Virus record (IMG/VR): IMGVR_UViG_2526164649_000022
Source of the DNA: a virus
Lineage: Duplodnaviria; Heunggongvirae; Uroviricota; Caudoviricetes
Direction: 5' to 3' (one strand)
Length of the DNA stretch: 34,807 nucleotides
The notes under the pieces were generated by a model. It saw only the letters and a list, made by a program, of their open reading frames with translations, was not told the origin of the DNA and made no database searches. Positions 1 through 34,807 of this stretch are shown here, piece after piece (positions within the stretch are counted from its first letter, which is position 1; every line of letters begins with the position of its first letter). A program made the position numbers and the translations under genes.

Positions 1-738
1 TCACTTCGGGTAAGGCTGAATCCTGAATAGCTTAGTATTTAGTCGCTTTCTTGCGCGCTTGTTCAGGAACCTGATGTAACGATATTGATTAAATTTGTGT
101 ACCACGGCCCGCTCCTTATTCGCTCGTAAATATTCGCCGCGCTTCCCTCCACGATTAATCGCATTCATCGTTATCTCGTGATACCACTCACCGTCCAGTT
201 CGTAGAATATGCTTTCATGGCTGCCAATAAAATCAAAATTTGACGCCTGATACACAACACCTGCACACCCGCAACGTTCGTCTGCAAAGGACTGAACCCA
301 CTCCACTGACGGATACAGTAACCTGATGGTTTTCAGCGCGTAGCTGATGGCCCGTGATTCAGAGTTGCGGGGCATGTCGTCGTGTAGCCACATGCGGTTC
401 AGTTCCATATAGCCCCGGTTATCCGTTTCAAGCACAACGCGACGCCCTGAGTTGGGGTTAAGGGCATATCCCCACTGAAGAACACCAACCAGATCACGTC
501 CACTGAATACGCCCAGATGCAACCAGGAGTTATTCACAAAACGGCGGGAATAATGCTTTGTCTGAATGATTGTGCGGGCCAGCCAGCAGGATATGGTTTC
601 AACGCGCAGCTCCCTTGAACCATAGCCGACAATCCGGCCTTCATACTCAATAACGCAGGGTTTTGTCAGAATGCGTGATTTCTTCTCTTTTCCCACAATA
701 CAGCTCCGTGGGATGCTCCCGGGCACTCGATATGACAA
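1..738 (-). CDS. mom: Mom-like DNA modification (anti-restriction) protein; stop codon at window positions 1-3; start uncertain because the reading frame overlaps com
   Basis: 245-aa ORF immediately downstream of, and overlapping, a recognisable com zinc-finger gene, as in the Mu com-mom operon at the phage right end. Confidence 0.7.
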
Positions 739-832
739 TGTAACGTTTACAGCGAGGACATTTGATTTCTATATGCTTAAAACCTCCTTTAAACAGCAAT
801 TTATTGCAATTTTTACAACGAACAGAGTCCAT
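647..832 (-). CDS. com: Com zinc-finger translational activator of mom
   Basis: Internal Met of the 81-aa track ORF gives a 61-aa product [13 protein letters not shown]...CPRCKR with a CxxC...CxxC zinc finger closely matching recalled Mu Com; overlaps mom. Confidence 0.8.
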
Positions 833-892
833 AATTTCCCCCAGTGTAATAACAGGATATAGCTGCCCGGAGGGCTGGGGGTATTTAATCAC

Positions 893-957
893 ACTTGATG
901 CAAACCGACGATCGATATGATGCTATCGATCGTCATAAACTATACAAACTGATTATT
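893..957 (-). promoter_or_regulatory. Putative com-mom promoter/operator region with a Dam-site inverted repeat
   Basis: Perfect 10-bp inverted repeat ACGATCGATA/TATCGATCGT (908-917 and 924-933) carrying two GATC sites, about 75-100 bp upstream of the com ATG; Mu Pmom is known to be Dam/OxyR regulated. Confidence 0.4.
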
Positions 958-1059
958 TAATCGCCTGGTAGACTGGCCCCCTGAATCTCCAGACAACCAG
1001 TATCACTTATTTAAGTGATAGTCTTAATACTAGTTTTTAGACTAGTCATTGGAGAACAG

Positions 1060-1425
1060 ATGATTGATGTCTTAGGGCCGGAGAAACGCAGACGGCGTAC
1101 CACACAGGAAAAGATCGCAATTGTTCAGCAGAGCTTTGAACCGGGGATGACGGTCTCCCTCGTTGCCCGGCAACATGGTGTAGCAGCCAGCCAGTTATTT
1201 CTCTGGCGTAAGCAATACCAGGAAGGAAGTCTTACTGCTGTGGCCGCCGGAGAACAGGTTGTTCCTGCCTCTGAACTTGCTGCCGCCATGAAGCAGATTA
1301 AAGAACTCCAGCGCCTGCTCGGCAAGAAAACGATGGAAAATGAACTCCTCAAAGAAGCCGTTGAATATGGACGGGCAAAAAAGTGGATAGCGCACGCGCC
1401 CTTATTGCCCGGGGATGGGGAGTAA
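1060..1425 (+). CDS. insC: IS2 transposase OrfA (InsC)
   Basis: [40 protein letters not shown] matches recalled InsC; the track ORF start at 1015 is an upstream extension. Confidence 0.9.
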
Positions 1426-2288
1426 GCTTAGTCAGCCGTTGTCTCCGGGTGTCGCGTGCGCAGTTGCACGTCATTCTCAGACGAACCGATGACTGGATGG
1501 ATGGCCGCCGCAGTCGTCACACTGATGATACGGATGTGCTTCTCCGTATACACCATGTTATCGGAGAGCTGCCCACGTATGGTTATCGTCGGGTATGGGC
1601 GCTGCTTCGCAGACAGGCAGAACTTGATGGTATGCCTGCGATCAATGCCAAACGTGTTTACCGGATCATGCGCCAGAATGCGCTGTTGCTTGAGCGAAAA
1701 CCTGCTGTACCGCCATCGAAACGGGCACATACAGGCAGAGTAGCCGTGAAAGAAAGCAATCAGCGATGGTGCTCTGACGGGTTCGAGTTCTGCTGTGATA
1801 ACGGAGAGAGACTGCGTGTCACGTTCGCGCTGGACTGCTGTGATCGTGAGGCACTGCACTGGGCGGTGACTACCGGCGGCTTCAACAGTGAAACAGTACA
1901 GGACGTCATGCTGGGAGCGGTGGAACGCCGCTTCGGCAACGATCTTCCGTCGTCTCCAGTGGAGTGGCTGACGGATAATGGTTCATGCTACCGGGCTAAT
2001 GAAACACGCCAGTTCGCCCGGATGTTGGGACTTGAACCGAAGAACACGGCGGTGCGGAGTCCGGAGAGTAACGGAATAGCAGAGAGCTTCGTGAAAACGA
2101 TAAAGCGTGACTACATCAGTATCATGCCCAAACCAGACGGGTTAACGGCAGCAAAGAACCTTGCAGAGGCGTTCGAGCATTATAACGAATGGCATCCGCA
2201 TAGTGCGCTGGGTTATCGCTCGCCACGGGAATATCTGCGGCAGCGGGCTTGTAATGGGTTAAGTGATAACAGATGTCTGGAAATATAG
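1383..2288 (+). CDS. insD: IS2 transposase OrfB (InsD), DDE integrase domain
   Basis: 301-aa ORF overlapping insC in the arrangement typical of IS3-family OrfA/OrfB. Confidence 0.9.
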
Positions 2289-2919
2289 GGGCAAATCCAC
2301 CTGGTCTGAACGCTCTCACCTCGTCCAGTGTGGGCAACAGAGAAAGTTGTTCTTTCATCTCCCGCTGACAGCGATAAATCTCATCGTTGCGCTCAACAAT
2401 GGCCTGTATCATCGCTGTGGCCAGTTCCTCAAGTTCCTGCGTCGTCAGCTGCACCTGCTGATTATCCGCATCACTCCACGTCATATTTGTTTGTGCCGCG
2501 ACAGATTTTGCCAGCATGACTACCGGGGACAGGCGGCCCAGTGAGTCGGGGCCAGCATTCCAGATACGACCGTTCCATTCAAACGTGAACGGCTTCGCCT
2601 CCTGTTCTGTGCGCCATGCTTCAATTTCCTGACGTCTGGCCTCTCTGGCCGCTTCCAGCATTTCTGGTGTCACAGTGAATGGGGCTATCTCACCCCATTT
2701 GCCACTTTGCAGTTCCTGCCAGATTCGCTGACCCGTCGGTGCGACATCATCAGCGGTGGCTGTGTAGGGGACTGCCTGGTCCCTGTCGTCAAAAAAAACG
2801 TCACAGTCTACTGCGCCACTTTCGGTATAACGGGGATTAATGATTTTTTTAATTTCCACGGTGCATTCCTCACGATGTGCGAATAAAAAGCCCGGGCATT
2901 GCGCCAGAGACATGAGCAT
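2122..2919 (-). CDS. Phage tail-module protein (putative second tail-fibre assembly/chaperone-like); phage-derived part is 2300-2919; C-terminus replaced by read-through into IS2
   Basis: Position directly downstream of a tail-fibre gene; removing IS2 and one duplication copy restores ...RAFRPGD followed by TAA. A GTG start at 2859 with a GAGGA Shine-Dalgarno is plausible instead of the ATG at 2919. Confidence 0.5.
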
Positions 2920-3223
2920 CCGGCACCCCGGACAGGGCGCAATATGACCCCGGTAATGAATGCTCTGAACATCCCGTAATGAAAAATTGTGGGGATGCTA
3001 TATACGTTCCGGTGGGAGTACTGGGCACTGAAATCCCCACCGGTCCCAGTCGTGAGCCTCTGTATGACTGCCCCCTGACAAGTCTGATGACTTTATCACC
3101 GTCAGCTTCTCCCTGGTACGCAGCAATAATCAGCCCGCCAATGTCAGGGTCTCCCCATCTGTTGCGGACAGAGCTCGCCACGATTCTGTAAATAATATCT
3201 TCTGTGGTTATATTTATTTTCAC
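2870..3223 (-). CDS. Hypothetical small protein between tail fibre and assembly-like gene
   Basis: 117-aa ORF whose GTG start overlaps the stop of the upstream fibre gene (GTGA); no recognisable domain. Confidence 0.3.
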   Translation of the reverse strand: MKINITTEDIIYRIVASSVRNRWGDPDIGGLIIAAYQGEADGDKVIRLVRGQSYRGSRLGPVGISVPSTPTGTYIASPQFFITGCSEHSLPGSYCALSGVPDAHVSGAMPGLFIRTS

Positions 3224-4272
3224 CCAGTCAGTCTGGATATGGGCCAGTAGCAGTAGCGGGTGTGATAAATGGGGCCGTTAATGCCGTAAAAAGTAAGGGA
3301 TTTGGCTCTGTACCGCGGTTCTGTTGTCTCAGGGCGTGCATCAGTCCACCGGATGCTGAGCCCCCCTTCAAACCGTGTGTCGGGTATGATGATGCCGTAG
3401 GGGCCAGCAACGGAATATTCAACTGGCAGCGCATTCCTTACCCAGGCCAGGAAATCACTCTTAGTGTCAAAACGGATAACATCTTCAGGCAGAAAAGCAC
3501 ACCCAAAGCCGAATGCGCCGGGTATCGCCAGACGGCCTTTTGTCCGGTCGTAAATGTCGCTCTGTGCTTCCATCGTGGCCGCACTTTTCAGCCCCAGATT
3601 ATCCCGGGACTTCTGTTGTGCCTTTTCGCCTGCTGCTGCGATTTCAGACAGATGGTTAGCCGTTTTCAGAGTGCCGGTCAGCGCAGCATCAATGTCATTT
3701 TTGGCCTGCTCTGCTGCGCGGGCATAACCTGCGGCTGCCTGTGCACGCTGACCGGATAAGACGGCGTTTTTCCCTGTGCTTTTCACGTCTTCCGCTGTGG
3801 CCTTTCTGTTCTCAGCTGTGACGCTTGCATCCTGTCGGGCTTTCTCCGCAAAACGTTGTGCATCATCACGGGCCGTTGCGGCTGCCGTCACATCCTGCGC
3901 CGTCTGCCGTGCGTTTCCGGCTGCGCTCCCGGCACTCTGCTGCGCCTGTTGCGCCAGCTCTTCGAATTTCTTCAGGGATTCCGGACGCAGGTCAATATCA
4001 GTTGCGCCCAGAAAATCATTCAGCGAACCGTCCGTTGAATCTTCATAAACGCGGATGACACCGATTTCTGAAAGGCGCTGTGTGCTTTGTGTCAGGCGAA
4101 CGCTGTACACACCCGGCAGAACGGGGAAGTCATATTCCCCGTTCTGTGTGGTGACATGGCTGAAAACACTTTTCAGAATCCCTGCACGGTTGTGCATGGA
4201 GGTTAGTGTAATGGTTGCGCCGCCCAGCGGTTCTCCCGTGGGCGTTTTAATCACACCTTTAAGCTGCGGCAT
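3220..4272 (-). CDS. Tail fibre protein with lambda side-tail-fibre-like N-terminal domain
   Basis: N-terminus MPQLKGVIKTPTGEPLGGATITL...VYEDSTDGSLNDFL resembles the lambda Stf N-terminal domain, followed by an Ala/Gln-rich coiled region and a distinct C-terminal domain. Confidence 0.7.
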   Translation of the reverse strand: MPQLKGVIKTPTGEPLGGATITLTSMHNRAGILKSVFSHVTTQNGEYDFPVLPGVYSVRLTQSTQRLSEIGVIRVYEDSTDGSLNDFLGATDIDLRPESLKKFEELAQQAQQSAGSAAGNARQTAQDVTAAATARDDAQRFAEKARQDASVTAENRKATAEDVKSTGKNAVLSGQRAQAAAGYARAAEQAKNDIDAALTGTLKTANHLSEIAAAGEKAQQKSRDNLGLKSAATMEAQSDIYDRTKGRLAIPGAFGFGCAFLPEDVIRFDTKSDFLAWVRNALPVEYSVAGPYGIIIPDTRFEGGLSIRWTDARPETTEPRYRAKSLTFYGINGPIYHTRYCYWPISRLTG

Positions 4273-4804
4273 CGGGACGCTCCGGCCAGTTGATGGCGTT
4301 ATATGTGGCTTTATCTGTGATGGTGCTGAAATCCATCGCCTGCAGTGATTTCGCGTAAATACGGTACGCTTTCAGCTTTTCTTTATCTTCGTCGCTGATT
4401 AACCCCAGCAGCAGGTCTTCTTCCCATTCCCCTGTCCGGGCACTGACCTGAGCCAGAAGGGCATCACGCTCATCTTCCGCTTTGAGTCTGTAGTCAAAGA
4501 CAAATTCATCATTGCGGTAAAACCAGTAACCCGGCGCGGTAATGCGGCGGTTGGCGGTAATATCAGGAACTTCAATAACACTGGCGTTACGGGGTTCAAT
4601 GCCTGTCACATCCTTACCGACCCACACCACGCGCCCGTCTCCGGTGTAAACCATTTTTATGGTGTCACTGGCAAAGTTCTTCTGTTCTTCATACCAGTTT
4701 TTGCCGTCTTCCGAAAAAAGCCAGGTGACATCATACTGTTTTGTCAGCTGATATTGTTCCGCGGTTTTCGGATTACCTGCCGTAATATTTTTTAAATGCA
4801 ACAT
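4259..4804 (-). CDS. Tail fibre assembly protein (Tfa / Mu U-like)
   Basis: MLHLKNITAGNPKTAEQYQLTKQYDVTWLFSEDGKNWYEE is the conserved N-terminus of lambda Tfa / P2 G / Mu U chaperones. Confidence 0.8.
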   Translation of the reverse strand: MLHLKNITAGNPKTAEQYQLTKQYDVTWLFSEDGKNWYEEQKNFASDTIKMVYTGDGRVVWVGKDVTGIEPRNASVIEVPDITANRRITAPGYWFYRNDEFVFDYRLKAEDERDALLAQVSARTGEWEEDLLLGLISDEDKEKLKAYRIYAKSLQAMDFSTITDKATYNAINWPERPDAAA

Positions 4805-4806
4805 TG

Positions 4807-5907
4807 TTAAATACTCGCTACGTTATACCAGGTGCCATTAATCAGTTTTTGCAGCGGTCGGTAATACACACCGTTGACGTTATCCGCTGAGTTACGGCCG
4901 GTATCCGATATCGATATCCCTGACAACCCGTGTCCCGAAGGTGCGCGAAATGTCCATGAAACAGTGTTACTGCCGGGGCCGTAATACATTTCATAACCAT
5001 ACCGCACATCCTGCACGCCACCATTTCGCTGCTGGTAACGGGCATCAAAGTTTCCGTAGTCTGACGGTGTTACCCGTCCTGTAACGTTTACAGCTTTATT
5101 ACTCTGGATACTGCCACTCTGAAAACGCAACACATGCACGCTATTGGCATAAACATCCAGCAGGCCATCACCATTCTGTTTAAATCCGGTGTCATTATCA
5201 CCAAGAACAATTGAATTCCCCCCCAGGGCGTTCTGAACGCCGATACCCAGCGCACCATTGACCTGCGAACCACCGCCAACAGACACTTTATGCGACATGG
5301 ATATTTCACCCGTCCGCAAATTAATGGTGAACGGGCGCAGGGGACCAATATCGCCATTTTCCCCCTGACCTTCACTGGTGGGAATAAGGTGAAGGCACTC
5401 TTCCGAACGACGAAAAATCAGGCCAAAAGCTTCGTTGAAAATCCTCAGCGCATTAACACCACGGATTTTCAGCTCCCCTGTCATCGTGCCGCCTGATTGT
5501 TTTATGACTTTCAGTGCATCTGCAAAATCTGTTGCACTCTCTTTGCCGAGAATACCGCGCACAAAAGCACTGAGCGGCGTTAATGCCATTGTGTCTTTGC
5601 CGGTAAAATAAGGGAATGTATTATTCTGACCGGTTAATCCGGCAATAGCACCGGCTGAACCACTGTTCGTAATAAACAGCTTTTTCAGCGCCGTCATAAT
5701 CTGGTCGGTTGTGTTTTTATCCGGTTTGATATTTGCCTGCCGGAGTATTTCCAGTAATTCAGACTGAATAATATTAAACCAGTCCGGCCCCGGATACGTG
5801 GGCGGAATACCGTTCCCGCCTTCGGTGAAATAAAGCGTTGTTTTGCTTAATTCAGCTGCGACAGGTGGCATTACCGGCACACCCGTCGGGTTATCCACAT
5901 AAAACAT
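4807..5907 (-). CDS. Tail fibre protein (Mu S position)
   Basis: 366-aa Gly/Ser-rich ORF between baseplate genes and tfa; gene-order inference. Confidence 0.6.
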   Translation of the reverse strand: MFYVDNPTGVPVMPPVAAELSKTTLYFTEGGNGIPPTYPGPDWFNIIQSELLEILRQANIKPDKNTTDQIMTALKKLFITNSGSAGAIAGLTGQNNTFPYFTGKDTMALTPLSAFVRGILGKESATDFADALKVIKQSGGTMTGELKIRGVNALRIFNEAFGLIFRRSEECLHLIPTSEGQGENGDIGPLRPFTINLRTGEISMSHKVSVGGGSQVNGALGIGVQNALGGNSIVLGDNDTGFKQNGDGLLDVYANSVHVLRFQSGSIQSNKAVNVTGRVTPSDYGNFDARYQQRNGGVQDVRYGYEMYYGPGSNTVSWTFRAPSGHGLSGISISDTGRNSADNVNGVYYRPLQKLINGTWYNVASI

Positions 5908-5910
5908 AAA

Positions 5911-6495
5911 TTATTCTCCGGTGTAATAATATTCATATTCCGTGCCCGCCAGCCGGTAATGCTTCAGCAGGCATTCCAGCTCACGGGGGCGTTCGCTGAT
6001 TAATGGTGTCATGACGCCATCAATACAGGTAAACCGCCCGGCATCTTTACCCGGGACGTTCACTTTCAGCATCCAGCGATACCGCGCCGGATGCAGCGGA
6101 TACATGCAGTCGCGCAGACAGTGGTGCGGCAGAACGGCTGTCACCTTAATGGTGAAGCCCAGCGCCGCTGCTGCGGCTTCAGTCTGCCAGGTTGCCAGCC
6201 CGCCCCTGCGACGGTATTTCTCCACCACGGCACGGCGGCGGGCTTCCCTGGTGGTGGGGGCAATTCCGCATTCCGGCAGCGCCAGATACTGCTCCCACTC
6301 CGGCAGCAGCCGGAGCGTGGTTTCCGGGCGCATCTCCACATGCAGACGCGAGGCGTCGTATTCAGTGCGGTTTAAACGTTCTGCAAGCGCCCTTAAAAAG
6401 CGGTTTAAATCCGCGTCGTTATCACGCGGCCATGCCTTACCCCGTGGCATGACCTGTTGCAGTGCGGCCAGCCATTCCGTCACGCTGTGAGCCAT
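5911..6495 (-). CDS. Baseplate/tail protein (Mu gp48-like)
   Basis: 194-aa ORF at the gp48 position between the baseplate J-like gene and the fibre gene. Confidence 0.55.
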   Translation of the reverse strand: MAHSVTEWLAALQQVMPRGKAWPRDNDADLNRFLRALAERLNRTEYDASRLHVEMRPETTLRLLPEWEQYLALPECGIAPTTREARRRAVVEKYRRRGGLATWQTEAAAAALGFTIKVTAVLPHHCLRDCMYPLHPARYRWMLKVNVPGKDAGRFTCIDGVMTPLISERPRELECLLKHYRLAGTEYEYYYTGE

Positions 6496-7556
6496 GTCAC
6501 CTCCCCGATGGTGATAAGCTCATCCACATCACTGGTGGTGTCCTCCCCGATGTTAAGGAAGTAATCCGTGATGCCGGACGTCATACCGATGGCCGTGCGC
6601 AGCGAGGACACCGGCAGCGTCTGACCGGGTGCCAGTGTCTTCTGTAACGCGGTCAGGTTTGCCCGGACGGCGCTCCTGTTCGCCAAGCTGTCCGGTGTCA
6701 GACGGATGGATATGCTGACTTTCTTCAGCCTGACCTGTACCGGCCAGACCTCAATGCCGCCCGGTTTACCCACCATGACGCCCGTGGCCGGGTGTTTGTG
6801 GCAGAACAGATACTGCTCCATTGTCTTCAGGTCTTCGCGGGTTGGCACGATGTTTTCCCGGTCATCATAAAGCCATGCCAGCCCGACCGTGCCGGGGCCG
6901 TGCCATGCATCCCACGCCCACGCGCGGCTGACGCCCGGCACTTCACGCGCCCATATCACGTAGTCATGCAACGCGCCGCCTGTCGGTGGATTGCGGCGCA
7001 CATACAGCAGACGGTCCAGCAGCGCTGCGATGGATTCAGTGTCTGCGCCACCGGTGATGCCACCTTCAGCCACCGCGCCTGTGCTGGCCGTTCCGGGCAG
7101 CGGGGACAGCAGGGTGAGTACGGCACCGGCAGCAAGATTGCCCGCCACACCGGCTTCTTCAGCCTGCACGATGACGGTGACCTCGCCGTCCTGCACCTCG
7201 CCGGACGTGAGTACCTGATACACCTGGTTCGTGTCGGACTGCATCCGGGTTTCTGCCGGAAGGGGGGACTGACTGGTGAAGGTCACCCGCCCGCTGGCAA
7301 AGGTGGCCTGCTTGCGGATAACCCCTTCATACTTTGCTGTTTTGATAATGGTTTCATCATCAGACGTGGTGGACGGGATTATCTGGTCCTTAATCCAGCT
7401 CTGATGGTCGTATAAATCCCGGACCTGACTGCTGAATGACACGTTCAGCGCCTGCTCAACACTGACAGGCGGCAGCTTTTGCAGGCCGAGTTCATACGCA
7501 ATATCTTTTTCGCCGTCGGCAATCAGTTTGCCCAGCGTGGGGATTTCATACGGCAT
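6480..7556 (-). CDS. Baseplate J-like protein (Mu gp47-like)
   Basis: 358-aa ORF, size and order match baseplate J family in Mu-like tails. Confidence 0.65.
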   Translation of the reverse strand: MPYEIPTLGKLIADGEKDIAYELGLQKLPPVSVEQALNVSFSSQVRDLYDHQSWIKDQIIPSTTSDDETIIKTAKYEGVIRKQATFASGRVTFTSQSPLPAETRMQSDTNQVYQVLTSGEVQDGEVTVIVQAEEAGVAGNLAAGAVLTLLSPLPGTASTGAVAEGGITGGADTESIAALLDRLLYVRRNPPTGGALHDYVIWAREVPGVSRAWAWDAWHGPGTVGLAWLYDDRENIVPTREDLKTMEQYLFCHKHPATGVMVGKPGGIEVWPVQVRLKKVSISIRLTPDSLANRSAVRANLTALQKTLAPGQTLPVSSLRTAIGMTSGITDYFLNIGEDTTSDVDELITIGEVTWLTA

Positions 7557-7998
7557 TAATGGTGGCCTCCCATCGACGGGTGATTTCGATTCTGAGTGTG
7601 GTTTTGTCCGGGCGGGTTAACACCACCAGAAAGGCAATACGGTCAGGAATGATGATGCTGGCCGTGACGGTGGCGTTACGGGCGTAACCGGCACGCAGAA
7701 GCGGCTGCATGGACAGCCGCGCGTAATCTTCCACGCGCAGGCGGACATCTTCCGTCAGCTTTTCACGCTCAAGCAGCCACAGGCGGGAACCCCACGAAAA
7801 ATCGCTGTACGTGTCGCCCGGCCAGCCGCGCGGGTCGCCGGAGCCGTCAGGAATGACATCATCGTCATCAGCGCGGGCATCGGTGAAAAGGCAGATAAGA
7901 ACCTGAGTGACCAGCCCCTCATCCCGTGAGAGGCCGTTATGGGTGACGGTGATGTCACCTCGTGAGAGCATGTTATTCCAGCGGATTTCTGTCGTCAT
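7546..7998 (-). CDS. Baseplate protein (Mu gp46-like)
   Basis: 150-aa ORF translationally coupled within the baseplate operon. Confidence 0.55.
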   Translation of the reverse strand: MTTEIRWNNMLSRGDITVTHNGLSRDEGLVTQVLICLFTDARADDDDVIPDGSGDPRGWPGDTYSDFSWGSRLWLLEREKLTEDVRLRVEDYARLSMQPLLRAGYARNATVTASIIIPDRIAFLVVLTRPDKTTLRIEITRRWEATINAV

Positions 7999-8531
7999 AC
8001 GGGCGGTGATGTATTCTCATTGTCGCCGTCCTTATGAATGTGTTCGCTGAATGATTTACCCTTGATTCTGACATCTTCAGTGAATTCACAGGGACCGACG
8101 AATTTCATTTGTTTACCGATAATATTCAGCAGTTCGTCGGCAGTGAGATTTACCGTTTTCCCTGAAAAGTCTAATTGTTCTCCTGTGATTTCAATGACGC
8201 CGTTTTCCTTCAGGGTGATGTGTGATTTGCCGTCCCGGTGATACACCCTGACATCGCCGGGGGACAGTCCTTTCGGGCGACATCGCTTGTCTTCCACCGC
8301 GATGGCAACCAGCCCGTCACGCCGTCCGCCAACGGCCAGCACAATGGCTTCAGAACCTTCCGGCGGAACGGACGTAAACCCGTAGTTCTGGAAGCGTTCC
8401 ACGTCGTCATCGGTGGCATCTGCCAGCGTCTGAATTTGCAGGTTCTGCCGTGCCAGACCGTCAGACACCAGGCGGACAACAGCGCGGTCAACCATCAGTC
8501 GCAGGCGGCGAGCAATTGCGTTTAATCCCAT
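7995..8531 (-). CDS. Baseplate assembly protein V / spike (Mu gp45-like)
   Basis: 178-aa ORF at the gpV position; gene-order inference. Confidence 0.6.
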   Translation of the reverse strand: MGLNAIARRLRLMVDRAVVRLVSDGLARQNLQIQTLADATDDDVERFQNYGFTSVPPEGSEAIVLAVGGRRDGLVAIAVEDKRCRPKGLSPGDVRVYHRDGKSHITLKENGVIEITGEQLDFSGKTVNLTADELLNIIGKQMKFVGPCEFTEDVRIKGKSFSEHIHKDGDNENTSPPV

Positions 8532-9591
8532 GTGGCCACCGCCTTTGTTTTTTCGTCTTCGCTTTCATTTCCGGCATGTCCAGTGATTCAGGCGGAACCA
8601 GCGCCAGAACCGTCATCCTCCCCTGTGCGCCATCCGTCCATGTCACCCCGGATATCAGCCAGGTGGTTTTCAGGTTCTGAATGCTGTCGTCGATATCGAC
8701 AAGGCGGTTGGTCTGCCACAGCGGGCCGCTGTCGCCCTGTTCGCGCCAGCCTGCCACCGTGATTTCCGTCGTGCGGGACTCTCCCAGCATCCGGGCTTTG
8801 TACCATTCCCCGCGCATGCTGGCCCCGCCCACGGTCAGGCTGTCTTCATTGACCAGAATGCGCGGGCGGTAACGGTTAATTTCCGGGTCTTCGGTGATGT
8901 ACTGGCGACCGCCCACCATCGGGGCAGGCTGGCTGTCCCACAGTTTGCCACCGGCACTGGTGGTGCCCTTGATGATGTACTGGCTGTTACGCTCCCGCCA
9001 GCTGAAGCGCCCACGGGCGGCGAGGATATTTTTTCCCAGCACCAGTGACACGCCCGCGCGAACGGAAGAGGCGCGGGTGATAATCAGGTTACCCGCGCCG
9101 TCAGACGTCAGCAGAACGCCGCGCTGTTTTGCCAGCCGGTCGAGCAGTTCAAAGCCCGTTTCACCCTGTTCCAGAACGACAGACGCAAATGCCTCCCCGG
9201 TCGGGGTTTCCGTGATGACGGTTATCCCGAACGGGCGGCAGACATCAGCCGCCACCTGTTCAAGCCGCACGCCTTTCCATTTCCCGGACGAATGCACCAC
9301 AGAGCAGTCCACCAGGTCGCCGGTTTTATCGCGCCCCATGACGCGAATCTCCAAGTTTTCAGCGTCATAGCCGGGAATAAAATCATCGATATACCCCGTC
9401 AGCACGGTATCCGCGCCCAGCCTGACCGTGCAGGGTTGCCCCTCACGAATCACGCGCGGTGCCGCCGCTGACCAGCGGGTTGTCACACTGAGTTCAAACT
9501 CACCGGCAATCGCCTTCAGGGAACGGCTGACGGACATTTCCGTCCAGCCTTCCCACAGTTTGCCGTCAACGGTAAGAATCACGGATTCCAT
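8488..9591 (-). CDS. Tail/baseplate hub protein (Mu P, gp44-like)
   Basis: 367-aa ORF between N-like and V-like genes. Confidence 0.6.
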   Translation of the reverse strand: MESVILTVDGKLWEGWTEMSVSRSLKAIAGEFELSVTTRWSAAAPRVIREGQPCTVRLGADTVLTGYIDDFIPGYDAENLEIRVMGRDKTGDLVDCSVVHSSGKWKGVRLEQVAADVCRPFGITVITETPTGEAFASVVLEQGETGFELLDRLAKQRGVLLTSDGAGNLIITRASSVRAGVSLVLGKNILAARGRFSWRERNSQYIIKGTTSAGGKLWDSQPAPMVGGRQYITEDPEINRYRPRILVNEDSLTVGGASMRGEWYKARMLGESRTTEITVAGWREQGDSGPLWQTNRLVDIDDSIQNLKTTWLISGVTWTDGAQGRMTVLALVPPESLDMPEMKAKTKKQRRWPHGIKRNCSPPATDG

Positions 9592-10865
9592 CAGTCGGTG
9601 ATCTCCACAGGTTGCGTCGGCAGGATGAATGACGGATGACGCAGGCGGTTACGCTGCACGATTTCATCCCGTCGGCGTGTGTCACCATGCTCGCGCCATG
9701 CCAGCAATGCGGCAGAGGTGGTTGTGGTCAGCGTCACCTGCCGGGTTTCCGGCAGACGGGCGGCACGCTCGCGGGCATCCGTAATCACGGCCTGCCGTAA
9801 ATCGCGCAGCGTTCGCCACAATGTCCGCTGGTTGTTTTCCACCGCCGCCACCGCCTGCTCATGCAGTTCAGCCGCCAGCGTGTCACCGGCAGATAACGCC
9901 GCATCACGGGTATCGAACGTCATCGAGGCCACGGCACTGGCCTGTCCCAGCAGGGCTCCCAGCACAACCACCTGGCGGAAGTCGTCAATGTTCTTTTGCA
10001 GGCTGTCAGATACCGGCTGATAATCCGGTGACAGCCCGATGGCAAAGCCGGGGTTGCCGTCTGCCACGCTGCCGGGCTTCACGGTGATATCTTCCGGCAG
10101 TGCGCCGGTGGCAATCTGCCTGGCACGTTCTCCGGCCCACTGGTTGCGTAATGTCGTGTAAACCGCCAGTGCTTCGGGTGGTTCCGTCACAAGGCCCGCA
10201 ATATCTTCCACCCGTGCTGACAGCTCACTGACCAGACGCCCCGGTGTGGCAATGAGGGTTCCGGCCATCGCCTTAAAATGCTTCAGCCTGTCCATCCACT
10301 GATTCAGTGCTGCCGGTAACGTGGGCAGGTTAGCCACAAGGTTTTCCATATCGGCCAGAAAACTGTCGGCCATGTCACCCAGCCCGTCGAGTGCGCCGAA
10401 CCAGTCGCCATCGTCAATGGCGGCTTTCACCGCATCAATGCCTGTCAGCACTTCCTGCTGCGTGTTATCCGCCGCAGACGGGAACAGGCGCTCGCCTGCC
10501 TCAAACACTTCAAAGGTGACATACGCAATGCCGTCTTCCTCCGTGCAGAGGCGATGGGTGACCTTGCCAACCTGTACGGTCTGTATCCCGAACCACGGGT
10601 GGACAAGCTCGCCGGGGCCGGGGGTATTGAGCGCATCTAAAAGGGCGTTTAAATCATCCCGGAAGTTTTTACCTGGCAGCTTTGCGTTAATCTGCTGTTG
10701 CCCCGGAACGGCCCCGTTATCATCCGTCCAGGCGGTTTCACGCCGGGGATAAGCACGGGGAATGGCACGACGACCACCGGTGCCCTCCGTATCCACCAGA
10801 AAGAAGGGGACGCCACGAAACGAGGCGTCGCGCAGCCCGTCCCATTTACCGTTGCTCGTTGTCAT
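9591..10865 (-). CDS. DNA circulation protein N-like (Mu gp43-like)
   Basis: 424-aa ORF immediately downstream of the tape measure gene with overlapping start/stop. Confidence 0.6.
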   Translation of the reverse strand: MTTSNGKWDGLRDASFRGVPFFLVDTEGTGGRRAIPRAYPRRETAWTDDNGAVPGQQQINAKLPGKNFRDDLNALLDALNTPGPGELVHPWFGIQTVQVGKVTHRLCTEEDGIAYVTFEVFEAGERLFPSAADNTQQEVLTGIDAVKAAIDDGDWFGALDGLGDMADSFLADMENLVANLPTLPAALNQWMDRLKHFKAMAGTLIATPGRLVSELSARVEDIAGLVTEPPEALAVYTTLRNQWAGERARQIATGALPEDITVKPGSVADGNPGFAIGLSPDYQPVSDSLQKNIDDFRQVVVLGALLGQASAVASMTFDTRDAALSAGDTLAAELHEQAVAAVENNQRTLWRTLRDLRQAVITDARERAARLPETRQVTLTTTTSAALLAWREHGDTRRRDEIVQRNRLRHPSFILPTQPVEITD

Positions 10866-12685
10866 TAACCCTGCTCCACGCTGGTGACGCCAGCCTGCGC
10901 ACTGAGTCTGACGCCGGGTTGATCCACTCTGACGCTTTTCACGCGGGCATCACCTTCCACCACCACACGGATTTCCCCCTGCAATTGTTGCGGAAGGAAA
11001 GGATAATTCTGTGTGGGTTGCATACCTGCCCACGGTCGCGGGTCGGCAATGTTCTTGTCACCCAGCGAATTAAACCAGTCCGTTACCTTACGCCAGACGG
11101 ACTCGAGCGCTTTCTGGTTATCCTGGCTTTGTTGAGCGAACTCGCGCTCCCACGGGCTGGCGCTGGCATCACCGGCAACGAATTTTGTAAGGCTGTCAAC
11201 CTCACCTGGTAGGGCATATTGCGTGGTCAGAAAATCGTAAAACTCCAGAGCACCGGCAATGATGCCAGCGCCTTTACCTGCCTTTCCTCCACAGTTACCC
11301 GAACCTCGTGGATTGCGTGGGTTACGGGGATTGCGCGATGAATCCGGCGCATCCGGCAGACCGCCGGTATTACCCTTCAGCCCGCCACTGCCCATATTGA
11401 CCACATAAACCGGCATCACGCCGGAACCAAAAACATCCGTAATGCTGCCGGGTATCCCTTTGCCTTTCCCTTTGGGATTCATGATGTCGTGGATGGTTTT
11501 ACCGAACCTGTACGTCTTTCTGATGGCGATAATGCCGCCCAGCGCCGCCATATATTTACCGACCTGCAACCAGTTCTGGACAGTGTTCTGGTCCACGCTG
11601 TTAATGGCATCCGCCAGATCCTGAACGGGCTTTGCCAGTTGCCCTTCAGCGAAACGTTGCCATTCGTTATTCAGCGACTGCATCGCGGCATTAAAGCCTT
11701 CGGCATTGGTCTGTGCGGCCTTTTGCGTGGAACCCTGTTCAGCCATGCCGTAAATCATTTTCTCCAGCAATTGCCGGTTCTCCGGGCTGAGTAACGCCTT
11801 AATCCCCTGCATCCCGGTCTGATCAAACACATCCTGAAGTTTCAGCGGGTCGTATTTAGCCCGTTTGAGGATTTCCATCATCAGTTCATAGGGCTTTTTA
11901 ATGTCTTTTGTGCCTTTGACAAAAACGTCAACCCCGTTTTTTTTCAGGAACTCAATGTTCTTTTTGTCCGACAGGGAGGCATACATGGCCTGAATACTGG
12001 TCACTGTCTCATCAATGCTGCCTTTGTTTTTGGCAAACACCTGAGCAAATGCCCCCATCTGCGCAATGGCTTCCGGTCCCTGATCCTGAATGATGGAAAA
12101 CAGTTTCGGGGCCGCGCGGGCAACATCAGCAACGCTGACAGAACCCACCGCGAACTGTGCATACAACCTGTCCATTGTGTTGCTGACCGCATCAGCGCCC
12201 CGGACACCTTTTTCCCAGAACTGCGCCATCATCCCGGCTGCCACCTGTCCGTCAACACCAAACGCCTGCATAAACAGCCCCATGTTGCGCAGGTTGTCCA
12301 CCACATACTGATAATCACCGGTTTTTCCCAGCAGGGCATCAACCCCTTCACCGAGGGCTGAGGCATCAATACGGATATCCTTCTGACTGGAAACGTCCCG
12401 GATCGCGTTCTTCAGCGTGTTGACCTGCTCTGCGTTTAATTTGGCATTGGTTCCCATACGCCGCATCTGAGCATCAAAATCAGCCACGCCTTTTACCGTC
12501 ATGCTGCCACCAAGCTCGGCAATCATCGCCGTGTAGCGGTTGCCAAGCGCATCCAGACTGCGCCCAGCGGCGTCGGTTGTGGCTTTGACCAGGCGCATGG
12601 CTTTCTGGTTATTCCGGGCGAACTGCGACATATTCGCGCCATACTGCCGGGCTTTGGCGGTCAGGTTCCCGGCAAGGTTGATCAT
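10865..12685 (-). CDS. Tail tape measure protein, apparently intact, start MINLAGNLTAK at 12685
   Basis: About 606 aa, Ala/Gly/Gln-rich with Gly-rich C-terminal segment; the track ORF (to 12847) is extended by read-through from the IS600 end. Confidence 0.75.
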   Translation of the reverse strand: MINLAGNLTAKARQYGANMSQFARNNQKAMRLVKATTDAAGRSLDALGNRYTAMIAELGGSMTVKGVADFDAQMRRMGTNAKLNAEQVNTLKNAIRDVSSQKDIRIDASALGEGVDALLGKTGDYQYVVDNLRNMGLFMQAFGVDGQVAAGMMAQFWEKGVRGADAVSNTMDRLYAQFAVGSVSVADVARAAPKLFSIIQDQGPEAIAQMGAFAQVFAKNKGSIDETVTSIQAMYASLSDKKNIEFLKKNGVDVFVKGTKDIKKPYELMMEILKRAKYDPLKLQDVFDQTGMQGIKALLSPENRQLLEKMIYGMAEQGSTQKAAQTNAEGFNAAMQSLNNEWQRFAEGQLAKPVQDLADAINSVDQNTVQNWLQVGKYMAALGGIIAIRKTYRFGKTIHDIMNPKGKGKGIPGSITDVFGSGVMPVYVVNMGSGGLKGNTGGLPDAPDSSRNPRNPRNPRGSGNCGGKAGKGAGIIAGALEFYDFLTTQYALPGEVDSLTKFVAGDASASPWEREFAQQSQDNQKALESVWRKVTDWFNSLGDKNIADPRPWAGMQPTQNYPFLPQQLQGEIRVVVEGDARVKSVRVDQPGVRLSAQAGVTSVEQG

Positions 12686-12752
12686 GATTTCCGTGCTGAG
12701 ACGGCTACCTGAGGTGTACTGGCAATAGCGGACACTACCATTTGTTCTTTTT

Positions 12753-13571
12753 TTAAGCAGCCATCTGATGATATTTTTCCCTGAAGGCTGCCGGGGAGAT
12801 ATTCCCCAGACGAGAGTGACGACGCTGACGATTGTAGAAAATCTCAATGTATTCCCGTATTACTGAGATGGCTTCATCCCGGTTATTAAAACGATAGTGG
12901 CTCAGGCTCTCATTTTTCAGCGTTCCCCAGAAGCTTTCCATCGGAGCGTTGTCGTAACAGTTACCTTTACGCGACATTGATGTTTTCAGACCAGACTGCT
13001 CCTGTATGACCCGGTAATCGTATGCGCAGTACTGTGAACCTCGATCAGAGTGGTGGATTAGCCCGGCAGGTGGGCGCTGGCTCCTGAGCGCCATAAACAG
13101 GGCTTTACCTGTCAGCTCTTTTGTCATGCGCTCTCCCATGGCGTAGCCGACAATTTCACACGTATAAACATCTTTGATGCCAGCGAGGTACAACCATCCC
13201 TCCTGTGTGGCAACATACGTCAGGTCCGCCACCCAGACCTGATTTGGTGCTGTAGGAGCGAACGTCTGGTTCAGCAGATTTGGCGCAACTGGCAGATTGT
13301 GGTTCGGGTTCGTAGTCGCTCTGAACTTGCGTTTCTGCTTACAGCGTAGCCTTAGCTCCTTACGAAGACGTGCCAGTCGGTCACGACCAACGATGATGCC
13401 ATTCTCTGCCAGCTCCGTCTGGAGCCGCCGGGTTCCATATGTTTCGCGAGTGCGGATATGTGCCACCTTAATCTCCAGTTTTAGCCGCTCATCACTTTGT
13501 TTTCTGTCTGAGGGTTCATGCTGTACCCAGTTGTAATAACCGCTCCTGGATACACCAAATACCTGACACAT
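12753..13571 (-). CDS. IS600 transposase OrfB (DDE integrase domain)
   Basis: 272-aa ORF with IS3-family integrase features, downstream of OrfA. Confidence 0.9.
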   Translation of the reverse strand: MCQVFGVSRSGYYNWVQHEPSDRKQSDERLKLEIKVAHIRTRETYGTRRLQTELAENGIIVGRDRLARLRKELRLRCKQKRKFRATTNPNHNLPVAPNLLNQTFAPTAPNQVWVADLTYVATQEGWLYLAGIKDVYTCEIVGYAMGERMTKELTGKALFMALRSQRPPAGLIHHSDRGSQYCAYDYRVIQEQSGLKTSMSRKGNCYDNAPMESFWGTLKNESLSHYRFNNRDEAISVIREYIEIFYNRQRRHSRLGNISPAAFREKYHQMAA

Positions 13572-13606
13572 CGCTTCAATGGGAAATTGTTGTCGCCATT
13601 GTTCGA

Positions 13607-13909
13607 TTAACGCGTATTTTTCAGCGACTCCTGTGCAAAATACGCTGTTGCTTTTTTTAATATATCTCGCTCAAGGCGAGCTTCATTTAACGCCTTACGC
13701 AGTTGCAGAATTTCAGATTCCAGTTCAGCCACCGTGCGGGAACCAGGAGTACCGAGCCCTTTTCTGGCGGCGGTAACCCATTGTCCTAAAGTGCCTTCAG
13801 GAAGGGATAATCGGGAAGCGCCTTCACTGATCGAAAGTTGATTTTCAAGAACCGTTCTGACAGCTTCGGCTTTGAACTCTTTAGAGTAACGTTGGGTTTT
13901 TCTGCTCAT
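13607..13909 (-). CDS. IS600 transposase OrfA (HTH/leucine zipper)
   Basis: 100-aa ORF MSRKTQRYSKEFKAEAVRTVLENQLSISEGA..., typical IS3-family OrfA. Confidence 0.9.
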   Translation of the reverse strand: MSRKTQRYSKEFKAEAVRTVLENQLSISEGASRLSLPEGTLGQWVTAARKGLGTPGSRTVAELESEILQLRKALNEARLERDILKKATAYFAQESLKNTR

Positions 13910-13965
13910 TATTAGCTCCTTCTGATGCCATTCTATTTCAGGAAGGAGTGTCCGTTAAACTCAGG

Positions 13966-14181
13966 CTACCTCAACCTGTTGCCATACTGTTTCTCCAGTT
14001 GCTTTATCAGGCGGAACAACTGCCGCAGGGGCAGTTGTTCCAGGTACTGAATGCTGAATCGCGAAGACAGGTTAACCAGCAGGTTCATCAGTGCCGCCGC
14101 CAGCGGCATCAGTTCGCCCCCGCGTTGCCACCTCCTCAAGCATGTCATCCAGCACAGCCGCTTTCGTGCTGATAAGCTCAA
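13966..14181 (-). CDS. Frameshift extension frame of the tail assembly chaperone (G-T-like); last two codons and stop lie in the IS600 terminus
   Basis: ORF overlapping the 3' end of the chaperone gene in another frame, with a G5 run (C5 on plus strand, 14117-14121) at the overlap. Confidence 0.45.
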   Translation of the reverse strand: MSLSARKRLCWMTCLRRWQRGGELMPLAAALMNLLVNLSSRFSIQYLEQLPLRQLFRLIKQLEKQYGNRLR

Positions 14182-14467
14182 GGTCTGCCGGGTGGAGCAT
14201 TCGCAGCTGTTTCATGTCCAGCGGGCCGGGGATATTACCGATTGACGCAACCTGACGGCGCATCATCTCCAGTCCCATCAGCACCTCAGAACAGTAGGCC
14301 ACCGCCTTTCCGTTCCCGCCCATGACGACGCGTTCTGCGGCCAGTTGCGCATCAATCACATCACTGGCGGTCAGTTCGCGCAGTTTCACGGTTTTATGCA
14401 GGGTTTCATCTGCCGTGCCTTTGCCGGTCAGAAGCCCGTGTTTCAGTTCAAATTCCATTGCGGCCAT
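14072..14467 (-). CDS. Tail assembly chaperone (Mu gp41-like)
   Basis: 131-aa ORF between tail tube and tape measure, the conserved chaperone position. Confidence 0.6.
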   Translation of the reverse strand: MAAMEFELKHGLLTGKGTADETLHKTVKLRELTASDVIDAQLAAERVVMGGNGKAVAYCSEVLMGLEMMRRQVASIGNIPGPLDMKQLRMLHPADLELISTKAAVLDDMLEEVATRGRTDAAGGGTDEPAG

Positions 14468-14468
14468 G

Positions 14469-14825
14469 TCACACCTTCACGCATTTTTCACCGATAAAGT
14501 TGGCACTGATGGTGCCGGAATCCTCGTCCAGCTCTGCCGGGTTATCCGTGGCGGAACCCGTCATCATGTAGTTCAGGCCGTTGTCGCCGTAGAACATCAC
14601 CGTGACATCTTCCCAGCTGCTGATTTCAATCACGTCCATATCCGCTGCCGCCGCAATGGTTACCTTGATGGACGGCGAGGCCATCTTGCTGGAGATACCC
14701 CAGACCTTGCCGCCGCCCATATGCTGGGTGCGGCTGAAGCCGCCCGGATTCAGCGTGGATTTCCCCTCGGTTTTAATTTCGCGGCCATTCACGCGAATGG
14801 TCGCCATGCCAAGAATTTTTGCCAT
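14469..14825 (-). CDS. Tail tube protein (Mu M-like)
   Basis: 118-aa ORF immediately downstream of the sheath gene. Confidence 0.65.
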   Translation of the reverse strand: MAKILGMATIRVNGREIKTEGKSTLNPGGFSRTQHMGGGKVWGISSKMASPSIKVTIAAAADMDVIEISSWEDVTVMFYGDNGLNYMMTGSATDNPAELDEDSGTISANFIGEKCVKV

Positions 14826-14834
14826 GTGGCCCCC

Positions 14835-16310
14835 TTAAAGCTTGAACTGAATCAGGCCTGCCAGCACACGCAACTGGTTCACCAGATTCGGGTGGCAGAT
14901 AAAGTTCAGGCGGTTTTTATCGCTGCTGTCGCGTGTCACCTGAAGCGTGTCCCTGTAATCGCTGAAGTTTTCCACAAGGCCCGCCGGGAGAAGTTCGGTC
15001 TGGCAGATATCCAGCAGCTCTGCAGTGCACAGCTTCGGCGTCATCACCGGCTGCCCCGCATCCAGCGAGTCCAGCACGTCATCATCCGCCAGCTTGTGGC
15101 GCGGATAACGGTTCGAGAAACGGTTTTTAATGATGTAACGGATACGGCCCAGCGTGGCGGGTGACTGCACATCAAGATACGACACATCCGCATCACCGTA
15201 CTGGTTAACCCAGTACATGGTGATTTCACGCTCGATGCAGACGTTATCCCCGGCGTCCACCATGTGCGTGGCAATGCCGTCATGCAGCAGCAGGTTACGT
15301 TCCGGCATATCCCAGCGAACATTACGCGCAGGCGGCAGAATGCCGGTCAGGACCAGCGTCTGAAGCGGACGCGCCGGGTCAATGGCAAGGTGATACGCTG
15401 CCGTTGCGCCGTATGACGCGGCCCACATCCACGCCGGATGCGGCGACAGGTTGGTGCCGATGCAGCTAATCAGCCAGTCATTGCGGGTTTCACCAAACGT
15501 GCCGGTTTCCCCGTGCGTGCCACGAAACGCCGTCCACAGCTGCGCTTCCATCATTTTGAGCGGCCCCCAGCGGTTCAGCAGTTCATCACGCAGGGTGTTC
15601 AGGCTTTTCGTGTCGGTGAACGGGGCGATGATATCGGTAAACCACTCCGGGCCGATGGCCGCAACGGCGTCTGCCATTTCCGGTGTCCCGGTGCCGCCGG
15701 TAAACGCGGTTGCGGTCACCTTCACACCTGCCGGGAAGGCTTCACCGGTGTGGTAGTTCAGGCGAACGTCGGCACCGTTGCCGGTGACGCCGTGCCAGTT
15801 CACGGTCAGCTCCACGGTATCCGTGGCATCATCCTTCACCGCAGCGGCCACCTGCGTGGCAGGCTTTTTCGTCACCGCATCAGCAATGGCTTTTGCAATG
15901 TTTTCCTTCGTATCCCCGGCGCTCACGCTCACCTGAACGGACACACCGTTAATCAGCAGTGCCACCGTTCCGGCTTCGGTCGCTGTACCCAGCACGGTCA
16001 GCGTGGCTTTTGCGGCAGCGCCTTCAGGAGCGGCAACCGGCATCGCCCAAGTTTCCGTGTACGTGTTGGCACGACGCAGCATTTTGAGCATTTCAGCCAG
16101 CATCGACCCTTTGCCATAAAGCTGGTCTGCCTGGCTGTCACTGGTGATACGGGTCAGTGACAGGGCGTCTGCGCTGCCGGACGATACCGCATGGCCCATG
16201 ACCAGAATTTTTCGGCTTTGCGCGGATGCACCCTCCAGTGCCTGTGAATTGTCGATATCGATCCAGACAAGCGGGACGCGGATATCATCAGGAATGGAAC
16301 CCAGCGACAT
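14835..16310 (-). CDS. Tail sheath protein (Mu L-like)
   Basis: 491-aa ORF, size and position of contractile tail sheath. Confidence 0.8.
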   Translation of the reverse strand: MSLGSIPDDIRVPLVWIDIDNSQALEGASAQSRKILVMGHAVSSGSADALSLTRITSDSQADQLYGKGSMLAEMLKMLRRANTYTETWAMPVAAPEGAAAKATLTVLGTATEAGTVALLINGVSVQVSVSAGDTKENIAKAIADAVTKKPATQVAAAVKDDATDTVELTVNWHGVTGNGADVRLNYHTGEAFPAGVKVTATAFTGGTGTPEMADAVAAIGPEWFTDIIAPFTDTKSLNTLRDELLNRWGPLKMMEAQLWTAFRGTHGETGTFGETRNDWLISCIGTNLSPHPAWMWAASYGATAAYHLAIDPARPLQTLVLTGILPPARNVRWDMPERNLLLHDGIATHMVDAGDNVCIEREITMYWVNQYGDADVSYLDVQSPATLGRIRYIIKNRFSNRYPRHKLADDDVLDSLDAGQPVMTPKLCTAELLDICQTELLPAGLVENFSDYRDTLQVTRDSSDKNRLNFICHPNLVNQLRVLAGLIQFKL

Positions 16311-16510
16311 TATTTTTTCCCTCTGGTTTTGTTGTTATTTTTCGGAAGTGTGGTTATTTCCACATCTCCCTCGGCTTCACGGCGCAGCCAGTAAGCGCAG
16401 ACGTTGAGACGTTCCCCTTCCGGGGATAAATGTGCGCCATCCGGTTTACGGACACGGACGTTTTCCCGCGCTGGCTTAATCAGTTTCTGTTCCATCGTCA
16501 CCCCGTACAT
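16310..16510 (-). CDS. Small phage protein (Mu gp38-like)
   Basis: 66-aa ORF coupled to the sheath gene start. Confidence 0.45.
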   Translation of the reverse strand: MYGVTMEQKLIKPARENVRVRKPDGAHLSPEGERLNVCAYWLRREAEGDVEITTLPKNNNKTRGKK

Positions 16511-17087
16511 GGATCACGTCGTTAATTTCAGTGTGTTCGCCGCTGCGCAGTGTCGCCCCGAGGCGCAGGAAATCCGGGAGCGCGGCGAGATCAATCTCTT
16601 CATCCAGCCGGAATTCCTGCTCCCACGTCACCGCCCACATGGTGACACCCAGCCCGTCGAGGCTGACGGAGTAAATGTTGTCTGCCCGCACATCAGCAGC
16701 CATGCGTTCAGCCCCCATGCCCGCTGTGGCATCCGACGACAGCAGGCGTTTGATCACCTTTCCGGCCAGCACTTCACAGCGCACGTCGCGGGAATACCCC
16801 CACGAATCCGTCGCCATGATGTAAGCCACCCAGGTGACCAGACCGGACAGCCCGCCGCGCGGGTTGATATCCCGGACACGCAGGGCCGCGACACGGATAC
16901 AGCCGGTGCGACCGGACAGATAGCGTTTCACTTCATCCGGGCTGTTGAACTGGCCGATGTGACGCTCCACCACGTCAGCCCGGTCAGGGGTGTCCCCCTG
17001 AAGGGCCGTCTGCAGCCAGGCCACAATGTGCTCTGCGGCCGCAACGGTGCTCCCCGGTGTGCGCAGTTCAGGGCGTTGTTCTGTCAT
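16476..17087 (-). CDS. Virion/tail-completion protein (Mu gp37-like)
   Basis: 203-aa ORF in the head-tail joining block; gene-order inference. Confidence 0.5.
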   Translation of the reverse strand: MTEQRPELRTPGSTVAAAEHIVAWLQTALQGDTPDRADVVERHIGQFNSPDEVKRYLSGRTGCIRVAALRVRDINPRGGLSGLVTWVAYIMATDSWGYSRDVRCEVLAGKVIKRLLSSDATAGMGAERMAADVRADNIYSVSLDGLGVTMWAVTWEQEFRLDEEIDLAALPDFLRLGATLRSGEHTEINDVIHVRGDDGTETD

Positions 17088-17629
17088 GGCAGAACCTCCT
17101 TCCAGAAATGACTGATAACCTGTTGCAGCTCCTGCTGGCTGGCAGAAGACAGCCCCAGAAATTCACGTTGCGGAATGTTCATCATGCGGTGATGTGCGCC
17201 GACGGTCTGCCAGACCGGATATTTCAGCGCCCGCCCGAAACACTGCGAGATAAGCCGTTTGTGGGCGCTGACCGGCACGCTGCCGGAAAAGCCGTCATTC
17301 ATGATGCGGGCATAATCCAGCGGTGAACCGATACGCACCACGCGGTTTTCCACGATGTACTGGATACTCTCCAGCAGATGGCCTTCACCGCGCAGCAGAC
17401 TCTGGTTGCCGTGGCGGGTCTTTTTGTACCCGTCAGACCAGTCCGGCCAGCGTTCGCCACCCGGACTGGTTTTCTCATCGATGATGCGGCGGCGGGTCTG
17501 TGATTCCACCACCGCACCGATGCTTTCCAGCAGCTCTGACTGCAATGAACCCTCTGCCAGCTTTTCAACGGCGCGGCGGATATCCTCCAGACGCTGGTCA
17601 CCGCTGACCTGTACAGAAATCCCCATCAC
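17084..17629 (-). CDS. Virion morphogenesis protein (Mu gp36-like)
   Basis: 181-aa ORF with overlapping start/stop in the head-tail joining block. Confidence 0.5.
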   Translation of the reverse strand: MMGISVQVSGDQRLEDIRRAVEKLAEGSLQSELLESIGAVVESQTRRRIIDEKTSPGGERWPDWSDGYKKTRHGNQSLLRGEGHLLESIQYIVENRVVRIGSPLDYARIMNDGFSGSVPVSAHKRLISQCFGRALKYPVWQTVGAHHRMMNIPQREFLGLSSASQQELQQVISHFWKEVLP

Positions 17630-18063
17630 AGCACCCCTTTCAGGTTGTTACGGGTGAACAGCCGGGCATTGGCACCCACCACAATAATTTTCCCGTTGTC
17701 GGTTTCTGCCGGGGTGGCATACGTCGGCAGGCCCAGGTCACGGGTGCCGTTCGCCATTTCACGCAGGGTTTTAATGGCGTCGTCGTAGCGTTTCTGGATC
17801 AGCTCCGTGATTTGATTGTCACGCTCTGATAACCAGTAAAACGCCAGCGATACCGCCACGCGTTGCAGCGGGCGCGGGATTTCCGTCACCCCCAGCGGCA
17901 GCTGGTAGCGGCGGGACAGAAACGAATCAATTTCCGCTTCCGCATCACTGATGGCCTGACGGATTTTGTCTTCATCCAGCCCGTTGGTTTCCCGGTTAAT
18001 CGCCATGTTCCAGACAAGATTGCCGTCCGCGCGTAACAGATCTTCCTGCGTGATGTATCCCAT
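17626..18063 (-). CDS. Head-tail joining protein (Mu gp35/36-like)
   Basis: 145-aa ORF with overlapping stop/start codons on both sides. Confidence 0.5.
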   Translation of the reverse strand: MGYITQEDLLRADGNLVWNMAINRETNGLDEDKIRQAISDAEAEIDSFLSRRYQLPLGVTEIPRPLQRVAVSLAFYWLSERDNQITELIQKRYDDAIKTLREMANGTRDLGLPTYATPAETDNGKIIVVGANARLFTRNNLKGVL

Positions 18064-18374
18064 CAGCCTTTCTCCGCTTCCCGGACAATCAGATTCGGCT
18101 CTGCCATCAGGCGGGTGGCAACCGCAGCGCTCACCGCCACATCCTCACCGATATGTGACCAGAAACGGCCACAGCGCCAGAACCCGTTTTCAGACACGGC
18201 CCTGACGTTCAGCCGGACAGGGGCGTCACCCTGTACAGCAACCGGGTCTTCAGCCGGACGTGGTTCATTCGCCTGACCGTCAGCCACAATAACGTCTGCC
18301 AGCGGTGCCGGGTTTTCCTGTGCAGCGCTGTTCTTTGCGGCTTTCGCGCCTTTGGTTTCTGCTTTTTCACTCAT
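18063..18374 (-). CDS. Hypothetical phage protein downstream of major capsid gene
   Basis: 103-aa ORF with Ala/Pro-rich N-terminus; preceded by a structured intergenic region. Confidence 0.45.
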   Translation of the reverse strand: MSEKAETKGAKAAKNSAAQENPAPLADVIVADGQANEPRPAEDPVAVQGDAPVRLNVRAVSENGFWRCGRFWSHIGEDVAVSAAVATRLMAEPNLIVREAEKG

Positions 18375-18445
18375 GACTCTGCCTTTTAAAAGGCAGTTAA
18401 AAGGGCATTCACAGCACCTTTTAACTGCGGTTTACGGATGACGGG

Positions 18446-19351
18446 TTATGCCGGGGGGGTGATGTACGGGCTGTCCACGATCTCCACATCCTTGTACCAG
18501 ATGTTGGAATCGCCGCCGTTAACCAGCATGGCGTCAATAATGAGCTTCGCGTCCGCACGGTTTTTCGGCCCCACCACAAGGGTGGTCGGGCGGATGCCCA
18601 GCGGCTCACCGTTGGTGCCCTTCATGCCCCGCAGCAACTCATTGGCTTTTTTGTAGTTCTCCACCGTCAGTGCTGCACGGGAACCGACGGCGGTCTGCCA
18701 GAAGCCGAAGCCCGCATTACAGCGACCGTCCACGCCGTACAGGAACTCGTGGTTCTTGAAGGTGTGCTCGCTGTTCAGATCGTCCAGGGCTTCAAACTTA
18801 AAGGCGCGTCGCGTCTGCCAGATGATGGGTTTCAGCACCTGCGACTCATCAATCAGGAACCACGGTTCGCCCTTGTCTGATGCCGGGGTGCCGACAACGT
18901 TGCTGTACGTACCGTCACCCAGCGGGTGGTCTTCATCAAAGAAGTTCTGGCCGTCAAAGCACAGGGTGTTAAAACCGGCACACAACAGGGCGTAACACAG
19001 CTTGTCCGGGAACACAGCAGTCATACGGCCATAGCGTTCGGCGGTAATGCTGTACTGACCAATCTGGTCATCTTCAATGTGTTCACGCTTAACGCGAATG
19101 GAACTTTCCCAGAGTTTGTTGGTGATGGTGTAACCATAACCGTCCAGCGTTGCCAGCTGACGCTCACCGACCCATTCTTTGATGTCCGGTAAATCTTTCA
19201 TCCAGCCGTAAGTGTTGGAGGCGGACGAACTCGGCACCTCAGAAGCAATACGATTCCACTGCGGTTCGACACCACTCAGTCCACGGGTAAAGGCGGCGCT
19301 CAGGCAGGTGGTCAGTGCATGAAGGATTTCAGAACTGATAGTCTGTGACAT
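18446..19351 (-). CDS. Major capsid protein (Mu T-like)
   Basis: 301-aa ORF directly downstream of the protease/scaffold gene. Confidence 0.8.
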   Translation of the reverse strand: MSQTISSEILHALTTCLSAAFTRGLSGVEPQWNRIASEVPSSSASNTYGWMKDLPDIKEWVGERQLATLDGYGYTITNKLWESSIRVKREHIEDDQIGQYSITAERYGRMTAVFPDKLCYALLCAGFNTLCFDGQNFFDEDHPLGDGTYSNVVGTPASDKGEPWFLIDESQVLKPIIWQTRRAFKFEALDDLNSEHTFKNHEFLYGVDGRCNAGFGFWQTAVGSRAALTVENYKKANELLRGMKGTNGEPLGIRPTTLVVGPKNRADAKLIIDAMLVNGGDSNIWYKDVEIVDSPYITPPA

Positions 19352-19358
19352 GTGTTAC

Positions 19359-20315
19359 TTACTCCTGTTTCGGTTTAGCGGCGAGGAACTCTTCCCCGGT
19401 AATACCCATGCTGCGACACATCGCCAGTTCGGCATCGGTCAGTGTCTGCGCGGGTTTATCCTTGCCCTGGCTGGGCTTGTCGTTGTTAACCAGCGGCTGT
19501 GCACCTTTGGTGTACTCCGCAAACTGTTTGCGGCCTTCTTCCGTGCGGCAGGTGGCAAGGAACATGTCACGGTTTGCCGGGGCGACTTTTCCGGCCCCGA
19601 TGGCCGCATCCACAAGCGCCTCGGCTTCCTTCTCTTCCAGTTGCTGAAGGCGTTTTTCTGCGGTTTCGGCACGGTTCAGTGCCAGATTGTGGGTTTCCAC
19701 CGGCACAAACTTCGTCAGGTCAGGTGTCTGTGCGCGGTTCAGCGCCACCTGTTCGTTCTCCTGAAGTTGTTTAATGGCGGCCACGGTATCGTCCACCGTG
19801 GCGGATTCAGCCAGCCCAAGCAGGCCGGTGATTTGCACAGGTACTGTCATCGGGTTTTTCTCCGTATTCAGTGCAGGAAAATCCAGGTTAGGTTTGTTGG
19901 TCAGCCCGACGCTGGACAGGCGCGTCACCGCACCGTCTGCGTCATGGAAAAACGCCGGGCTGTAATAGCGGTAGCGGCGCTCGCTCAGCATCCACCGGGC
20001 GGACTCACTCCAGACAACACGCCCTTCAATGGTGCCGCTGTCCGTCACCCGCAGTGCTTCCACCCAGCCATACGCCGGAGCCTCTTCACCCCGCGGGCCT
20101 TTAATTTCGGTGGCATGTTCAATGTCCACCGGAATGTTGATGTCGGACGAACGGGCAACCACCTCATGTGGATTGCGGTTCATCCACGTCCGGCCATCGC
20201 GCCCGGTGAACTCACCCGCAGGAACGAGTTCAAGCCATTCCGGCAGTTGAGCGGGTGTCAGCTCAGGGATGGGTTCTGGCAGGGAAAAACACAGCGCCAG
20301 CAGTTCCGGTTGCAT
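19359..20315 (-). CDS. Head maturation protease / scaffold (Mu I/Z-like)
   Basis: 318-aa ORF with coiled-coil C-terminal half, immediately upstream of capsid gene. Confidence 0.7.
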   Translation of the reverse strand: MQPELLALCFSLPEPIPELTPAQLPEWLELVPAGEFTGRDGRTWMNRNPHEVVARSSDINIPVDIEHATEIKGPRGEEAPAYGWVEALRVTDSGTIEGRVVWSESARWMLSERRYRYYSPAFFHDADGAVTRLSSVGLTNKPNLDFPALNTEKNPMTVPVQITGLLGLAESATVDDTVAAIKQLQENEQVALNRAQTPDLTKFVPVETHNLALNRAETAEKRLQQLEEKEAEALVDAAIGAGKVAPANRDMFLATCRTEEGRKQFAEYTKGAQPLVNNDKPSQGKDKPAQTLTDAELAMCRSMGITGEEFLAAKPKQE

Positions 20316-20364
20316 GTCAGTCTCCGTCGTCTGGGGTTACCGACGGTCAGTATGCGGAAGGCAG

Positions 20365-20390
20365 AAAAAAAGCCGGATTTACCGGCTTCA
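20365..20390 (-). terminator. Putative intrinsic terminator between F-like and I-like genes
   Basis: Minus strand reads AAGCCGG-TAAAT-CCGGCTT followed by a T run; identical 26-bp element recurs at 27916-27941. Confidence 0.5.
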
Positions 20391-20529
20391 CTGAAAACGG
20401 GGAAATACCCCCTTCAAAACCCCTTCAAAAACGCCACGGACGCTTCAAAAAAGCCAGGGTGTACATTCATGCCATCAGAATAAAAAACGCGTTTCTGATG
20501 CGTTTCAGGGGCATTTACGGCGGGGAGGG

Positions 20530-21294
20530 TTATTCACTGTTAAAACGGGCCTGTCTGGCCGCCAGCTGGCGCGCCAGCTCCTGCTCACGGTTTATGCCGG
20601 GATTGTAGTTCCAGCCCGGATCAATCCCTTCCGGCACCTCTTCCTCTTCGCCCGTACGTTTGTTCACCCAGCGGACAGTTCTGATTTCCGGCGCTTCGGT
20701 GTGAATGGTGCCCTGTGCCGCCAGTTGCGCATACTCACCACGGCTGACCTGACGGATGGTGCATTTGCAGCCCCAGCCGTTAGGGGCAAAATGCGTCTGC
20801 CAGAACGGATGCTCTACCGGCAGACACAGACGCGCCCATTTCACATGCTCCACCCGGTGCTCACGGGATGGCCCCAGCTCGTACATCAGATACGGCATGG
20901 CCTGCTTTGTCCGCTGAATGCGTTCCCACTGGCCCGCCGCGCGGGCGGTGCGCATGTTGGTATCAAAAATCGTGCGGAGGCGGCGGTCGCTGCCCAGTTG
21001 CACGGTGCGGGTTTCACCCGTCAGCGGATCATCCATCTCCTGTACGCCCCACCATCCGCGTTTTATCAGCAACGGTTGCAGCATCTCCTGGAACTCGCTG
21101 AACGTCTGCCCGCTTTGCAGGGCGTCTTCCACAAGGGCTTTCACATCCGACAACAAATCCAGTTGCAGCATTCTGGCCACGGGGAAGCTGTACCGGTGCT
21201 CTTCCCGCCACACATCCCGGTAATCAAAACCGGGACGCAGCTTCTTCGCCTTCAGCCACGCCAGCGCCTCTTTCGGGATGAGGGTTTCACGCAT
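20530..21294 (-). CDS. Head morphogenesis protein (Mu F-like)
   Basis: Downstream of portal; likely start MRETLIPKEALAWLK at 21294 rather than 21351, which would overlap the portal gene by 65 nt. Confidence 0.65.
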   Translation of the reverse strand: MRETLIPKEALAWLKAKKLRPGFDYRDVWREEHRYSFPVARMLQLDLLSDVKALVEDALQSGQTFSEFQEMLQPLLIKRGWWGVQEMDDPLTGETRTVQLGSDRRLRTIFDTNMRTARAAGQWERIQRTKQAMPYLMYELGPSREHRVEHVKWARLCLPVEHPFWQTHFAPNGWGCKCTIRQVSRGEYAQLAAQGTIHTEAPEIRTVRWVNKRTGEEEEVPEGIDPGWNYNPGINREQELARQLAARQARFNSE

Positions 21295-22858
21295 GAGCAG
21301 TGTCTCCCAGCGCACGCGCCTTAAAGCACACCTCCGCCAGTTGCAGGGCAAAGTCGTCCGCGTTCAGCGTTTCCTGAAGCTCAGGCAGGCGTTTCAGAAA
21401 GTCATCAAAACTGTCGCACTCCTGCGCCAGTGTCAGCACCGGGTTCGTGAACGCCTCGCCGGTTTTCTGCCAGTCACGCAGGGCATCATCCACCATCTGT
21501 GCCAGTTCGTCGGGGTGTTCCCTGTTCAGGGCGACGCGCTCGCGGTTCATCGCCATATCACCCGGCATCCCGGCAGACACCGGATGCAGAACATCAGCCC
21601 CTTCGTCTGGCTCAGCCAGGCCGAACCGGTCCCGCAGCGCCGACTCCTGAACCCGCATCCCCCGGTCAATCAGCGCCACCAGAGCATCTGTCAGCGCCTT
21701 CAGATCTTCGGCTTCACTGATACGCAGAACAACACGGGGGTAGTGCGCCTGTGGCCCGTAGTTGGCCTCGATGTAGGGCCGCACCAGATATTCATTCAGC
21801 GTGTTAGCCAGCTGCCGCGCGTCCCAGCGCACAATGTCCATGCGCACCTGATTGTGCACGTCCGCCTGTGAACGCGAACTGCCGTTATCCGTGGTCATGG
21901 TCTGCCCCAGCACAGCCTTACTGATTTGCGCATCACACCATTCCGCCATTTCACGGAACAGTGCGCCGCCGTTATTCCGGCTGGCGGTTTCCTGCATCTC
22001 CAGTTGCATGGACTGCGGAATGGCACACCCGGCATCCGAGGCAATGGAGGCAATCGCATCAATCAGTACGCGGATTTGCTCCTCCGTGGCGTTGGGACCG
22101 TATTTCCCCACCGTGACCGGAATGCCGAATTTTTCCGCGAATGCCCACCAGTCACGCACGGTAAAGGATTTCAGCATGTACATTACCGCCACCAGACGGG
22201 CCAGACCGTTACGCAGCGGCAGACCGGATTTCAGGCGCGGCTGGTGAACAATGAATTTTCCCGGTGTCAGTGGTACACCATCCACCGGTTCATCATCCGT
22301 CAGCAGGCGGAACTGGCGCAGTGTGGGCTTTTCGGCTTTCAGAAAACGGGGATCAACCCACTCATAATCACGGGGCACCCAGTGATTGTTACGGGTGTTC
22401 CACAGAATTTCACAGACCGCCACGCCTTTTCCCAGCCCGTCGAGCAGATCAAACATCAGCTCGGGGATTTGCGGGGCTTCCATCAGCGCACGGATGGCGT
22501 CCGCCAGCTGCACGTCAGCATCGTCATCACTGGCCGCCACCACCACCGGTTCGATACCCGCCACCGTCAGCTTGCGGGTGCGCAGTACCGAGGCGTAATG
22601 CAAATCGCGTTCTTCCATCTCTTCAGCAAGGATAAAAAAATCACGCGTGATACCGTCGGCGGCATTGCGCAGAATACCGGCCAGTCTGCCGGGATTCAGC
22701 CCGGAGGCGATGCTGATGCCCGGAGAGGCCGGACGCACACCCGCCTGACGCGGACGGGCCTGTACTTCATCGAGCCTCTCTTTTTTCAGCGTGTCTTCCT
22801 CACCGGTTGCCGGGTTCAGCAGACGGCGAACGGCCCCGGCCAGTTGTTTCAGGTTCAC
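21287..22858 (-). CDS. Portal protein (Mu H-like)
   Basis: 523-aa ORF directly downstream of the large terminase gene. Confidence 0.8.
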   Translation of the reverse strand: MNLKQLAGAVRRLLNPATGEEDTLKKERLDEVQARPRQAGVRPASPGISIASGLNPGRLAGILRNAADGITRDFFILAEEMEERDLHYASVLRTRKLTVAGIEPVVVAASDDDADVQLADAIRALMEAPQIPELMFDLLDGLGKGVAVCEILWNTRNNHWVPRDYEWVDPRFLKAEKPTLRQFRLLTDDEPVDGVPLTPGKFIVHQPRLKSGLPLRNGLARLVAVMYMLKSFTVRDWWAFAEKFGIPVTVGKYGPNATEEQIRVLIDAIASIASDAGCAIPQSMQLEMQETASRNNGGALFREMAEWCDAQISKAVLGQTMTTDNGSSRSQADVHNQVRMDIVRWDARQLANTLNEYLVRPYIEANYGPQAHYPRVVLRISEAEDLKALTDALVALIDRGMRVQESALRDRFGLAEPDEGADVLHPVSAGMPGDMAMNRERVALNREHPDELAQMVDDALRDWQKTGEAFTNPVLTLAQECDSFDDFLKRLPELQETLNADDFALQLAEVCFKARALGDTAHA

Positions 22859-24390
22859 AGTAAACCTCCCTCATTTTTCAGGCCACGCGTCAGCTTCATC
22901 TGGCGGCGTGCGTTGCGCTCTTCCGGTTTCGCCGGGCGGTTCAGGCGGTGCAGCTCGTAACGGTGGCAGTCATCTTTACTGGCAAGGAAGCCCAGGAAAA
23001 TAGCCACAGCGGCGTCGCCGTGACGCTTGCGGCCATCGCTGCCTTTAGTACGGGCATCGTCAATACCGGGAACGCCACGCAGTAACTGAATGGCCCCGAG
23101 GTCATTGATCACGTCTTCATGCTTCGGAAGGATCAGCTCATCATCTTCAAACGCCGCACGGAAACGGGGCATGTTTTCGCGGTAGAACGCCACGGACAGC
23201 ATCACCTGTTCCACCTCGTCGCCGTATCGTTCTGCCGCCTGTTCTGCCAGATACTGACCATTACCCCGCGCATCCATTTTGATACCGTCACGACGGGGCA
23301 GACGATCGCAAAGCCAGAACAGCACCTGCTCCTGCTGTTTAAACGGCACATTGGCAAGCTCAACCAGAAACGGCACCTCGCGGGTGGTGTCGTCGTTCAC
23401 CGTCACCGGGGCCAGCACGGTCAGGTCACCCGAACGCGCAAAGTCTTCCCCCAGACAGTGGCGCAGATTCTTCGGGAGTTTTTCCAGCTCGGGGCGCACC
23501 ACCGTTTCCAGCCATTCCCGGATATCTGCCCGGCGCTGACTTTCCGTCAGTGCGTTAAATTCCGGTGTGCCGGTAAAGCGCAAGACTTTCCCGGTGCCAC
23601 GGGCCGCACGTTCACGCAGTGAGCGGGGGATATACGTGCCGCCGCCGTTTTTCGGGACGCAGTAATATTCCTCCAGCGCATCTTCGCGGGTGGCGGTATT
23701 TCGCAGCAGGCCTTCTTTCCATTCGGCCTCGGCTTCCGGTGACCACACCATGCCGCGCACCTGACAGATACGCCGGTACAGCCCGTCATTGCAGGCATCA
23801 TCCAGCGTGATGGTGTGAATACGGTAATCTTTTTTGCCTGCGCGGCTTTCCTGAATCAGCTGGTTAAACGGGTTGTCCACGCCGTCATGGGTGGAGATAA
23901 GGCGAACCTTACCGCCCCACGTGGTCAGTGGTGTGACCGCTTTGAGTACCTCATCCAGCTTTTCATGAAACGCCGCTTCGTCGATGGTGACATTCCCCTG
24001 CATCCCGCGAATGTTGCCCGGATTACTGGACAGCGCCTTGACCTTAAATCCGCTGGCGAAGTACACGACGAACGTCAGAATGTCCTTGTCTTCGTCGGTG
24101 ATCACTTCCTCGCGGATTTCTTCCGCGGCTGCATTAAACGCTTTTGCCCACATCGCCACGGCGTCGATAAATTCGCGGGCCATCTCCTTATTCGAACCGA
24201 TGTAAAAGTGATCGCACCCGCCGTTTTCCTTCTTCAGTGATGCGGTCAGTGCCGCATCTGCCGCTTCCGCCCAGGTTAAACCGGTACGGCGGGATTTTTC
24301 GGCGATTTTCAGTTTTGAATCATCCGCCACCCAGCGTTTCTGATACGGCAGCAGAACATCGGATTCACTGAATGCGTTCATCTGTGTCAT
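22855..24390 (-). CDS. Terminase large subunit
   Basis: 511-aa ORF between small-terminase-like and portal genes with overlapping start/stop codons. Confidence 0.8.
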   Translation of the reverse strand: MTQMNAFSESDVLLPYQKRWVADDSKLKIAEKSRRTGLTWAEAADAALTASLKKENGGCDHFYIGSNKEMAREFIDAVAMWAKAFNAAAEEIREEVITDEDKDILTFVVYFASGFKVKALSSNPGNIRGMQGNVTIDEAAFHEKLDEVLKAVTPLTTWGGKVRLISTHDGVDNPFNQLIQESRAGKKDYRIHTITLDDACNDGLYRRICQVRGMVWSPEAEAEWKEGLLRNTATREDALEEYYCVPKNGGGTYIPRSLRERAARGTGKVLRFTGTPEFNALTESQRRADIREWLETVVRPELEKLPKNLRHCLGEDFARSGDLTVLAPVTVNDDTTREVPFLVELANVPFKQQEQVLFWLCDRLPRRDGIKMDARGNGQYLAEQAAERYGDEVEQVMLSVAFYRENMPRFRAAFEDDELILPKHEDVINDLGAIQLLRGVPGIDDARTKGSDGRKRHGDAAVAIFLGFLASKDDCHRYELHRLNRPAKPEERNARRQMKLTRGLKNEGGLL

Positions 24391-24968
24391 ACACTAATCC
24401 CCAGAATTTCACGTTTGATGGTGTCAGCCGCACCGCCTGACAGACCGCCCGCTCTGACCAGCTCTTCGGTTTTCTCTGCCATTTCCTGCGCAAACGCATC
24501 GCGGATTGCTTTTTCGCGTTTATGGCTGGTCATGGCTGCCGCTTCCAGACGCTGGGCAACCAACGCCAGTTGCCCCAGCGCCTTCGGTGCAACAGGTTTG
24601 TCGTCTTCTGTCATCGACATGGACGTTTCAAAGGCCAGCGTTTTTACAAACTCCATCAGCAGCCTGCCGACATCTAACGTCGGCGCGGAACCCAGCTTTG
24701 CCGCCCAGACTTCGGCCATTTCGCGGGAGGCGCGGATTTTTGCCCCGACTTTTTCCATGCGGCTGGCATAGCGGTTTAAGCCCGTCCGGCTTAACTGCAT
24801 CTCCCCCGGCAGGTTATGTTCGTCAATCAGGGCATTGATGGCTTCGCGGATTTCTTCCTGCGTGTGCCGCTTTTCCCGCAGCATCTGGTGTAACTGCTCA
24901 CGGATGCTGTCCGGGAGTAAATCCACTTTGGAAAGACGGCCACGGGTGGGGCGTTGTTCATTTTCCAT
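24387..24968 (-). CDS. Terminase small subunit-like protein (Mu gp27-like)
   Basis: 193-aa ORF immediately upstream of and overlapping the large terminase. Confidence 0.6.
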   Translation of the reverse strand: MENEQRPTRGRLSKVDLLPDSIREQLHQMLREKRHTQEEIREAINALIDEHNLPGEMQLSRTGLNRYASRMEKVGAKIRASREMAEVWAAKLGSAPTLDVGRLLMEFVKTLAFETSMSMTEDDKPVAPKALGQLALVAQRLEAAAMTSHKREKAIRDAFAQEMAEKTEELVRAGGLSGGAADTIKREILGISV

Positions 24969-25245
24969 CTTCTGTCCTCTGTGTTTTCAGACCGGCGTAT
25001 ATTTCTTCACGAACGGACTGAATATCCTTACCCAGCAGCTTCCACAGCCGCGCATATGCCGGTGATGAACGCAGGGCACGTTTCACGGGGGTATCCGGTG
25101 CATCCGGGTTCCAGGGCTTTCCGGTCTGTTGTTCGTATGTACGGACAATGGCGTTTTGCTCGATATCTGCCAGCACAAGGCAGTACGCCAGCTGCCGCAC
25201 GACGGCCCGTTCTCCACGACTTAACGGCTTCAGTTTTCGGGCCAT
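24958..25245 (-). CDS. Hypothetical phage protein upstream of terminase
   Basis: 95-aa ORF coupled to the small terminase gene. Confidence 0.45.
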   Translation of the reverse strand: MARKLKPLSRGERAVVRQLAYCLVLADIEQNAIVRTYEQQTGKPWNPDAPDTPVKRALRSSPAYARLWKLLGKDIQSVREEIYAGLKTQRTEDGK

Positions 25246-25247
25246 GT

Positions 25248-25541
25248 TCAGTCCCTCGCACGGGATTTTTTAACGCCCGGCACACCGGACAGGCCGTTTG
25301 CCACATCCTCGCCGCTGCCGGTGATTTCAGCCACGTAACAGCCGCCCACATCAGACAGACGAACCAGCCCCTGCTCGCGCAGCCATGCAAGCTGGGTGCG
25401 CACCACATCACGGGATACCTTATGACCGTAGGCCTGAAGGCAGGTCTGCAACACGGATTCATTCGCGCTGTCGCCACAGTCCAGCAGGGAACGCAGCAAC
25501 ACCAGACGACGGTCTTCAGTGAGGATCTCTTTCATCGCCAT
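25248..25541 (-). CDS. Hypothetical phage protein, possible winged-helix DNA-binding
   Basis: 97-aa ORF; helix-turn-helix-like stretch around VVRTQLAWLREQGLV is a weak inference. Confidence 0.4.
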   Translation of the reverse strand: MAMKEILTEDRRLVLLRSLLDCGDSANESVLQTCLQAYGHKVSRDVVRTQLAWLREQGLVRLSDVGGCYVAEITGSGEDVANGLSGVPGVKKSRARD

Positions 25542-25845
25542 TAATTTTTTCCTTTAATTCGTTCTCTAATAACAAATCGCTGATGCGGGATACCTGGCGG
25601 ATGGATGGCCCCAGCTCTTTGATTTCACCCCGCAGGTTGCTGATATCCAGTTGCAGGCGGTGAAATTCATTGCGGTCGGGTAGCTGATTCACCAGGCCTT
25701 CCATCACCGACACGCGGGAACGCAGCGAATCAAACTCTTCGCGTTTGACGTAAGTCTTCGCCAGAATCAACTGGAGAAAGTTAATCCCCGTCATCAGCAA
25801 TGCCCACAGAATGGGCCAGTTGGCTCTGATCACTTCCCAGGACAC
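25516..25845 (-). CDS. Membrane-anchored coiled-coil protein (possible spanin-like lysis accessory)
   Basis: 109-aa ORF with N-terminal hydrophobic segment followed by predicted coiled coil. Confidence 0.4.
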   Translation of the reverse strand: MSWEVIRANWPILWALLMTGINFLQLILAKTYVKREEFDSLRSRVSVMEGLVNQLPDRNEFHRLQLDISNLRGEIKELGPSIRQVSRISDLLLENELKEKINGDERDPH

Positions 25846-26057
25846 GTTTTCCTCCTGCGCTCCCGCGCCTGCTGACAGTCAATACAGGTCACCACATCAG
25901 GCAGTGCCGCAAGGCGCTGTGCCGGAATAACGTTCCCGCAGTCATTGCAGAAGCCCCGACTGTGGGGTGCTTCTTTTATCCGCATCAGCCAGGCGTTAAC
26001 GACGTCCTGACGTTCGTTTAAAACCACTTCACTGATGCGGTCGGTTTCATCGGTCAT
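25830..26057 (-). CDS. TraR/DksA-family C4 zinc-finger protein
   Basis: CNDCGNVIPAQRLAALPDVVTCIDCQ: CxxC-(17)-CxxC spacing typical of phage TraR-like proteins. Confidence 0.6.
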   Translation of the reverse strand: MTDETDRISEVVLNERQDVVNAWLMRIKEAPHSRGFCNDCGNVIPAQRLAALPDVVTCIDCQQARERRRKTCPGK

Positions 26058-26662
26058 TTCGGCCCCGCTGATATTTTGTGACAGCTCGATTTGCTGTAAC
26101 GGGCAAAGCCGTCAAGGGTTCTTACCCCGAGATAGCCCAGCGCCGGGGTAAACAACATCAGCGTGATATCCCAGTCCGGTGACGGCATATGCAGCGTGAT
26201 ACCGTTCGCACCGGCAACCGCACCGGCAATCTGGCCACAGGAGAGCAACAGCACATAGGCCAGACTGCTGTAACAGGACAGACGGGCCAGCAACGGGCGC
26301 GTCTGGCGCACATAGCTGTCCGTGGCGTTGTCACCGTTGCGGATGGTTTCCTGTTGTTCGTGGTGAGCGGCCTGCTGGTCAGCCAGCACCAGCTTCTGCC
26401 GCTCCACCTCCAGCTGTTGCAGCTGGACTTTCAGGGTTTCCAGCTGCACCAGTTGCTCCGGTGACAGCATCACCAGTTTTTGTTCCAGAATGCGTTGCTG
26501 TTCAGCCACCGGCAGGCTTTCCCGGACGCTTTCCACCATACCGGCCACCGAGTCAGCGGCGGCAGATGTGCTGCCACCAAACCAGCGCCCGACGGAACGA
26601 ATCAGCCCCGGCCCGGCTTTCAGCAGAACGGAGGCGATGCCTGAAAGGGTTAACGGGTCCAT
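26054..26662 (-). CDS. Hypothetical membrane protein with coiled coil and C-terminal transmembrane segments
   Basis: 202-aa ORF with Gln/Leu-rich heptad region and hydrophobic C-terminal stretch. Confidence 0.4.
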   Translation of the reverse strand: MDPLTLSGIASVLLKAGPGLIRSVGRWFGGSTSAAADSVAGMVESVRESLPVAEQQRILEQKLVMLSPEQLVQLETLKVQLQQLEVERQKLVLADQQAAHHEQQETIRNGDNATDSYVRQTRPLLARLSCYSSLAYVLLLSCGQIAGAVAGANGITLHMPSPDWDITLMLFTPALGYLGVRTLDGFARYSKSSCHKISAGPK

Positions 26663-27060
26663 GAATCCCCCTTATGAAAACGGCGCTGATGTTTATAAAG
26701 TGCCGCACAAAAGATACCGCCCAGCCAGAACGCCAGCTGATAAGGCTCCTTCAGATAAAGAAGGCCGAATGTCAGCATGAAAAAACCAACGGCCCAGACC
26801 ACCCATGACCACACGACAATTCGAAGGGAGGCGGCCCGGAAACGCCTTTTGGGTTGCAGGCGATAAGGTACGTTGCCCAGCTGGAAACTGTGAATCAGGC
26901 AGAGTGTCGCGCCGTATGCCAGCACCATGACCGCAAACGCCCGCCATCCGGCAAAACAGCTCGCCAGAAAAAGTACTGCCGACAGCCCCAGAAACGACCA
27001 CTGGCACAACATAAAGCGGGAGTAAATAACGCGAACAAAAAGACTATTCATTCTGTGCAT
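26650..27060 (-). CDS. Multi-pass membrane protein (holin-like candidate)
   Basis: At least three hydrophobic segments; internal Met start (MHRMNSLF...) at 27060 preferred over the track start at 27156. Confidence 0.4.
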   Translation of the reverse strand: MHRMNSLFVRVIYSRFMLCQWSFLGLSAVLFLASCFAGWRAFAVMVLAYGATLCLIHSFQLGNVPYRLQPKRRFRAASLRIVVWSWVVWAVGFFMLTFGLLYLKEPYQLAFWLGGIFCAALYKHQRRFHKGDSWTR

Positions 27061-27271
27061 TGAGTTTTTCCTTGTACTTCTGGCACTGCCAGAAAATGTC
27101 CCGTGTATCCACGGTGTTCCAGCCACGCATGTAGTAGCTGGCGTGTGTGCCGTCATGGCCGGTATAGTCCAGCGGTTTCGGAGGCGGACCTCCGGCCATA
27201 CGGTGCAGAACCTCCTGACGCAGGCGGTCGCGTCGCCCGGCTTTCAGTGAGGCATCCCAGCCTTTGCCCAT
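27044..27271 (-). CDS. Hypothetical small protein downstream of endolysin
   Basis: 75-aa ORF starting 2 nt after the endolysin stop; no recognisable domain. Confidence 0.3.
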   Translation of the reverse strand: MGKGWDASLKAGRRDRLRQEVLHRMAGGPPPKPLDYTGHDGTHASYYMRGWNTVDTRDIFWQCQKYKEKLNAQNE

Positions 27272-27272
27272 A

Positions 27273-27860
27273 TCACCCCCGCGTGGCGGACGGCGCGTTG
27301 TCGATGATTTCCAGACAGGCGTCGGTCAGTTCTTCCATGCGGTTAAACCATCCGTTCAGGTATTTGCCCTGGGCGGGTTTTGATTTGATGATGTCGGCAT
27401 AAAAGCGGGAACGACGGACAATACAGCGGGTCAGCAACCAGTCCGGGTTAGACAGGTTCACGGCCCTGCGGGTACGCGGGCCGATGATGCCGTCAGCATC
27501 CACATCAGCGGCTTCCTGCAAAATTCTGATGGCTTTTTTAACGCCATGCTGAACCGCCGCATCGAACACAAACAGCGCTACACCATCAGGCCACTGCTCA
27601 CACCCGGCTGGCAGCCAGTAATCGCGCCAGTAAATCTGCGCAGCCTGTTCGCGGGTCAAATCTTTGATGCGGGTATCCGGTTTGCCGTCTCCGTTGACGT
27701 CGGTTTTGCCGTCAATCACACCGTCGCGGCGGTCAGAAATGCCGTATCTGGTTTCGCCGCCACGGTCAGTGGGGTCATTGACATAGACGCCTTCGATATC
27801 GGGACGCAGAATAAAATTCAGCGCATACTCAAAGGCCGGGGAGAATTTTTGATTTTCCAT
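27273..27860 (-). CDS. Endolysin (glycoside hydrolase family 108-like with peptidoglycan-binding domain)
   Basis: 195-aa ORF, first gene after the Mor-family activator and terminator; family call from recalled motif architecture. Confidence 0.65.
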   Translation of the reverse strand: MENQKFSPAFEYALNFILRPDIEGVYVNDPTDRGGETRYGISDRRDGVIDGKTDVNGDGKPDTRIKDLTREQAAQIYWRDYWLPAGCEQWPDGVALFVFDAAVQHGVKKAIRILQEAADVDADGIIGPRTRRAVNLSNPDWLLTRCIVRRSRFYADIIKSKPAQGKYLNGWFNRMEELTDACLEIIDNAPSATRG

Positions 27861-27915
27861 AAAAGCACCTGTGAAGCAGATTTAAACGTGGTCTGCTTCA
27901 TGGTGCCGGAGGCAT

Positions 27916-27941
27916 AAAAAAAGCCGGATTTACCGGCTTCA
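27916..27941 (-). terminator. Putative intrinsic terminator after the Mor-family gene (end of early/middle operon), upstream of endolysin
   Basis: 7-bp stem AAGCCGG/CCGGCTT, 5-nt loop, T7 tract on the minus strand; identical to the element at 20365-20390. Confidence 0.5.
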
Positions 27942-27945
27942 TTGA

Positions 27946-28395
27946 TTAAGGACGTCGTGGCGGACGACGAACGGGGTGAGGCAGGTTCGGGGAGTGGTAA
28001 AACAAATCCGGCTGGTATTTATTACACTCCAGACGCCGCATCCGCTTGATGGCCTTGTAGACGGTTTTATACGTCACCCCGTAACGCTGAACCAGTTCAG
28101 GAATATTATGGCCGTTAAAATCACGCCAGATACGCATATCCCGGACAAGATTCTCCAGAATATTCCCCCTCGGAACATAAACCTGCATCCCGCCGATATA
28201 GCGACAAATCGCCACAACCAGCTCAAGGGAATGGGCAGGGTCTGCGCCAATCCGGGCCAGCTCTTTACGCAGCAGTGCGTTCAGTTCAGAAAGTAACGCC
28301 GGATAAGCCGTGTTTTCCTGGTAATCGTTAAGGTATTCCAGAACGCTGTCGTCCCGGAAGTCTTCGAATAAATCCTGCTCTTTCATCTGTTTCAT
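27946..28395 (-). CDS. mor: Mor/C-family transcriptional activator of middle/late genes
   Basis: 149-aa ORF directly downstream of GemA-like gene with C-terminal helix-turn-helix region (ELVQRYGVTYKTVYKAIKRMRR), as in Mu Mor/C. Confidence 0.7.
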   Translation of the reverse strand: MKQMKEQDLFEDFRDDSVLEYLNDYQENTAYPALLSELNALLRKELARIGADPAHSLELVVAICRYIGGMQVYVPRGNILENLVRDMRIWRDFNGHNIPELVQRYGVTYKTVYKAIKRMRRLECNKYQPDLFYHSPNLPHPVRRPPRRP

Positions 28396-28943
28396 ACAGC
28401 AATTCTCCCGCTGTTTCGTGCGCGGGCATACGCACTGGTCAGTGCATCATAGCCGCGCAGCTCCTGCCCGGTTTCGCTCACAGGTAAAGGCACACCATGT
28501 CGGGCAAAGGCTTCACGGATGCAGCGCATATGCCACTGTTTGAGCGTTTCGAGCACAACCTGCAACGATTCCCCGTGACACCAGGCCAGCGTGGAAACAC
28601 CCTGACCGCCATTACGTCTGGCTGTCAGGCGTTCAACGTATTTGTCCAGCGCAGCGTCGCTGATATCGGAGACGAAACCATCAAGGAACATCTGCTGCCA
28701 GATTTTATAAATCTTCTCGCGCGGTGTGACATGCCCCTTAAAGCGACGGCGGGGATGTTTTTTCTGCTTCTTAAAACCGCGCTCTTTCATGGCATCGAGC
28801 ACACGTTCCAGTTGTGCAACGGAAAGCTCGCGGCAACTGGTTTTGCCCGTGCACTGCACCAGAAAGGTGCGGTAAGTGTCATCGTCGAGTTGCAGGTCAC
28901 GACGGGCAACATGAATTAATTTAATCAGGGATGTGCAGCTCAT
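28392..28943 (-). CDS. gemA: GemA-like protein (Mu gp16-like)
   Basis: 183-aa ORF immediately upstream of the Mor-family gene, matching Mu gemA-mor order. Confidence 0.55.
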   Translation of the reverse strand: MSCTSLIKLIHVARRDLQLDDDTYRTFLVQCTGKTSCRELSVAQLERVLDAMKERGFKKQKKHPRRRFKGHVTPREKIYKIWQQMFLDGFVSDISDAALDKYVERLTARRNGGQGVSTLAWCHGESLQVVLETLKQWHMRCIREAFARHGVPLPVSETGQELRGYDALTSAYARARNSGRIAV

Positions 28944-29081
28944 TATGTCCCCCCGGATTTAAAATTAATTCGGTGTTGAATAGCTCTTTACTCATTCGAT
29001 GTAGCACATCGAGGGCGGCAACTGCCGCTACTTTATCCTGGCTGGCAATGATTTTTCGTAATTCCTCAATAATCCAGGCTG
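28921..29081 (-). pseudogene. 3' fragment of an early-region gene truncated by IS1
   Basis: The reading frame ending at 28921 continues upstream only into IS1 sequence; the phage-derived part is about 53 codons. Confidence 0.35.
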
Positions 29082-29136
29082 GGTAATGCTGCCAACTTAC
29101 TGATTTAGTGTATGATGGTGATTTTAAGGTGCTTGC

Positions 29137-29412
29137 GTGGCTTCCATTTCCATCAGATGTCCTTCCTGCTCCGCTACTGAAGGCGTGGTGCGTAACGGCA
29201 AAAGCACTGCCGGACATCAGCGCTATCTCTGCTCTCATTGCCGTAAAACATGGCAACTACAGTTCACTTACACCGCCTCTCAGCCCGGTACGCACCAGAA
29301 AATCATTGATATGGCCATGAATGGCGTCGGATGTCGCGCCAGTGCACGCATTATGGGCGTTGGCCTCAACACGGTTTTACGTCACTTAAAAAACTCAGGC
29401 CGCAGTCGGTAA
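29137..29412 (+). CDS. insA: IS1 InsA
   Basis: 91-aa [42 protein letters not shown]... matches recalled InsA. Confidence 0.9.
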
Positions 29413-29834
29413 CCTCGCGCATACAACCGGGCAGTGATGTGATTGTCTGCGCTGAAATGGACGAACATTGGGGCTACGTCGGTGCTAAATCACGTCAGCG
29501 CTGGCTGTTTTACGCGTATGACAGGATACGGAGGACGGTTGTGGCGCACGTCTTCGGTGAACGCACTCTGGCCACACTGGAGCGTCTTCTGAGCCTGCTG
29601 TCGGCCTTTGAGGTCGTGGTATGGATGACGGATGGCTGGCCGCTGTATGAATCACGCCTGAAGGGAAAGCTGCACGTTATCAGCAAGCGTTACACTCAGC
29701 GCATTGAGCGACATAATCTGAATCTGAGACAACATCTGGCAAGGCTGGGACGGAAGTCACTGTCGTTCTCAAAATCGGTGGAGCTGCATGACAAGGTCAT
29801 CGGGCATTATCTGAACATAAAACACTATCAGTAA
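29331..29834 (+). CDS. insB: IS1 InsB reading frame (expressed as InsAB' by -1 frameshift)
   Basis: ORF overlapping the insA 3' end and ending ...[15 protein letters not shown], as in IS1. Confidence 0.85.
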
Positions 29835-29880
29835 GTTGGAGTCATTACCCGGATTTTGACGTTCATTGTCAGCGTTCCTT

Positions 29881-30159
29881 TCAGTGGCATGTTTTTTCAA
29901 CAGCCATTTCAGTGACACGGCCACCGGTGATGACACTATCGTTTTTCAAAATCTCGATAGCTTCATGGGCTGACTCATTAATTATTTTCTGGCTTTTATT
30001 AAGCACCAGTAACGCCACCATGCCAGCAAGTGTACCCTCATCACCGTCCAGTTCCGCACTACCGTCCACCGCAATGCTGGTGCGCAAATTCAGTCCTTTA
30101 ATTCCAGATACTGTATTTTTAATTTCAATAATTACTTTTGCCATTTTGTTATTCCTCAC
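29881..30159 (-). CDS. Hypothetical early-region protein
   Basis: 92-aa ORF between IS1 and the B gene; no recognisable domain. Confidence 0.4.
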   Translation of the reverse strand: MRNNKMAKVIIEIKNTVSGIKGLNLRTSIAVDGSAELDGDEGTLAGMVALLVLNKSQKIINESAHEAIEILKNDSVITGGRVTEMAVEKTCH

Positions 30160-30176
30160 AAATAAATAAGCCGTTA

Positions 30177-30404
30177 TTAACGCCAGATAATCTGGCAGCC
30201 ATTAAGGCGGGCCGTCCATACTGAACGGGCAACCCCTGATTTATGCTCCATAATCCTGACAGCGTTTCTGACCAGCTCCGGTGGTGGGCAGGTGATTTCA
30301 AGTACCGGACGCGCCACGCCGAGATATGATTCATTTACGTGACTCCCGTGCGCCTGTAACCAGTTCTGCGCATCCGTTGCCATTTTTATATTTCGTGACA
30401 TCAT
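30177..30404 (-). CDS. Hypothetical small early protein at the position of Mu kil
   Basis: 75-aa ORF immediately downstream of B; positional inference only. Confidence 0.35.
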
Positions 30405-30419
30405 GGTTTATGTCCTTTA

Positions 30420-31370
30420 CTACCAGTTCAGTAACCTGGGGTTGCTGTAAGCCTCCTTAAAAGCCGCTTTAATGTGACTTTTATTCAGGGATGTGCCTGC
30501 ACCTTTTGCCGCCAGCCACGCATGATTCAGTGTGTGAGTTAATACACGCAATTCCCCGGGCTTTTCGGCTACCCTCATCAGCAGGTCCAGCTCATCTTCC
30601 TGTGTTACTCCCCATGCTTTGGCTACAGCCATCACATCGGTCTTTTTTACTTTGCGCAGTTGTTTTGTCATGGCAAAACGGCTGAACAGACGGGCCAGTT
30701 CATCAGTCCCACGACGGGTGGCATCCGCCATCTGTTTCGGGTTGCCAATTAAAACCATCCCCACGCCAGTGGCATCCTGAATGGCGCGTAATTGCTCCAG
30801 ACCATCCACACTTAAGTGATCAGCTTCATCAATAATCAGAAGGGGGTTAACACGGCCACTGGTTTCTTTACCACCACCCAGTTTTCTGCGAATGGCGCGG
30901 GTTATATTCCCCTTATTTCTTCCCGGATTATTAATTTCCAGCGCATATGCTATTTCAAGGAGGCATTCCGTTACGCTCGAATGTGCCGGAGCAAGAGTCA
31001 CCATCCAGGCATTAGCTGTCCTGCGACAATATTCCCGGGCAGCAAAGGTTTTTCCGACACCCGGTACGCCAACAACGACACTGATAATCCCGAGTGAGCG
31101 CACTGTTTTAAACAGCTCATGCAAATCACAAAATGTCTGGGTCTTCACAACACCAGGGGTACCTGACAAGTTCTGTCCCTTCTGCCAGACCTGATACCAT
31201 TTCTGTAATTTGTCATGCATACCTTCGACATTACCGTTGTACTCTCCTTTACGCAGAGCCGAGAGTGTTGCCGGAGACATTCCGGCTTCATCAGCAATAT
31301 CTTCCTGAGACTTGTCGCCCTCGTTAATCAAAGCGTTAATAGTGTTGAAAACATCATCAATATCAGTCAT
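30420..31370 (-). CDS. B: Mu B-like AAA+ ATPase (transposition target-DNA activator)
   Basis: 316-aa ORF with Walker A GVPGVGKT, immediately downstream of the transposase gene. Confidence 0.85.
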   Translation of the reverse strand: MTDIDDVFNTINALINEGDKSQEDIADEAGMSPATLSALRKGEYNGNVEGMHDKLQKWYQVWQKGQNLSGTPGVVKTQTFCDLHELFKTVRSLGIISVVVGVPGVGKTFAAREYCRRTANAWMVTLAPAHSSVTECLLEIAYALEINNPGRNKGNITRAIRRKLGGGKETSGRVNPLLIIDEADHLSVDGLEQLRAIQDATGVGMVLIGNPKQMADATRRGTDELARLFSRFAMTKQLRKVKKTDVMAVAKAWGVTQEDELDLLMRVAEKPGELRVLTHTLNHAWLAAKGAGTSLNKSHIKAAFKEAYSNPRLLNW

Positions 31371-31445
31371 AGTATTTCCTCGGTTATTTCAAATCAGCTT
31401 TGTTTCCTTTATTTAACAGTCCGTTCCCGCGGACTGTTTTTTTAT

Positions 31446-33273
31446 TCAGGCCAGCGGATCATCTTCTTCCTGCATGGCAAAAAGTTTTTGCATCCCCAGC
31501 CGGAAATCGCGTTCAAATTCTTCGTCATGCTCTTCTTCATATTCCGGTTGCTGAACTGCCACCACATTACCAACCGGGCGATAAACATTACTCAGCCAGG
31601 GTTCAGCCTGTTTGTGTTCCAGAATCTGAATACCTTCATCTTCAGCATCACGAATTTTTTCCTCAGCGCGTTTGCGCATTCCTTTAATACGCTGCTGTTG
31701 TTTGTGATATTCAGCACTGACAGCAAAGGCTGCGCGTTTATTGCCGTTCCATATCGCCTCACAGATAAAGCTGCCGTCCTTGCGACGTACCGTAATTCGC
31801 TCGGCGTCATGAATGTCATAACTGATAAGCACTTTGCGACCGTGTTCGTCACGCAACTCCGGCGCGTAGTAAATATTGTTCAGCCACTGAATTTCGCAGC
31901 GTCTTACCGGTCGTTCCACCATTGGGCGGAACATGTCGCGCAGCTCAAGATCACTCAGCCACTCAATTTCGGTGTCTTCTTCTGCCAGGCGTTTTTTCTG
32001 AACTCTGTCGGGCTGTAATGCCGTCCGTTCGGTTTCATCGGCAGCTCAGAATGCGGGCGGTTGTTGTACCATTCCACGCCTTCACGAATAGCCTCAATAA
32101 GCTCCGCCCACGATGGCAGCTCGCGCATTGCCGCTTTCTGGCGGTCGTTCAGAGGCTTGTCCTGTTGCAGGGCGTTAAACGCTGAACGCAGATCACGGTT
32201 AAGTACACGCAACGATTCCCGGTCAGCACCCTTGCCAAAATAGGTGCGATACCTCCTGGCTATACGCATCGGCAGTGTCCGGTTCAGGCGTTCAATAATG
32301 CCGCGTCCCTGTGGATTACCGGCAATACCGGTAGGGTGTTTAATCCCCAGGCGTGGCAGAATACCCACGACCTCTTTGTCCAGCATGTCAGCCGTTTCAC
32401 CGGAACCGTTATCCGAGTAATACAGGAACGGTTTTCCGTGGTTGCGAATGCCGTGCTGTATCGCACCGGCAACGGCGAACACGTTTTCGGCAAGGTCAAG
32501 ACTCCAGCCAACAACAAACCGTGTTCCACCATCGATCACAAACGTGACTTCCGGTGAGAATGGACGCCCGTGGATCGGATGCGCACATTTCAGCTTCATA
32601 CCGTGACCGTCACCAATCCAGACATAATTCACCGGCATAGCTGTCCAGTCGCGGCGGGTGAATCCTTCAAGCTGACGGTATTCACTGCCGGTAACGCGCC
32701 CTTTTTGTTTCACCACTTCCGGCAGTTTTTTCATGGCATACCGGACAACATCATAGGAAGGCATCACCTCCAGCATGTACGGTTCGTCCGCATGGCGACG
32801 CTGCCATTCTGCGACAAAATCCTCGTAGGCTTCTGACATGGGTCTGCCGTTCACCTGGCGATACTGCGCCAGAAATTCAGGCAGCCAGCTGATTTCTTCC
32901 GGTTTTATTTCGTCGCGTTTTCCCGGTGCCAGTAACAGCAGCCGTTCGGCGGCGTTCTGCGACTGGTTGTATTTCAGAACCCACTGGTAAAGTGGATCGC
33001 GGCTGATAGTACGATTAGCGCCACGTTTTGCATTGGCGTTAACTGCGGCCTGTTGCAGGCGCTCCGGCAGCTCACCTTTACGGGCTTTTTCAACAAGAAA
33101 GTTAATGGCTTTCAGTCGCCCGAGGTTACCGGCGCTTTCCAGCTTCAGCACTTCCACCACCAGCGCAGCTCTTGCTTCAGATACCCAGCGCTGGTTTTCG
33201 GTCAGCGCATTCAGGCGTTCTTCCATCAGTTGTGGAGAACCGCGATATGCTTCGATTGCCTGGACAGCGTCAG
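31446..33273 (-). pseudogene. A: Mu A-like DDE transposase, central and C-terminal parts, frameshifted in a T6 run (31992-31997) and severed from its N-terminus by IS600
   Basis: ORFs 31955-33322 and 31446-31934 align to consecutive MuA regions in different frames (...VWIGDGHG... catalytic core; ...NNIYY...DGSFICEA domain III). Confidence 0.8.
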
Positions 33274-33337
33274 TGAGGTAGCCTGAGTTTAACGGACACT
33301 CCTTCCTGAAATAGAATGGCATCAGAAGGAGCTAATA

Positions 33338-33640
33338 ATGAGCAGAAAAACCCAACGTTACTCTAAAGAGTTCAAAGCCGAAGCTGTCAGAACGGTTCTT
33401 GAAAATCAACTTTCGATCAGTGAAGGCGCTTCCCGATTATTCCTTCCTGAAGGCACTTTAGGACAATGGGTTACCGCCGCCAGAAAAGGGCTCGGTACTC
33501 CTGGTTCCCGCACGGTGGCTGAACTGGAATCTGAAATTCTGCAACTGCGTAAGGCGTTAAATGAAGCTCGCCTTGAGCGAGATATATTAAAAAAAGCAAC
33601 AGCGTATTTTGCACAGGAGTCGCTGAAAAATACGCGTTAA
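33338..33640 (+). CDS. IS600 OrfA (copy 2; one Ser-to-Phe difference from copy 1)
   Basis: 100-aa ORF identical to copy 1 except SRLSLPEG to SRLFLPEG. Confidence 0.85.
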   Translation: MSRKTQRYSKEFKAEAVRTVLENQLSISEGASRLFLPEGTLGQWVTAARKGLGTPGSRTVAELESEILQLRKALNEARLERDILKKATAYFAQESLKNTR

Positions 33641-33675
33641 TCGAACAATGGCGACAACAATTTCCCATTGAAGCG

Positions 33676-34493
33676 ATGTGTCAGGTATTTGGTGTATCCA
33701 GGAGCGGTTATTACAACTGGGTACAGCATGAACCCTCAGACAGAAAACAAAGTGATGAGCGGCTAAAACTGGAGATTAAGGTGGCACATATCCGCACTCG
33801 CGAAACATATGGAACCCGGCGGCTCCAGACGGAGCTGGCAGAGAATGGCATCATCGTTGGTCGTGACCGACTGGCACGTCTTCGTAAGGAGCTAAGGCTA
33901 CGCTGTAAGCAGAAACGCAAGTTCAGAGCGACTACGAACCCGAACCACAATCTGCCAGTTGCGCCAAATCTGCTGAACCAGACGTTCGCTCCTACAGCAC
34001 CAAATCAGGTCTGGGTGGCGGACCTGACGTATGTTGCCACACAGGAGGGATGGTTGTACCTCGCTGGCATCAAAGATGTTTATACGTGCGAAATTGTCGG
34101 CTACGCCATGGGAGAGCGCATGACAAAAGAGCTGACAGGTAAAGCCCTGTTTATGGCGCTCAGGAGCCAGCGCCACCTGCCGGGCTAATCCACCACTCTG
34201 ATCGAGGTTCACAGTACTGCGCATACGATTACCGGGTCATACAGGAGCAGTCTGGTCTGAAAACATCAATGTCGCGTAAAGGTAACTGTTACGACAACGC
34301 TCCGATGGAAAGCTTCTGGGGAACGCTGAAAAATGAGAGCCTGAGCCACTATCGTTTTAATAACCGGGATGAAGCCATCTCAGTAATACGGGAATACATT
34401 GAGATTTTCTACAATCGTCAGCGTCGTCACTCTCGTCTGGGGAATATCTCCCCGGCAGCCTTCAGGGAAAAATATCATCAGATGGCTGCTTAA
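33676..34493 (+). pseudogene. IS600 OrfB (copy 2), frameshifted by a 1-bp deletion
   Basis: Copy 1 reads AGCGCCCACCTGCC, copy 2 AGCGCCACCTGCC (about 34171-34176); ORF splits into 33676-34188 and 34269-34493. Confidence 0.8.
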
Positions 34494-34536
34494 AAAAAGA
34501 ACAAATGGTAGTATCCGCTATTGCCAGTACACCTCA

Positions 34537-34807
34537 CAGGATTGCGTGTTTTTCTGGTAACAGCTTTCACTTCAGAAACATTGTTCTCTGTAGCCACCAG
34601 CTGTTCCACATAGCGTTCACGCAGTGCCTTTCGTGTTATTTCAGGCAGACAATCAATGTGGTACTCAATGGCTTTTGTGCCTTCCCGACGGCGACTAACG
34701 TCACCAAGATCACGAGAAAAACGCTGTAACGCCTGTCGGATGCCTTTTGTGGTGGCTGGCATTCCTGGTACGCCGAGCAGGTCATTTACGGTAACGTACG
34801 ACTGCAT
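34537..34807 (-). pseudogene. A: N-terminal 90 codons of the Mu A-like transposase gene, separated from the rest by IS600 copy 2
   Basis: ...GTKAIEYHIDCLPEITRKALRERY resembles the recalled MuA N-terminus (...GGKAIEYNANSLPVEAKAAL...); in frame with the 31955-33273 segment once IS600 and one duplication copy are removed; ATG at 34805-34807. Confidence 0.75.

Follow-up and report, generated by a model that had tools for sequence, protein, structure and literature searches.

Two copies of a terminator-like element in a Mu-like prophage resemble the Mu middle promoter Pm and are candidate Mor-dependent late promoters

The middle promoter Pm of phage Mu and its Mor-binding site were reportedly the subject of work by Artsimovitch and Howe in 1996. 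The Mor site of Pm covers positions -51 to -36 and consists of two 5-bp inverted repeats around a G/C-rich hexamer, centred at -43.5; positions -57 to -52 read GTAAAC (Ma and Howe 2015, PMC4390567). The Pm numbering used here was reconstructed from a table in PMC4390567. In the Mu record, a predicted terminator (9179-9200) is annotated within Pm (9163-9233). Plys and PI depend on another activator, C, and the consensus of the C box is TTAT-N5-6-ATAA (PMC12867686). Mor is regarded as a hallmark gene of transposable phages, and no description of late promoters in Mor-only transposable phages was found in the literature searched.

The DNA analyzed here, referred to as the window, is a stretch of 34,807 nucleotides. 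It is an IS-damaged, Mu-like prophage of the E. coli/Shigella type whose genes lie on the minus strand, and the prophage family is carried by about 50 of 5426 complete E. coli genomes. The genes and elements needed below are as follows.

30420-31370, minus strand: MuB
28392-28943, minus strand: GemA, with a stop/start overlap with mor
27946-28395, minus strand: mor orthologue (Pfam Mor match, 4.3e-30; 61% identity to Mu Mor)
27916-27941, minus strand: copy A of the repeated element, with hairpin GAAGCCGG-TAAAT-CCGGCTT(T) at 27940-27920 and T7 at 27922-27916
27273-27860, minus strand: GH108 endolysin gene, lys (Pfam Glyco_hydro_108 and PG_binding_3), which heads the lysis/terminase/portal/F operon
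27044-27271, minus strand: Mu gp18 homologue of 75 codons, 3' of the endolysin gene (60-70% identity in relatives)
also identified on the minus strand: gp27-like small terminase
20530-21351, minus strand: F-like head protein
20365-20390, minus strand: copy B of the repeated element, with hairpin at 20389-20369 and T7 at 20371-20365
19359-20315, minus strand: Mu I-type protease/scaffold gene (Pfam Mu-like_Pro, 6.1e-45), which heads the second late unit
18446-19351, minus strand: major head gene T (Pfam Mu-like_gpT, 2.5e-111), which follows I
647-838, minus strand: com-like gene, with its upstream region at about 845-905
970-2299, 12710-13973, 29081-29850 and 33273-34537: four IS elements (IS2, IS1 and two IS3-family copies)

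The IS2 encodes TnpA and TnpB. The two IS3-family copies are identical and inverted and have 99% identity to the IS600 copy of an intact relative, L002, the prophage of E. coli FDAARGOS_943 (NZ_CP065615.1) at 338-372 kb; one of these IS600-like copies interrupts the tape-measure gene and the other the transposase A gene. Beside IS1, the window has about 0.9 kb where early genes take up about 3.2 kb in the intact relative, a deletion. This IS load is reminiscent of Shigella. The prophage is defective through the four IS insertions and the deletion and, because the IS elements inactivate it, the promoter module described below has probably fallen out of use here. The whole window was scanned for Rfam families and tRNAs without a hit, so that none lies over the two sites. 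A megablast search of a phage collection returned one distant Klebsiella phage only.

The 26-mer AAAAAAAGCCGGATTTACCGGCTTCA (plus strand) is present in exactly two copies, at 20365-20390 and 27916-27941, and no further copy was found in the window with up to 3 mismatches allowed. There were 0 matches in 100 dinucleotide shuffles, and 0 are expected by chance. The repeat extends ungapped to 42 nt with 90% identity (20353-20394 versus 27904-27945), and the flanks beyond it are unrelated. Read on the minus (coding) strand, each copy is TGAAGCCGG-TAAAT-CCGGCTTTTTTT. As RNA, each forms a stem of 8 pairs, 7 of them Watson-Crick and the terminal one G-U, with a 5-nt loop, UAAAU, followed by U7, and the fold energies are -12.6 and -12.8 kcal/mol (z -3.7 and -3.4 versus shuffles). 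Both copies are listed by a terminator scan, and both have what characterizes a Rho-independent terminator, namely a G+C-rich stem, a short loop, a U-run of at least 5 and a position downstream of a coding region. Copy A begins 5 nt past the mor stop codon, 55-81 nt before the ATG at 27860 (endolysin), and copy B lies 49-75 nt before the ATG at 20315 (I). A sequence-only reading of this DNA had claimed an identical 26-bp element, a stem-loop with a T7 tract on the minus strand and positions shortly upstream of these two genes. Exact search and shuffling, folding and the terminator scan (with a stem of 8 pairs including G-U), and the measured distances bear out these claims. The search for further copies that it proposed was run as well, and a dyad search for GCCGG-N5-CCGGC revealed no third site in the window. 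No sigma-70-type promoter near copy A or B was found in a promoter scan.

Both copies align ungapped to Mu Pm, as shown here.

Mu Pm: cagTAAAGCCGGTTAATCCGGCTTTTTTTACGTCCTCAATATCCTG
Copy A: caaTGAAGCCGGTAAATCCGGCTTTTTTTATGCCTCCGGCACCATG
Copy B: cagTGAAGCCGGTAAATCCGGCTTTTTTTCTGCCTTCCGCATACTG

The Mor box of Mu, -51 to -36, is AGTAAAGCCGGTTAAT, i.e., AGTAA-AGCCGG-TTAAT. The Mor box of Mu, like the boxes predicted in the window copies, takes in the hairpin's left arm and loop together with the 5' flank. The right arm with the T-run (Mu -35 to -24; CCGGC-T7) is identical in Mu and both copies. The promoter features predicted from this alignment are the following.

27928-27943, minus strand: predicted Mor box A, AATGAAGCCGGTAAAT, 13 of 16 bases identical to Mu -51 to -36
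20377-20392, minus strand: predicted Mor box B, AGTGAAGCCGGTAAAT, 14 of 16 bases identical to Mu -51 to -36
27900-27905, minus strand: -10-like hexamer A, CACCAT, 22 nt past the loop, in the register of Mu TATCCT (-13 to -8)
20349-20354, minus strand: -10-like hexamer B, CATACT, 22 nt past the loop, in the same register as the Mu -10

The register of these hexamers places the predicted starts at an A at 27892 (copy A) and a G at 20341 (copy B). The hexamers are weak (3-4 of 6 matches), and a -35 is not present at either copy, with 1 of 6 bases matching at the -35 position. At site A, the loop-to-(-10) spacing is 22 nt in 30 of 32 sequence clusters, and one relative (L014) has CACTAT at the -10 position. 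The counterparts of the proximal UP subsite, GTAAAC in Mu, are TTAATC at A and GTTTTC at B; they are A/T-rich, and their sequence is not conserved. The copies also differ from Pm within the box: the loop is TAAAT here versus TTAAT in Mu, and the left half-site is AATGA (A) or AGTGA (B) versus AGTAA in Mu, the dyad being poorer than that of Mu.

With a 53-column weight matrix built from the sites, the window copies scored 73.2 and 71.0, and nothing else in the window exceeded -1.1. On Mu, Pm alone scored with the same matrix (58.3), and Plys, PI, PP and Pmom were below -10. Because the matrix scores only copies A and B, the prophage is predicted to have two such promoters. The scan of the window found no third site for the tail genes or com/mom; most simply, transcription of the I unit may continue into the tail genes. 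From the sequence comparison and the context and conservation patterns described below, we consider it likely that copies A and B are promoters of the Pm type that depend on Mor, with the activator site lying within a Rho-independent terminator.

The com/mom upstream region (about 845-905, minus strand) reads GATTAAATACCCCCAGCCCTCCGGGCAGCTATATCCTGT. Within it, ATACCCCCAG resembles the ATAACCCC boxes of Mu C-dependent promoters, in a phage without C, and ATATCCTGT is common to this region and the -10 region of Mu Pm. The com/mom promoter was considered as a third Mor site, since TAAAT lies 23 nt before TATCCT, but it was rejected for its missing left half-site and low matrix score.

The activator genes of the prophage were also compared with those of Mu. 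The mor orthologue is the sole gene of the Mor/C family: no second one was found by tblastn in the window or in the intact relative, and the C gene is absent. Its product has 32% identity to Mu C, as against the 61% to Mu Mor, and its recognition helix is nearly identical to that of Mu Mor. The sequence-only reading had taken the element for a terminator joined to an activator-dependent late promoter, possibly with an activator determinant, and had pointed to Mu Plys and PI as its counterparts. All computational tests agree with the former part, and the latter part does not stand: when the sites were compared with the C-binding sites of Plys and PI, there was neither sequence similarity to Plys, PI, PP or Pmom nor a TTAT-N5-6-ATAA box at the late junctions of the window, where this motif occurs only at 29807 (inside IS1) and 30241 (early region). 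By this comparison, the predicted counterpart of the element is the Mor-dependent Pm and not the C-dependent Plys/PI. The Mu record does have terminator/promoter pairs at the same two junctions as copies A and B, and this shared genomic position would speak for C-dependent late promoters like Plys and PI. Such promoters are hardly credible here, however, given that the C gene is absent from both the window and the intact relative, that the late junctions have no C box, and that Plys, PI, PP and Pmom are dissimilar to the sites and score below -10 with the matrix.

The C-terminus of the prophage Mor (27946-28020) ends ...YQPDLFYHSPNLPHPVRRPPRRP. QPDLF is the C-terminal clamp-binding consensus of the Mor/MuC family (PMC12867686); the prophage Mor has QPDLF, and Mu Mor has QPSLL. 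QPDLF in the prophage Mor would fit Mor as a late activator. The proline/arginine-rich tail of Mor was observed in the E. coli lineage only.

Two junctions were distinguished in other genomes: A, from mor/gemA to lys, and B, from portal/F to I/T. A search with the Mor protein gave ten genomes of Pluralibacter, Raoultella, Klebsiella, Serratia, Kluyvera and Brenneria, in which Mor is 66-71% identical, and GAAGCCGGT[A/T]AATCCGGCTTTTTTT lies immediately upstream of the GH108 lysis gene in all ten. These ten genomes were chosen independently of the element; the conservation of the core at A is unbiased only for them, because the sites from IMG/VR were themselves retrieved by searching for the core. 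Scanning IMG/VR for the exact pattern gave 98 stretches; with the genome loci and the window added, the exact copies number 118 and come from 10 other enterobacterial genomes, some 80 viral contigs and the window itself. All of them are at the two junctions. A small extra gene separates mor from the element in the Mor-found genomes, and a 160-codon gene does so in one E. coli relative. Since the element stays by lys despite the extra gene, it travels with the downstream operon and not with mor.

The sequence-only reading had itself raised the doubt that the element might be a generic host repeat found at unrelated sites. In a search of 5426 E. coli genomes, only 51 had a match over at least 80% of the element, in line with the roughly 50 prophage carriers, and the high-identity hits listed were beside mor or in unannotated DNA. 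There is a look-alike in the host, the map-glnD terminator AATGAAGCCGGCGAATGCCGGCTTTTTTAATGC (L015, 1203-1235; E. coli UTI89), which has 88% identity over 33 nt and resembles the element including the flanks, with a 6-nt loop of different sequence. It is found at one locus per genome in about 740 E. coli genomes, and the resemblance is probably due to chance or convergence. The look-alike might suggest a host repeat such as REP or ERIC, or a widespread host terminator, yet it is a single locus per genome, the matches are as few as the prophage carriers, and every exact copy is at a phage junction. We give this explanation a negligible probability.

Variation among relatives revealed which half of the element is kept. 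The sites upstream of I, which were found by gene context and not by pattern, fell into 14 sequence clusters. The full 8-pair stem is present in 7 of these, and the right arm and T-run are degraded in the other 7, as in GAAAGCGG-TTAAT-CTACTTTCTTCTCCC and GAAGCCGG-TTAAT-CCACCTGAGTCCCC; the loci L007 and L009 have B sites of this degraded kind. On the other hand, GAA[A/G][G/C]CGGT[A/T]AATC is kept in all 14, including those with a decayed right arm, and CATACT, CACACT or GACACT is found 22-23 nt past the loop in 14 of 14. The half that survives at B is the half that is the Mor site in Mu, which argues against a terminator alone, since a terminator would constrain both arms equally. Selection acts on the hairpin too, as two lineages show compensatory stem changes (GAAGGCGG/CCGCCTT and GAAACCGG/CCGGTTT). 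Upstream of lys, where transcription from the early operon comes in, the stem is intact at every site and is followed by 7-8 T's, an observation that is unbiased only for the ten Mor-found genomes. These comparative patterns point to a dual-function element.

The loop occurs in two forms, TAAAT and TTAAT, and the loops at A and B agree in 21 of 22 distinct phages that have both sites. The form of the loop is associated with one residue in the recognition helix of Mor, VYKAI[K/R]RMRRL. All 33 distinct proteins paired with TAAAT have Lys there; of the 20 paired with TTAAT, 14 have Arg and the other 6 keep Lys, and Mu itself has Arg with TTAAT. The association gives a Fisher value of 1.6e-8 when shared ancestry is ignored, and the loop/residue switch is seen between Mor proteins that are otherwise 99% identical. 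Because ancestry is uncorrected and there are exceptions, this covariation is taken as supportive only.

These results bear on whether the copies are intrinsic terminators and nothing else, identical by duplication or gene conversion, with the late promoters located elsewhere. The hairpin with T7 is terminator-grade, its stem shows compensatory changes, and both copies follow the last gene of the upstream unit, all of which a pure terminator would explain. In a pure terminator the loop should be free, yet here decay is confined to the right arm and T-run, the left arm and loop being invariant, and the loop co-varies between the sites and with the Mor residue. Nor would a pure terminator account for a -10-like hexamer at fixed spacing or for a near-copy of the mapped Mor site of Pm, and there is no other promoter candidate in the 55 or 49 nt before the genes. 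This explanation is unlikely in our judgment.

The region just upstream of copy B (20396-20470, minus strand) contains three TTTTTGAAG-type repeats and a GGGG-TATTT-CCCC hairpin. It aligns with the Mu G-I intergenic region, which is marked as the gyrase cut site in the Mu record, and it is probably, by sequence, the homologue of the strong gyrase site of Mu. Relatives in other genera have TTTAAACG repeats at this position, and a 46-nt piece of the region matches unannotated spots in a few E. coli genomes. The copies could be imagined to be DNA sites for another phage process, such as gyrase action, transposition or packaging, as copy B directly follows this homologue. However, copy A has no such neighbour, the gyrase-site homology stops upstream of the element, and the match to Pm spans the Mor box, the spacer and the -10. 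It is very improbable that the copies are sites of this kind.

If the copies are Pm-type promoters, short leaders lie between the predicted starts and the late genes, and both leader regions contain inverted repeats.

27864-27907, minus strand: leader fold-back at A (-21.2 kcal/mol, z -4.7)
20324-20346, minus strand: leader inverted repeat at B, CCGTCG...CGACGG, which adjoins the I ribosome-binding site

In the fold-back at A, GGCACC and UGAAGCAGA, which include the -10 hexamer, pair with UCUGCUUCA and GGUGCU, the Shine-Dalgarno sequence of lys. Given the predicted start, this fold-back can form only in RNA that was started upstream of the promoter. Most of the 32 A-leader clusters can form a corresponding pairing from other sequences, one compensatory example being GGCA/UGCC versus GGAA/UUCC. 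Over the 32 clusters, the Shine-Dalgarno sequence was unpaired with a mean probability of 0.30 when the RNA read through from the terminator; the value was 0.54 for RNA begun at the predicted +1, and 0.44 for read-through RNA whose left part had been shuffled (Wilcoxon about 1e-6 for read-through versus +1 and 8e-6 for read-through versus shuffled, with clusters that are not independent and a +1 that is itself predicted). Because the fold-back pairs the lys ribosome-binding site, leaked read-through RNA is predicted to be poorly translated. With lower confidence, and on the strength of these modelled pairings, we suggest that the fold-back would add a translational block on early-operon leak into the lysis genes. 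The B-leader repeat spans from the last bases of the -10-like hexamer to near the I ribosome-binding site, and relatives show compensatory changes in it (CTGTCCGTC/GACGGACAG, GTCCGG/CCGGAC and TCTGCAT/ATGCGGA). A B-leader hairpin that hides the I ribosome-binding site was considered and found unsupported, with no signal of Shine-Dalgarno occlusion.

Reasoning from the homology to Pm, the genomic context and the conservation patterns, which are observed, we propose how the two copies may work. In RNA, the hairpin and U7 would stop transcription from upstream, that is, from the gemA-mor early operon at A and from the lys-to-F operon at B. In DNA, the Mor box would consist of the 5' flank, left arm and loop (AATGA/AGTGA-AGCCGG-TAAAT), with its centre about 43.5 bp before the start; the -35/spacer region would be filled by the right arm and T-run, ahead of a weak -10 (CACCAT or CATACT) 22 nt past the loop. 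Mor made from the early operon would bind there and recruit sigma-70 RNA polymerase, and transcription would start near 27892 for the lys operon and near 20341 for the I operon. At A, the -10 region of any read-through RNA would fold back on the lys ribosome-binding site. In a prophage with Mor and without C, the late genes would thus be under the direct control of Mor, in a two-tier cascade versus three tiers in Mu. The joint reading goes further: a compact insulated cassette with the terminator in RNA, the Mor box in DNA and fold-back silencing, in a C-less two-tier cascade, with the loop and the Lys/Arg residue as a co-evolving specificity pair. We put it forward tentatively, as possible and somewhat short of an even chance.

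The sites are concrete predicted targets for Mor in a widespread enterobacterial prophage family, and they suggest that the three-tier cascade of Mu is one wiring among several. Natural variants, namely B sites with or without the terminator half and TAAAT or TTAAT loops with Lys or Arg, could separate the two functions and the base recognition by Mor. Furthermore, the 16-bp box and its spacing are usable as an annotation marker of late operon starts in these prophages.

Among the described systems, Pm shares with the copies a position downstream of gemA-mor, a -10 in the same register without a -35, and a Mor box that overlaps the terminator hairpin of the early operon. It differs in number and in target: Mu has a single copy, for the middle operon (gp18-20 and C), and there are two copies here, which precede the lysis/head and protease/capsid operons. 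Moreover, gp18 is the first gene behind Pm in Mu, whereas here the endolysin gene lies between the Pm-type promoter and gp18. Plys and PI share the junctions (activator gene to lys, and head-morphogenesis gene to I), and each follows a predicted terminator and depends on an activator of the Mor/C family, as is predicted here for Mor; PI also has a similar leader layout (CTGCTCA/TGAGCAG). They differ in that their activator is C, which is absent here, in that the TTAT-N5-6-ATAA box is missing here, and in that the sequences cannot be aligned. IS10 and IS50 are known for fold-back inhibition of read-through transcripts, and the likeness lies in site A, where the -10/start segment would pair with the ribosome-binding site only in RNA started upstream; the difference is that the gene concerned here is a phage late operon and not a transposase gene, and that site B gives no signal. 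The candidate element is a known kind of regulatory site, and it is its predicted wiring that differs: it is duplicated, it would serve the late operons directly, and it would work without C.

Follow-up and report, generated by a model that had tools for sequence, protein, structure and literature searches.

An IS1-bounded 3.1-kb deletion in the early region of a defective Mu-like prophage of Shigella flexneri

The window analysed here, a stretch of 34,807 nucleotides from a tailed-phage record (IMGVR_UViG_2526164649_000022), is a decaying, defective Mu-like prophage of Shigella flexneri. The prophage is read on the minus strand and carries, in this order, the gene for transposase A (split), B, kil, a homologue of Mu gp7, IS1, a gene fragment, gemA, mor, a GH108 lysozyme gene and the late genes (Table 1). 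The Mu-like early order A, B, kil, gp7, gemA, mor is thus kept in the window, and gam with its neighbours is found only in relatives. The 92-aa ORF to the right of IS1, which the original prediction had singled out for comparison with phage early proteins, is indeed an early protein; its length was better set at 87 aa, from the ATG at 30144, as the Mu gp7 homologue.

Table 1. Positions of the IS elements, early genes, gene remnants and junctions in the window
Feature	Position	Strand	Description
IS2	969-2299		1,331 bp; duplication CCTGG
IS600, second copy	12710-13973		1,264 bp; duplication ACC
mor (Mu gp17 homologue)	27946-28395	-	149 aa, intact
gemA (Mu gp16 homologue)	28392-28943	-	183 aa, intact; 78.6% identity to Mu gp16; PF06252
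3' remnant of 111-aa ORF	28921-29081	-	codons 59-111, 100% identity by tblastn; full ORF in L017 and L019
Left 9-bp flank of IS1	29073-29081		TCCAGGCTG; junction newly made by the deletion
IS1	29082-29849	+	IRL 29082-29104, IRR 29827-29849
insA	29137-29412	+	91 aa; zinc ribbon and HTH; PF03811 (6e-20), PF12759 (5e-30)
insB' frame	29331-29834	+	167 aa; DDE_Tnp_IS1 (PF03400), E = 1e-73
Right 9-bp flank of IS1	29850-29858		CGGATTTTG; surviving copy of the original target-site duplication
gp8-like stub	29850-29866	-	17 nt (ATGAACGTCAAAATCCG) of the 139-aa gene first interrupted by IS1
Mu gp7 homologue	29881-30144	-	87 aa, intact; 96.6% identity to Mu gp7
kil homologue	30177-30404	-	75 aa; 91.9% identity to Mu Kil; PF26843 listed for the identical gene
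Transposition protein B	30420-31370	-	316 aa; upstream edge of the accessory early region
IS600	33274-34536		in transposase A, at about codon 90; 3-bp duplication CAG
Deletion junction, window allele			AATAATCCAGGCTG joined to GGTAATGCTGCC
Simple-insertion junction			CATTTCGGATTTTG joined to GGTAATGCTGCC
Empty site			CATTTCGGATTTTGACGTTCAT

The IS1 copy is complete, as had been predicted, and measures exactly 768 bp. Its terminal inverted repeats agree at 20 of 23 positions (GGTAATGCTGCCAACTTACTGAT and GGTAATGACTCCAACTTACTGAT), in keeping with an IS1 family that is defined by a length of about 768 bp and by imperfect terminal inverted repeats of about 23 bp starting GGT(A/G)ATG. The coding organisation is likewise that of the family: insA, which matched the Pfam entries Zn_ribbon_InsA and HTH_Tnp_IS1, and the insB' frame are joined by an A6C -1 frameshift motif (AAAAAAC) located at 29388-29394, within their overlap. 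The element shares 99.6% identity with a copy annotated as IS1F and 100% identity with the IS1 of a related S. flexneri locus, L017, described below. A hybrid promoter reading from IS1 into gemA and mor was considered and dropped, as the minus strand at the IRL end, which faces gemA, showed no outward sigma-70-like promoter; the sole promoter-like site seen at this end is the inward one of insA (29089-29116).

The 9-bp sequences on the two sides of IS1 had been predicted to differ, and only 3 of their 9 positions proved identical (TCCAGGCTG on the left, CGGATTTTG on the right). When either boundary was moved by as much as 6 nt and duplications of 5 to 14 nt were considered, nothing better emerged (best matches 4/5, 5/7 and 6/9), so a cryptic duplication with shifted IS1 boundaries does not exist. 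The 8-mer CCGGATTT, found at 28953-28960 and again across the right IS1 junction at 29848-29855, was rejected as a chance recurrence, since half of the right copy lies inside IS1 and the true duplication, as seen in L017, is of the CGGATTTG type (CGGATTTTG). The other three IS elements of the window (one IS2 and two IS600) are ordinary simple insertions that retain their duplications, and the loss is therefore specific to IS1.

The truncated gene that was thought to abut IS1 on the left is the 3' end of a 111-aa ORF, which IS-free relatives have in full. An ORF called across this junction (28921-29256) starts inside IS1, matched no Pfam family and is a spurious chimera. Both junction-spanning ORFs, of 111 aa and 105 aa, should be treated as annotation artefacts, and 28921-29081 as a pseudogene remnant.

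For comparative analysis, the decisive loci were recovered by exact-protein look-ups using the GemA and gp7-like proteins of the window. The exact GemA protein is present in 74 collection blocks, of which 24 were read. A search of the phage collection returned IS1 matches and a match of Mu and SfMu to the right flank only, with no close IS-free phage record; the informative relatives were E. coli prophages and, above all, the loci from the exact-protein look-ups. Three allelic states of the region were found in public genomes: IS-free, with a simple IS1 insertion, and with the insertion plus a deletion.

The IS-free state is represented by the prophage L019 (GCA_013946285.1), which has a single copy of CGGATTTTG at the place of insertion and in which the gp7-like gene is followed by ORFs of 139 aa, 95 aa, 174 aa (Gam), 184 aa, 179 aa, 60 aa, 120 aa and 111 aa and then by gemA. 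The 139-aa ORF spans 3673-4092 of this locus and contains the duplication sequence at 3681-3689, which is the basis for the 17-nt stub in Table 1. In the IS-free E. coli prophages L001, L002 and L003, a gene block including a Gam-family gene likewise lies between gemA and the gp7-like gene, and in L003 the two IS1 flanks of the window map about 2.8 kb apart.

The inserted state was found in L017 (GCA_900457175.1) and similar contigs, so that a pre-deletion allele with the same IS at the same site exists. L017 has the full gene set of L019 together with an IS1 that separates the gp7-like gene from the 139-aa ORF, and is identical (100%) to window positions 27000-29082 and 29080-31997, the whole IS1 included. 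A perfect 9-bp duplication, CGGATTTTG, absent as a pair from the window, encloses its IS1; the same IS1 junction is the breakpoint of L020 and L021. The duplication on both sides in L017 and the single copy in L019 identify the L017 allele, by comparison of the loci, as a simple IS1 insertion that lies 9-17 nt inside the 139-aa ORF and has the canonical 9-bp duplication. It follows that the window element is a true IS1 whose duplication went later.

The deleted state is shared by the window, L015/L009 (S. flexneri 2850-71) and L018 (CP024470, S. flexneri 71-2783). The contig AKMV01000036.1 is 100% identical to the window over 13.4 kb, and its assembly (GCA_000268085.1) is listed as S. flexneri 2850-71 (PMC6397287). 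CP024470 belongs to a strain of serotype 3a (PMC5754485); its assembly is PacBio-based and is flagged as draft owing to an unresolved repeat. Two independent assemblies, one of them PacBio-based, share the allele, which excludes an artefact of assembly. The deletion junction was absent from 5,426 complete E. coli genomes, in which only IS1 ends with a spurious extension were matched; this specific allele is thus lineage-restricted, yet already in public assemblies. A look-up of the junction-spanning 105-aa ORF returned AKMV01000036.1 only, and is no measure of the number of carriers because the start codon is called differently in other assemblies.

Relative to L017, 3,126 bp (3737-6862) are missing from the window, consisting of 3,117 bp of unique phage DNA (L019 3690-6806) and one copy of the duplication. 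The gap begins exactly at the insA-proximal terminus of IS1: the first IS1 base, at window position 29082, abuts the equivalent of L017 6863, which is window position 29081, so that the left flank TCCAGGCTG is a sequence that lies 3.1 kb from IS1 in the pre-deletion allele. IS1 and the right flank are unchanged from L017 (100%), and an endpoint on the IS terminus beside an intact element is what an adjacent deletion leaves.

The proteins encoded by the missing segment were taken from L019 and compared with the Mu proteins by BLASTP and with Pfam. The deletion removed the homologues of Mu gp8 (139-aa ORF, 90.6% identity), gp9 (95-aa ORF, 88.4%), gp10 or Gam (174-aa ORF, 91.4%; Phage_Mu_Gam, PF07352, 1e-43) and gp11 (179-aa ORF, 85.2%; Gp11_C), as well as the 184-aa ORF (DUF5420 according to the NCBI annotation of E. 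coli relatives), the 60-aa ORF, the 120-aa ORF and codons 1-58 of the 111-aa ORF, these last four ORFs having no Mu match. When all lost proteins were searched by tblastn against the whole window, only residues 59-111 of the 111-aa ORF were found (29082-28924), so gam and the rest have not moved elsewhere in it. The prediction that no Gam-like gene is recognisable, and that gam and other accessory early genes may have been lost, is therefore borne out by the comparison with L017; the further gene named in it, cim, is not a label used in the Mu RefSeq record. The interval between gemA and B is also short compared with Mu, as had been suggested: from the stop codon of B to the start codon of gemA it measures 1,476 bp, of which 768 bp are IS1; the corresponding lengths are about 3.9 kb for Mu and about 3.8 kb for the IS-free L019.

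The aligned alleles demonstrate the order of the events, with insertion first and deletion second, and their exact endpoints. The first step was a simple insertion of IS1 9-17 nt into the gp8-like early gene, which produced the 9-bp duplication CGGATTTTG and is a state that survives in other strains. The second was the loss of 3,126 bp, from the IRL of the same IS1 to a point inside the 111-aa ORF just upstream of gemA; the event can be read from the alleles, and we infer its mechanism. A breakpoint that falls exactly on an IS terminus is the mark left by transposase action or by recombination between IS copies, and a missing target duplication is generally attributed to an adjacent deletion or to IS-IS recombination (PMC11708052). 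The original prediction had proposed an IS1-mediated adjacent deletion or recombination between IS1 copies, and this is supported by L017, where the duplication and the intact region occur together; the sequence fits both routes.

The two explanations in which IS1 plays no part in the deletion can be given little weight. That IS1 simply entered an early region that had always been short, and that its duplication was later lost by mutation, would agree with the variability of accessory early regions among Mu-like phages (L002 is without two ORFs of L003). We give this practically no credence: the flanks agree at only 3 of 9 positions with no shifted duplication, and they correspond to two sites 3.1 kb apart at 100% identity in L017 and 99.9-100% in the IS-free L019, by which it is refuted. 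Contrary to what a simple insertion into a short region would require, L019 does not have the short gene content of the window. A deletion unrelated to IS1, through illegitimate recombination, replication slippage or an assembly collapse that happened to abut the element, is very improbable. The junction sequence that was lost and the one that was kept share a microhomology of 2 nt (TG), or of 3 nt if the first G of IS1 is counted, but this is at chance level; a breakpoint on the terminal nucleotide of IS1 would be a coincidence of about 1 in 3,000 over a region of about 3 kb, and a collapse is contradicted by the two independent assemblies, including the PacBio-based CP024470.

The most likely mechanism, which we consider probable, is a one-step adjacent deletion by intramolecular replicative transposition. 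The IS1 transposase would have joined the ends of the element to the target TCCAGGCTG within one DNA molecule, and the segment in between would have left as a circle and been lost; IS1 would remain with its other flank untouched and with no duplication around it. This reading is favoured because it needs one event, because IS1 is classically known for it and because no second IS1 was found at the left breakpoint in any of the 24 contigs with the identical GemA that were read. A two-step route is clearly less likely, though it retains a real share of the probability: a second IS1 in the same orientation would have inserted at TCCAGGCTG in the 111-aa ORF, giving a junction of the form GAGTCATTACC+TCCAGGCTG+GACTTAATG, or GAGTCATTACC joined to TCCAGGCTGGACTTAATG, and homologous (RecA) recombination between the two copies would then have excised the 3.1 kb, so that a single IS1 remained, its two flanks coming from different insertions. 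It predicts exactly the structure seen, with the same end sequence as the one-step deletion, and recombination between IS copies is among the recognised reasons why a duplication is missing (PMC11708052). The genome of S. flexneri contains very many IS1 copies, so second insertions should be frequent, and the independent IS1 junctions nearby, at L019 positions 4817 (L014, L016) and 4946 (L013), make second hits plausible. As 24 of the 74 GemA-bearing blocks were read, an intermediate with two IS1 copies might also exist. Against this route, none of the contigs read contained the double-IS1 intermediate, and two events are required where one is enough. The identity (100%) of the window IS1 to the L017 copy, when other IS1 copies in the prophage family each differ from it by 1 nt (at position 558 or 648), also points away from it; the argument is weak, as a local copy of the same element would be identical too.

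Adjacent deletions have classically been described for IS1 in the gal region of E. coli, also as intramolecular replicative deletions, and are long established. The present case shares with them a complete IS1 that stays in place, one unchanged flank and the loss of one copy of the 9-bp duplication, as well as a start exactly at the IS1 terminus and an extension to an arbitrary nearby site. No mechanistic difference is apparent from the sequences, the distinction being that natural S. flexneri alleles, and not products of laboratory selection, are compared here. Recombination between directly repeated IS copies would also leave a single IS with unmatched flanks and without the intervening DNA, but needs a second IS1 3.1 kb away, which was not seen among the related loci.

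The region corresponds to the semi-essential early region of Mu and SfMu (gp5 kil to gp16 gemA), with which it shares gene order and close homologues. Identity to Mu is 92% for Kil, 97% for gp7, 79% for GemA and 61% for Mor, and for the gp8, gp9, Gam and gp11 homologues of intact relatives it is 85-91%. Unlike Mu, the window has neither gp8 to gp11 nor the small ORFs that precede gemA, and both the window and its relatives are without a gp6 homologue; the extra 184-aa (DUF5420) and 111-aa ORFs of the relatives have no counterpart in Mu by BLASTP. Where aligned, the window is about 93% identical to SfMu, which indicates that the two Mu-like phages are related yet distinct. Mu-like prophages, some complete and others remnants, were reported across several S. 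flexneri serotypes (PMC4406740); the window is such a remnant, and that paper is without IS-level anatomy.

The functional effect of the deletion, which ends directly upstream of gemA, was probably small. The IS600 in transposase A, which leaves a 625-aa truncated A product in both L017 and L018, splits the gene, and the prophage would thus already have been defective before the deletion; IS1, moreover, had by then entered the early operon on the upstream side of gemA and mor. On such a crippled background, the deletion has the look of one more step in the neutral erosion of a dead prophage. It belongs to a known class of event, the IS1-bounded deletions that affect prophage remnants in IS-rich Shigella genomes, and is textbook IS-driven prophage decay, not a new phenomenon; the finding leaves knowledge of IS1, Mu and Shigella genome reduction unchanged. 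The label that suits the region in an annotation is that of a defective Mu-like prophage with a 3.1-kb deletion bounded by IS1. The empty, inserted, and inserted and deleted alleles form a clean natural example of how a target duplication goes missing, and could help to mark lineages of S. flexneri.

IS1 copies in the opposite orientation truncate the same early region in other S. flexneri loci, at 9819-10586 in L013 and at 2853-3620 in L014 and L016. In L013 (strain K-227) the element lies just past gam and is joined to host DNA adjoining mutS; in L014 (strain J1713) and L016 (GCA_031671475.1) it lies inside gam and is joined to an integrase island beside smpB. The phage-side endpoints, given as L019 positions, are 4946 for L013 and 4817 for L014 and L016. 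The L013 and L014 junctions were considered as the two halves of one split insertion, which was rejected because their phage-side endpoints overlap by 130 bp; they are therefore independent events. With the window included, there are four distinct IS1 junctions within about 3 kb across S. flexneri strains. This clustering could be non-neutral, reflecting either a regional target preference or selection that silences early lytic or toxic functions of a prophage that is kept, in which case losing gp8 to gp11 together with gam would have been an adaptive step of domestication; we consider this improbable.

The early region is mosaic. The right flank in the window is closest to prophage 1 of E. 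coli FDAARGOS_943 (99.8%), and the 135 bp adjoining gemA (28947-29081) match only prophage 2 of FDAARGOS_943 and the STEC1575 prophage (about 95%). At the site of these 135 bp, prophage 1 differs in its ORFs, one of which is a reverse-strand gene at the position of Mu gp15. Elsewhere in the window, 11080-11303 gave no megablast match to the otherwise about 99% identical FDAARGOS_943 prophage, and 11304-12711 is 89.6% identical to it; together, 11080-12711 form a divergent part of the putative tape-measure gene.

The prophage lies inside a UbiD-family gene (316-aa truncated product), downstream of rpoS and of MarR-family and flavoprotein genes (L009 1-2340; L013 1-3600). This is the polymorphic rpoS-mutS region, and the IS1-bounded truncation in K-227 reaches its mutS side. 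The window starts at the exact end of a mom-region CDS and ends, at 34807, with the ATG of transposase A, which places the repressor/ner end and both host junctions outside it.

Single-base deletions in T runs were observed at about 31992-31998 and about 25551 relative to L017, L018 and L019, and for the site in the A gene also relative to the E. coli prophage L026. The deletion at about 31998 splits transposase A into ORFs of 455 aa and 162 aa. As these deletions occur in the window and the 2850-71 draft assembly only, sequencing errors in homopolymers, as opposed to real mutations, may account for them. The orfB of the IS600 in transposase A is split into 170-aa and 74-aa parts by a 1-nt deletion at about 34173 relative to one E. 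coli copy of IS600; the same split is called in CP024470 (L018), and is thus probably real.

The IS2 is located at the extreme 3' end of a DUF4376 gene of the tail-fibre region, beside a com-like gene. The second IS600 lies about 10 nt into a long gene that corresponds to a 1,794-bp 'hypothetical protein' gene (likely tape measure) of the E. coli relative. The two IS600 copies of the window differ by 3 mismatches and 1 gap (99.7% identity).

Follow-up and report, generated by a model that had tools for sequence, protein, structure and literature searches.

The kil–E6 locus

The window, by which is meant the whole stretch of 34,807 nucleotides that was analysed (IMG/VR record IMGVR_UViG_2526164649_000022), is a near-complete Mu-like prophage on the minus strand, with a Mom-like gene at its left edge. 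Tail-fibre, tape-measure, sheath, head, portal and terminase genes lie between the Mom-like gene and Mor. After terminase come Mor, GemA, E6, kil and B, and the start codon of A is at the right edge of the window (Table 1).

The two small ORFs for which the initial annotation gave the span 29881–30404 are both there, on the minus strand. They belong, as it held, to the Mu semi-essential early region beside B: the upstream neighbour has the AAA_22 and Phage-MuB_C domains of a B-type ATPase, and GemA and Mor lie further downstream. The ORF of 75 aa, a size that stands, had been assigned to the kil position. It is the first gene after B, its ATG (30404) being 16 nt past the B stop (30420), and is kil itself; its product would be 74 aa if the second ATG is the start. 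The kil stop (30177) is followed by E6 (30144 to 29881) and then by the ATG of the E7 homologue at 29866.

The size of 92 aa given for the second ORF has to be revised. It is that of the longest possible frame (29881..30159), whose GTG start at 30159 is inside the ribosome-binding region. The true start of E6 is the ATG at 30144, 8 nt after GAGGA, since this matches both the Mu annotation and the N-termini of homologues (M[A/E]KVIIEIK in 22 of 22 aligned), and the real product is 87 aa. Plus-strand and other-frame ORFs that overlap kil and E6 were considered and discounted as shadows of the two and not genes. An Rfam search of the window returned no RNA families.

Table 1. Features of the prophage in the window, with coordinates from its first nucleotide
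Feature	Position	Strand	Remarks
Mom-like gene	1..738		left edge of window
IS2	967..2299		99.7% identical to annotated IS2
Mor	27946..28395	-	Pfam match
GemA	28392..28943	-	Pfam match
3′ remnant of phrog_1988 / SfMu gp14-like gene	28921..29081	-	alignment to L003 from 9672 on
IS1	29082..29849	+	768 bp; InsA/InsB on plus strand; 99.6% identical to annotated IS1F
First 17 nt of E7 (Mu gp8) homologue (ATGAACGTCAAAATCCG)	29850..29866	-	cut by IS1; junction compared with L003
E6/Mup07, gnarl2 orthologue	29881..30144	-	87 aa; GAGGA ribosome-binding site 8 nt 5′ of start
kil, orthologue of Mu gp5 (Kil/cim)	30177..30404	-	75 aa; AAGGA ribosome-binding site 8 nt 5′ of start
B-type transposition ATPase	30420..31370	-	316 aa; Pfam Phage-MuB_C 2.1e-22, AAA_22 2e-17
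Frameshift in A	31991..31997	-	1-bp deletion in A-run (A7 to A6); gapped alignment to L003
IS600 in 5′ part of transposase gene A	33274..34536	+	99.8% identical to annotated IS600 copies

Identity of the two genes

Megablast of the kil–E6 segment against phage genomes finds Mu and SfMu at 93–94% nucleotide identity. DNA identity to the Mu record is 89.5% in the kil stretch and 97.7% in the E6 stretch. Among the encoded residues, 69 of 75 in Kil are identical to Mu gp5 (92%) and 84 of 87 in E6 to Mu gp7 (formerly E6; NP_050611.1; 97%). As judged by these alignments, the 75-aa ORF is kil and the other ORF is E6/gnarl2 of Mu type. Both genes are therefore already known, as orthologues of Mu genes with published phenotypes.

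The outcome of profile searches depended on the library. Kil matches phrog_2743 over residues 1–75 of 75 (E 7e-42), and residues 6–92 of the longer E6 ORF match phrog_10252 (E 3.6e-55), a family whose function is not annotated. Neither protein matched a model in the older local copy of Pfam-A or in NCBIfam, nor, in the comparison with known anti-phage defence proteins, any PADLOC model at E ≤ 1. Against PDB sequences the E6 profile had no matches and the Kil profile a single chance match (E 1.4). For Kil the blank in the local Pfam-A reflects the age of the library, as a newer family, PF26843 (Kil_protein), is recorded in the protein database for the identical sequence from other genomes; PF26833 (Phage_Mu_gp6) is recorded for E5, the gene between kil and E6 in Mu.

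Both proteins are labelled ‘hypothetical protein’ in RefSeq and, with NCBIfam, PADLOC and PDB also blank, a reader would take the ORFs for orphans. This was the initial annotation’s view of them: orphan early genes without a recognisable domain and fresh candidates for host takeover or anti-defence. The blank older Pfam-A, NCBIfam and PADLOC searches and the RefSeq label are in keeping with that view, but the existence of PF26843 and of phrog_2743 for Kil, the gnarl2 assignment for E6, and the confident homology of both to characterised Mu early proteins with published phenotypes (92% and 97% aa identity) leave it hardly credible. The general class of function it proposed survives; the status of the genes as new candidates does not. 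Their value as a discovery is accordingly small, both being orthologous to Mu genes whose phenotypes have been published, and what is gained is a correction of annotation, from the ‘hypothetical’ of RefSeq and older Pfam to kil and E6/gnarl2.

That these are real genes and not chance ORFs follows from the excess of synonymous over non-synonymous changes together with the kept gene order. In comparisons with Mu, SfMu and a more distant lineage (~72% identical in E6), dN/dS is 0.05–0.12 for kil and 0.10–0.29 for E6. The order B-kil-(E5)-E6-E7-E8-gam is found in Mu, in SfMu and at 8 other loci, and is kept at every intact locus examined.

Distribution and module exchange

The kil–E6 segment is matched in 91 of 5426 complete E. 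coli genomes, with at least 80% coverage in 22 of these, and the identical Kil protein occurs in 1193 blocks of the assembly collection. When the E6 profile was run against 1.84 billion cluster representatives, one full-length cluster and fragments were recovered, and all the matches that carry an organism name are from Escherichia, Shigella or Salmonella. By this measure E6 is a family of very narrow range. The E6 profile also matched three long repeat proteins (E 3e-11 to 4e-4), which were rejected as artefacts, because their scores were summed over tandem repeats with an ‘ILxNDgvitGG’-like motif; on rescoring, each single stretch reached at most 15 bits, with a whole-library E of at least 2e3.

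The near identity of kil and E6 to their Mu counterparts does not extend upstream. B of the window has only 41% aa identity to MuB, and A about 25% to Mu A. Set against transposition genes that are 25–41% identical, the kil–E6 pair marks what is, from the alignments, a sharp mosaic boundary, pointing to an accessory module swapped independently of the transposition genes, and the locus is of modest use as a clear case of such exchange. For the late genes no deposited phage comes close, the best match being 72.7% (a Klebsiella phage).

Between kil and E6 (30145..30176) there is no copy of the zinc-finger gene E5 (Mu gp6, PF26833), so that E6 directly follows kil. E5 is also absent from the related loci L003, L005, L006 and L008, and present in Mu, SfMu and the L009–L012 lineage. 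A recent deletion of E5 in the window was considered and rejected, for intact relatives of the same lineage also lack it; its absence is thus a trait of the lineage and not decay.

Damage to the prophage

Damage was scored against the intact relative L003, which is more than 99.8% identical to the window over A to E6. Comparison of the junctions shows the IS600 in A to be flanked by a 3-bp duplication (CAG). This copy is 1263 bp, where its matches are 1264 bp, and its own orfB is split. It lies between kil/E6 and the early promoter region, the latter being outside the window. Further into A, the frameshift divides the gene into ORFs 31955..33322 and 31446..31934. Read against L003, the transposase gene is thus inactivated twice, by IS600 and by the 1-bp deletion.

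On the other side of the pair stands IS1, with terminal inverted repeats at 29081–29104 and 29827–29850. Its two flanks differ and there is no target-site duplication. One side is joined to codon 6 of the E7 homologue, 17 nt into the gene, while the other meets a 111-aa gene, situated before gemA, midway along its length; the 3′ remnant of this gene matches phrog_1988 over the C-terminal 48 residues only (E 6.8e-18). Where the element stands, the window has lost 3.1 kb of L003 (6556..9671), which holds all but the start of E7, together with E8, gam, another four ORFs and the 5′ portion of the 111-aa gene. From its junctions this looks like an IS1-mediated adjacent deletion.

In two further genomes (L004 and L007) another remnant of the prophage is seen, in which IS1 follows codon 3 of E6 (ATGGCAAAAG|GGTAATGACTCC, ~6270) and host genes come next; kil is kept there and E6 lost. 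This insertion arose independently of the IS1 in the window, whose site is within ~300 bp of it.

IS2 lies between the Mom-like gene and the tail-fibre genes. Its position is presumably about that of the gin invertase and G segment in Mu, and the tail-fibre switch may be disrupted by it.

From its sequence the prophage is defective, with transposition impossible and the early operon interrupted upstream of B-kil-E6. Neither this state nor the deletion beside IS1 of most of the early accessory genes, gam included, had been remarked on in the initial annotation. Across this damage, Kil and E6 have no amino-acid differences from their counterparts in L003 (the E6 protein is identical also in the intact relatives L006 and L008), and from this identity it follows that inactivation of the prophage was recent.

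Kil

The Mu GenBank record names gp5 Kil/cim (AAF01084.1). Expression of Mu kil makes E. coli cells spherical, and kills the host without phage replication (Waggoner 1989, both as cited in Haeusser et al. 2014, PMC3961180). With the semi-essential region deleted, hosts infected by MuBam regain viability (PMC3325207). Seventeen Kil homologues, that of the window included, could be aligned, and in these Cys39 (window ~30288..30290) is invariant; Mu and SfMu Kil are outliers, with Tyr at 39 and Val for Pro42. By this alignment the laboratory Mu Kil is an atypical allele.

The description attached to phrog_2743, ‘Kil protein for bacterial septation inhibition’, implies that the 75-aa protein is an FtsZ septation inhibitor like lambda Kil or Rac KilR, and early Mu functions are cited in one paper as inhibitors of segregation or causes of filamentation. 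Such a mechanism is improbable, however. BLASTP of lambda Kil (47 aa) against the Kil of the window gives no alignment at E ≤ 100, and lambda Kil belongs to other families, phrog_3924, 2461 and 2055 and not 2743, which carry the same ‘septation inhibition’ description. One label on unrelated families means that it tracks the gene name and says nothing of mechanism. The kil genes of Mu, lambda and Rac are mutually unrelated, and that of Mu gives spheres, not filaments (Haeusser et al. 2014, PMC3961180). The label of phrog_2743 conflicts with this published phenotype and should not be trusted for Kil of Mu type.

The structure model of Kil is confident, and could guide a search for the target of the protein. 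In a Foldseek comparison with viral predicted structures it matched uncharacterised proteins only (best E 2e-3). If the Pol-beta-type nucleotidyltransferase fold considered for it is real, Kil is, by its residues, not an active NTase: where the motifs hG[GS] and then [DE]h[DE]h would be expected, G20-S21 is invariant and there is no [DE]x[DE] in the 75 residues.

E6/Gnarl2

Mu E6 (NP_050611.1) was assayed as orf63, or gnarl2, by Silas et al. (bioRxiv 10.1101/2023.04.06.535777; Nat Commun 2025, PMC12373910), and the orf63 sequence used here is that of their Supplementary File 3; Kil was not among the genes of their screen. On expression of Mu Gnarl2 the O-antigen bands of ECOR1 and ECOR22 were downshifted, in an LPS gel with n = 1 and with shifts that were called subtle, and T5 infected ECOR1 and ECOR22 expressing gnarl2 10^5–10^6-fold better (PMC12373910). 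The gene was among those lethal in some hosts, and AP-MS of gnarl2 gave no clear partners (PMC12373910). Silas et al. propose that small proteins of the gnarl2 type target host O-antigen enzymes, and that an established phage would gain by excluding kin phages or by not re-adsorbing to debris (PMC12373910).

The AlphaFold2 model of E6, built on 23 aligned sequences, is poor (pLDDT 58), and a Foldseek search of the PDB with this poor model gave nothing below E 3.5.

Expression and survival of the pair

In the live phage, kil and E6 would be co-transcribed with ner, A and B right after induction or infection. Kil, a basic protein of 75 aa, would then kill the host without phage replication, turning rods into spheres, a phenotype that suggests a block to cell elongation and not to septation. 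E6/Gnarl2, acidic and at 87 aa too small for an enzyme, would lower the O-antigen ladder and strip the O-antigen barrier that keeps out other phages, T5 among them. As its discoverers propose, it may act on a host factor of O-antigen or LPS biosynthesis or modification. The gain to the phage might be receptor masking, superinfection exclusion or avoidance of re-adsorption to debris. In the prophage of the window, A is broken by IS600 and the frameshift, and the adjacent downstream accessory genes have been lost beside IS1. The two ORFs are very probably kil and E6/gnarl2 from the early (Pe) operon of a transposable prophage of Mu type that is now dead, the pair being passive survivors in it. 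Of this account, the sequence comparisons show the identity of the genes, their boundaries, synteny and purifying selection, and the condition of the prophage; the phenotypes come from published work, and the targets and level of expression are inferred.

The window’s kil and E6, though intact, probably have little or no expression. A stricter form of this would have the pair wholly inert, early transcripts ending or being polar before B-kil-E6, and the ORFs surviving because the prophage died recently. IS600, in the opposite orientation, and the frameshift both lie upstream in the operon of kil and E6, and the minus strand of IS600 contains terminator-like hairpins. A promoter scan found sites no more frequent than in shuffled sequence, and none above chance upstream of kil. 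The lack of any protein difference from L003 would leave too little time for decay, and the independent remnants with IS1 at codon 3 of E6 indicate that E6 is dispensable in other genomes. Against full silence stands a second promoter, Pe*, which in Mu lysogens lies inside A and keeps B expressed at a low level in every cell (PMC3820752). An equivalent of Pe* could lie downstream of IS600 in the window. IS elements are, moreover, a possible source of outward promoters, and those present here may supply them. Complete inertness is consequently a serious possibility that falls slightly short of probable.

The opposite alternative is that kil–gnarl2 has been domesticated, low expression remodelling the O-antigen or envelope of the host and selection in the host lineage retaining the pair. 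Both genes are intact amid destroyed flanking genes, the identical Kil protein recurs in those 1193 blocks, and the O-antigen is altered on Gnarl2 expression (PMC12373910). Yet there has been zero divergence since inactivation from which selection could be measured, other remnants of the same prophage are without E6, and the toxicity of Kil makes constitutive expression unlikely. Domestication is therefore very unlikely, a little more so even than the FtsZ mechanism for Kil, and passive survival in a recently inactivated prophage is the reading to be preferred.

Comparison with known systems

The closest counterpart of the window’s Kil is Mu gp5, which has the same length, strand, operon and place after B, and a comparable ribosome-binding site. 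From window to Mu the two differ by S3A, H19R, V34I, C39Y, P42V and R46K. With lambda Kil and Rac KilR the likeness is that all are small early prophage proteins, lethal when expressed and bearing the same gene name. The difference is that the lambda and Rac proteins prevent the FtsZ ring from assembling and cells filament, while Mu kil makes them spherical (PMC3961180).

E6 of the window and Mu E6/Gnarl2 have the same length and start, and in both the E7 start codon comes next. The window has L18 for R, S70 for G and G74 for S; at least 90% of homologues have G at position 70, and S70 is found also in the intact relatives. In Mu, E5 precedes E6, unlike in the window, which is without E5 and has lost E7, E8 and gam.

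Gnarl1 and Gnarl3 are likewise small (40–90 aa), and when they are expressed O-antigen bands are lowered and wild E. coli becomes sensitive to T5. For Gnarl3 the host partner is GalU, which it binds and seems to inhibit (Silas et al. 2025, PMC12373910). Both, however, are from lytic phages, and the name they share with Gnarl2 stands for the phenotype only. The Iap protein of Pseudomonas phage D3, as outlined in PMC12373910, is a small protein that inhibits the host O-antigen polymerase and is not itself an enzyme. Its host and phage are different and, on that outline, D3 seroconversion also requires two phage enzymes. By analogy, D3 Iap is the closest mechanistic precedent for the action proposed for Gnarl2.

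Follow-up and report, generated by a model that had tools for sequence, protein, structure and literature searches.

IS600 splits a MuA-type transposase gene in a Shigella flexneri prophage whose apparent second lesion is likely a homopolymer under-call

The window analysed here is a stretch of 34,807 nucleotides from the Caudoviricetes record IMGVR_UViG_2526164649_000022. It matches AKMV01000036.1, a draft contig of Shigella flexneri 2850-71 (assembly GCA_000268085.1; PMC6397287), at 100% identity over 7362 nt, and the prophage that it holds sits in a ubiD-like gene of that strain. The region of interest is the left-end transposition module, where a transposase gene lies in two fragments around a copy of IS600 (Table 1). 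Called genes and annotations surround it with a Mu-type neighbourhood of repressor, ner, A, MuB-like ATPase, kil, gam, mor, head and tail genes, com and mom.

Table 1. Features of the prophage discussed in the text, in window coordinates.
Feature	Position	Strand	Remarks
IS2-like element	970..2299	+	Target duplication CCTGG; in DUF4376 tail-fibre-region gene
Third T6 run	8548..8553		Seven bases in relatives; 3' end of gpP-like baseplate gene
IS600 copy 1, 1264 nt	12710..13973	-	Target duplication ACC on both sides; at codon 3-4 of tape-measure-like tail gene
Second T6 run	25545..25550		Seven bases in relatives; 3' end of DUF2730 gene; private contraction
IS1	29082..29849	+	End seen at 29849; start placed from the 768-nt length
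MuB-like AAA+ ATPase gene, 316 codons	30420..31370	-	Intact; directly downstream of transposase gene; Pfam Phage-MuB_C
Transposase gene remainder, codons 91-698	31446..33273	-	DDE triad, Mu-transpos_C barrel, acidic C-terminal tail
T6 run (A6 on coding strand)	31992..31997		Seven bases in relatives; apparent frameshift, codon 517
Target-site duplication CAG, left copy	33271..33273		Single copy at orthologues' empty site
IS600 copy 2, 1263 nt	33274..34536	+ (orfA strand)	99.7% identity to annotated IS600
Target-site duplication CAG, right copy	34537..34539		Single copy at orthologues' empty site
Transposase gene 5' fragment, codons 1-90	34540..34807	-	Mu winged-helix DNA-binding domain (I-alpha equivalent)

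With IS600 taken out, the minus-strand gene reconstructs to 698 codons. In the repaired protein, Pfam HTH_Tnp_Mu_1 (PF02316) covers residues 10-84 (29.4 bits against a cutoff of 23.3) and Mu-transpos_C (PF09299, the subdomain II-beta of MuA) covers residues 535-595 (66.5 bits against 21.7), while rve scores 20.4 bits, under its cutoff of 32.6. BLASTP to MuA (E=1e-10) aligned the DDE triad D311/D377/E417 with MuA D269/D336/E392 and matched the motifs WIGDG, YYSDNG and IIERLN to their MuA counterparts. A PDB sequence search returned weak matches to retroviral integrase cores and a marginal match to the MuA structure 4FCY; direct BLASTP against MuA told us more. Together, the Pfam domains, the triad alignment and the gene neighbourhood bear out the MuA-like identity that had been proposed from the sequence alone. 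Once IS600 is removed, the gene differs from its E. coli VL40 orthologue by one substitution (R119W) and the missing A, with the 5' fragment identical to VL40 over 271 nt (100%). We rejected R119W as a third lesion, as the allele common in Shigella is W119, and 595 contigs encode the repaired 698-aa protein unchanged, under the name Shigella Mu transposase. The uninterrupted reading frame of an active transposase is broken here by IS600 after codon 90 and, apparently, by the frameshift at codon 517. The gene is a pseudogene of the MuA-type transposase family, and its product is predicted to be non-functional.

Phage Mu (NC_000929, with MuA as Mup03) shares with the window the winged-helix domain, DDE core, Mu-transpos_C barrel and acidic C-terminal tail of the transposase, as well as the gene order c, ner, A, B, kil and onward through com and mom. 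The two proteins are nevertheless only 25% identical, over residues 308-679, and differ in length (663 aa for MuA, 698 for the window), and the window gene alone is interrupted by IS600. Intact orthologues with 99.8-99.9% nucleotide identity across the transposase gene are found in E. coli VL40, FDAARGOS_943 and many Shigella prophages, whose whole-prophage gene order is that of the window. These prophages lack IS600, IS1 and IS2, carry seven A at all three of the tabulated runs, and occupy other chromosomal sites, as expected of a transposing phage. In the phage collection, the closest isolated phages are the Yersinia phages vB_YpM_5 and vB_YpM_6 (MT374853, MT374854; PMC10434027), which are ~90% identical to the window in nucleotide sequence across 81% of the transposase region. 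Unlike the window prophage, both are infective as free phages and have genomes without interruption; their transposase gene is annotated only as hypothetical. S. flexneri is also the host of SfMu, a Mu-like phage close to Mu and D108 with cryptic copies in several serotypes (PMC4406740). Both are of the transposable-phage type, but we rejected identity between them: SfMu is close to Mu and D108, whereas the window protein shares the low identity with MuA given above, and the nine phage records with DNA-level matches do not include SfMu. The window prophage therefore belongs to another lineage.

The element that splits the gene has the traits of IS600 (IS3 family), with TG...CA ends, a 3-bp target duplication and a 100-codon orfA, and the annotated elements that it matches (99.7% over 1263 nt) are labelled 'IS3-like element IS600 family transposase'. 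Because orfA lies on the plus strand, the element is antisense to the transposase gene. It is one base shorter than copy 1 and differs from standard IS600 by the loss of one base from a CCC run near 34172, which cuts orfB to 170 + 74 codons; the same split is common to three other genomes (L016-L018). A fused IS600 transposase takes an intact orfA and an intact orfB. With its orfB split, copy 2 is probably unable to make its own transposase.

Four intact orthologues display the empty site, a single CTG on the coding strand within AAT CCT GAC (N89 P90 D91). Excision in silico of the element with one CAG leaves the frame unbroken (...TRKTRNP/DAVQAIEAY...), in agreement with the sequence-only reading, which had described a split after about codon 90, a CAG duplication and a frame preserved across the junction. 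Unrepaired, the ORF of the 5' fragment runs 15 codons into IS600 to a stop at 34490, and the 105-aa N-terminal/IS600 read-through product is present in four assemblies. Three complete S. flexneri genomes (UGYT01000001, CP024470 and UGYQ01000001) carry the same insertion. The splitting of the transposase gene by IS600 is genuine. Insertion after codon 90 parts the N-terminal winged helix from the remainder of the transposase and puts the catalytic part beyond 1.26 kb of antisense IS as seen from the early promoter. Expression of an N-terminally truncated transposase from IS600 is unsupported: the 625-codon ORF of the remainder starts inside the IS600 end, and scanning the minus strand for promoters yielded nothing promoter-like that points out of IS600.

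Decay extends beyond the transposase gene. Next to IS1, an early region of ~3.2 kb that includes gam is absent relative to E. coli VL40 and L016. The structural genes had been thought to remain open, which is not fully the case, given IS600 copy 1 in the tape-measure-like gene and the IS2-like element in the tail-fibre region. The latter, putatively IS2 by its end sequences, is represented in L025 by two called genes (301 and 121 aa). The prophage is defective because of ordinary Shigella IS expansion, comprising two IS600, IS1 with its 3.2-kb deletion, and IS2.

The apparent second lesion lies in the gene remainder. At 31991-31998 the plus strand reads G TTTTTT C and the coding strand AGA AAA AAC. 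The frame switches in codon 517, the 0 frame reaches a stop 12 codons on, at 31955, and a downstream ORF of 162 codons (31446-31934) continues in the -1 frame. The T6 run and its 1-nt frameshift are thus in the sequence where the earlier reading had located them, and alignment of the reconstructed ORF with MuA and the orthologues identifies the two downstream ORFs as contiguous segments of one gene. The break was said to separate the catalytic core from domain III. Instead, the alignment puts it at about residue 471 of MuA, still within the end of subdomain II-alpha, at its boundary with II-beta and ahead of the barrel at 535-595. Since it precedes the Mu-transpos_C barrel, the frameshift as read would cut off II-beta together with domain III.

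Relatives of the window read this run differently. In the four intact orthologues from E. coli (95-99.9% identity) the run is A7, and each gene is one ORF of 695-698 codons. Among genomes with the same IS600 insertion, UGYT01000001, CP024470 and UGYQ01000001 have A7 and an uninterrupted 625-codon remainder (3/3), leaving the claim of two independent lesions unsupported. The frame-restoring T7 that the sequence-only reading had considered is present in every independent assembly of the lineage; the draft of 2850-71 reads T6. The A6 allele of the IS600-bearing copy has a specific 423-aa product, which was found, among ~15 billion proteins, in one contig alone, AKMV01000036.1, and the 528-aa version expected of A6 without the IS was not found in the protein collection.

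The run at 31992-31997 is one of several such differences in this contig. Across ~37 kb, five single-base indels and about three substitutions separate the AKMV01 contig from its closest relatives. All five indels are contractions of A6 or A7 runs, and the four besides 31992-31997 are likewise private; two of these four fall in the c-ner region, a little outside the window. A/T runs of at least six bases make up only 0.6% of the window. Against CP024470, 20.3 kb contain 2 substitutions and 4 one-base gaps (A6 to A5 or A7 to A6), with all 4 gaps in the prophage part, which is free of substitutions. Against UGYT01, another 20.5 kb (IS600 excluded) contain one substitution and one A7 to A6 gap; against VL40, closely matching sequence contains three one-base gaps, all A7 to A6. 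With the contraction at 8548-8553, the gpP-like baseplate product reads as 367 aa, compared with 356 aa in nine other genomes. A private allele, together with an excess of A-run contractions over substitutions, is the pattern of homopolymer under-calling. AKMV01 was probably sequenced by pyrosequencing. The T6 frameshift is likely, then, to be an under-call in a draft assembly rather than a biological change, so that the gene would have been knocked out once, by IS600.

The main competing explanation is a genuine second mutation, in which replication slippage took A7 to A6 in 2850-71 alone, after IS600 had left the gene free of selection. The order of events fits, with IS600 and A7 in three genomes and IS600 and A6 in one, and a gene that was dead beforehand would leave the change unopposed. 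Moreover, the same run did contract from A7 to A6 in a sister lineage, so the site mutates in nature, and 2850-71 may have a real mutation of its own. Such a mutation would, however, have to be one of five independent A-run contractions in ~37 kb of a single strain against about three substitutions, with all five in the same direction and the 11.4-kb left part of the prophage free of them. Two of the five affect ner and the gpP C-terminus, and every relative has both genes intact. In E. coli mutation-accumulation studies, substitutions exceed homopolymer indels many-fold, with or without mismatch repair, and the same excess would be expected over this length. Weighing against an artefact, contractions affect 5 of ~24 A runs and 0 of ~13 T runs on the phage coding strand, a bias unexpected from sequencing error, although the counts are too few for significance. 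The ~11 kb of chromosomal flank shows no contraction, but it has no run of 7 bases and only six of 6 bases. On balance, we regard a genuine second mutation as unlikely.

Sister lineages hold further disrupted copies of the gene. The A7 to A6 change is carried by a copy without IS600 in six Logan assemblies of separate sequencing runs and in one further draft, and another sub-lineage has an amber codon (CCAGG to CTAGG) 10 nt downstream of the A run. In these sister copies, everything downstream of the transposase gene had already been lost. One reading of this distribution is that selection in S. flexneri has repeatedly favoured loss of the transposase, an adaptive 'grounding' of the prophage rather than neutral decay. 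At least three independent knock-outs (IS600, A7 to A6 and the amber) at one ancestral site in the ubiD-like gene would agree with it, as would a gene otherwise nearly free of differences. Both point lesions, however, fall at classical mutational hotspots, namely the longest A run of the gene and a Dcm CCWGG site, where deamination of 5-methylcytosine yields amber codons. In addition, IS600 is very active in Shigella, the sister copies had lost their downstream genes beforehand, and the intact protein is far commoner (the 595 contigs noted above). Recurrent selection for inactivation is accordingly quite improbable, and we are more doubtful still that selection, whether to immobilise the prophage or for a truncated protein lacking II-beta and III, is to be preferred over neutral decay.

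Finally, functional recoding at the A6 run, by a -1 ribosomal slip or by polymerase slippage as in the IS3 family, could in principle supply full-length transposase at a low level, and the slippery heptamer A AAA AAC does lie in the correct phase (0 frame AG A AAA AAC), with a -1 slip entering the 162-codon frame and rebuilding the orthologue sequence save for K517N; yet we rejected a programmed frameshift and give recoding almost no credence, as the two-frame layout is not conserved (A7 and one ORF in every orthologue examined, at 95-99.9% identity, and in the same-lineage genomes), the exact in-frame protein is the one found in 595 contigs, and the gene is split upstream by IS600 in any case.

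With the frameshift read as an under-call, the lesion in the transposase gene is routine IS-driven decay, well known from the genomes of Shigella and their prophages, and brings no new type of event. The picture of an immobilised prophage under relaxed selection holds in that the prophage is defective, but not in its use of the frameshift as a sign of relaxed selection, for which the four IS insertions and the 3.2-kb deletion are better evidence. A pseudogene call that depends on one homopolymer base in an old draft should not be scored as an evolutionary lesion; for the window's transposase, the closest genomes restore the frame. The independent knock-outs in the sister lineages could serve in a systematic test of whether loss of the transposase is the preferred route by which transposable prophages become grounded.

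At its right end the window has the minus-strand transposition module of a Mu-like prophage, in which the transposase gene is broken into three ORFs. This gene has one secure lesion, an IS600 insertion, and not two. Repeat finding identified the inserted element, copy 2, as an inverted copy of copy 1; the two differ by three substitutions and by one C deleted from a CCC run, giving lengths of 1263 and 1264 nt. Many RefSeq elements annotated 'IS3-like element IS600 family transposase' match copy 2 at 99.7% identity; copy 2 starts with TGAGG and finishes with CCTCA. Once the element and one CAG are taken out, the frame continues over the junction (...TRKTRNP/DAVQAIEAY..., slash at the junction), and all four intact E. 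coli orthologues have the empty site, a single CTG within AAT CCT GAC (N89, P90, D91). Flanks, junction translation and empty sites thus bear out every detail of a sequence-only reading that had proposed the insertion, the CAG duplication and the preserved frame. The insertion point lies directly after an I-alpha-like winged helix. Within copy 2, the C deletion (near 34172) leaves orfB in two pieces of 170 and 74 codons; because three other genomes have the same split, it is probably real, and the copy is likely non-autonomous. The tail-gene IS600 copy of UGYT01 (UGYT01000001, a complete S. flexneri genome) has this split too, whereas the draft's copy 1 is intact, a difference that may reflect repeat collapse in assembly.

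Features of the prophage discussed in the text, in window coordinates
Feature	Position	Strand	Details
Transposase gene start	34807 (last window base)	minus	ORF calls
Transposase piece 1	34807-34490	minus	105 codons
Transposase piece 2	33322-31955	minus	455 codons
Transposase piece 3	31934-31446	minus	162 codons
MuB-like AAA+ ATPase gene	31370-30420	minus	After transposase gene; ORF calls
IS600 copy 2	33274-34536		In transposase gene
CAG target-site flank, left	33271-33273
CAG target-site flank, right	34537-34539
IS1	Ends 29849		Adjoins missing 3.2 kb early region including gam and neighbouring genes (vs VL40)
IS600 copy 1	12710-13973		Target duplication ACC; codon 3-4 of tape-measure-like tail gene
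IS2-like element, 1330 nt	970-2299		5-bp CCTGG duplication; DUF4376 gene, tail-fibre region
A7 to A6 gap vs VL40	31992-31997		Transposase frameshift
A7 to A6 gap vs VL40	25545-25550		Private to AKMV01
A7 to A6 gap vs VL40	8548-8553		Private to AKMV01

The frameshift lies in a homopolymer (plus strand 31991-31998, G TTTTTT C). When the IS-free reconstruction was aligned with intact orthologues of 2085-2097 nt (E. coli VL40, 99.9% identity; FDAARGOS_943, 99.8%; STEC388 and RM9088, about 95%), the sole length difference was one missing A: AGA AAA AAA CGC in the orthologues, AGA AAA AAC GCC in the window (A7 and A6, respectively, by coding-strand run length). Because adding this A gives an orthologue-matching 698-aa protein, the two downstream ORFs are contiguous parts of one gene, as had been supposed. 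This repaired protein differs from that of VL40 only by R119W; its exact sequence occurs in 595 contigs of a 15-billion-protein collection, named Shigella Mu transposase, and W119 is just the Shigella allele. Pfam matches a Mu DNA-binding domain (residues 10-84), Mu-transpos_C (535-595) and, weakly, an integrase core (331-410). BLASTP aligns residues 308-679 with MuA of phage Mu at 25% identity (E=1e-10): D311, D377 and E417 pair with the MuA catalytic triad D269, D336 and E392, and codon 517, the site of the frameshift, stands opposite about MuA residue 471. Published domain limits of MuA are approximately 258-490 for II-alpha, 491-574 for II-beta and 575-663 for III. By these limits the break would fall at the end of II-alpha; the frameshift had been read as parting the catalytic core from domain III, which is indeed lost, but the II-beta barrel would be lost too.

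Over 7362 nt the window and AKMV01000036.1 are 100% identical; AKMV01000036.1 is a contig of GCA_000268085.1, the draft assembly (AKMV01) of S. flexneri 2850-71 (PMC6397287). Genotypes were looked up as exact protein sequences in the 15-billion-protein collection. The 105-aa protein running from the N-terminus into IS600, which marks the insertion, is in four assemblies; the 625-aa protein that begins in the IS600 end and runs to the gene's own stop, marking IS600 with A7, is in three, all but AKMV01; and the 423-aa protein marking the A6 allele of the window's lineage is in a single contig, AKMV01000036.1. The 528-aa product expected from A6 without the IS was not found in the collection. With A7 in the intact orthologues and the three other IS600-bearing assemblies, and A6 private to AKMV01 in this lineage, the claim of two independent lesions is not supported.

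Against CP024470, another complete genome with the insertion, AKMV01 shows two substitutions over 20.3 kb, both in chromosomal flank, and four one-base gaps, all in the prophage part (two of them A6 to A5 and two A7 to A6); against UGYT01, a second stretch of 20.5 kb outside IS600 has one substitution and one one-base gap (A7 to A6). All three one-base gaps against VL40 in closely matching sequence are likewise A7 to A6. In total, AKMV01 has five private one-base indels, every one a contraction, against about three substitutions, and the run class holding them makes up 0.6% of the sequence. Such a pattern is what homopolymer under-calling in a draft assembly would be expected to leave, and not what mutation would; Shigella drafts of this period and centre were presumably pyrosequenced. 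Any homopolymer-based pseudogene call in AKMV01 is suspect. The four private contractions besides the frameshift, two in the window (table) and two in the AKMV01 locus outside it (L015 9640 and 9898), hit the gpP-like baseplate and DUF2730 genes at their 3' ends, the ner gene, and the c-ner intergenic region. The A7 to A6 gap seen against UGYT01 lengthens the gpP-like protein to 367 aa in AKMV01; nine other genomes have one of 356 aa.

That the frameshift is instead a real mutation private to 2850-71 seems unlikely, given that all five private indels are A6/A7 contractions. The idea draws some plausibility from a sister lineage: A7 to A6 at this run does occur in nature, since separately sequenced assemblies there (six Logan assemblies from separate sequencing runs, plus one further draft) have A6. 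In 27 contigs of the sister lineage the 162-aa ORF is called as well; they share the prophage and its ubiD-like site with the window's lineage, but have a transposase gene free of IS600 and an IS3-family element replacing everything downstream of it. Two other assemblies of the lineage have A7 plus a CCAGG to CTAGG change that gives an amber codon 10 nt downstream. This change is located at a CCWGG site, a classical 5-methylcytosine deamination hotspot. In the deleted prophage remnant of this lineage (L005, L007-L014), the transposase gene is thus disabled by one or the other of two independent hits, each at a classical mutational hotspot, and is otherwise almost unchanged. Programmed frameshifting, for which the A6 allele has a correctly phased heptamer (A AAA AAC, where a -1 slip would lead into the downstream frame), is rejected: no orthologue has a two-frame arrangement, and the gene is already split upstream. 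Under-calling in the draft stays our preferred reading.

By its domains, catalytic residues and neighbourhood, the transposase gene belongs to the MuA family, though distant from MuA of phage Mu itself. Among isolated phages its nearest matches are vB_YpM_5 and vB_YpM_6 of Yersinia, with nucleotide identity of about 90%. Prophage genes are routinely disrupted by IS in Shigella. Identity with SfMu was rejected: SfMu is closely related to Mu and D108 (PMC4406740), whereas the window's transposase is distant from MuA.

Compared with the intact VL40 prophage, the window spans from the mom stop to the transposase gene start. The immobilisation of the prophage, proposed earlier, stands on the IS insertions and the 3.2 kb deletion, better evidence than the frameshift. 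Because UGYT01 has the same IS1 yet keeps the early region, the deletion is later than the IS1 insertion. About 135 nt beside IS1 (28947-29081) do not align to VL40. The earlier reading that the structural genes are open holds only in part: IS600 copy 1 separates the tape-measure-like gene from its start codon, an insertion common to UGYT01, and the DUF4376 gene holds an element that is putatively IS2, judged by its ends and by genes of 301 and 121 aa that are called in relatives. The prophage sits inside a ubiD-like decarboxylase gene, with UbiD_N before the repressor (L015 7814-8764) and UbiD_C after mom (L021 18646-19143); because both lineages have the same site, this insertion appears ancestral to both. 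Two 42-nt direct repeats (20353-20394 and 27904-27945) are 90% alike; in both, an A run precedes a hairpin-like GCCGGATTTACCGGC, and they resemble shared inter-operon elements of the terminator type. In UGYQ01000001, the third complete genome with the insertion, rpoS (L018, about 6300) is longer by 18 nt inserted in frame, apparently as a tandem duplication, and codes for 336 aa against 330 aa.
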